Positions 1 through 64,000 are shown, counted from the first letter of the stretch. The stretch is DNA of 64,000 nt from the human T2T-CHM13v2.0 reference genome, Homo sapiens (GCF_009914755.1 NC_060938.1), one strand, 5' to 3'. The notes: generated by a model not told the origin, from the sequence alone. Numbers and translations: made by a program.

Positions 1-2154
1 GCCCTCTCATTATACCCCAACTGCACGGATAATACAAAATGAGAGCAAGAAATAAGAGATAGTGAGGACACAACCACAGTATCCACTATACAATCCTAAC
101 TGGCTAGTCTTTTTCTACATTTCAATAAATTGTTGTAAGTCTACATCATCCTTTAATCCACAAAATGTTCTAGGATCTTTCCAACAGCTACTCCCCTAGA
201 TTCCTCCTCTACATTCCATGAACATAAGCAGACTTGTAGTCCTTCCTCATATTTCACGGAGTAAGCAGACTGTGAAAGCAGGCTTCAAACTGTAAATCAA
301 AGTTAAAGTAAGAAAAGGCACCACCAATTATAACCAAGTATTTCATATACTAGCTTATCAAACATAGATTCCTGGACTCATACACTGACATGCTACAACA
401 CTGGCATTCCAAAAGGGATACACAGATAGTGAGAGAGGGAAAAATAAGTGGCTCCACATTTCTGAGCACAGCCAGCCTGTCCAGACCCTGTGGGCATTTT
501 CCTTGGGGGCAGGTACCTGAGCAGCAGAGCATAATTCCGCCTTTTTCATAAACTGGTAGCAATATTCATCTGTGTGGTGCCAACCTGTCCAGATACATGC
601 TCAGTGGAAGACTGTGACACTAATGATTATTACATTAATACAAAAAAATGCTTTGGCTCATATCCTCAAGGAGACATTATTTTCTGGAAGAGGGCAAATT
701 AATAGTACATATTTTAGTTGCTATGTGTCTAATGTACATTTTGCCAACTAAAACAAACTGCATAAAAACCCTACCCTGGAAACAAAAGATCTATAAAGGA
801 AGAAAACAAAGAAAATGCCTATTTAAGAACAGAATATGGTTCAGTTTGAGCAATTCATTTCAAAAAGAGAAAATCATCATCAAAATAAGCAGTCATCTAC
901 ACACATAACCATGACATTCAACTAAATATCCTTTTATCTTTGTTTATGTGACAACACTTATTTTCACTTTCAAATGGACTTCTGTGTTCTGAACCCTGAT
1001 TTATAAATGATATATGTAGCAAAGTTTCATAAAATTCATCAACCAGCAAAGCAAAGCTTTTAAAATCTCATTAAAACATGATTTGTTTGTCTAGTAACCA
1101 AAATACATTTTCTAATTTAAACTCAAAAAGCTTAATTAATTTAAATGCCACCTTGATTACCTCTACTATTGATCCAATGAAAGAATTTACTAACATGCTG
1201 AAAGAGTTGAATGCTAGTCTGTTTGCTTTTTTGTTATTTAGCACACTATAAAAATCACTGGATAATGTAAGAATCATGGTTTTGTGCTCCAAGCTAGAAA
1301 ATTTCTCACATAGCCATTATTACTGGGTAGAATTATAGAATCTTGTCAACTTTCATTCACAAATTTTTACTAATAAACATGTTGTCTTTTAAGAAGAAAT
1401 TGTTTTCACTCTCAAAATATTTTTCCCTCTAGTCTCCCTCGCAAAGGTCAAAGAAAAGTCTTAGATAAAAGAGGCAACAGCTTGGAAGTCTTAGTATATT
1501 CTCTCTCTTGCAGACCTCTTGTTTCTCATTTCTTATGAGAACTTATACTTTCAGTGAAAACATGCTTTCCAAAAATGAATTTTGCTAAATGGTGCAAAGA
1601 AAAGTCATAGTTTGAGTAAATTTGTTTTCTAATTATGAAAGGCAGCTGATAGCATAGGACAATTGAGGCAATTATAGTGATTTTTATTAATTTGCTATTA
1701 CTATTAGCACTTTAGTAAACATCCTTCTTTGAGAAATGAAGATATTTTTCAGTTACCATAAATAATGGCTGATATTTCAAGTAATTTGGTTACTGATCTG
1801 AGTTGGAGGCTGGAGGCCTAGGTCAGGCTGAAAGTAGAGTATACTGACCAGAGGTCCAGAGTATAGACACAAGGTTTATCAAGACACTATGTCTACGCAG
1901 TCTAGTGGAGGCATTACAACATGGGGACTAGGCACAGAGACAGAGGCCATGTGTGAGCTGGAAATGTTAGACAAGAATATATGGCAGAGATGAAGAGAAT
2001 TTGAAATGGAATGGTCCCCTAAACCTCATTGCAATTCCAAGATGCCCTTTTAAGAACACCTGAGACTGCTGGCAGTAGATAGGGAGGGCCTATTTAGAGT
2101 GGCAAGCTGCCTCAGATATACATAAGAAGCTCACAGGAGTCTCTGCTTGGATTA

Positions 2155-2381
2155 CAGGTTGAGTATCCATTATCCAAAATGCTTGGGGCCAGAAGTGTTT
2201 TGAAGTTCAGATTTTTTTAGGATTTTGGAATATGTGCATTATACTTACTGGTTCAGCATCCCTAATCCAAAAATCTGAAATCTGAAATGCTCCAGTGAAC
2301 ATTTCCTCTGAGTGCCACATCAACACTCAAAAAATTGTGGATTTTGGAGCATTTGGAATTTTGGATTTTCAGAATGTGATG
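2155..2381 (+). mobile_element. Tigger4a (MER46/Zombi-type) Tc-Mar MITE
   Basis: TA then CAGGTTGAGTATCC terminal repeat; typical GATTTTGGA / AAATCTGAAAT internal repeats; right TIR truncated. Confidence 0.85.
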
Positions 2382-3764
2382 GCTTTAGGCTGTCTTGAAT
2401 AGGAAGAGAGGGCCTAGAAACAGTTACTGGAATCCCAATTCCTATCTGCAAATTCATAAATAGGTGTTTTCAGTGTGAATCTCTTAAAAAAAAAACAACT
2501 TAGATTGGTCATTCTCATCTTCTGGGAGAGAAAGGTGCTTTTCATGATCTCATAAAAAAGCCTCTAATGAAGTTCACTTTCCTCCTATTAGGTATTGGGA
2601 AAAATATATTAAACTTATAACAATAAAGACTTATTCTTTAGAGAAAATTTATCATTTTGACAAAGGTATTAAACTCTTTCAGTGAAAACAAAGTTGCCTT
2701 AGGTATAGGTTCAGAAGACTGAAAAAAATTCAAAGTTCAGGTTGAGTATCCCTACTTTACGGTTTTCCTACAGATTCAAGCAAAAATGACTCTCTGCTCT
2801 TTTAAATACAACCAACTCTTTCCCTGTAGACCCAAGTAGGTAAATAACATAATAATTAGTTGATCATCATCATTTCTTTTTAAAAAAAAAAAACATAGTA
2901 TTTATGAAATCAAATAGCCTTTGCTTCAAGTTTCAAACATCTTTGAAAACATAGTTAAATTTGATGATCACATTCTCTTTGAAATATAAACCAGCTTTTT
3001 AAAATCCCTTCCTTTTGAAATGCAATAAAAATCTGAAAATGCATTTTTCATCAGAAAGAAATTTTCATTAAAAGTGCAGATGGACTACATCTTACAGAAC
3101 ACTGGCATTTCTGGAAAAATAATCTAGGAAATACAGACATCTACTATACTTACTGACTTTATTCATAATATTCAAAGACATAGGACATTGAGGTGATTGC
3201 AGCTCTTGCAGCTAAAAGGGAAGAAATTAATTTACTCGGATTCCTGACTTTAGCAAATAAAAACAAAAGAAATTAAGTGACTCTCTCAAGGTCACAGTTA
3301 GTAAATTGAGGAAATAACATTAGAATCCAAATTCTATGCTTCCTAATGAAGTATTTCTTCTAAAATGTTACTTTTAAATTGGTTGTAGATAACTGAAAAT
3401 AAGGTTTATGATCACCACAAATATTTTTGAATTACTTATTTTAGAGAATTGTCTATTTCAAATCAAATAATATATATTATACTCAAAAAAAGTTGCAATG
3501 GTATCTGTGGGACTTCAAAAATTAAAGAAGAAGGGGTTGCTAAGGAGTCATTCTGCTTATATCACATCCCCTTTCTGCTACTCTCCTGCAGAACGGAATG
3601 TGTATCAGTAGATACAGAATAAGACCAAAATGAATCAAATCCAAAAATTTAAGATCAAACGTGGCTTAAGCAAAAGAAAAATAAAAACAAGAAAAAAATT
3701 GGAAAGTAGAATGGATACAAGAAATGGGCACCTTCATGATGTAAGATAGCAACAATTAACAACA

Positions 3765-4088
3765 CAAGCATACCTAGGAGACACTGCAGGTTGGGTTCCA
3801 GACCACTGCAGTAAAGTGAATATCACAGTGAAACAATTTGTATGAATTTTCTGGCTTCCCAGTACATATAAAAGTTATGTTTACACTATACTGTAGTGTG
3901 AAATAGCATAATGTCTAAAAAATATACAAATAGCTTAATTTAAAAATATTTTATTCCTTAAAAATGCTAACAATCATCTGAGGCTTCAGCAAGTCATCTA
4001 TTTGCTTGTAGAATATCCTGTCTCAATATTGGTGGCTGCTGACTGATCAGAGTGGTGGTTGATAAAGGCTGGTGTGGCTGTGGCAATA
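3765..4088 (-). mobile_element. Tigger1 DNA transposon, 3' end fragment
   Basis: CAAGCATACCTAGGAGACACTGCAGGTTGGGTTCCAGACCAC resembles the reverse complement of the Tigger1 terminus. Confidence 0.85.
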
Positions 4089-5336
4089 AGAAAAATGATG
4101 GGTAAAATATTTCAAGATGCCAACTCAAGGTATGAAAGAATTACCAGGGCCCCCACTTGACTACCCCTAAACATCTATTTTTGTCCTCCTTTCTCTGGGA
4201 AACTATCAAAACTGCTGCCTCATCTATCTCTTCCTGAATAACCAAAGGCCCCCTAAGGGAAAAGTTGTCCCATACTTACTTGCCTATCTGGGTTTCCATC
4301 TTCTGCCAGATCTTAGTCTCATAATTAATTCTTCTCAATCCTTGTTAGATTTTTAAGTATACATATAAAACTGGGTAGCAGGGCTGATACTTTACTATTC
4401 CCCAATGGGAGGGCTGTTCCAGAGAACCAGGTCTACCATAACTGGAACTAGAAGTCAACAGAAAAATTTCTTAAAATTTCATGTCCCTAGCCCTCATGCT
4501 CTCCTGGCTACAAATAGCAGTTTCCCTCAAAGTCTCTTTCCCATCCACCCTGCAAACTTTTCAGCAAAACATTTTCAAATTCTTCTGGAAACAAGCTAGT
4601 TTTCCCTTCTTTCACGTCTCTTATTTTTCCTCACCAACAACTCTCTGTTTAAATAAGCTAGCCTCTCTATTTCCTTGAGCTCGCCCTTTCAACCATCACT
4701 TTGATCATCACAAAAAACAAGGACAAGAAGCAGATTCTCTGCCTGGTGGGAATATGGGTAGTTTTTATATCTTTATTGTTATCTGTATTTTCTAAAGTTT
4801 CTGCAACAAATGTGAATTTTTTAAATAATCACTTTTAATGTTGTAATGCTTAACAGATCTCAGAGCATATGCTATTATTTCCTACCTATGCATAATTTGG
4901 TATTTACTTGTGCTAAATCAAGTCAGCATGATCTATTTGTACAAGTGAATTCCCTGTTTCCTTAGGACTTTAAAACTCTGCAGCTGCTGTCATGTAGAAA
5001 ACGAATTCCCATACAGGTATCCTTGCTTTAATAACAGACTCACAATTCTGTTTCCAGGCTTCCCTCTTAGCTTTCACTTTTATTTATTCGGCACTCCTTT
5101 TCCCTTTTCTCAGTAGTGTAATGGAGATATCATTTTTTAAAATATTTTCAGATGCATTTTGATATCATGTAAATAACATTGTCCTGTGACTCACTGCCCA
5201 CTCCTTGACCTAGAAAGGACTGACACCAACTGGAACAGTATACTTACTGCTCAGCACTGACTGAGAAATTAGATTTTTAAAAAATCCCTAAGAAGATAAT
5301 GGTCTAGAAAGCAAGCCTTGACAGAAAAAGAAACTC

Positions 5337-5623
5337 TTTTTTTTTTTTTTTTGAAACAGTGTCTTGCTCTGTGGCCCAGGCTGAATTGCATCATGGCTCA
5401 CCACAGCCTAGAACTCCTCAACTCAAGCCATCTTCCTGCCTCAGCCTCCCCAGTAGCTGGACTATGGGCAGGTGCCACCACACCTGGCTAATTTTTTACT
5501 TTTTCTTCTGTAGATACAGGGTCATATGTTGCCCAGGATGGTCTCGAACTCTTGGCCTCATGCAATCCTTCCACCTAGGCCTCCCAAGTGCTGGGATTAC
5601 AAGCATGAGCCACTGCACCTAGC
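5337..5623 (-). mobile_element. Alu (AluJ-age)
   Basis: Poly-T, then a diverged antisense Alu dimer ending GAGCCACTGCACCTAGC. Confidence 0.9.
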
Positions 5624-5631
5624 TTTTGTAA

Positions 5632-5925
5632 TTTATTTAGTTTTTTAGAGATAGGATCTCACTCTGTCACCCGGAAGTGCAGTGGTGCAATTATGAATCG
5701 CTACAGCCTCAAACTTCTGGGCTCAAGTGGTCCTCCTACTTCATCCTCCTGAGTAGCTGGGACTAAAGGTGTGTACCACATAGCCATGCTAATTTTTAAA
5801 AGTTTTTTAGAGATGAGGTCTTGCTATGTTACCCAGGCTGGTCACAAATTCCCAGCCTCAAATGATCCTCCTGCCTAGGCCTCCCAAGGTGCTGGGATCA
5901 TAGGCATGAGCCACCCCACCTGGCC
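5632..5925 (-). mobile_element. Alu (AluJ-age), tandem with the previous Alu
   Basis: Second diverged antisense Alu dimer ending CCACCTGGCC. Confidence 0.9.
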
Positions 5926-6515
5926 TGTTTTATAAATTCTTAAAGCTCCAATTAACATATCAAGAGCTAAGCCTCAGTCTCTGGATATGAGGAGAGATAG
6001 CTTGGGCTGTGATATTAAGCTGTTCCTGCCACACCAAAAGCAGGAGACCCTGCCCATTGAGGCCCCATAGACTGCAGAAGGGAGAGGGAGACAGAAATAA
6101 ATGAAAACATAAAGACATACACCTGGCATAAAATTTCAGGGAGGAGGTATATAAGAGAAATTGAGAAATCTTGTGTGACATACCCCATTTGGAACTCTGG
6201 AAACTAGAACACAGGATAGCCCCACACAAATGCAAGATGCTACATCAAAGCGATGTCAGTGACATGACATAAACAGGTAGAGAGAGGACTAGAATAAGCA
6301 CTCCTTAGCCTCCCTTCACTGTTAGGTGATATAGAAGGGACCTTAAAGTCACTGCAAGTCCAGGGAAAGGAGCTGAGATGAAGGCCTGTGGAACTCTCAT
6401 GGAACCATACTGGTGATGAGCAATGACTGTTCCAGCAGCTGTAAACTTGATAGTCACAGGCTGGGTGGAGAGCATGGTTTAGACTCAAAGAGCACTACAG
6501 TTCAGTGACAACCAT

Positions 6516-7062
6516 TGTAAGGTACATGGCTGTGCTTTGGTCAAAGAATAGGCCCAGGTAAACATCCTGCATGACTCAGTGAGTTTATAACATAGGCGCA
6601 CAATTCCATGTAAAATGTAAACACAGCTATGTAGTCATAACATGGGAAGGCCATCACTTGGCTCTAGGCCACTATTGTCTGTAAAAGGTATAATTGCCCT
6701 GCTGACACGGTACAGGCATACTCACACCCAGAGAGAGAAAGAGATAGAGGGCCAAAACGGTCCATCTTTGAAGACGGACAGTGGGGAGCCAGGACACAGC
6801 TCGGCTTATTTGCACCCAGAGGGAAAGATTTAAGCTGCTGACCCTGAAGTCAAGAGAGAGCCAGCTGTGCAGCTGTGCATGAGAGTGGCCAGAGCAGGCA
6901 GCCACAGAGACAGGGACAGACAGACAGCGTAAGAGGGCTACTAAATAAAGCCATATTTCACCTACCTCTGGACCCCCGAGTGTTCTTTCAGCTATCTGTC
7001 ACTCATCCACCCATTTCCTTCCAGACCTCAGCATGAGCTGGAACCCGACCCTGGACCTGACA
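6516..7062 (+). mobile_element. Solo LTR18-family (ERV-L) LTR
   Basis: TGTAAGGTACATGG...CCTGACA with TG/CA ends, internal AATAAA, perfect 5-bp TSD ACCAT at 6511-6515 and 7063-7067. Confidence 0.85.
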
Positions 7063-7321
7063 ACCATGGTGGTGCCAAATCTACAAGGGTGACCAAGCTC
7101 TGCCTGATGCAAGAAAATAAAGTGCGATTTTGTCTGCCACACTTTGGCAGACCCCACTCCAAGGGGCCAAAACCTGTATCATGATGTATATACTGCAGTA
7201 GGAACCAAAAAGGCGCAAAGGAAAGCAAAAAACCTCCTGGTAGATTCAAGGTTCTTCCTACCCAGCTCCACAAGGTGCTTTCATTGTCCCCACATACCAG
7301 GCACCAACCATCTCAAAGTGG

Positions 7322-7460
7322 TATCTACACCCCCATGTTCATAACAGCATTATTCACAATAGCCAAGATGTGGAAACAACCTAAGTGTCTGTTGAATGAA
7401 TGAACAAAGAAAATGTGGTATATACACACAATGGAATATTATTCAGACTTAAAGAAGGAG
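7322..7460 (+). mobile_element. Old L1 (L1M) ORF2 3' fragment
   Basis: CAGCATTATTCACAATAGCCAAGATGTGGAAACAACCTAAGTGTC L1 motif. Confidence 0.8.
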
Positions 7461-7649
7461 AAAAAAGAGGAATGGGAATATGAATCTCTGAGCATTTACA
7501 AAAAGAGAATGAATTTTTTAAAAGATACTATTTAAACTGGCAGAGACTCAGACTCAATTGATTCAAAAGTTAGGTTTCTTCCTTTTTATCTCCACCATTG
7601 GATAACGGGGTTCATGAGAAAAACTGTACCTGTTGTAGAAAACAAACAT

Positions 7650-8760
7650 TTATTAAGCCCAAAAATATACCTACTCATATATAAACATTTGATTTATGAC
7701 AAAGATGGCACTGCAAAGTGGTGGGAAAAGATCTTCTTTTCAATTTATATAGCTGAAACAATTAGATTATCTTATGAGGAAAAACAGAGCTTGACCCCTA
7801 CATTGTTCCATACACACATATCAATTTTAGATGGTGAAACAAGATGTCTTTTAGAACTGTGTTGCTCAATTTGATAGCCACTAGCCACATGTGGCTATTA
7901 AACACTTGAAATTGACAAGTATGAATTCTACTGTGGCTATAAGTGTGAAATGCACATCAGATTTCAAAGTCTCAGTATGATTTATAAAATGTAAAATACT
8001 GATAATTTTTACATTGAATAAATGTTGAAATGCTAATATTTTGGGTACATTGGGTAAAATAAAATACATTGTTTAAATTCACTTGATTCTACTTTTTTAA
8101 GTATGAAAAATTTTAAGCGAAATATGTGGCTCTCACTATATTTCTCTTGGACAGCTCTAAGATATAAGGTATTATTGGAGAATATCTTCTTAACTCAAGT
8201 TAGGAAAAGATTATTTAAATGGGACAGAAAATTCACTAATCATAGTGAAAAAGAATGATAAATTTTACTACACTAAAATTAAAACTCTTGTTCATCAAAA
8301 TGCACTATTAGGAAAATTAAAGGTAAGCCACAGAGGGGGAAAATATTTTGGCAACACAAAAAACTAGCAAAGGGTCAGTAGACAAAATGTTTTTTAAAAA
8401 GTCTGCTACAAATCAGTAAGAAAAAGAAAGACAATACAATTTTTAATAGACAAGATAATTTAACAGGAAATTTATAAAGAGCAAATCTGAATGGTCAATA
8501 AGCATATGAAAAAATACTCAGCCTTATTATAATCATAAGAATACAAATTTAAACCACAATGAGATATGACTACACATCTACCAGATATGCATAAAACGGA
8601 AAAACTTGACAATGCCGTATTTTGGTCAAGATATTAAATCACAAGAAATCTTCATACAGATTTCAGATTGGTGCAATCAATTTGAAAATTAATTTGCCAT
8701 TATCAACCAAAAGTTGAAGAAAAACACTAAGCAATTTCCTCACCTAGGTATGCACTTAGA
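7650..8760 (+). mobile_element. Very old L1 (L1ME/MC-like) ORF2 remnant interrupted by MER33
   Basis: Degenerate ORF2 motifs (GATTTATGACAAAG, AAACCACAATGAGATA). Confidence 0.65.
7855..8158 (-). mobile_element. MER33 (hAT-Charlie)
   Basis: TAGCCACTAGCCACATGTGGCTATT...TTGGACAGC, about 300 bp. Confidence 0.8.
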
Positions 8761-9666
8761 AATATGCAGATCAAAACCTCAATGAGATAACACCTCTCAC
8801 CTGTGAGATGGCTCTTATCAAAAAAAAAACCAAAAGATAAGTGTTGGCAAGGATGTGAAAGATTGGGATATTTATACACTGTTGGTGAGAATGTAGAATG
8901 GTGTAGTCACTATGGAAAATAGTACGGAAGTTTCTCAGAATGTTAAAAATAAAGCTACTATATGATCCAGCATCTCACTTCTGAGTATATAACCAAGAGA
9001 ATTGAAATCAGGATCTCAAAGAGCTAACTACACCCCCATGTTCATTACAGCATTATTCACAGTAGTCAAAATAGGGAAACAACCTGAATGTCTGTTGGAT
9101 GAATGGATAAAAAAAAAAGTGGCATATACATACAATGGAATATTATTGACACTTAAGGAAGAAAGTTCTGCCATTTGTGGCAACATGGATAAAACGGGAG
9201 GGCATTATGCTAAATAAGATAAGCCAGTCCAGTCACAGAAGGACAAATATGCATGATTCCACTTTTAGGAGGTCTCAGAAATAGTCAAAGTTAGAGGAAG
9301 AAAATATGATGGTGATTGCCAGGGACTGGAGGAAGGAGAAATGTGGAATTTTTGCTCATTGAGTATAGTTTTAGTTACATAAGATGAATAAGTTCTAGAG
9401 AACAGCTGTAAGACATTGTGCCTAAAGTTAAAAATATGGTATTGAGAACTTTAACAGACATTAAAAGGATAGATCTTATGTTAAATGTTCTTACCATAAA
9501 CACACACACACCACAAGAAAAGTTTTGGAATGGACAGATATGTTTAGTGTCTTGATTGTGGCAATGGCATCACATGTGCATGAATATGTCCAAACGCATC
9601 AAAATGTATACATTAAATATGTGCAGTTTTATGTAAATCAGTTATATTTCAATAAAGCCTTAAAAA
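8761..9666 (+). mobile_element. L1MB-like 3' end (ORF2 tail + 3'UTR)
   Basis: ORF 9002..9217 resembles the ORF2 C-terminus; 3'UTR ends CAATAAAGCC + A-run. Confidence 0.8.
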
Positions 9667-10551
9667 TGCTATGGCATACTTACTAGATTTGGAAGTTTTC
9701 TATGCAGCAAGAATTCTTTGACATTTATTTGTCTTAACCATTACTTAAAGGGTATGCCACAGTCATATTTATAAAGTTTCTCTCTAGTTTTATTTTTCTA
9801 ATGAGAATTAAGAATTTAGTATTTGCTAAGGGGCCTCCCAAATTTATTCTATTTTAAAATTTTCTATTAAATATGAATCCTAAGATGTTGAATAAGGCTT
9901 GGACTATCTGAAGTACTTGTTACTCCTATGTCTATAAGATTTACTTCTGGTATGATTTTCTGCTGTTTGTTATATAAGTATTACTTAAAGTTCATGACAA
10001 CGCTAAAATAATTTGTTAAGCCTTTATCTACACTTAATACATTTTTCTGTATTTATGTTATAGTCTATAATTAAAACCACTAGAAAAAAGAGCTAACATT
10101 TTCCTTGCATATTTAAGTAATAGTGTGTTAAGTTTGCCACCCTGCTATAAGTTATTATATAGCCTACTTCTTTCTTGCAACCATTTCAGCTATGATATCC
10201 TGCTCCCTTTACTCTGGGACAAGCTTTCAAGAGATACAAATTTTTGTTATCACTATGTCCATCCAAATAATTCTCAACAATCCAGCCCAACTGTATGTTA
10301 ATATTTAAATACCTAGATATAACCATGATGTTATCAATTAATTTTTAGTCTCTGCATATACGAGCACTATTTCCTCTGCATTCAGGTTGAATATTGCTAA
10401 TTAAAATACTACTTTGAGAATGCATTAAAAAGAAGTTTTAAACTCTCTAAAACTCACAAAAATGTTTGGTATTCAGTTAATTTTTTTAATCAGTAAAATA
10501 TATCAGAGGAATTACTCTCAACCGAAAACCTTAGATTGGGCTCTCACCTGT

Positions 10552-10975
10552 TGTATTACTGTTCTGAGGCTTCCTTAAAACAGTACTACAAACTTAGTGA
10601 CTTAAAACAGCAGAAATTTATTCTCTCACAGTTCTGGAGGACAGAAGTCCAAAAGCAAGATGTTGGCAGAACCACACTCCCTCCAGAAGATATAGAGGAG
10701 AAAACTTCCTTGCCTCTTCCAGGTTCTAGTGGCTGTGGCAATTCTTGGCTTTTTTGGTTTGTAGCCATATCACTCCAATGTTCATCTTTACATAGTATTT
10801 TCCTTTGTATGTCTATGGCTTCTCCTCATCTAGCTCTTATAAGGATATTTGTCATTAGAATTAGGGGCCACTCAGGTAATCTAAGACGATTTCACCTGAA
10901 AACCTTTAACTTAATTACATCTGCAAAGACATTTTTTTCTAAATAAGGTCAAATTAGGTCAAATTCACAGTTCGA
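10552..10975 (-). mobile_element. MLT1B/C-type MaLR solo LTR
   Basis: TGTATTA...AAATTTATTCTCTCACAGTTCTGGAGG...TTAATTACATCTGCAAAGAC. Confidence 0.8.
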
Positions 10976-11961
10976 GAAGGAGATCACCCATTCAATGTTG
11001 TTAGGTCTATTATGAAGGAAAAAAGAAAAATGAACAAGGAAAGAAGGGAAAAGGGAGAGAAGGAGGGAGAAAGGAAAGAAAGATTATAGGAAATTAAAGG
11101 GATACAAGTACAATAGGAGTAATGACATTGTTTTGCATGGGCTTCTATAGTTAAGTCTCTAACAAAAGTTATATATATATATATATACACATATATATGC
11201 ATATACACATTGTCATATCCCACACATTTATTACAGACTTCTAGGAGAACAGTATCTAGGTTTTATTTAACTTTGAATCCCAAGCCCTAACCTAGTTATA
11301 CTTGACATAGTAAACAAGCAGGAAATAATGCAAAAACACTTAATACATATTATATAAAATAAGTCTATAGCTACTTATGGATATAAAATCATTCTGTAGC
11401 TACTTGCAGACCACTAGTTTTGCCTGGGCTCAGAACTGGCTTCAGCAACATCAGTTGTAATTAGTTACAACTGATGTTGTTGACAGATGTTCCTGCTTTA
11501 TTTTGCTTAGTTGCCTGATGTTCTTAAAAATACATTATTTTCCTATAAGACACCTGAAAACCAATCATTGTGTTAAACACTGACAACAAAAACAACAGAA
11601 AATTGAGATCTAGGGAGAGAAAGGAAAAAGTGAAGTAAATGATAAAACAAGATGTGGGTGTTTTTGCTTCAGGAAACGTAAAGGGAAAGTACAAAGGTAA
11701 AGAGAGAAATTGACGAAGTGCTAGTCAAAGCATTCTGACATGTCCTAGAGGATTTTATAAGAAATCCACATGAATAGCACCAACCCATGAATGGTAGAGA
11801 AAAGAGTGGAGACCCTCAAGGAATTGATCACAAGATGGACAAAAAAAATTCTCTTACATAAAGGTAGAATTGGAATGGTTTATCTTACAAAGAGAAAATA
11901 GCCCACCTACATACAACTTCTTGAAGGAAAAAGAAATTGTAATGTCAGAGATATAAAATCA

Positions 11962-12236
11962 GGCCGGCGCGGTGGCTCATGCCCGTAATCCCCACACTTT
12001 GGAAGGCCGCAGCGGGTTTCGAGAACAGCCTGCCCAACATGGCGAAACCCCCGTCTCTACCAAAAATACAAAAAGTAGCTGGGCGTGGTGGGCACGCCTG
12101 TAATCCCAGCTACTCAGGAGGCTGAGGCGGGAGAATCACTTGAACCCCGGAGGCGGAGGTTGCAATGAGCCAAGATCGTGCACTCCAGCCTGGGCGACAG
12201 AGCCAGACTTCGTCTCAAGAAGAAAGGGGAAAAAAA
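11962..12236 (+). mobile_element. AluS-type with about 20-bp deletion in the left arm
   Basis: GGCCGGCGCGGTGGCTCA start; GGATCACCTGAGGTCAGGAG segment absent. Confidence 0.9.
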
Positions 12237-12594
<358 letters not shown>

Positions 12595-12959
12595 CTATCC
12601 TTAGACACGATAAAAAGCACACTTTGAATAAAAATTCAAAACATGATCATTTTGTTATCATTCGAGTGCCAATCACTATCCAGCTAGTATTATGCCTGCT
12701 CATTTGCTCACAGAAATGTGTGTTTGTGCATGTGTGCATGCGTGTGGGTACTGAGTGAACAAAATCATTTCACTCTGTTTCAGTTGCTTGAGATTCCAGT
12801 TAGAAACAACTGTAGTTTCTTTCTTGGTGTGTGTGATTATCTGAAAATTATGTCAATACACAACTTGCTATCATTTTTAGAAAAATTCCTGAGAGATTAT
12901 CCAGTGAGTTAAGAAGGATAAAATTTGCATAAGAATATTGTCACCATCGAAAAACTTAA

Positions 12960-13196
<237 letters not shown>

Positions 13197-13475
13197 ATAT
13201 ATATATACATATATGTGTATATACATATATGACAAAAAAAAACCTAAGAGCAGTAATTATGGGAAAAGGAACGTTCACTGAGCAGAGATCTTAATGATTT
13301 TTTCAGAAAGGTGGAAAGGAAGCAGCAAACTATTATATAAAGCTTCCAGCAAGGCCTGATGTGTAGGTGGTGGCTGATCCATCTAAATGGCCCAGAAGAA
13401 GCACGAGAGTCAAGCCAGAGGTATAAAGAATGGTAATGGAAAGAGGAGCTGAAATCGGTATAAGACTTATAAAAT

Positions 13476-13988
13476 CAGCCATCCCATTAATGGGTATATA
13501 CCCAAAGGACTATAAATCATGCTGCCATAAAGACACATGCACACGTATGTTTACTGCGGCATTATTCACAATAGCAAAGACTTGGAACCAACCCAAGTGT
13601 CCAACAATGATAGACTGGATTAAGAAAATGTGGCACATATACACCATGGAATACTATACAGCCATAAAAAATGATGAGTTCATGTCCTTTGTAGGGACAT
13701 GGATGAAATTGGAAATCATCATTCTCAGTAAACTATCACAAGAACAAAAAACCAAACACCGCGTATTCTCACTCATAGGTGGGAATTGAACAATGAGATC
13801 ACATTGACACAGGAAGGGGAACATCACACTCTGGGGACTGTTGTGGGGTGGGGGGAGGGGGGAAGGATAGCACTGGGAGATATACCTAATGCTAGATGAC
13901 GAGTTAGTGGGTGCAGCGCACCAGCATGGCACATGTATACATATGTAACTAACCTGCACAAGGTGCACATGTACCCTAAAACTTAAAG

Positions 13989-14027
<39 letters not shown>
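13476..14027 (+). mobile_element. Young L1 (L1PA2-like) 3' fragment with (TAA)n tail
   Basis: ORF2 C-terminus (ORF 13430..13789), GCTAGATGACGAGTTAGTGGG 3'UTR. Confidence 0.9.
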
Positions 14028-14028
<1 letters not shown>

Positions 14029-14419
14029 TGGCACATACACACCATGGAATACTATGCAGCCATAAAAAATGATGAGTTCATGTCCTTTGTAGGGACATGG
14101 ATGAAGCTGGAAACCATCATTCTCAGCAAACTATCGCAAGGACAAAAAACCAAACACCACATGTTCTCACTCATAGGTGTGAATTGAACAATGAGAACAC
14201 ATGGACACAGGAAGGGGAACATCACACACCGGGACCTGCTGTGGGGTGGGGAGAGGGGGGAGGGATAGCATTAGGAGATATACCTAATGTTAAATGACAA
14301 GTTAATGGGTGCAGCACACCAACATGGCACATGTATACATATGTAACTAATCCGCACATTGTGCACATGTACCCTACAACTTAAAGTATAATTAAAAAGA
14401 AAAGGAAAGAAAAAAAAAA
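14025..14419 (+). mobile_element. L1PA4-like 3' fragment
   Basis: GAAGCTGGAAACC, GAGAACACATGG and TAATGTTAAATGAC diagnostics; A-rich tail. Confidence 0.85.
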
Positions 14420-15184
14420 CGTTTTTCAAATACCTCTGGCCACTTTATATACACAAATTTGTGAATGGCTTCAATCATTTTGCTATGCAAAAAGGGGAGT
14501 TGTTGGACACTTTGCATATTACAAAAAATTTCTGAGATAAAGACATTAAATGCACCCAAATCTGTACTGATATTAAAAAAAAAAAAAGTCTGCCTGTAGA
14601 ATTACACCCTTCCCATTTTCTCTCTTTGCTCCCCGTTCTGGCTCTCGACTGAGAGGTGCTGTGTTTACTTCCATTCACAAGCCATGCCATCTGCTTTAAA
14701 GAAATTGATCTTCTACCTCTGGCCCATCAGAGTAAACCCTTTATCCTTTCGGAAATAATTCCTGCAGCTTCCCTGCAGGCTGCTCCTCTCTGCCTTATAC
14801 AAAAAAAATCGTAGTCAGCACTTCCAGATGCAACACCTTCTCCATGAATATGAACAGAAAATCAAAACTCATTAATATTTCAGAGAAAGACACACACAAG
14901 TGAAAAACTAAAGCAACAAACTGAATTTACCCAAAAGCATTGATAATTCAGAAAAACAGAGAACAACTTAATTTTTGTCCTAATGAGGATTCTCAGGATG
15001 GAAAACATACTGTAACCATAAGATTAGAATAGGATTCTATGCCAATGGAGCAATTAGAGAACTTTTAATATTGCCTTGGAAAGCTAAAATACGTTTGCTG
15101 AAATTTAGGAGATAAAAAACAGAAGAGCTGAAGTTGAAAAAAATGAGAATGAAAATGTGAAAGAAAAAAAAATGAGAGACAGAC

Positions 15185-15335
15185 CAGTGCTTCTCAAATA
15201 TTAATGTGAATACAAGTTACCTAGAGATCATGTTAAATGCAAATTCTGATTTCATAGATGTGAGATGCTGCATTTCTAACAAGCTCCCGAGTGATGCCAT
15301 TTCTGTTGGTCCACCAGCCACATTTCAAGTAGTAA
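15185..15335. mobile_element. MER5A (hAT-Charlie)
   Basis: CAGTGCTTCTCAAA...TGCATTTCTAACAAGCTCCC. Confidence 0.75.
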
Positions 15336-16086
15336 AGACTTCAAAGATACGTGCTTGTGAAATTTCAGAACAGCCAAAGAAAATTAAAAAAAAAAAAGAA
15401 GGAAAGACTAAGAGTACAGTCCAATGTCAGTCTCAAACCATTATTTGAAGAAATTAAAAAAGAAATCAAAGTGGGTCCCATCAGTGAGGACCCAGGCTCA
15501 GTCCTCATAATGTTCTCCCTCCTGGCCTCTCTCCAGCAACTCCAAGTTTCTCCAAGCAACTTGAACACTATTGCATTTCAAGACAGGATTTGTTCTCTTC
15601 AGCTTGTTTACTTTTCAGACCAGTTCAGAGAATCATGATTAATTCAGTGCTTTGTCTTTTAGGAAGACAAAATTTCATAATGGTAGAATTAAGACTAGGT
15701 CATACTAACCTGTACCAAATTACCTCTAATTTATTATTCAATCTAGACAAGGGAATACTCAGTTTCTACACCTAAACATCTTGAATGTAGTTCTCATATT
15801 AAAAGAGAGACAATCATAGCACTATTCTAATATATATTGTCCTTTCCTTGTCCTCAAGGTAACATAATCACAGGCAAATTTTTTAAATCTTCTAAACAGG
15901 AGCAAAGTCACTCTATGCATGAAGCTACATAGTTTGAATTTATAGATTTTGAACTACATCTTATGCATTATTAGCTGTGATTTTAAAAGTTATGAAGAGT
16001 AAGAAAACATTACATACTTTAGCAAATGGTACTTAAATATATTCAGGTAGCAGAAGAATAAAGAGGCTTGCTAACCTTGTTTTCCA

Positions 16087-16195
16087 AATTTGAATTTATC
16101 TTTTGTTTAAAACACCTTTATTACATACTAATTGTTTCAGGAATTTGAATTTATCTCTTATTTAAAAATCCTTTATCACATACTAATTGTTCAAA
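16087..16195. repeat. 55-bp tandem duplication
   Basis: AATTTGAATTTATC...CATACTAATTGTT at 16087 and 16142. Confidence 0.85.
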
Positions 16196-17074
16196 GAAAT
16201 CTTTCTAGAGAGCTTCAAAGTGAAACTATTGACCATTTTCTCTGTCTTCTAATGTAAAATCAATGTAATACTTTCATATTTATCATTGAGAGAAACAATT
16301 AGTGTTTATAAGACCATTTGGGAAAGAATGTTGGATTTAAGTCAAAAATTATCTCTAAATATTTCTAAGTTTTTTCAAATGCCATCTTTTTGGAGGAAAA
16401 TATAAATTCTGATCCTCCAAATAGTTCCTGGCAGCTCTAAACACAGACCATAAAAACAATATTTGTGAGATAAACACTGTAATATTAGAAATACTTAGAG
16501 GTAATTATAGCAGTTTGTACATTACAATAGTAAATTTAAAGTTACACTTTTGGCAGATTGGCTAAGAAACAGCAAAGTGAAAGGAAATTTAGAAATTTTT
16601 TAATGGAATGAACCACTATATGAAGGAATAGCCTAACATATGGAAAATTTTAAAGACTTGACATAAACTTTTGCTAGAATTTTTATTTTAGTGGAAATAG
16701 TGAAAAATTCAAGGTTCTCTATGAGCATATCAATTGAATCCATCTTAGCTATTCATTTATCCAGCATGCTATTACAATACTGCCCTTTCTGTTAACTATC
16801 TATACTACATAATTCTTTGATCTAGTCACTCACTATGGTAAGTGCTGAATGTTTCTTATCTATTTTAAAACAAAAAGGAAACACAGTGGCCTGAGAGCCT
16901 ATGAAGAATTCAGTAATATTGTAGATATTTTTACATTAGCTAAAAAATAGCTACTGCCTTACTGATTGAATCTTAACTATTAGAATACCATATTTTGATG
17001 AATGTGATATCTTTACACTCCAAATTTTAATATACAGGCCCTAAATCTTTTTGCTAAATATATAAATTGGACAT

Positions 17075-17498
17075 TGCAGCAGACATTGTGCACTGCCCAT
17101 ATCTCCTTGTCCTTCCTACCTAAGCACACATCAATACAATTCCCAACTGAAGACATAAAGGTCTTCTCTGGACATGGATGTCTACTCTGCCAACCCATGC
17201 AGCAGGCCAGAAATGCTGGAGAATTAATTATCCACTGGCTCCAGAAACTCTCAATCAATGACTGAAAGCAGTTGGTGTAGCTCCTCTGGTGAGATAACCC
17301 TGAGGCATGTGCCTACACTGGCCCCAGAGTTTCCCCAAGGGAGTTAAGTTCGATTACCCCAATGGTAACTGGCTTGCTGATGTGCACTTATTGGCAGCTG
17401 TCCCTTCCCTGTCTCAGTATTTCCTTCATATTCCAAATAAATCACCTACACAAGGATTCCTGTCTTGGCATGTGCTTCTGATAGAACCCAATCAAGAA
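17075..17498 (+). mobile_element. LTR16-family (ERV-L) LTR
   Basis: TGCAGCAGACATTG start; CCAAATAAA...TGCTTCTG..GAACCCAA end. Confidence 0.7.
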
Positions 17499-18930
17499 AA
17501 TGGTCCTAGGAAGCAATCTTCAGGATGACATTCTGGAACCCAATTGCTTGCCTGCCAAATGGCAACAACGATTGCATTTCTAGGCGTAAGTAAGATGGCA
17601 ATAACCTTTGACATAACCACATCTGTGGATCTAGAGCAAGGCTATGCTGTCTGCAACAGAAAATGGTTCTGTATTTGAAAGGTAGTTTCCAGCATGATAA
17701 AGAACCCTAATATACTCTGAGTGCCTGAGTAGCATATATCAAGCCACTAAGCAATTGGAGATGCTCATAATAAACTGGATATTGTCAGCCACCAAGTGAT
17801 CAGGCTGTAACATCACCTTTACTAGGGCTCTGACTTGGGGTGAATTGAAAGGAATAAGGTATAAACGGAGACCAAGTCCATTTGAGGAAGAACCCTGAAC
17901 AAGTATATAAGAAGTATATAAAATGGTAAAGGATAAGTAACCAAACAAAAAAAGTAATTAGTTACAGCATCTTTCTTCCCTGTTGCTAATAAATAAGCAC
18001 AGTACTTAGTATATATCATATATCTTAAGTTTTTTTTTGGATACTGGGGGTCTCACTATGTTACTCAGGCTGGACTTTAACTCCTGGGCTCCAGGGATCC
18101 TCCCAACTCAGCCTCCTGAGTAGCTGGGATTACAGGCACATGCCATTGCACCTGGCTTATACCTTTAGCTTATAGAGACTACATCACACACTTAAAATTG
18201 TTCCTAATACTTATCTAGGAGGCCGCCAGTTTTGAGTAGTCCCAGAACAATAGCTGACTCTGCAGTAGATTCAAATTATGGTACAAGCAGCCCTGCCCCT
18301 TGGGCTATGTGACTTAGAAGCTCCAAAGGTGCTAGAGGTGCCCATGATCTATAAAGATGCCCTGTGGATTTCTGGTCAACTTCAACAGGAGAAACACAGT
18401 GCAGACACCTGTGGTTCTAGAGCACGGTTACGTTGTCTGCAGGCAGAAAATCATTCTCTATTTGAAAGGTAGTTCCTGGCATGATACGGAACCCCAATAT
18501 ACTATGAGTGCCTGAGTAGCATATATCAAGCCACTATGCAATTGGAGATGCTCATAATAAACTGGATATTGTCAGCCACCAAGTGATCCACCAAGTGAAA
18601 TGACACAGCAGCAAGTCATATGATAAAAACCCGTATCTCAAGATCAGGCCTGAGCAATAAGTTACACAGGCACAAGTAAGTTATACAGATAGACCCAGAC
18701 CTTGATGTTGCCTAGCTCCACTGCAGTGATTACAACCTCTCAACTCATTCCTGTAGCTTTGTAGGGGTTCTTTAGATGAGATTATAAAGAAGGGAAAAAC
18801 CTGAGCCTGATTCACAAATTTAATCAACCCAATTCATTAGTTTTTGCTGAAGACATTGCTGCCATAATACAGTCTCACTCAAGAATAATTCTGAAAACAG
18901 TGTCAAGTGGAAATCCCTGCAGCAGGCTCA
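17499..18930 (+). mobile_element. HERV16/ERV3-16A3-like internal remnants (leader and pol pieces), interrupted
   Basis: TGGTCCTAGGAAGCA leader after the LTR; ORF 18278..18472 (VQAALPLG...VLEV) resembles HERV-L pol at 49030-49110. Confidence 0.65.
18029..18157 (-). mobile_element. FLAM / Alu monomer
   Basis: Poly-T plus a single antisense Alu arm of about 130 bp. Confidence 0.8.
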
Positions 18931-19994
18931 AATTGGTGGATGAGTTTTAATGAAGATACCGGGAAGATTTGGCTTCAGTGATAGGAACACCAGGAAGGCT
19001 GAAATACTGAAAATAAACTTTACCTCTTTATAATTTCTCCTACAGCCAGGCCAAACTGTCTAACCTGAGAACTACTGATCTAAGAGACACATTACAAAAA
19101 AATAGCATCTGAACCCAGACATTTCTTAGGGGCCACAACATTCCATCATTTATCCAGGAAAATACTTACCAAGGACTTAAATACAAATAGCAAAGAGTAC
19201 AAAATTAGATCTCTCTTAAAAACACAATCTTTGCCCATAAAGGACTCCCATGTTAAAATCTCCATTGTCCTCCATTATCTAACACTAAGCATGAATGCAT
19301 AACTCTGGGAAAGCTTGTTTTCTGGATTCACTTTAGGGACTGGAGCTTCGCTAAGTGAATGTAAACACACACATACAGACATGCACACACATCCACATAC
19401 AGAAAACCTGTTCAAACTTCAAACTTAGCATTTCTGGATTTATAAGGAGACAACTGGAGTACATGACATAAAATCCTTGCCACTGTCATTGTTATCACCA
19501 CCCTTACTTCTGATTTATTCCCTTCTTTTATCTCCTCTTTCTTTTCTTCTGTCACCTGTCATTTCTCCTCTGACTCTCAGATTTCACACAGGAAAGTCTG
19601 CTTTCTACTAACATCTCTGTGCTCTATAGTCCCCCTTGCCTCCTGTTTAGGCAGAGAATGGACTAATCATTAGAGTTGCAAGGTTTCAGTTTCCTTACTC
19701 ATTGCATAAATGGGTTTAGAATATTTTTCCAAACAAAGATACATTTATCTTTTATTTTTCTTACTTCTGGGCTCAGTGCCACTCAGACGCTTGAGAGTAC
19801 AAGATAACCAAAGTTGTTTGTAAATGAATATAATAATTCCAAGTTTGTTTATCATAGTTCCAACACTGATGAATTTGCAAGTCTATGCTTTTATTAAGAG
19901 TAGATATAAGAAATGGTGTTTGGTGAACATGTCTTGATTCAGCAGAATCATTTGTCTAGACACTGTCGCTATTCGTGTTGCTAATAAGACATTT

Positions 19995-21050
19995 TGATTT
20001 ACTCATTTATTTAATGAGCATTTGCCAAGTTCCTATTATCTTTGGATGATAGGAAATATAAAGATAAGTAAGTTATAGTTTTGTCTCCTAAGGAAACCCA
20101 CAGTCTACAGAGGAAATGTACAAGTACGCAAGTAATTTTTATATGATTCAACAAGTGCTATAGCAGAAACAAACACAAAGTGCAATTGAAACTCAGAGGA
20201 AGGCAGATCTAACTCTCCCTCGTGGGGTCTGGAAAGTTCTCAGAAGAAGTGTGACATCTGAGCCACATCCTGAAGAAAGAATACAAATTTGCCAAGCTGA
20301 AAATCTATGAGCTGGAGAGAAAAGAAACTATGTATACCACGGCATGGAAGAACAGCTTAACAATAGATCTAGAGAACAAGGTGCACATAATTAAGTGAAG
20401 GAAATAAGGTTCAGGAGAAATGCAAGGATGCAATTCATAATGATCTTGTATACCATACTAGAGATTGGCTTTTAACCTGAGGAATAAATGGAAATCATTG
20501 AAGCATGAGAGCACGCATGCTTCAATGATTCTTACGCATGAGAGTAGCATGATCAGATTTGCACTTAACAAAATCACTTTGATCATAATAGGGGAAAAAT
20601 TGGAGAAAGATAATATGAGAAACCAGATGACCAACTAAAAGAAATAATAAGAACCTAATCCTAGTAGTGGCCAGAGGGTGACTGCAGAGGAGACAGACTA
20701 GAGAGACATTTAGGAGATAAGATAAACAGAATCAGGTGATTAATTTGTATGTGAAGGAGGAGGAAGGGCAGAGGAGAAAGTAACAAAACAGGAAAGAGTC
20801 TAGCATAATGCCCAGATTTCCGACATGAAAAGCTGGATGATGGCTTTGGCTTCACTGAGCTAAACAATTTAGGGGAAGGAAAGTTTGGAGGTCAAGAGGA
20901 AGAGTTGTTTTAGAAATGTTGAATTTGAATAGTCTATGAGATAGCCTAATAGAGATAAACAGGTGGTTGTTATACATAAGTCAGCATCTCAGGGGAAAGG
21001 CTAGACAGGTAAGACATCAGAGCTAGACGAATAACACATATAGGTAGCAG
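19995..21050 (-). mobile_element. L2 LINE remnant
   Basis: ACTCATTTATTTAATGAGCATTTG 3' end; ATGATCAGATTTGCA and ATGTTGAATTTGA motifs. Confidence 0.7.
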
Positions 21051-21104
21051 TTTTTTGTTTGTTTTAGTTTTTATTATATAAATTTAAGGTGTTTAGCAGA
21101 ATGT

Positions 21105-21117
21105 TTATATATATATA

Positions 21118-21171
<54 letters not shown>

Positions 21172-21172
21172 G
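21105..21172. repeat. (TA)n(TG)n(TA)n microsatellite
   Basis: Direct reading. Confidence 0.95.
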
Positions 21173-21512
21173 GTAAAGTAATTACTACAATCAAGCTAAT
21201 TATATAGGGTGAAGTAGAAACCAAATCCAAAAGGATCCGACTTAGAAATTAATATGCAGAAATCCTGCCCAAATGGAGACTAACATTAACAATCATTTAG
21301 TCACTCAGGCAGTTGGCTCTGTTTTCTAAGACAAACCAATACAATTCCTTCAAGAAAAATGATGATATCTTTCTTAACCTTGCCATTTATCAAAAGCAAA
21401 CTCTCTCTTCTCTTGAGTTTTAGACATTTGTGCATTACACTTATTATGTATTTCCTAATTCATGTAACCCAAATATCAATGGCCTTACGTGTTTATTCCT
21501 GACTTTACTCTT

Positions 21513-25218
<3,706 letters not shown>

Positions 25219-26348
25219 TTACTCTTGAGATCCTGGACAAGAGAGACCTTCCACAGATCTGGGGTATCTCTTTTCAGTCTAATGTGTGTTGTTCTACTCC
25301 AGATTTTTAAAAATTGCTTACTAGAAATGAAACAATTATGTCAAACATTGAAATAAATAATATTGAAACCTTATAGTTATTCCAACTTTTAAAGTATTCT
25401 AAATATTTCCTTCAAACAATAAATGCTGACCTCTAAAAAATCAATACAATGGCTTCCTGATATGATCAGCTTCCTACTTCATAAGGTATTCATCATCATC
25501 TCATTCAAATTCTACGGTTCAAATAATTTCTTTTAAAAACAAGAACAAAAAAAATTAGTAAAAGTTAAAAATTATTTCTGAATCTCACTTCAGTATAGTT
25601 AGATTTTGCAGCACAATCAGGTTCTAATCACACCCCGATTGGTACAGATTTATGCAAAGACTTTATACAAGAATTAATGGACATTAAGAAAATCATTCCA
25701 TGCATACTGATATGTGATTATGCCTGAAGACATGTAGAGTCACCCACAGCTGGAAACATGCTAAAATAATAAAGCTACAGTCGGAAATGCTGTTTTAATT
25801 ATGAATTTCTTTTTCTATTTTTAGACAGTACTGATCTTCACTTTTATTAGAGATACATTATTTTTATTTAAACTTTTGTTCCTTACAACTCTATATATAG
25901 AAAATTTAAAAAACATATCACTGACATATATCCAGAAAATAACTAAGAGGAGTTTTTATTTTCAGGTCAAAGAGAAAAAATAATAATAAAGTCACAAATA
26001 AATGTATGAACTTAATTAAATTAGATAAGTGAGATTTAAGATATGTTTCTATGATACAAGTAAAGTTATAATGAATATAGGAAGGAAAAAAGACATACTT
26101 TGAGGCCACCCAAAAGAACTACACTGTCCTAGCATTCATCTCTTAGCTTTGAGATTATCCCTGAATTATCAAGGAAGGAAATTATTATTTATTGAGTAGG
26201 CACTTAGCCAGTTATATATTAATGCACACTTTACCTAATTTACTTTTCAGTGTACAACTTCTTTTTTCTTTATCAAATGGAGACAATAATACTTTCCAGT
26301 AATATTTGCTCCATTTCATAAAGGAAAAAGAAGTTTATATAAAGGCCT

Positions 26349-27215
26349 TGTGATGGTTTTAAAATATCATGAAATCCATTGCAAAGGTGAGGTCTAATTC
26401 TCTTCTCCTTAAGTGTGGGTGGATTTAGTGACTTAGAATATGGCAGAAGTATCAGCTTGTATCTCCTGAGACTGGATCATAAAAGACAGCCTTCCTACTT
26501 GTTCTCTCTCTTCCTTGGATGGCTCATTCTGAGGAACACTAACTGCTATGTCATGAAAATATAGCCTGTATTAATCAGCCTGGTCTCTCACACCATAGGC
26601 TGTGTGACTTAAACAACAGAAATTGATTTTTCACAGTTCTGGAGACTGGGATGTTCAAGAGCAAGGTGCTAACCTATTAAGTTCCTGGTGAGAGTTCTTT
26701 TCCTGGCTTACAGATAGCCACCTTCTTGCTGTGTCCTCTCATGGGAGAGCTCTGTTGTCTCTTCCTCTTTTTATAAGAGCATCAGCCTAATCATATTAGG
26801 GACCCATCCTTAAGACTTCATTTAACCTTTTTCACCTCCTCACAGGCCCTGTCTCTAAATACAGTCACATTTGGGGTTAGTATTTCAACATATAAATTTC
26901 AGGGGGACACAAAGATGCAGTCTATAACACAACCCTGTGGAAAGGTTAATGTGGTAGGAGACTAAGGCCCCTGCCAACAGCCATGTGAGTGAACCAGCTT
27001 GCAGGCAGTTCTTCTAGCTCCAGTCAAGCCTTCGGATTACTGTACCCCTGGTCAATATCTTGAATGCAACCTCATAAGAAATCTTGAGGCAGAGTCACCC
27101 AGCTAAGTTGATCCTATATATCTTACTGTAAGTATCTAAATATCTTACAATGTGAGAAAATAAATACTTATTGTTTAAGTTGCTATTTTGGGGGAAAATT
27201 TGGCAGCAATAGATA
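26349..27215 (+). mobile_element. MLT1F-type MaLR LTR split by MLT1A
   Basis: TGTGATGGTTTTAAAA start; GCCCCTGCCAACAGCCATGTGAGTGA; GCAGCAATAGATA end. Confidence 0.75.
26567..26929 (-). mobile_element. MLT1A/A0 MaLR LTR nested in MLT1F
   Basis: TGTATTA...CAGTCTATAACA; degenerate TSD TAGCC/CAACC. Confidence 0.8.
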
Positions 27216-27454
27216 GTAAGTGGTAAAACAGGAATTAGAAGCCAGATTTTTCTAACTGTTGAAGTGTATATGCTCTTTCCACTACCCACACTGCTTCTCC
27301 AATATTTATTTAAAAGCTCATTCATTTACTGTGAGAGTTCACACATACTAACTCAGTTAATCCTTATAACAACTTTGAGATAATGTTTTATACTACACAC
27401 AAAATATATTTTTGTAATTAAAAATGATTTTTAAATAAATTACTTTGACATTAT

Positions 27455-27690
27455 GAAATTGGTTGTACCTCCAAAGAATGTTCCAATCAATCCACTTCTC
27501 TCCATCTCCCCTATGACTACCCTGATCTATATGCCACATCATCTGTAGCCTAGATGACCTCAGTGGCCTAACTAGTTCCTTGCTTTTACAGTTTTCTTCC
27601 CCATAGCAGGAGGAGTGAATTTTAAAGATGTAAATCAAACTATGATAATCTCCTACTTAAAACCTTTCCATGACTTCGTGTGATTCCTTT
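27455..27690 (+). mobile_element. L2 fragment
   Basis: CCACTTCTCTCCATCTCC...CTACTTAAAACCTTTCCATGACTTC. Confidence 0.65.
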
Positions 27691-28624
27691 TGCTGGTTAA
27701 TTGATGGCAATTCATTGCAACTACAATGTAATACATATGCATAATGTTTCTTCATTCATTTCCTTTCATTTCCCCACACTGCTCTTTTTTCTGTCCCATG
27801 AAACCCATTCTGTCCTCAATCTGGGCTCAGGATCTTTGCAACTTATAACCAAGAAAGAAGATGAGCTCGATGGAATAAAATATGAGCTCATAAGTTTAAA
27901 AAATAATTGACTAGCTAAAAGAGTATAAACACTAAGAAATAAAGACAGGATACTGAACATTTTAGACCACAGGTAAGAATATAAATAAAACTTATAGAAC
28001 ACTTAAATAAAACATTTCACACTCATTATAAAGATAGAAAAATCTATATTTATAAGTAACCTAAACAAATCTGAATTTATTCACATTCCTCATTCTCTAG
28101 ACAAATTACAATAACCACCAGTATCTAGGTCAATAAGTGAATTTGCCTCTCTGTTCTCTGTTCTGTATATCTATGCAGTAGAAATGAAAATAACTATAGT
28201 AGACTTACCTCCTTAGTTAGGCTTTAGGTTTTTATATTTCATAAGACAAAAAGTCAAATATGGTCAAAATTATTATTGAAAGCCTCTTAAAAGACCTACA
28301 TAGAAAAACAATATACCATTTCTCAATAAGTCAATCATACCTTTCCTTCCAGAAGTAGATTAAACCTTCTGGTTTAACATCCAATAAATGTTGAACGTTT
28401 GAATCACAATTTCACATTACGATCTCGTTCTATGAGAAGCATGAAAGAACTGAGAGCACCTGAGGAAGAACAGCAGCTTACACCTTCCCTCTCACACTTA
28501 CTTTGAGGTCATAGACACACTGAGTAGAATGATGAAATCACCTCTGTTATTTCTCTGTCTCTTCTCACTCTCTCTTCTTAACCCCCTCATGTTAAGGTTG
28601 CTTAAATTGAGACAGTAGTAATAG

Positions 28625-31600
28625 GAGGAAGCAGAGCTAAATGGAAAACTCTCCAGCAATCATCCTCCCAAAAAGAATACCAAATTAAACAACTATCCCT
28701 ACAAGAAAGCACCTTCATAAGAACCAAAAATCAGATGAGCAATCACAGTACCTGGTTTAAACATCATATCAAGGAAAGAGACATTGAAGAGGGTAGGAAA
28801 GGCAGTCTTGAATTGCCGACATCACCCCTCCCCAATCCTGCAACAGTGGTCCCATGGTGTGGAGAGAGAATCTGTGTGCTTGAGAAAGGGAGAGTTCAGT
28901 GATTCTGGGACTTTGCATTGGAACTCAGTGCTGCCCTGTCAGAGCAGAAAGCAACATCAGGCAGAATTCAGCCAGTGCCCACAGAGGGAGCATTTAGACC
29001 AGCCATAGACTGAGAGGAATTATCCACTCCAGTGGTTGGAACCTGAGTTTTGGCAAGCACCCTCACATAGCTAAAGTGTTCTGGGGTCCTAAATAAATTT
29101 GAAAGGCATCCCATGTCACAAGGACTGCAATTCCTGGGCAAGTCTTTGTGCTGTGCTGGGCTCAGAGCCAGTAAACTTGGGTGCACAACCTAGTGAGACA
29201 CCAGCCAGGACAGCAAGGGAGTGCTTGCATCACTCTTCCTTTAATCCCAGGTAGCAGCTCTGGGAGAGACTTCTTCATTCTCCTTGAGGAAAGTAAAGAG
29301 GACTTTGTCTTGCAACTTGGATACCAGCTCAGTCATGGCAGAATAGGGCACTAGGCAGAGTCCCGAGGCCCCCTTTCTAGGCCCTACCACTCAGGAAACA
29401 TTTCTAGACACAGCCTGGGGCAAGAGGGAGCCTGCTGCCTTGAAGGGAAAGAGCCAGTTTTGGCAGGATTTATCACCTGCTGACTAAAGAGCCCTTGGGC
29501 CTTGCATAAACAACAGTGGTACCCAGGGAATGCTCACACAGGCCTTGGATGAGACCCAGGCCCATGCTGGCTTCACGGGTGACCCAGTGTATTCCCGGCT
29601 GTAATAGCCACAAGGAGAGGCTCCTTCTGCTTGAGGAAAGGAGAGAGAAGAATAAAGGGGACTTTATCTTGCAGCTTAGGCACCAGCTCAGCCAGAGGCG
29701 GGTAGAGAATCAAGCATGCTTCTGGGGTCCCTAATTCCATACCTTAGCTCTTGTATGGCATTTATGGACCCATCCTGGGCCAGAGGAGAGCTTGCTGCCC
29801 TGAAAAGAGAGACTCATGCCTGGAAGAATTCACCATAAGCTGACTGAAGAGTGCTTGGACCTTCAGTGAACATCAGTGGAGCCCAAGCAGTACTCACCAT
29901 AGGCATCACATGGTGGTGGCCACAGGGAGAGACTTCTTCTGCATGAGGAAAGGAAAGAAAAGAGTGGGAAGGACTTTATCTTGGGGCTTGGGTGCCAGGT
30001 CAGCTGCAGTAAAATAGAGCACCAGGCAAATTCCTAAGTTTTCCAACTCCAGGCCCTGGCTCCTGGGTGACATTCGTGGGCCTGCCCTGGGCTGGGGTGT
30101 GGCTCACTGCCCTAAGGGAAGGGCATAATAAGCCTGGCTGAATTCATCACCTGCTCTCTGAAGAGCCCTTGGACGTTGGGCCAGGCAGTGGTCACTGTCG
30201 GACTCAGGCGAGACCCAGCAATGTACTGATTTCAGGTCTTACCCAGTATAGGCCCAGTGGTGGTGGCCAGAGGGGTGCTTGTGTCATCCTTCCCCAAGTT
30301 CCAGGCAGCTCAGCACAAACAGAAAGACTCCAGTATTTTGGAGGAAAGTAAGGGAAGAGAACAATAGTCTCTGCCTGGTAATCTGGTAAATTCTCTTGGA
30401 TCTTACCCAGGACCACCAAAGCAGTACCTCTACAAGTCTGAAAGAGCCATAATGTTACTTGGCTTGGGGTGCCCACTAATGAATATATGGCCTCGGTGAC
30501 CAATAATTTAAATCACAACACTCAATTCCTTTTGAAAACTCAGAAAGCCTTCCCAAGAAGTATAGATACAAACAAACTCATACTGGAAAGACCTACAATA
30601 CTTAACTCTTCAATGCCCAGACATCAACGAACAACACAAGCATTAAGACCATCCAAGAAAACATGACTTCACCAACCAAACTAAATAAAGCACAATTACC
30701 AATCTCAAAGTGACAGAGATAGGTGACCTTTCAGATAGAAAATTCAAACTAGCTGTTTTGCAAAAGCTCAATGAAACCACAAAAGACACAGAATAACCAA
30801 ATCTATGCTGAGCAAAAAGAACAAAACTGGAAGAATCACATTATCTGACTTCAAATTATACTACAGAGCTCTAGTAACCAAAACAACATAGTACTGGGAT
30901 AAAAACAGACATATAGAAGAATGGAACAGAATAAGGAATCCAGAGATAAATCTATACATCAACAGTGAACTCATTTTCAACAAAGGTGCCAAGAACATTG
31001 GGGAAAGAACAGTCTCTTCAATAAATGGTGCTGGGAAAACTGGATTTCCATATGCAGAAAAATCAAACTAGATCCCTCTCTCTCACCATATACAAAAATC
31101 AAATCAAAATGGATTCAAGATTAAATCTGAGACCTCAAACTGTGAAACTACTAAACAAAAACATTGAGGAAACTCTCTGGGACATTGGTCTGGGCAAAGA
31201 TTTATCAAGTAATACCCCAAAGGCACAGGCAACCAAACCAAAAATGCACAAATGGGATCACATTAAGTTAAAAAGCTTCTGCACAGCAAAGGAAACAATC
31301 AACAACGTGAAGAGAAAACCCACAAATGGGGAGAAAATATTTGCAAACTATCCATCTGACAAGGAATTAATAACCAGAATATATAAGGAGCTCAAACAAT
31401 TAAATAGGAAAAAATCTGATAATCTGATTTTAAAATGGGCAAAAGACCTGAATAGACATTTCTCAAAAGAAGACATACAAATAACAGACATATAAAAAGG
31501 TGCTCATCATCACTGATGATCAGAGAAATGCAAATCAAGAGTACAATGAGATATCATCTCACCCTAGTAAAAAATGGCTTATATACAAAAAAAGCAGGCA

Positions 31601-32300
31601 ATAACAAATGCTGGTGAGGAGGTAGAGGAAAGAGAACCCCCATGCACTGTTGAAGGGAATGTAAATTAGTACAACCACTATGGAGAACAGCATGGAGGTT
31701 CCTCAAAAAATTAAAGACAGAACTACCATAGAATCCAGCAATCCACTGCTAGGTATATTCCCAAAAGAAAGGACATCAGTATGTCAAAGCAATATCTGAA
31801 CGCCTATGTTTACTGTAGCACTAGTCATAATAGGCAAGATTTGGAAGCAACCTAAGTGTCCATCAACAGATGAATGGATAAAGAAAATGTGGTACGTGCA
31901 AACCACAGAATACTATTCAGCCATATAAAAGAATGAGATCCTGTCATTTGCAACAACATGGATGGAACTGGAGTCATTATATTAAGTGAAAGAAGCCAGG
32001 CACAGGAAGACAAACATCGCACATTCTCACTTATTTGTGGAAGCTAAAAATTAAGACAATTGAACTAATGGAGAGAGACAGTAGAAGGATGGTTACCAGA
32101 GACTGGGAAGGATGGGGTCGGGGAAGGTGGGGATGGCTAATAGATACAAAAAAATAGATAGAATGACTAAGATCTAGCATTTATAGCACATCAGGGTGAC
32201 TACAGTCAACAATAATGTATTGTACATTTAAAAATAATTAAAAGCATAATTAGATTGTTTATAACACAGAAAAATTATAAATGCTTGAGGTTATACATTC
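28625..32300 (+). mobile_element. L1MA1/2-like element: 5'UTR with repeated subunits, ORF1 start fused to ORF2 3' part, 3'UTR
   Basis: L1M1-type 5' end; ORF1-like MPRHQR at about 30613; switch to ORF2 at about 30775; L1MA-type 3'UTR. Confidence 0.8.
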
Positions 32301-32929
32301 TACAAATTTTGCCTCAATTAAATCCACAGATGATGTGACTCCAGAGCATTTATATAAGACCACTACCTGCCCCAGCTGAATGATGGCTGACAGGAGATGG
32401 GGGAAGACACCTTGTCCTTGCTTTTAGCCATATGTAGTCCCTACACATGACTTACTCTAGGTTATAAAGGCTGACCACTGAGTCAGGAAACACAAATACA
32501 GAATAAATACTTTATTGGCAACACATTATAATATACATTAAAATAATAGTATCTGTATTTCCAAATGCTATGGCCACCCTGTACATAAAACAGTGTGAAT
32601 AATTATAGTCCCTATGCTCTGAGAGTCGATAAACTAAAATAAATAAATACTTGTTGCAGATAAAAGCACAAAATTGGCAAGAAAATTTAGCCAAAATAAC
32701 CATGTCAAACTCATAGCTAAAAATTCAAAAGAAAAATGTATGTGTCAGCAAATATGTCCAGTTTTTCTTCAACTGGTAAGAAAGGAGATAGTCTCATGAC
32801 ACACAATTTTGTCTCGGTTTCTATCCTTAAAACTGTTGCTTTACACTTAACACACCCAGCCAATCAAGAAATTAGAAATATATGTTTGAATTATTTACCC
32901 ACTACTTAGTAGATTTTTGAACAAAACCT

Positions 32930-33120
32930 TTTTCTTTTCAATTTTTAATTGACAAATAACAATTATATATATATTTATCGTGTACAACATATTTTGAAAT
33001 ATGTATAGATGGTGGATTGGCTAAATTGAGCTAATTAACATATGTATTATCTCACACAGTTATCATATTTGGGGAGAGAACACATAAAACCTACTCCCTT
33101 AGCATTTTTCAATACAATAA
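32930..33120 (-). mobile_element. L1MA 3' end fragment
   Basis: TTTTAATTGACAAATAA...TTGAGCTAATTAACATATG. Confidence 0.75.
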
Positions 33121-33856
33121 ATCATACGAAACCTTTCTTTACAAATTCCAAGCCAATGCCTAGAAAGTAAAAGTTGGAAAAACTTTCTACCTGTTAGTTT
33201 TAGCAAACTTCACCTTCTCCTTGGAAGAAAAGCAAATATATGTTAACTGGAAAGTTGAAAGGAAAACCTGCTGATTTCCAGGCAAACTGGATATGCTGGG
33301 TTAGAAAAAAGAATGTTCTCATTGATTTAGATTGGACACCTGGTAAGCCCTTTAGAAGACTCGGTACCTGTCTCAGAAAAGAGCAATGTAGGCCCAAAAT
33401 GACCAACCAGATACGTAGAATCATGTTGATTCCATTTTCTGCCAAGAGTTTTGTAAAAACTACAGGCATAAAAAATTAAAGGTTTTATTGCAGGACAGAT
33501 GGGCATGCATGCCGGGAAGCCATATAGCTGGCCCACACAAAACGGATGAACAATCCCTGATTTTCATAACACTTCACTTGAAGACACAGCATATTTCCTG
33601 CCTGAGCAATGAAGCCAAGGGAATAGGAAAGACTCCTTTCTAATATTTTTCCAGATAGTTAAATGTGATTGTCTAGAGAATTTCCATTTGCAGTTAGCTT
33701 GGCATGCCTTTTACCAGAATTCATTATTCCACTCAGCTTTATAAGCCTGGGGGAGGTGGGGAAGAAGGGTTGTGTCCACACGGTCTTGATCTCTGCTATC
33801 TGTTAATCCTGTCTAACTAGGGCAGCCGCTGAGTTACATGATTTCTTCTCTGGGGC

Positions 33857-33864
33857 TATTTATA
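33857..33864 (-). promoter_or_regulatory. Candidate TATA box (TATAAATA) in a repeat-free island
   Basis: Motif only, with a possible downstream donor CAG|GTACCG at 33368/33367. Confidence 0.2.
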
Positions 33865-34259
33865 TTTAACACAAGATTCAAGAAACGGTCTCAAACCCTA
33901 GTCTGGGAAACATTAAAAAGACAGATTCTTTTATACAATTTAGCAAGTTTGGATGGGAGGAGGTGTTGTTAGAAAACTGTATTTTGTCCAGTATTCCCAA
34001 TAAACAGACTCCCATTTGGTCATCACTACTTACAAGATCAAAAATTATTAGAACTCAGACTAATAAATCACTAAAGTAGAATTTAATGCATGGGCAATGG
34101 AAATAAACATTGTGGAAGGGAAATCATACACTAGCAGCTGCCTATTAACCTTTGCATAAATTTAACTGGGTTGAGTGGTTTTAAGTTTTCATCTAGTCAA
34201 TATCTGAATACAGAAAGTTTAGACTAAATGACTCCCAACTTCACTTCAAGAACTGTATG

Positions 34260-35527
<1,268 letters not shown>

Positions 35528-35812
35528 AGAGCCATTGTTATATGTTTGCTTGCAAATATTCAGATGGGAAGAGGCAAGGCAAAATAGATAAGTTAGCCAA
35601 TGTTATGGGAGGAGGTTAGGAGAGGAAGAGTATGTGGAATAAAAATGTAGAAAAAACTGTTCTTACCTGTTTGCAACCTTAACTCCCAGAGATTACCATT
35701 TCAATTTTGTAATAGGAACTCACCAGGAGGATCCTCCACAGAAGAATGGAAATCAACCAATGGATAGTGGACCTTTGTCTCTGGCCATGGCACCATCTCT
35801 AAAAGCAATGGT

Positions 35813-35918
35813 CCAGTGGTTTTCAATCCTGATGCCCATAAGAATCACCTATGTTGTTGTTGTTGTTTTTAATACAGGCATCAGGGCCACCTAAACCAGA
35901 ATTTCCTATGGTGAGTCC
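35813..35918. mobile_element. MER5-type fragment
   Basis: CCAGTGGTTTTCAATCCTG...AGAATCACCT. Confidence 0.6.
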
Positions 35919-38900
35919 ACTTTCCAATCTACTTTGAAATTTTAACCCAGAATGTTCACTGTTAATAGCATCTATTTGGCTTAAGTTCATATTGGTGAGA
36001 GTCAATTTCTAAAAGCTCACCCTGAAACTAGGTAACTACTCATGTCAATTTCAACAAGTATATAAAATAATTAATTTCTGTGTTTAAATGGGAAATTATA
36101 TGCAATGTGTTCTTTTTAGAATCAGCTATAATAAAAAGAGACATTTCATTTATAAAATTTCTTACAATTTTTTTCTAATAACCAGTCATAAATTCCCCAT
36201 GAGTGAAAAGTTTATGTTCACAATATTCTGTTGCCTTTCTGTATTTTCAAAATTGAAAGATGAAGAAGAAACAAACTTTGATCTGACTGACATTATGATG
36301 ACAGGAACAGAGAGAGACATTTTTAGGACATATTTTCAAAACTGTGCACATGAAATGACATTTCAAGTTTGGGAAATCATATTACTTTAAATGGGATTTA
36401 CATGGTTACATTCCAAACTACTTTGAAATTTTAACCTAGAATGTTCACTTTTGACGGTGTCTATTTGACTTAAGCTTATGCTGGATAACTTAAAAGTTGC
36501 CATTTTAACACTCAAGTATTTCAAAATTTTGAAATAACTATCTAACATTTGTAAGTTTCTGATCAACTTTAACAATAAATAATTAGCAAGCTAGGTAAAA
36601 ATTATTTTAAAAGTAAAATTCAAAACTATCTCCAAAAAATGTTTATGTAATCAAAACAGTGTAAAAGCAAGATTTAAAAGGATTGCAATTCTGAACATGA
36701 ATTTAGAAATATTAGCAATCACCTTATGTTCTAATGCTTAGCATTACAACAAAAGCATCATATCAGGCCATTTATTTTCACTGCTTAAATTGCTAACTTT
36801 GAATGTTGTCACATTTTAACCATTTTCCTAGATGACGCTCTCTAATTTGGAGGTCAGCATTCTCATAACATATAAGCAGTTTTGCCAAAACCCCTCCCTG
36901 AGTCTCTATTTTTTCCATTTACATTTGTCTTCTCCTCCACCTCCACACCTCATAATAGTAGTGTCAGTATTGGTAACAGTGTTCCCAAAAGTATGAATCA
37001 TTTTGCATGATAATCACTTAAAGTTAGTAGCACAACTGCAAGCCAATCTATGGACCAGTTTAGGGTTCAATTATCCATGTGTCCCTAAATTAAAACCAAA
37101 TTTTACAGATTAATTCACTGCCATGGTATAGGTAGAAAACTGTGGGTACAAACCATAAAATGCCTCTATCCACAGTGCTAGCTTTCCAATTCATTTCATC
37201 TTTGTTCATTTTTTTCCATGTTTATTGCTGACAAACTCTGCCAGTGTATATATTAGTCAGATACCACCTAATGTTCTTTGGCACTTATTACATTTCCCAT
37301 TAAGCTAAAATCCTAAAATAGCTTTTTAAATACTGAATTTGTATCTCTGCCAATATGAAATTGTGAAACCTTCCTTATCCATTTATTGCATCAAATACTT
37401 GATTTCCCCAGATGCTAAATCATTAATCTTGTCTGGATGTATTTCAAGATCAAAGCTCCCATTTTAATAAATTTACATGACAACCAACAATAAATCTTCA
37501 GAGGCCCATCTTTCTGGCTCATGACCTGTCTTAAATCCTCTACCTGAAGCTGATACCTATACTACTTCCAGATTTGGAAACAAAGAACATATTTAGGAGA
37601 TTACATTTAGACAGAAGCAGCAAGAAATCTTCCTTTTATACATTTTTCTCCTTTCCAAGCACACGCAATAAATTTATACCTCTGCAGGTTAACAGAAAAC
37701 ATGGATGTTATTATACATACTGCTTTGTTCCCTCTGGCTGTCTTCAAAATATCTAAGACCAGGGCCTCAAAGAATTTTCTGTAACAGAACTTTGCTGCCA
37801 CCAACTGAACACATTCACCCAATGCAAGTAGGTTTTGTTTTTTGGTTTGGGGTTTTTTTTCACAAATTAGTGCTGAAAAAGGAGATGAAGGGAAGACACA
37901 TATTCTCTTGGCCCACATCCCAAACTCCAGCCATAACTCCATCTTTAATCAGTAATACCACGTGAGCATTGAAAGAGAGCTGAGAATTCATATCTTGACA
38001 TTAGCAATGGCAGCCCTCCCTTTGCAACTCTAAACCACTTCATATTAATAGAAAACTCCTCCTTTATTTGTAAGCAAAGGGCATCTGTTTTATTCATACA
38101 AACAAGCATAAATCAAAGAGTTTGTGCCAGGAGTGAGTGGCATGTCATGAAATGGTAATGTTGACCTGGCCATTGAGCTGGGCTAAGTGAAAGTCTTTTG
38201 AATCAATAATGGTTACCAGGTCAGAAAAGCAAACTCCTCTAATCTCATTCCCACCGGTGAATTCTTGAAAAAAAATTCAAAGTAGTCTTCACAGGTGGCC
38301 CTAATTTCTTGTTCGGAAGCCAAATCCACTTTGATCTTTTAAAGGGGTAAGAGACTATTTAGTCAGTTTGTCCTAGACCTTTGCAACACATTAGAATCAC
38401 CTGGTAAAATACAAAGTTCAAGGCCCCTCCTCAGAACTCCCAATTAGAGCCTCTCAGAAGGGAATTTGGGCAACAGCATATTTTTTAGTCCACAGGAAAT
38501 CCTGAAATACAGCCAGAGTTGAAGAGCACTAGCTTAGGCCTATTCTCTCATTTCCTAAATGGGGGAACAGGTTCAGAAGAGTAAAAGCAGTCAACAAAAA
38601 TATATGCACACACCCTTAAGGAAAACCTTGAGGAGGCCTAGAACATTGGGTTTGGAGAGTGTGATGCCTGGCTTCACTAGGGAGGCTTATCCAAAAGGAA
38701 GCACATCCTAACATGTTGATCTTTGCCAAATTCCTTTGGTCTCTTGAACAATTCAACATAAGCAAGATAAAAATGCTTTAACGGTTAAAAAAAAAAAACA
38801 CAGTCTTTGGAAGATAATAAGAAAAATAACCTCACTTTATTTTCATTTCATACCTGTCCCATTTAGCTTGAAATTTTTGCCCTCTTGAACCTTATGAGTG

Positions 38901-39962
38901 CTGAAAATATATTTACTGTGAGTCAAATATGATCTAATTTGTTAATTCCCATGACCCTGATATTTTCCTTTAACATAGCCGAAACATGGAATGTTTTAAG
39001 TAAAATTAATGTATATTTAAAGTTTTTCATTTATTCGACTTAATGTTTCTAATATATAGAAGGAAAAATTTAATACATGGTATGCTGATTTTTTTTCTAC
39101 AGTTTTCTGGTTTTCTTACCTCTGTCTTTGGAAGATTCATTTTAGATTACTTCTAGTGCCTTATGAAGAAGGTCTACCCACCATCACTACCCAAGAAAGC
39201 AAGTTAATGCTTTATGTTTCTCCTACTTCTTGGACCTTCCCAACTCTACCAGCCCCTGCCCCAACCAAACACAGCCCTAGCTCACCCAGTAGTAATTTTG
39301 CTTCAAGTCAAACCCTGATTCACCTGCCTTTTTGCTTAGTAGTGTCTTTAACCTGCTCTCCTAGTGAGCACTCAAGAATCTTTGACATTAAATGGGTACT
39401 GCACCCCTACCTGATTGAAATGGCTTTGACCTTGACAAAAAAAGCTGATTTCACCCAATAGGGCTTCCTATTTTTGGAAATTCAATTCACACTGACTTAT
39501 CAGGGGTGAGGGGGAGAAAAGCAAGCAAGACAGAGGTTGGTGGTGGAAGTAACTTGAGTCCAAGACGGAGACTTATAGCTCTATACATGGCAAGACACCC
39601 ACTGGAAATCTGTTGGGATGAAGAAATGGTACACCTTCTGGGAGTAGTTAGCCCAAAGTAATAAAGTGGTCAGGCAAACAAGTTTCTTTCAGCTACAAAG
39701 CATCAGTAGTTGGAACAGAATAGGGGCACAAGCAAGACTGCTTTGGTACCCATGTGGGAAAGTGTAAAGCTAAAAACAAGAGCATGTTTTCTTCCTGCTT
39801 GTTAACAATACAGAATGGAATTGGGAAGTCTGAGGACACTGGAGAAAACAAATATGATTTTGACCCTTAAAAGACCTCAGAATATAAATGAAAGACAGGG
39901 AAATCCAATGAATATGGTTACCCAAATGCCAGAGGACAGATCACAAGAAAGAGGCCAAATCG

Positions 39963-39986
39963 AAAAAAAAAAAAAAGAAGAAGAAG

Positions 39987-40055
<69 letters not shown>

Positions 40056-40082
40056 AAGAAAATGAAAGAAAAAAATAAAAAA
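39963..40082. repeat. A/GA/GAAA purine-rich simple repeat
   Basis: Direct reading. Confidence 0.95.
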
Positions 40083-41464
40083 ATATTGGGGTTTATGCTG
40101 TCTATGCTGTCGTTGGAAGAAGCGTATGCTAAGGAGTATACATGAAATATTTCTAGAAGTTTCCAATAAATAACTTAGGATCCACCGTATTGGGGGATAA
40201 AGGTGCTGAAATCACAGAAGGAACTGCTATTGACCACCTCCTAGGTTTCACATGCTAGTGATAGCAATTAGCTGCTTCTACCCCCAAGACGTTCACTTCC
40301 CCACCTCCCACCTGTCCAGATATTGCATGTCTTGGAAATAATGATATGCCTTCTCCTCAGTCCTGATGTATTCTTATTATTCCAAATGAGAAATTCCTGC
40401 AAGAAGTGGCTAGTTGGGGAATGGAGTAGTAGGCAATATCTTGGCTAATTATTGTCATAAAAATAAATGACATCAAACCTAAATGTATTACATTTGTCAG
40501 ACATTATCCTCTAATTAAATAAACACAACCAAAATAATTCCATCCAATAAGGCTACTCTTACAAGAACTAATTTCACAGTTAATTCATTCTGGTAGTGCC
40601 AATAATACAGCTTTTTATAAAAATTCAATCATCTACAGAGATTGTACTAAAGTTCTATTACAGCAAGGTAATTCTTGGCCTTGAATATTTTCAGGCTGAA
40701 ATAATATGTTTGATGCTTTAAGGTGTAAAAATTCTGTGCTCACAACCAAAAACTTGTCTAAGGTCTTAAAGATATAAAACTTTTTTATATAAAAATGTAG
40801 TTCTTTTCACTAATGCCTTAGAGCTGACACTTGCAAAGGTTAGGAATTGCATTCCACCAAAAAAAGCACAAAGAAACAAACATTTAGTGGTGTTCATATG
40901 GACACTATATGTAACATCAGCAATGACTCCTCAGAGTCTCTTGAGTCCCACGGTGATATACTTGGCCAACAGACCCTGACGACAGCAGGCTGCTTGAAGC
41001 AGGTTTTGATGAGTCTGTGAAGCCTGTCATTGTAGCTCTCCTACCCTATCGATTATAATTGGCTGCCATTTGGTATTATGTGGGAAAGTTTACCGGCCAC
41101 AGACTGCTGTATCATTCTACCAGGGCACTTCTCTGCTGCTCTAAAAATTCTCATGCACCTTTGTTCTGGAAAGGAAGTATAATCACAATTATAATCACAA
41201 AATAAAATCACCAAAATGTTCCAAGTGAAATGCTAGTTTTACTATCTGAAATATTTTAATTACCAATTTATCATCAAAGTTTTGAGAATTTTGTAGAAAC
41301 TTCTTTATTTGATGTAATCTAACACTGCCACACAGGACTAGTGGTATACAGTTCCACCCACTCCACAGAGATAAAGAATATGAAACCCAAACTCAAAGCA
41401 TTCACATTCAGTGATTGTCAACGATTCACTGTTACATAAAAGCGACTTTAAATTACATGGAACA

Positions 41465-41756
41465 GGCCAGGCGCAGTGGCTCACGCCTGTAATCCCAGCA
41501 CTTTGGGAGGCCGAGGCGGGCAGATCACGAGGTCAGGAGATCAAGACCATGCTGGCTAACGTGGTGAAACCCCATCTCTACTAAAAATACAAAAAAATTA
41601 GCCAGGCGTGGTGGCGGGCGCCTGTAATCCCTGCTACTTGGGAGGCTGAGGCAGGAGATGGCGTGAACCGGGGAAGTGGAGCTTGCAGTGAGCCGAGATA
41701 GCACCACTGCACTTCAGCCTGGTTGACAGAGCAAGCCTCCATCTAAAAAAAAAAAA
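41465..41756 (+). mobile_element. AluY
   Basis: GATCACGAGGTCAGGAGATC, GGCGTGAACC, GAGCTTGCAG; TSD AAATTACATGG(AAC/GAT)A. Confidence 0.92.
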
Positions 41757-42909
41757 AAATTACATGGGATATATACCAAGTACCCAAGAAATATGGTGCA
41801 ATGGAGGAGAGTCTCCATCATACTCCCGCTGTTGTATTCGTATTATTGTAAAATATATCCTGCAGTCCCAACATCTGGGACATATTCCAGTGAAAGACTA
41901 GTGGTCACAAACATTTAGCTGATATGCTTATAAACATATGATATACCAGCTGGTAACTGCTGAATGATGAGCTAGCTTTTTGGGTAAAGAGTGGCAATCA
42001 CCTCTGTTTTGAGATTTGAGGTCTCCAGGTAATCCTTAGTATCAAAAACTGTCTTTCTGACTTAAAAACCTCAATTTCTGGGAATCCACCCTCTAGAACA
42101 TTTTTAAATGGAAAATATTTTCCCCAAATGCACATATTTTATTATCCCATACTAAAAAGATAATTATTTATCAGAACTAAACTTTTCAGTTGAGACTTCA
42201 GACACCATGGCCTGAAACAGGAGAGACAGTTATAAAAGAGGGAACTAGCAAAGAAATGATAAGTAGAGTACTGAAAAGAACTTGCCTGCTTTCCAAGCTG
42301 AGTAGTTTCCTGGCCCACAAAGGTATTTTGGCAGACCAGTATGCTGCTTTTATCTCAAAGGTGGCAGAAAAGGAAAGTTGGCACTGGAGATGAGACAGAA
42401 CCATGGGAAAACCTGGTAGTAACAGATACTATTTCATAGGAAGTATCAACAATGAGAAGACAGAAAACTGTAAAAGAAAGGGAGACAAATAGATTACATT
42501 GCTGAACTTCAGTTTCCTTACCTATAAAGTGTTGGAAATATACCAACCAAAGCCTACCTGAATCCCAGTGAGGCTCAGATGAGAAAATGAAAGTGAAAGC
42601 ATTTTAAATATTCTAAGTGTTATACAAAGGTAAAATATATTGCACATGTCAGATCCTTTTCACATGTAACAACAAATAAGGGAAAGTTTTCTGGATTTCT
42701 GATTGGTTGTCAAAATGTAAGCCCCTGATAAGTTTTTATGGACCAAAGACTGACTTGAATAAATTCATAATACCTCCTCTACCATATTCATTTCCTTTTC
42801 TTTTTCCCTTCAGGTTGGTATAAAGAAGAAAAATGGGAAGAAAGGATGCTGCCTATTTCTGATTTCTCAGTCTATCTGAAGCTGCCATTATAGAGATTGC
42901 TTTTGTTTC

Positions 42910-43698
42910 TGAGATGAAGCAGGGAACCCTCTTAGGGGCCTGTGCCTGGTCCCCAAAGCATGAAAATAAAGAAAAATCTTGAGTTCTTTAAAGGGAAACT
43001 CCAGGCACCTAGCTAGCCATGAGAAGTAAATGATCAACTTGATATGTCATAAGCAAGAAGGTAATAGTAGCTTAAAACAATAGCTAAGAAAGTTAGAGAC
43101 ATGAGATGGGTGGTTCCCTATGGAAACTATAAATAATATATTAACATATGTCCCGGAGTTGTTTTTCAAAACTCAGACCACCACCAAACAGATCTGCTGG
43201 CCCACAGACCTCAGATAAGGAGGAACTGAGGGCTAAACTCTGACCACTGTTCTTTGTTCTGAAGTTCTTCCTTGGAGGCATAGAGGAAGTTATACCCATA
43301 AGCCAGAGCTAACATTCTTTTCTACTGATCCCAAATTTTCAACAAGGTTTCTCTTCCTTAACCAATTACAACTCAAAAAAAAAAAATACTTTTAATCTAC
43401 CTATGATCTGAAAGCCCCTACTTTAAGATATCTTGTCTCTTTAAGCCAAACCAATGTATAACCTCCATGTATTGATTTACAATTTTGCCTATAACTTCTG
43501 GTTTCATAAATTTTCTCCTGCCTTTAAAAACTCTCATTTACAAGCTGTCAGAGAGGTCAGGACTTAAGCATGAGCTGCCTGATTCTCCTTGTTGGTGCCT
43601 TACAAATAAACACACTCCTTTCTCCCACTACAAGCTTCAATGTGGCTGTTTGCCCCTTACTACACCAGACAAGTGGGCCCCACTTCAGTTCAGTGACA
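42910..43698 (+). mobile_element. Solo ERV1 LTR, LTR48-like (about 790 bp)
   Basis: TGAGA..AGCAGGGAACCCTCTTAGGGGCC start, AATAAA, ...TTCAGTGACA end; TSD unclear. Confidence 0.7.
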
Positions 43699-44742
43699 TG
43701 TTTTGATTGTTGTTCCCGTCTCTTCTATCAGCACATCTTTAATTGAAACTGTAGAAGCTGGGGGCACCAAAATACTATGTGAAGTAAATGAATTCAGAGA
43801 GAAAACGTCCACAGAAAAAAAAATCCTTGATATGAAAGTTGCTATAAGCTGCACTGGTAAAATAACTTTCATAGTTAGAGCAACTGTTAACCATTCATTT
43901 AACACAGTGATACACTATAGTGAATAGACTAGTGAATGCAGACAACAAACAACTCTATTAATATGCAAAGATACCGAGAAACTTATTCTGGGAAGTGGTT
44001 GGTTTGGTAAGGCAAAATGAGAAGGCAGACCTTTAAAAAAATAAGTAAGATAGACAAAAATCCTGTTGAATCCACACCACTTCCTTTAGGGACATTGACT
44101 ATTAAATCCAGTGGTCACAACAGACACTAAATTTGTTCTGGGGTACAAGTTCTAGAAGTGAATATTGATCAAGGCTTCTAAATGATTTTTATTTACTTTC
44201 AAATGTAGATCAATGGAATAGAATAGCTAGTCTATCCCATCTCTTTGACTAATAACAGACATAGATTCTGACAATCACCATTGTTTTAGTCAATAATTAC
44301 AGGGAAACTGAAATATGGCTCCAAGTTTATATAGTGTAGCATAAATTTGAAAGCAATATAAAATAAGACATTCAGAAGAAAAAGGGCAGAACACAATAAA
44401 TCAGGAAAAGGAATAATAACAACAGTTAATCAAAGAAATATTTGTTGAACACTTTCTATATTCAAAAGCTACATGTTAACTTTTTAAGTACATTATTTAT
44501 GTTATTCCTCTCAACAATGTAAGGGAGATGGCATTAGCCTTACCTCATTGGAGATTAAAAAAAGAAGAAAAAAAGCTTAGAGATATTTTCCATTGTTATG
44601 CGGCTAGAAAACTAGGTAGTAGGCAATTAAACTGACTCTAATTCCAAGTTCTTTCAATATAATAACTTAACTTTAATGTAATAGTTTTCTTATTCTATTT
44701 AATATAGAAACAATAGGTTCAACAATTATAGCCCAGGGTGCC

Positions 44743-45257
44743 TATGATGGATAATATTGAGTGTCAACTTGATTTAATTGAAGGATGCAAAGTATTGTTC
44801 CCGGGTGTGTCTGGGAGGGTGTTGCCAAAGGAGATAAACATTTGAGTCAGTGGGCTAGGAGAGGCAGACCCACCTGCAATCTGGGTGGGCACCATCTAAT
44901 CAGCTGCCAGTGCAGCCAGGATAAAAGCAGGCAGAGGAACTTGAAAAGACTAGACTGGCTGAGTCTTCCACCCTCCATCTTTCTCCCATATTGGATGCTT
45001 TCTGCTCTCAAATGTCAGACTCCAAGTTCTTCAGCCTTTGCACTCTTGGACTTACAGCAGCGGTTTGCTAGGGGCTCTCAGGCCTTTGGCCACAGACTGA
45101 AGGCTGCACTATTGGCTTCCCTACTTTTGAGGTTTTGGGACTTGGACTGGCTTCCTTGCTTCTCAGTATGCAGATGGCCTATTGTGGGACTTCACCTTGT
45201 GATCGTGTGAGTCAATACTCCTTAATAAACTCCCCTTCATATATATATATATATGTG

Positions 45258-45309
<52 letters not shown>

Positions 45310-45342
45310 GAGAGAGAGAGAGAGAGAACCCTGATTAATACT
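44743..45342 (+). mobile_element. MLT2A2-type HERV-L LTR (left end of composite)
   Basis: TATGATGG..GAGTGTCAACTTGAT start, internal (TA)(TG)(GA) microsatellite, GAGAACCCTGATTAATAC end; preceded by GTGCC. Confidence 0.88.
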
Positions 45343-45347
45343 GATTT

Positions 45348-45365
45348 TGGTACCAGAAGTGAGGT
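45348..45365 (+). other. 18-nt PBS / copy complementary to the tRNA-Leu(UAA) 3' end
   Basis: TGGTACCAGAAGTGAGGT 5 nt after the LTR; not followed by HERV-L leader. Confidence 0.75.
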
Positions 45366-45990
45366 ATTAGTCCATTCTCATGCTGCTATAAAGAACTGCC
45401 CAAGACTGAGTAAATTATGAAGGAAAGAGGTTTAATTGACTCACAGCTCCGCGAGGCTGGGGAGGCCTCAGGAAACTTAAGACTGTGGCAGAAGGGGAAT
45501 GTGATGGTTAATACTGAATGTCAACTTGATTGAAAAATGCAATGTATTGATCCTGGGTGTGTCTGTGAGGCTGTTCCCAGAGGAGATTAACATTTGAGTC
45601 AATGGGCTGGAGAAGGAAAACCCACCCTTAATCTGGGTGGGCACCATCTAATCAGCTGCCAGTGCTGCCAAAATATAAAGCAGACAGAAAAAAAAAAATT
45701 TGAAAAGGCTAGACTGGCTTAGCCTCCCAGCCTACATCTTTCTCTCATGCTGGATGCTTCCTGCCCTCAAGCATCAGACTCCAAGTTCTTCGACTTTGGG
45801 ACTCGAACTGGCTTCCTTGATCCTCAGCTTGCAGATGGAGTATTGTGGGAGCTTGTGATTGTGTGAGTTAATACTACTTAATAAACGCTCATATCCACAT
45901 ATATATCCTATTAGTTCTTTCCCTCTAGAGAACCCTGATTAATACAGCTTTTGGTATTGGGAGTGGTTCTAGAGGAACAGAATATTAAGG

Positions 45991-47680
45991 ATGGAGTTCT
46001 TTCGTTGGTTTTGGGGTTTCTGGAGTTGGCTGCTTAACATGATTAGACCAAAATATGCTAAGGACTCTATTTCTAATAGTATGGAGAACACTGATAGTCC
46101 TTGGCATGAACTGTTTAGAGAGTTATGCAAAATAAATGCATTTGACACTCCTGATTCACTGCTCACGAGAGGCAAAGAGTTCAGTGATTCTATACACAAT
46201 AACTTTGACTTATGTGGAGAACCAAGGAATATAACGAAGTTTGTTGGTTGCTCCTAAGTTCACCGGACCAAAGTGGTGAAAGGAAATTATGAACTCAGGC
46301 ATTCTAACTCCCAACTTCAGAAGCAGATACTGAGCTTCAAATCTGCTAAGATTGCCCTGAGGGACAGTCTTATCTCCTGTAGAGAAAGAGCTGAAATTGT
46401 GGAAAAACAGACACAAGCTCTTATTATGCTAGTGGCTGACCTGCAATGAAAGGTGCATGCACAGCCTCGCCAGGTGTCTACTGTTAAACTGAGGGCATTG
46501 ATTGAAAAAGAATGGAACCCTGCAACTTGGAATGGGGATGATGTAGGAGCACCCTGATAAAGCTGAGGACACTGAGCTTGTAAACTCTGATAAGCCCTTT
46601 TTTTTCCAGAAGAAACAGCTTCCCCATCCCCAGTAGTGGCAACATCCTCTCCCCAATCCATGCTGCCATCAGCCTTTCCACCTTTGTCTGAGAAGATAAA
46701 CCCTGTGCTGCCTGAGGCAACAGTGATAGCCTCCCCTGAGGCAGTTGCCAGGCAAGATAATATTTATTCTCCTAAGGAGCCACCCCCAACACCCCTGTTT
46801 GCTTCTAGACCTATAACTAAAGTCCCATTAGGCCCCTAGAGGTGAAGTTCAGAGTGTGACCCTCATGGGTCACACTCTACAATTGAAAAGAACTGCTTGA
46901 GTTTTCTAATTTATATAAGCAGAAATGTGGAGAAGAGGCATGAGAATGGATATTAAGTGTGTGGGATAATGGTGGAAGAAACATAGAGTTAGATCAGGCT
47001 GAATTTACGGATTTGGGCCCACTAAGTAGGGACTCTGCTTTTAATGTTGCAGCTCAGAGAGTTAAAAAATGTTCTGATAGTTTATTTGCTTGCTTAGCTG
47101 AAATATGGATTAAAAGATGGCCCACTGTGAGCAAGCTGGAAATGCCTCATCTCCCCTGGTTTAATGCAGAGAAAGGAATCCAAAGGCTTAGGGAGATTGG
47201 GGATGGTGGAGTGGATTATTCACTTTAGACCTATTCATCCCAGCTGGGAGGGTCCAGAAGATATACCCTTGACCAATGCTTTGCAAAATAGGTTTGTGAA
47301 GGCAGCACCTGCATCTTTGAAGAGCTGTGTAATTGCTCTTCTCTGCATGTCAGATCTAACAGTGGGAACTGCAGTCATTCACTATTAAATTTAAATACAA
47401 TGGGAATAATTGGATCCCAAGGTGGCAGGGGCCAAGTGGAGGCACTCAGCTATCAAAGATAAGGGGGGCATAGCTACCATAATGGACATCAGAGGCAAAG
47501 CAGCAATCAGAATAGTGTGACTCATGTAGAGCTCTGGCATTGGCTAATTAATCATGGTGTTCCTGGAAGTGAAATTGATAGGAAGCCTACTGCATTCCTA
47601 CTAAATTTATATAAGCAAGCAGAAAGCTTCCTGGACAAATGGACAAAAGACTAACTAGAATTATAAAAACAGAGAATAAT
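45991..47680 (+). pseudogene. gag: HERV-L gag (fragmented)
   Basis: ORF fragments 45991..46257, 46636..46839, 46959..47228, 47164..47388 (DSPWHELF, WDNGGRNI). Confidence 0.8.
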
Positions 47681-47879
47681 GGCCCCTCAATCAGTTTCTA
47701 GACTTGAGCCAGTTTACAGACCCAGAACCTCTTGAATTAAGGGGAGGCCGGGTCCCCTTAAAGAAGGACCCCATTACGTTACCGACAATTTATGCCATTA
47801 ATCTTTCTCCCATCCTTCCCCAAGCAGACCTCCGGTCTTTTACCCAGGTAATTGTTCACTAGGGAAACAGAAATGATAA

Positions 47880-50800
47880 GACATTTCAGAGACTACTGAA
47901 CACTGGCTCTGAGCTGACATTGATTCCAGGGGACTCAAAATGTCATTGTGGTCCTCCAGTTAAAGTAGGGGCTTACGGAGGTCAGGTAATTAATGGAGTT
48001 TTAGCTCAGGTCTGGCTTACAGTGAGTCCAATGGGTCCCCAGACTCATCCTGTGGTCATTTTTCCAATGCCAGAATACATAATTGGTACGGACATACTCA
48101 GCAGCTGGCAGAACCCCCACATTAGCTCCCTCACTGGTAGGGTGAGGGCTACTATGCTAGGAAAAGCCAAATGGAAACCATTAGAGCTGCCTCTACCTAG
48201 AAAAATAGTAAATTAAAAACAATATCACACTCCTGGAGGGATTGTAGAAATTAGTGTCACCATCAAGGACTTGAAAGATTTCTACCACATCCCCATTCAA
48301 CTCTGCCGTTTTGCCTTTGCAGAAGACAGATGGATCTTGGAGAATGACAGTGGATTATTTTAAGCTTAACCAAGTGGTGATTCCAATTGCAGCTGCTGTA
48401 TCATGTGTGGTTTCATTGCTTGAGCAAATTAACACATCTCTTGGTACCTGGTATGCAGCCACTGACTGGGAAAATGCCTTTTTCTCCATTCCTGTACATA
48501 AGGCCCACCAGAAGCAATTTGCCTTCAGCTGGCAAGGCCACCAATATACCATGACTGTCCTACCTTTGGGATACATCAACTATCCAGCTTTGTGTAATAA
48601 TCTTATTTGGAGAGAACTTGATCGCTTTTCACTTCTGCAAGATATCACACTGGTCCATTACGTTGATGATATTATGCTGACTGGATCCAGTGAGTGAGAA
48701 ATAGCAAACACACTGGACTTATTGGTGAGACATTTGCATGCCAGAGGATGGGAAATAAATTCGACTAAAGTTCAGGGACTCTCTACCTCACTAAAATTTC
48801 TAGGAGTTCAGAGGTGTGGGGCCTGTCAAAATATTCCTTCTAAGGTGAAGGATAAGTTGCTGCATTTGGCCACTCCTACAGCCAAGAAAGAGGCCCAATG
48901 CCTAGTGGGCCTGTTTGGATTTTGGAGGCAACACATTCCTTATTTGGGTGTGTTACTCCAGCCCATTTATCAAGTGACCCGAAAGGATGCCAGTTTTGAG
49001 TGGGGTCCAGAACAGGAGAAGGCTCTGCAACAGGTCCAGGCTGCTGTGCAAGCTACTCTACCACTTGGGCCACATGACCCAGCAGATCCAATGGTGCTTG
49101 AGGTGTCAGTGGCAGATAGGGCTGCTGTTTGGAGCCTTTGTCAGGCCCCCATACGTGAATCACAGCAAAGACCTCTAGGAATTTGGAGCAAGTCACTGCC
49201 ATCTTCTGCAAATAACTACTCTCCTTCTGAGAGACAACTCGGCCTGTTGCTGGGCTTTGCTGGAAACCGAATGTTTGACTACGGGCCATCAAGTCACCAT
49301 GTGACCTGAACTGCCTATCATGAACTGGGTGCTTTCTGGCCTATTGAGCCATAAAGTGGGTCATGCACAGCAACATTCCGTCATCAAATGGAAGTGGTAT
49401 ATACATGATGGACTTGAGCAGGTCCTGAAGGCACAAGTTAAGTTACGTGAGGAAGTGGCTCAAATGCCCATGGTCTCCACTCCTGCCACCCTGCCTTCTC
49501 TCTTCCAGCTGGGGAGTTCTTTATGATCAGTTGACAGAGGAAGAGAAGGCTAGGGACTGGTTCACAGATGGTTCTGCGTGATATGAAGGCACCACCCAAA
49601 AGCGGACAGCTGCAGCACAACAGCCCCTTTCTAGGATATCTCTGAAGAACAGTCATGAAAAGAAATCTTCCCAGTGGGCAGAACTGTGAGCAATGCACCT
49701 GTTTGTGCACTTTGCATAGATAGAAAAATGCCCAGATGTGCAATTATATACTGATTCATGGGCTGTAGCCAATGGTTTGGCTGGATGGTCAGGAACTTGA
49801 AAGAAGCATGATTGGAAAATTGGTGACAAAGAAATCTGGGGAATAGGTATGTGGATAAACTTCTCTGAGTGGTCAAAAACTGTGAAGATATTTGTATCCC
49901 ATGTGAGTGCTCACCAATGGGTGACCTCAGCAGAGGAGGATTTTAATAATCAAGTGGACAGGATGACCCATTCTGTGGATACCACTCAGCCTTTTTTCCC
50001 AGCCACCTCTGCATCCACCCAATGGGCCCATGAACAAAGTGGCCATGGTGGCAGGGATGAAGGTTTCGCATGGGCTCATCAATATGGACTTCCACTCACC
50101 AAGGCTGACCTGGCTACAGCCACTGCTGAGTGCCCAATTTCCCATCAGCAGAGACCAACACTGAGGCCTCAATATGGCACCATTCCTCAGGGTGATCAGC
50201 CAGCTACGTGGTGGCTGGTTGATTATATTGGACCTCTTCATGGAAAGGGCAGAGGTTTGTTCTCACTGGAACAGATATTTACTCCAGATATGAGTTTGTC
50301 TATCCTGCATGCAATGATTCTGCCAAGACTACCACCCATGGACTCACGGAATGCCTTATCCACCGTCATGGTATTCCACACAGCATTGCCTCTGACCAAG
50401 GCACTCACTTTATGGCTAAAGAAGTGCAGCAGTGGGCTCATGGTCACGGGATTCACTAGTCTTACCATGTTCTCCATCATCCTGAAGCACCTGGATGCAT
50501 CTGGTTGTGCACTTTGCATAGAAGGAAAAACGCCCAGATGTGCGATCTGATAGATCTGATAAGCATCTGATAGAATGGTGGAATGGCCTTTTGAAGTCAC
50601 AATTACAATGCCAACTAGGAGACAATAATTTGCAGGGCTGGGGCAAAGTTCTCCAGAAGGCCGTGTATGCTCTGAATCAGCATCCAATATATGGTACTGT
50701 TCCTCCCATAGCCAGGATTCATGGGTTCAGGAATCTAGGGGTGGAAGTGAAAGTGGCATTACTCACCATCACCCCTAGTGATCCACTAGCAAAATTTTTG

Positions 50801-51214
50801 CTTCCTGTTCCCACAACATTATGTTCTGCTGGCCTAGACGTCTTAGTTCCAGAGGGAGGAATACTGCCACCAGGAGACACAACAATGATTCCATTAAACT
50901 GGAAGTTAAGATTGCCACCTGGACACTTTGGGCTCCTCCTACCCTTAAGTTAGCAGGCTAAGAAGGGAGTTACAGTATTGGCTGGGGTGATTGACCCAAA
51001 CCATCAAGATAAAATCTGTCTACTATTCCACAATGGAGGTAAGGAAGAGTATGCGTGGAATACAGGAGATCCATTAGGGTGTCTCTTAGTATTATCATGC
51101 CCTGTGATTAAGGTCAATGGGAAACTACAAGAGTCCAATCCAGGCAGGACTACAAATGCCCCAGACCCTTTAGGAATGAAGGTTCGGTTCACTCCACCAG
51201 GAAAAAAACCATGA
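47880..51214 (+). pseudogene. pol: HERV-L pro-pol (protease, RT, RNase H, integrase) and dUTPase-like region, disrupted
   Basis: LLNTGS (catalytic D changed to N), WRMTVDY, YVDD at about 48659, WFTDGS, VDYIGPL, PPGHFGLL / GVIDP; many stops and frameshifts; no env. Confidence 0.88.
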
Positions 51215-51652
51215 CCTTCTGTGGTGCTTGCTGAAGGAAAAGGGAATACAGAATAAGTAGCAGAAGAAGGTAGTCATCAATACCAGCTATGACCACGTGA
51301 CCAGTTGCAGAAACGAGGACTGTAATTGTCATGAATATTTCCTACTTCTTTTGTTTAAAACATGCTTGTTCAAGTAAATACTTGTACTAAGAAAATATCT
51401 TCAATTTATTTCCTTTTCTTATCATGTGACATAATATTTGTTGACTTCATATCAGGATTTCAGTATTGTTAACTCTATGTAACAGCATTTGGGTTGGGGA
51501 TTGGTGCATTTCCAGTTGTATGAAGGATAGCTGTATTATCTTAGGCATACTCATGACCTTATTATTGTCTTTATTTGAAGATTATATACGCTCTCAGGAG
51601 ATGTGTATGGGTTCAGGTTGACAAGGGGTGGATTTGTGATGGTTAATACTGA

Positions 51653-51714
<62 letters not shown>

Positions 51715-54518
51715 CCTATGAGTTCTCTCTAGAGAACCCTGACTAATACAGGGAAGCAAACACATTCTTCTTCACATGGTGGCAGGAAGGAGGAGTGCTG
51801 AGCAAAAGGGGAAAAGCCCCTTATAAAACCATCATATCTCATGAGAACTCACTCACTATCACAAGAACAGCAGCATGTGGTTAATCACCCCCATGATTCA
51901 ATTACCTCCCCCCAGGTCCCTCCCATGACACATGGGGATTATGGGAACTACAATTCAAGATGAGATTTGGGTGGGGACACAGCCAAACCATATTATTCCA
52001 CTCTTGGCCCCTCCCAAATCTCATGTCCTCACATTTCAAAACACAATCATGCCTTTCCAACAGTCCCCCAAAGTCTTAATTCATTCCAGCATTAACCCAA
52101 AGTCCAAATCCAAAGTCTTACCTGAGACAAGGCAAGTCCTTTCCATGTATGAACCTGTAAAATCAAAAGCAAGTTAGTTACTTCCTAGATATAATGGAAG
52201 TACAGACATTGGGTAAATACACCTGTTCCAAATGGGAGAAATTGGCCAAAACAAAAGGGCTACAGGCCCATGCAAGTCCAAAATCCAGCAGGGCAGTCAA
52301 ATCTTAAAGCTCTGAAATGATCTCCTTTGATTCCATGTCTCACATCCAGGTCGCACTGAGACAAGAAGTGGGTTCCCATGGCCTTGGTCAGCTGTGCCCT
52401 GTGGCTTTGCAGGGTACATCCCTCTTCCCGGCTGCTTTCATGAGCTGGTATTGAGTGTCTGCAACTTTTCCAGGTGCACAGTGCAAGCTATCGGTGATCT
52501 ACCATTCTGGGGTCTGGAGGACAGTGGCCCTCTTCTCATAGCTCCACTAGGCAGTGCCCCAGTGGGGACTCCATGTTGGGGCTCCAACCCCACATTTACC
52601 CTCTGCACTGCCCTAGCAGAGGTTCTCAATTAGGACCACACCCCTGCAGCAAAATTCTGCCTGGACATCCAAGCTTTTCCATACATCCTCTGAAATCTAG
52701 ACAGAGGCTCCCAAACCTCAATTCTTGACTTCTGGGCACCTGCAGGGTCAACACCACATAGAAGCTGCCAAGGCTTGGGGCTTGCACCCTCTTGAGCCAT
52801 GGCCTGAGCTACACCTTGGCTGCTTTTAGCCATGGCTGGAGCTGCTGGGACACAAGGTACCAAGTCCCTAGATTGCACACATGGGCCTGGCCCATGAAAT
52901 GATTTTTATTCTCCTAGGCCTCCAGGCCAGTGATGGGAGGAGCTGCCCACAAAGGTCTCTGACATGCCCTTGAGACATTTTCCCCATTATCTTGGAGAAG
53001 AACATTTGGCTCCTTGTTACTTGTGCAAATTTCTACAGTAGGCTTGAATTTCTCCTCAGAAAATGGGTTTTTCTTTTCTATCGCATTGTTAGGCTGCAAA
53101 TTTTCCAAACTTTTACGCTTCGCTTCCCTTTTAAACATAAGTTCTAATTCCAAACCATATCTTTGTGAATACATGAAACTGAATGCTTTTACTAGCACCC
53201 AACTCACATCTTGAATGCTTTGCTGCTTAGAAATTTCTTCTGCCAGATATCCTAAATTATGTCTCTTCAGTGATCTGTAGGGCAGGGGTAAAACACTGCC
53301 AGTCTCTTTAATAAAACATAGCAAAAGTCACCTTTATTTCAGTTCCCAACAAGTTCCTTATCTCCATCTGAGACCACCTCACCCTGGACTTCATCATCCA
53401 TATCATTATCAGCCTTTTAGTCAAAGCCATTCAGTAAGTCTCTAGGAAGTTCCAAACTTTCTCACATCTTTCTGTTGTCTTCAGAGCTTTCCAAACTGTT
53501 CCAACCTCTGCCTGTTACCCAGTTCCGGTCACTTCCAAGTTTGGGGTATCTTTACGGTAGTGCCCCACTCCCAGTACCAATTTACTGTACTAGTCCATTC
53601 TGATGCTGCTACAAGAACTTCCTGAGACTACGTAAGCTATAAAGGAAAGAGGTTTAACTGACTCACAGTCCTGCAGGGCTTGGAAGGCCTCAGGAAGCAA
53701 ACATGTTCTTCTTCACTTGATGGCAGGAAGAGGAAGTGCTGAGCAAAGGGAGAAAAGTCCCTTATACATCCATGATCTCCTGAGACCTCACTCGCTAACA
53801 TGAGAACAGCAGCATGGGAGTAATCAGCCCCATAATACAATTACCTCCCACTGGTTCCTTCCACAACACCTGGGGTTTATGGAAACTACAATGCAAAATG
53901 AGATTTTGGTGGGGACACAGCCAAACTGTATTAGTGCCCAATGCCACAAAAGCTAGACAGTATTTGGAGCAAATGCTAAATTGTCTTCCTAGCAATTATA
54001 CGGAAATGAGTAATATGGTTATTTTAGGGATACATAAAGAAAAGATTAAAGTAGGGATCATTTAACACCTTTAATGAACACTTTTCATGAAATAAGGAAA
54101 GATAATTGCCAAGTCTACTAACGTCTCAAACAAATAGAAAAAAAGTTATAAACAATTATCAGGTAACTGAAGAGTCAAAGTACCCTAGGCCAATAGGAAG
54201 AAGTACAAAAATATAACTGAACAAAGAGGAATATATATTCACTACAGAAGCCAGTAATCTCTGTTTAAAACATTTCTCATTTTCTAAGATTTCAATCATA
54301 TTACTTTCACACTTAGAAACAATTTTGACATTTTATAATAAGAAAAACAAGGCAGTAATCAAAACAAAGTGGAAGACTAGAGTAGAAAGAAGTTACTACT
54401 CTAGAAATCTCCTAGATTTAATGGAACAATCACAAAACCACTTTGAGTGTGGTAATAATTTAAGTATGATAATAATAGAAAGAGTATTATTTTTGTGGTT
54501 TTAAAAGAGGTATATAGA

Positions 54519-56904
<2,386 letters not shown>

Positions 56905-57289
56905 AAAAGAGGTATATAGACATTACTCCTAACAGCTGAAACAATTTACCCAAAAGACATTTTGCTTTCTATAACACACAATCTCAAAAAGAAGTAAACA
57001 TATTTATGTCTTGGAAGAATAGATTTTTTGAATAATATAATTATTCTGCAACTATAATGTAAACCTGTACTACTACATAAGAAATGTAATAGCGGGAGTT
57101 ACATTTACCATTTTGTTCATAGGTAGAAGAATAGAAAAAAAAACACAAAAATGGGAATAAGGCAGAACTAGAGGTGGGGTAAACATCACCAAAAGATCAT
57201 AGACTGTGAGGCTCAGAAGAAGCTTTAGACATCACCGGTGCCATTACTTTTGAGTGAAGCAGTTAAATATCACTTGGCTTTTATCATTT

Positions 57290-57353
57290 CAAGAAAGAAA
57301 GAAGGAAAGAAAGATGGAAGGAAGGAAGGAAGGAAGGAAGGAAGGAAGGAAGG

Positions 57354-57412
<59 letters not shown>

Positions 57413-57486
57413 GGAAGGAAGGAAGGAGAAAAGAAAAGGAAGGATGGAAGGAAGGAAGGAAGGAAGGAAGGAAGGAAAGAAAGAAA

Positions 57487-57522
<36 letters not shown>

Positions 57523-57647
57523 GAAAGAAAGAAAGAGAAAGAAAGAAAGAGAAAAGGAAAGAAAAGAAAAGAAGGAAGGAAGGAAAGAAAGAAAGAAACA
57601 AAAAGAAAGAAAGAGAAAGAAAAGGAAGGAAGGAAGGAAAGAAAGGA

Positions 57648-57691
<44 letters not shown>

Positions 57692-57739
57692 AAAGAAAGA
57701 GAAAGAAAGAGAAAAAGAAAGAGAGACAGAAAGAGAAAA
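57290..57739. repeat. Complex (GAAA)n/(GGAA)n polypurine tract of about 450 bp
   Basis: Direct reading. Confidence 0.97.
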
Positions 57740-59499
57740 CATCTACCTCTTTTTTGAAGACAATTCCTCTAGCTCCATCATGGAGTGATTGCTTTCCAAG
57801 CCTACCAGACAAGTGATTCCCCAAGATTTCTTTCCACTTACCTCCTGGATTAGGTTCACTATTTCTTAGATTTCATAATTTTCTCTTTCTTGCACTTCGT
57901 TTTTCTTTAGCTAAAACTCATTCTTGCATAACTTTTAAATAAAATGTACATAAAAAGTAAACTTGCTAAGCCCATATATCCCTAGAAATATCTCTAAACT
58001 GCCTCACACTTAACAGTATCAAAGCTTCTGATGATCATTGCCTCTCAGAACCCTGTGGGACTACTCTGTTGTCATTCAGCATCCAGTGTACTTGAGGGGC
58101 AATGTGATGCCATTCTGATTCCTGTTCCTTTGTAGGTAACCTGTTCTTTAGAATCTTCTTGTTTTCTTTGGTATCTTAGAATTTCACAGAGATATAGCTC
58201 ATCAAGTCTCAGTCAGCCCCATCTTTTTAATATAAAGGTTTGTGTCATCTTTAAGGTGCAGCAAAACTTTTGTTTTTACTTATTTTTTTCTGTTCTTTTT
58301 CACTGAAAATTCTATTAGACAGATATAACGAATCACTCATATTGATCACCAATGCGTCACTATTTTTTATCTCATATTTTACTACTTTTTGGCTTTTAGC
58401 TCATATTTGGGATGTTTCCTTGATTGGTTTTTCTCCAGCTCTACTTTTGGATAATTATTTTTATTTCAGAAAACATTTTTTTTCATTTCAATACTCTTTG
58501 TTTTATGATTATTCCTTTTTAATAGCAGCATCTGAGCTATGATTCAAATCCCTCTGTGAACTTAATTACAGCTTTCTAAATTATCTTGTTTCCTGAAGTA
58601 TCCTGACAGTTACATTTGTTTGATCCCTGTTTTTGTTGTTGGCTCACTGGACACATTGGAAAGATTCTTGATGGCTTTTTGTTAATATTTGTCAGTGATG
58701 ACTAAATTAATTGCTATCAGTGGCTGAAAGGAAATTTATCTGCCATTACATGATATAGGTCAAGTATTTCCCCTGCATGGAAGAGCTGACTGCAACTTCT
58801 GTGACTGTGTCAGGGTATGTCCTCTGGCAAGTTCATTTTAGGATGAATAATGAAGATTAAGCATGCCAACTGGATGCCACTCTCCATGCTAACATAAGGA
58901 GAACTCTATTCCACAGCACAAACTAGGAACCCTAGGCCTGGATAGACAGGTTAATTTTTGTGGTAGAAAGCATATCTGTGTAGTGGTTCCCAGACAGAGA
59001 TGTGGGAGCAGGAATCATGTAGTCCAAATCATGTAGTCCAGCAAGTGGTACTCTGTGAGAGAAGGAGGAAGGGAAGTAGGGGTATAGGCAGTAAATTAAA
59101 AATCTGTTAAATATACCACTATTTTCACCACATATAAATAAACGTTAAGAAAAGATATATTCCTGATAAATGTTTATTATAAGCCATACAGTAAATACTT
59201 TCAAAAATAATCAAAATTTAAGTAAATCACTAATTTTCATAGGGGAAAGGCACAGGGGTAAGAATAACTATGAAAAGAAGTAGTTAATTATGTTGCTTGG
59301 AGAGTAATAAGGGTTGCCTTATTAGAAATAATATGGTAGTTCTAAAGAAACTTTAATACATCCTCCCACTTATCTTCTTGATGTGCTTTTCACAATAAAA
59401 AAAATTATATATCAGAATTTTTCCATCTTAGAGGCCCTCTAGTTCTACTCCCTATTTGTTACATATTTGAACAAGTGGTTAACCAACATTTTGTTCTGG

Positions 59500-59680
59500 T
59501 AAATGTAGTATTTTCCAAGGCAGTCCATTCCACCTTTTGACAGTTCTATTTATTAAACATTTATCTCTTATATTGAATCAATGTATGCTCCCCATTTTTA
59601 AAATCCCACCCATTGGTTCTATACCTGGTTTCTGGAATTGCATTAGTAAGCTTCACTGTTTTCCATGTGATAACACACTG
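59500..59680 (-). mobile_element. Possible L3/CR1 remnant
   Basis: AAGGCAGTCCATTCCACCTTTTGACAGTTCTA and CCACCCATTGGTTCTA motifs. Confidence 0.5.
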
Positions 59681-61236
59681 AATGTTTGTTGGCATCTAAC
59701 ATGGTACCCTGCCTCTCCAAGCTGTATAGTCTCAGTTAATCCTGCATATAAAGAAACTCTGAAGGAATTGATTATGTGCAGATTCTCATCTTCTCTGAAA
59801 CTGCTAATGCAGTGGAAGAAAACTGGTATCAAGCAAAAAGGAAAAAAATGACATTAGTAAATAATAGAAATCCAATGTAGATTTTATAAAATAGCTGTTA
59901 AATGTCAAGCTCCTGAAAACCAAAATTATTAAGTCTTCATTTATAAGAGGATATTTTTAGTGAATAAAATATTCAATGTGAAAAGATCTTTATTTGTACA
60001 AGTAACAGTTAGTGAACTATTTTTAAAGTGAATTATCAAAGGATCTATTTTGTTCTGTATTTTCTAAAAATGTTAGTAGGAGTAATTTAGTGCCAAATAT
60101 TTTTAAAAGAAAAGGGCAAATAATTTATTTAAAGTTTTTTCTGAATTAAGATCAACTTCTTAGTGAATGAAGAATAGCTAAACTATTATTAAACTCTATG
60201 TTTTTAAGTATCTGTTCCCATACAGAATGGGTATTCTTTGAATCCAAAATGAACTTCTCTTGTTTGAAGAAAAATGTTAATATAACCACTACTGTAAATT
60301 TTATTCATGAAAAGCCATGGTGTTTAGTTACATACACCATCCCAACAACAAATCCAAGAAACTGAATTCATTTATATCTTTTCAATTACATTTTCTAATA
60401 GCACATTGTATACAAGGAAAAAAATAGTAAAGAGAATGATCATTAAAAATACTTCAAAATGTACATGTGGGGCCTTATTCATCCTTCTGTCTCTGGCTTT
60501 TGGTCCTGAGCAAAGCAGGGCAACCTGATTGTCAGGTGTCTATGGGCCGAGAAGGCCTATACCCTTCATCCTTTGAGCAAGCAATGTAGGGATTGCAGGA
60601 TTAAAGACCATCCTCTGACTCTTGTACTCCCTCCCTTTATCTTTCTCTTGGTGAGTATTGAGGTTTATAGTATCTGTATTTAATTTTCTCTGGAATAAGA
60701 AATAAGAATATTATGAAAGAAGTGAAAGAGGAATCAATTTGAATGCTACCATGGGGAAAATTGAAAACCATTTAAAGTGTCAAGGAGCAGAGCCAAATCT
60801 AAGTGTCTATGACACTTGACATTATCAAAGCAATCAGAGATCCATGGCTCTCTCTTTTAATATAAAATTCTTTTTCTTAACATTAATACTCAACTAGACA
60901 CTGATAAACAGAAGCACTTAGTAAAAAACAAATTAAATTATCCTGTTCTGTGATAATGAATGGATATTAATGTCTGTCCAATTTGAAGTCACCCAACTTC
61001 CCAGTTTCACAGTTTCTCAAGACTAAAGGCAGTTATATTAGTCCATTTTTGTATTGCTATAACAGAATACCACAAATTCGACAATTTATAATGGACAGAA
61101 ACTTTTTGGCTCACAGTTCTGAAAGCTGGGAAGTCCAAGAGCATGACACTGGCATCTGAAGACAGCCTTCATGTTGCATCATCCCATGGCAGAAAGCAAA
61201 AGGTCAAGAGAGTGCAAGAACAAGAGAGCAAGAGGG

Positions 61237-61650
61237 TGTTACTGAAACACCAGGAGTTTGGTCTAGTTCCTGCTGCTCACCTCACAGAAAGCCAATCACT
61301 GAGACAACAAGTATTGCCAAGGAGGAAGGCTTTAATCAGGTGCTGCAGGCAAGGAGATGGGAGCTCAGTCTCAAATCCATCTCCCTGACTGACTAAACTA
61401 GTGGTTTATATAGCAGAGAAGAAATGTCTCAATGTGTAAAAAGACAGGAACTAGGGAGGGGCAAGAAGACATCTGGTACCATGATCTGGTGAGTTTCAGA
61501 TCTTTTGTACTTTTTTTGAGAGGCATGAAAGTTCTTCCCTGGGAAAGGAACTCAAATAAAACAAATACAAGTTTCAGTCTTTAACAGCAGAATGGCCAAT
61601 GTCTATGTTTATCCAAAAGAAAAGTGTATGGGACTACTGGGCCTGTTTCA
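61237..61650 (-). mobile_element. ERV1 solo LTR (MER66-like)
   Basis: TGTTACTGAAACACCAGG...GTTTCA; 4-bp TSD AGGG/AGGA. Confidence 0.65.
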
Positions 61651-61666
61651 AGGAGACTGAACTATC

Positions 61667-62016
<350 letters not shown>

Positions 62017-62638
62017 TAATAATATTAATACATTCATGAGAGCAGAGTCCTCATCTAATCACCTCTTATTAGGACCCACCTCCCAACATTGCTGCATTGG
62101 AGATTAGTTTCTAACACATGAACTTACGGGTGACACATTCAAACCATAGTAGTAATGTTACAATATACTTTCCACAGAAATCATACCTGATTCTTCCAAT
62201 TAATAGATGTGAAGAGACTAAATCAGCATATTTATTGCAGAATGAAACTTGATATGTCTCCAACACATTTTATAAACAACAGAGTTTGATTTTTATCCAT
62301 CTAAGTAATAATTTTTGGACAATTTTTAGTATGTATACTATTCCAAACTTGTTCCCCAGTTGATAGCTTAAGAGATGCAAATGCTTAATTTGGACATTAA
62401 TATTCTATGATATAATGCTTTAAAAGGCAAAATATTGTGGTCAGGGAGGAAGAACGATTTACATCACTGAACCTCAAAGGGTACTCTCAATTGATTCTCT
62501 CCATTTCTCATCTTCTGCTTGAGCTGTTCACTCACAATTCCCAAATCAATGAAATTATAATAGAATCAATTCCCATTTATAATTCTGTGATTGTTCTGTA
62601 AGAAATCCTCGTATCATTTTTTAACATAAGTCTTCTTA

Positions 62639-64000
<1,362 letters not shown>

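What the first reader, a model, noticed from the sequence alone, without database searches (positions are those of the whole stretch)
44738..53938. Chimeric HERV-L LTR / THE1D element apparently integrated as one unit (single GTGCC TSD)
Seen: GTGCC (44738-44742) directly precedes an MLT2A2-type HERV-L LTR. After the LTR and PBS no HERV-L leader follows; the sequence joins the U5 end of an antisense full-length THE1D, overlapping by GT at 45364-45365. The far end of THE1D is followed by GTGCC (53934-53938) and then unique DNA. THE1D has no matching TSD of its own (AGTGA or GTGAG vs GTGCC). The 5-bp TSD therefore brackets a hybrid whose two outer ends are U3 ends from two different families. Established: MaLRs such as THE1 lack pol and are thought to use ERV-L enzymes; both make 5-bp TSDs. 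Inference: a HERV-L cDNA intermediate and a THE1D cDNA were joined before integration, a possible fossil of co-packaging and trans-mobilisation.
Basis: partly seen in the sequence, partly recalled or inferred. Interest (0 to 1): 0.85.

Follow-up and report, generated by a model that had tools for sequence, protein, structure and literature searches.

The report
Inverted HERV-L/THE1 hybrid, one insertion
A HERV-L end piece (LTR plus primer-binding site) is fused head-to-head to a complete THE1 element and the pair is bracketed by one 5-bp target duplication, which looks like a fossil of both retroelements being copied and inserted together.

Summary
GTGCC (44738-42) abuts the first base of a long MLT2A-type LTR (44743-45342). 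Then come the GATTT spacer and an 18-nt tRNA-Leu(TAA) primer-binding site (45348-65, 16 of 18). No HERV-L leader follows. The sequence runs into the U5 end of an antisense full-length THE1, sharing GT at the joint. THE1's other end (53933) is followed at once by GTGCC and single-copy DNA. THE1 has no duplication of its own. A full-length HERV-L (45500-51750, own duplication GGGAA) was inserted into it later.

Best reading (about 0.78): one integration event that used two U3 ends. The HERV-L part has the extent of plus-strand strong-stop DNA.

New support: the same genome holds at least 21 sense chimeras with a long MLT2A LTR, the PBS and then THE1 internal sequence. Four of the eight fetched end in a THE1 3' LTR, and three of those four have 4/5 duplications. 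This is the product expected if HERV-L strong-stop DNA lands on THE1 DNA.

The empty site in outgroups could not be checked. This is a new variant of known complex LTR insertions. Interest is moderate to high.

The parts
44738..44742 (.). Left copy of the 5-bp target-site duplication, GTGCC
   Evidence: Read directly. It lies directly before the first base of LTR-A. The left flank 44343-44742 is single copy in the genome.
44743..45342 (+). LTR-A: a complete long-form MLT2A-type (HERV-L) LTR. It starts TATGATGG and ends ...CCCTGATTAATACT. It includes a (TA)n(TG)n(TA)n(GA)n microsatellite at 45240-45327.
   Evidence: It is 87-89% identical over about 496 nt to the 39 other top genomic copies. 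It carries about 93 nt (45041-45133) that LTR-B lacks. Start and end agree with 10 solo long-type LTRs.
45343..45347 (+). Spacer GATTT between the LTR end and the PBS
   Evidence: Most of the 29 full-length HERV-L 5' ends show the same GATTT spacer, or a one-letter variant of it.
45348..45365 (+). 18-nt primer-binding site TGGTACCAGAAGTGAGGT. The HERV-L part ends here; the last GT is shared with THE1.
   Evidence: It matches the complement of the tRNA-Leu(TAA) 3' end plus CCA at 16 of 18 positions. No leader follows, unlike 29 of 29 HERV-L 5' ends.
45364..45499 (-). THE1 3' LTR, U5-proximal 136 nt (antisense). The first family base T is absent or replaced by G at 45363.
   Evidence: 9 of 9 family copies start TGTATTAG. 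p-distance to the THE1 5' LTR is 0.174.
45495..45499 (.). Left copy of GGGAA, the duplication of the nested HERV-L
   Evidence: Uninterrupted THE1 copies read ...GAAGGGGAAGCAAAC.
45500..51750 (+). Nested full-length HERV-L provirus, a later insertion. LTR-B is at 45500-45946. Then come the spacer, a PBS-like site and the leader, broken gag-pro-pol with a dUTPase-like stretch, and LTR-C at 51635-51750, which is mostly replaced by (CA)n(TA)n.
   Evidence: Pfam gives RVT_1 at 8.7e-15, RT_RNaseH_2 at 4.2e-8, and dUTPase at 8e-4, below its cut-off. The leader is 91-94% identical to 39 other proviruses.
51751..51755 (.). Right copy of GGGAA
51756..51995 (-). Rest of the THE1 3' LTR (antisense), ending ...CCAAACCATATTA
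   Evidence: p-distance to the 5' LTR is 0.170.
51996..53585 (-). THE1 internal region (antisense). A purine-rich tract lies next to the 3' LTR. The reverse-complement PBS is at 53562-53579 (TGGTACTGGGAGTGGGGC in sense) and the spacer at 53580-85.
   Evidence: It is about 80% identical to another THE1 internal region (L011) and to the internal regions of the sense chimeras.
53586..53933 (-). THE1 5' LTR (antisense). Its U3 terminus forms the right outer end of the hybrid.
   Evidence: 11 of 11 family copies end at the same column.
53934..53938 (.). Right copy of the 5-bp duplication, GTGCC
   Evidence: The right flank 53934-54333 is single copy and unlike any ERV-L or MaLR leader.

Best explanation
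One integration event inserted a two-part DNA whose two outer ends were both U3 termini.

The left part is U3-R-U5, the spacer and the 18-nt PBS of a long-LTR HERV-L. That is exactly the extent of plus-strand strong-stop DNA made double-stranded. The right part is a finished THE1 cDNA in the opposite orientation. It is joined at its U5 terminus, trimmed to about the integrase cleavage site, through a 2-nt GT overlap.

An ERV-L-type integrase then inserted the hybrid by its two TG...CA ends and made the 5-bp duplication GTGCC. A full-length HERV-L later landed in the THE1 3' LTR.

Shown: the anatomy, the duplication, the absence of separate duplications, and the absence of HERV-L sequence beyond THE1.

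Inferred: how the two parts were joined. My split of the 0.78 is as follows.
- About 0.45: the free 3' end of HERV-L strong-stop DNA primed on the 3' end of the THE1 plus strand inside a particle holding both.
- About 0.15: the two cDNAs were joined by host end joining before integration.
- About 0.18: one intasome held a U3 end from each of two separate cDNAs, and the free ends were joined during repair.
For: 1. GTGCC matches 5 of 5 at both outer ends. The expectation is 0.0016 for two random 5-mers of the window, and 0.0005 for GTGCC itself.
2. 5-bp duplications are the rule for this LTR type. Of 10 solo long-type LTRs, 5 are perfect and 2 are 4/5. The nested HERV-L has GGGAA on both sides.
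3. Both outer ends sit at the exact family termini.
4. The HERV-L part stops at PBS position 16-18, whereas 29 of 29 proviruses continue into a leader. A random break in a provirus of about 6 kb would fall there about 1 time in 2000.
5. THE1 starts within 1-3 nt of its U5 terminus and has no duplication of its own: AGTGA, GTGAG or GAGGT against GTGCC.
6. The right flank is single copy and is not a leader. No second long-type LTR lies in the window.
7. The PBS 3' end is a hotspot of odd junctions elsewhere. Of 20 loci fetched with an LTR end, the spacer and a tRNA-like PBS, 5 join the PBS to pol at a GAGTGGGGT homology, 1 continues in antisense HERV-L, and 4 continue in other sequence.
8. Independent sign of shared particles: 20 other loci plus the query locus carry a long MLT2A LTR end, the PBS and a THE1 leader (40 scored of 4417 candidates). 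All 8 fetched have the long LTR followed by THE1 internal sequence in sense. Four of the 8 end in a THE1-type 3' LTR, and 3 of those 4 have 4/5 duplications. The chance of 3 of 4 at 4/5 or better is about 1.5e-5.
9. Both elements use the same tRNA-Leu PBS.
10. Divergence does not separate the two parts. The terminal branch is 0.078 for LTR-A, and 0.141, 0.095 and 0.047 for the THE1 LTR pieces.
Against: - No outgroup or empty site could be read, so the contiguity of the two flanks is assumed.
- It is a single locus. Two searches for the same junction elsewhere found only the window itself, apart from one chance hit.
- The two THE1 LTRs are no closer to each other (K2P about 0.20) than to unrelated copies, and the 5' LTR branch is about twice that of the 3' LTR. 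That they come from one reverse transcription is therefore not shown.
- The A at PBS position 10 is a common lineage variant, so the PBS letters do not show copying from the tRNA.
- The age test has little power. LTR-B, which must be younger because it is nested, has a branch of 0.10.
Confidence: 0.78

Rival explanations
1. THE1 alone made the GTGCC duplication in an ordinary insertion. A HERV-L LTR+PBS cDNA fragment was later captured by end joining at a break lying exactly between the left GTGCC and THE1's first base. The capture could also have happened during repair of the same integration.
For: This reading explains the 5/5 match without chance. LTR+PBS units followed by unrelated DNA and lacking a duplication do exist; L085/L089 has GGCCC against TTTTG. 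Host-mediated joining of viral DNA ends, in either orientation, is documented for HIV and ASLV vectors (PMC5041404, passages read).
Against: The break must fall within about 3 nt of the THE1 end. The captured piece must keep its exact U3 first base and lose no base of GTGCC. LTR element ends with a 3-nt window make up roughly 0.1% of the genome, which is my own estimate and not a tool result. With tens of such fragments genome-wide, far fewer than one such coincidence is expected.
Confidence: 0.12
2. The GTGCC match is chance. THE1 inserted into a HERV-L provirus just after its PBS. The rest of the provirus was then lost, either by a deletion or by recombination between this THE1 and another THE1 downstream.
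For: THE1 lacks its own duplication, as proviruses rearranged by recombination do. Its 5' LTR is unusually diverged and does not group with its 3' LTR, which would fit an LTR that comes from another copy.
Against: This needs three independent coincidences: the 5-mer match (0.0005-0.0016), an insertion within 2 nt of the PBS end, and a deletion or crossover that leaves the THE1 terminus exact. No HERV-L sequence lies to the right. The distance between the two THE1 LTRs is the same in both halves (0.174 and 0.170), so there is no sign of a mosaic LTR.
Confidence: 0.07
3. The arrangement is an assembly artefact or a rearrangement private to this assembly.
For: None was found.
Against: The parts are about 8-14% diverged from their relatives and carry an old nested provirus. 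The junctions are clean and lie at retroviral landmarks.
Confidence: 0.01

Closest known systems
Complex LTR-retrotransposon insertions made by template switching and inserted as one unit (Sabot and Schulman 2007, PMC1950507; abstract and Results read)
   Same: Two parent elements are fused with no host DNA between them. A single 5-bp duplication flanks the pair. The structure is read as one reverse-transcription and integration event in a particle holding two RNAs.
   Different: Those complexes are same-family, same-orientation LTR-int-LTR-int-LTR with matching outer LTRs. Here the parts come from two families (autonomous ERV-L and pol-less MaLR) and lie head to head. One part is only LTR+PBS, and both outer ends are U3 ends.
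Aberrant retroviral integrations with one integrase-made end (Varadarajan et al. 2016, PMC5041404; passages read)
   Same: The viral DNA end can be truncated and joined to further viral DNA in either orientation. Host enzymes can finish the job.
   Different: In those cases the second junction is not made by integrase, so no regular duplication is expected. Here the 5-bp duplication is perfect and both outer termini are intact.
Sense HERV-L/THE1 chimeras seen here (L094, L098-L104)
   Same: They have the same long MLT2A-type LTR, spacer and tRNA-Leu PBS, followed by THE1 sequence with no THE1 5' LTR. They were inserted as units, with 4/5 duplications in 3 of the 4 complete copies.
   Different: THE1 lies in sense and lacks its 5' LTR, as expected from an ordinary plus-strand transfer onto THE1 minus-strand DNA. 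In the window THE1 is complete and inverted. My searches found no description of these chimeras, and the MaLR history paper PMC10735291 does not mention HERVL or MLT2. The subscription literature and the notes in repeat libraries were not searchable.
PBS insertions at 2-LTR circle junctions and strand-transfer deletions in retroviral vectors (recalled, not read here)
   Same: LTR ends carry the 18-nt copy of the tRNA, and strong-stop DNA primes at wrong sites by short homology.
   Different: Those are products of one virus in cell culture. This is a germ-line fossil that joins two families.

Membership tests
Hybrid LTR element inserted in one integration event | A duplication of the family's length (5 bp) directly outside both outer ends | tested here: met
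   GTGCC lies at 44738-42 and at 53934-38. A 5-bp length is confirmed in 5 of 10 solo long-type LTRs and for the nested HERV-L.
Hybrid LTR element inserted in one integration event | Outer ends are intact LTR termini usable by integrase (TG...CA) | tested here: met
   The boundaries fall at the family's first and last columns. Today's letters are TA... and ...TA, each one transition away from the family's TG and CA.
Hybrid LTR element inserted in one integration event | The components have no duplications of their own, and no host DNA lies between them | tested here: met
   The PBS runs straight into the THE1 U5 end with a GT overlap. AGTGA, GTGAG or GAGGT do not match GTGCC, and GATTT does not match GTGCC.
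Hybrid LTR element inserted in one integration event | The empty site in outgroups shows one copy of the duplicated 5-mer and adjacent flanks | not testable with these tools
   Only this assembly is held. Both flanks are single copy, so there is no paralogous empty site.
Template-switch complex of the Sabot-Schulman type | Same orientation, a shared inner LTR, and outer LTRs alike | tested here: not met
   The parts are inverted and the outer LTRs belong to different families.
Plus-strand strong-stop DNA product | U3-R-U5, the spacer and exactly the 18 nt copied from the tRNA primer, with nothing beyond | tested here: met
   The HERV-L homology ends at PBS position 16-18. The next bases are THE1 and not the tRNA-complement continuation TCGAAC.
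Plus-strand strong-stop DNA product | The PBS letters follow the tRNA rather than the parent genome | tested here: inconclusive
   The end GAGGT resembles the tRNA-type GGGGT and not the GGTTC of 29 of 29 young HERV-L. However, many genomic copies carry GGGGT, and the A at position 10 is a common lineage variant.
Ordinary nested insertion of THE1 into a HERV-L provirus | The inner element has its own duplication and the host element resumes on the far side | tested here: not met
   There is no matching 5-mer. The right flank is single copy and unlike any leader.
HERV-L (ERV-L) 5' LTR region | An MLT2A-type LTR with a 5-nt spacer and a tRNA-Leu PBS | tested here: met
   The subfamily name MLT2A2 is recalled and not tested.
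Full-length THE1-type MaLR | Two LTRs, a tRNA-Leu PBS after the 5' LTR, a purine tract before the 3' LTR, and a short internal region without pol | tested here: met
   Subfamily D was not tested. That the two LTRs come from one copy is not shown.

The most novel reading that the evidence does not exclude
The inverted hybrid in the window and the 21 or more sense chimeras (MLT2A LTR, PBS, THE1) are fossils of particles that held both HERV-L and THE1 nucleic acids. If so, they are direct physical evidence that long-LTR HERV-L machinery reverse-transcribed and integrated THE1-type MaLRs. Heterologous strong-stop transfer at the shared tRNA-Leu PBS would then have been frequent enough to leave a countable class. 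Its census would date and name the helper of each MaLR wave.
Probability: 0.5. Interest if true: 0.75.

Novelty: new variant of a known kind. Interest (0 to 1): 0.62.

Why it matters
MaLRs make up about 4% of the human genome (PMC10735291, Introduction passage) and have no polymerase. That ERV-L supplied their enzymes is an old inference from likeness (recalled: Smit 1993). It is not a demonstrated link, and the 2023 history of primate MaLRs does not mention HERV-L at all.

A DNA whose two integrase-made ends belong to the two families would place both cDNAs in one complex at one moment. So would chimeras whose 5' LTR is HERV-L and whose body and 3' LTR are THE1.

That turns the helper question into something that can be counted in genomes: which MLT2 LTR types are fused to which MaLR subfamilies, and when. 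The locus also records rare by-products of reverse transcription that are otherwise known mainly from cell-culture vectors.

Tried and rejected
- **Right flank as a HERV-L or other ERV-L leader, hidden by THE1 insertion: rejected.** The flank is single copy. It has no similarity to the nested HERV-L or to 14 post-PBS leaders.
- **Paralogous empty site: none.** Both flanks are single copy.
- **Other copies of the same junction: none found.**
  - The DNA search across the junction found only the window itself.
  - L009 is the normal reverse-complement PBS beside an antisense THE1 5' LTR. L011 is a chance look-alike with no MLT2 LTR upstream.
  - The degenerate pattern of PBS end plus THE1 end hit the window and one unrelated place, with one hit in the control.
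- **'The PBS was copied from the tRNA, not from the genome': dropped as evidence** after one search showed that many genomic copies carry the tRNA-type end and the A at position 10.
- **Dating the two parts against each other: no power.** All LTR terminal branches fall between 0.05 and 0.14, including the certainly younger LTR-B.
- **L085/L089, an LTR+PBS unit with its own duplication: not supported** (GGCCC against TTTTG).
- **L083: not a chimera.** It has a different, older LTR type with a MaLR-like leader.
- **3' end of chimera L094: not reached.** It runs into L1-like sequence, and the next 3 kb hold no THE1.
- **Technical failures.** Earlier findings of the scan were not open.
Full report
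**What is there**

Reading the window and comparing it with itself gives the following order on the + strand.
- GTGCC, 44738-42.
- A complete long MLT2A-type LTR, called LTR-A here, 44743-45342. It holds an expanded microsatellite at 45240-45327.
- The spacer GATTT, 45343-47.
- An 18-nt primer-binding site, 45348-65.
- An antisense THE1-type element:
  - its 3' LTR is split into 45364-45499 and 51756-51995;
  - its internal region is 51996-53585, with the reverse-complement PBS at 53562-79;
  - its 5' LTR is 53586-53933.
- GTGCC, 53934-38.
- Single-copy DNA up to a young L1-like insertion at about 54514.

The split in the THE1 3' LTR is a full-length HERV-L (45500-51750) with its own duplication, GGGAA (45495-99 and 51751-55). 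Pfam finds reverse transcriptase, an RNase H-like domain and a weak dUTPase match in it. Its leader is 91-94% identical to 39 other proviruses.

**Are the boundaries exact?**

- LTR-A start. Of the 39 other genomic copies scored, 36 begin at query positions 59-65, where the LTR start is 61.
- Solo LTR controls. Ten long-type solo LTRs begin TGTGATGG-like and end ...AATACA-like. Five of the ten keep a perfect 5-bp duplication and two keep 4 of 5.
- THE1 U3 end. The antisense THE1 U3 terminus ends at the same column in 11 of 11 family copies.
- THE1 U5 end. The antisense U5 terminus reads TGTATTAG in 9 of 9 copies, while the window has GGTATTAG.
- PBS. A human tRNA-Leu(TAA) gene was located and read. 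The complement of its last 18 nt with CCA is TGGTACCAGGAGTGGGGT, and the window's PBS matches at 16 of 18.

The HERV-L homology therefore ends at PBS position 16-18. The G at 45363 is PBS-like and not THE1-like, and GT at 45364-65 is shared by both parts.

All 29 full-length HERV-L 5' ends examined continue after the PBS into ...TAGAGGAACAGAATATT.... The window does not.

**Is the duplication chance?**

Two random 5-mers of this window are identical with probability 0.0016, and GTGCC has frequency 0.0005.

THE1's own flanks (AGTGA, GTGAG or GAGGT against GTGCC) do not match. Neither do LTR-A's own flanks (GTGCC against GATTT).

The right flank is single copy. It has no similarity to the nested HERV-L. 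It scores like shuffled sequence against 14 different post-PBS leaders, whereas true leaders score 49-56 against each other. THE1 therefore does not sit inside a HERV-L provirus whose body resumes to the right.

**Best explanation**

A hybrid with two U3 outer ends was inserted once. Each rival needs several independent coincidences.
- A later capture of an LTR+PBS fragment must fall within about 3 nt of the THE1 end and keep every base on both sides.
- A nested insertion followed by a deletion or an ectopic THE1-THE1 crossover needs three things: the 5-mer match by chance, an insertion exactly at the PBS end, and an exact THE1 terminus.

The extent of the HERV-L part (LTR, spacer, 18-nt PBS) is that of plus-strand strong-stop DNA. 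This rests on established retroviral reverse transcription: plus-strand synthesis copies the LTR and then 18 nt of the tRNA primer, and stops at the modified A58.

The THE1 end lacks the 6-nt spacer that an unprocessed cDNA end would carry. It stops within 1-3 nt of the CA, as a 3'-processed end would.

The reading I prefer is that orphan HERV-L strong-stop DNA paired its terminal GT with the AC near the 3' end of a finished THE1 plus strand and was extended along it. I cannot separate this from host end joining before integration, or from an intasome that held one U3 end from each of two cDNAs and was followed by joining of the free ends.

**Independent support found on the way**

A pattern made of the LTR end, the spacer and the tRNA-type PBS has 221 matches in the genome with up to three mismatches, against 0 for the control. 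I fetched 20 of them:

| What follows the PBS | Loci | Count |
|---|---|---|
| Normal HERV-L leader | L072, L074, L075 | 3 |
| MaLR-type leader | L073, L076, L078, L082, L083, L086 | 6 |
| HERV-L pol at window 49007, joined through the homology GAGTGGGGT | L069, L070, L071, L080, L087 | 5 |
| Tandem array of U5 end plus PBS | L079 | 1 |
| Antisense HERV-L internal sequence | L081 | 1 |
| Other sequence | L077, L084, L085, L088 | 4 |

The 3' end of the PBS is thus a repeated site of illegitimate joining.

One of the six MaLR-leader loci, L078, has an MLT2A-type LTR end followed by a THE1 leader. I searched the genome with 201 nt across that junction. Twenty other loci cover it fully, at 76-88% identity; only 40 of 4417 candidates were scored.
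- All eight loci fetched (L094, L098-L104) have a long MLT2A-type LTR, 72-86% identical to LTR-A. The PBS follows and then THE1 internal sequence in sense, with no THE1 LTR upstream.
- Four of the eight are complete and end in a THE1-type 3' LTR.
- Three of those four have duplications matching at 4 of 5: AGCAC/AGAAC, GTCTC/GTCTT and AAGTG/AAGTA. In the fourth the 3' end is degraded.
- The other four stop early or are interrupted.

This is the product expected when HERV-L strong-stop DNA anneals to the PBS complement of THE1 minus-strand DNA, which is possible because both use the same tRNA-Leu. An element with unlike LTRs should not reproduce itself faithfully, so I infer that the copies are repeated independent events. 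That inference was not tested.

**What speaks against, or stays open**

- No outgroup could be read.
- The window's inverted junction is unique in the searches I could run.
- The two THE1 LTRs are as far from each other (K2P about 0.20) as from unrelated copies. The 5' LTR has roughly twice the terminal branch of the 3' LTR: 0.141 against 0.095 and 0.047 for the two pieces.
- Divergence cannot order the insertions. LTR-A has a branch of 0.078, and the certainly younger LTR-B has 0.10.
- The subfamily names are recalled and were not tested.

**Known relatives and novelty**

Complex same-family insertions with one duplication are described in grasses (PMC1950507, Results read). Aberrant vector integrations with extra viral DNA in either orientation are described for HIV and ASLV (PMC5041404, passages).

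My searches for a HERV-L/THE1 hybrid or for heterologous-LTR chimeras found nothing on this subject. The 2023 study of primate MaLR history places THE1D in simians only and never mentions HERVL or MLT2 (PMC10735291, abstract and passages). Subscription journals, repeat-library notes and supplements were not seen.

I class the finding as a new variant of a known kind.

**Verdict**

The single-unit reading is supported at about 0.78. Interest is 0.62, which is raised by the chimera class, because that class makes the MaLR helper question countable.

Noticed in passing
L094, L098-L104 (G000 C15:98.55 Mb, C7:31.09 Mb, C21:20.75 Mb, C4:106.24 Mb, C2:81.07 Mb, C12:82.26 Mb, C2:92.13 Mb, C11:21.65 Mb): This is a class of sense chimeras: a long MLT2A-type 5' LTR, the spacer, the tRNA-Leu PBS, THE1 internal sequence and a THE1-type 3' LTR. 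In one search, 20 other loci plus the query cover the junction. All 8 fetched show it, 4 are complete, and 3 of those 4 have 4/5 duplications. It may deserve a report of its own.
   Followed up: partly
L069, L070, L071, L080, L087 against window 49007-49116: In five loci the PBS (...GGAGTGGGGT) is joined directly to HERV-L pol at the matching GAGTGGGGT, which removes about 3 kb of gag-pro-RT. This is either one amplified deletion derivative or repeated mis-transfer of strong-stop DNA.
   Followed up: partly
L090, L081, L091, L092 (G000 C22:34.976-34.979 Mb): The locus has an internally deleted LTR and a PBS. These are followed by antisense HERV-L internal sequence (about 1808 back to 645) and then sense internal sequence from about 3719, with an Alu-like insert. 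It is a provirus rearranged at the PBS end.
   Followed up: partly
L079 (G000 C19:16,035,633-16,035,875): Tandem repeats of a unit of about 75 nt made of the LTR U5 end, the spacer and the PBS.
   Followed up: no
window 53586-53933 against 45364-45499 and 51756-51995: The THE1 5' LTR has about twice the terminal branch of the 3' LTR (0.141 against 0.095 and 0.047). The two LTRs do not group together in the tree. This is unexplained.
   Followed up: partly
window 51635-51750: The 3' LTR of the nested HERV-L keeps only its first 20 nt and its last 50 nt or so. The middle is replaced by (CA)n(TA)n. LTR-A carries a microsatellite expansion at the homologous place (45240-45327).
   Followed up: no
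window 49693-49744 and 50495-50546: A 52-nt direct repeat (88% identity) lies inside the nested HERV-L pol region, so a stretch is duplicated into the integrase part.
   Followed up: no
window 54514-56000, 22471-23956 (minus strand), 62692-64000: Three L1-like pieces in the window are about 96% identical to one another. They are young insertions, and one starts 580 nt to the right of the hybrid.
   Followed up: no
L077 (G000 C5:63,506,498-63,506,665): An MLT2-type LTR end and PBS are followed by TCAAACCAAC..., which loosely resembles the continued complement of the tRNA (TCGAACCCAC...). This may be read-through past the usual stop. It was judged by eye only.
   Followed up: no
L073, L076, L082, L084, L086, L088: MaLR-type LTR ends (identified by eye) carry the same ...ACA GAT(TT) spacer and tRNA-Leu PBS as HERV-L.
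   Followed up: no
L055 and L060 (G000 C23:89.15 Mb and C24:3.96 Mb): The HERV-L 5' LTRs on contigs 23 and 24 are almost identical, with terminal branches of 0.001 and 0.008. This fits a recent duplication or shared region between those two contigs.
   Followed up: no
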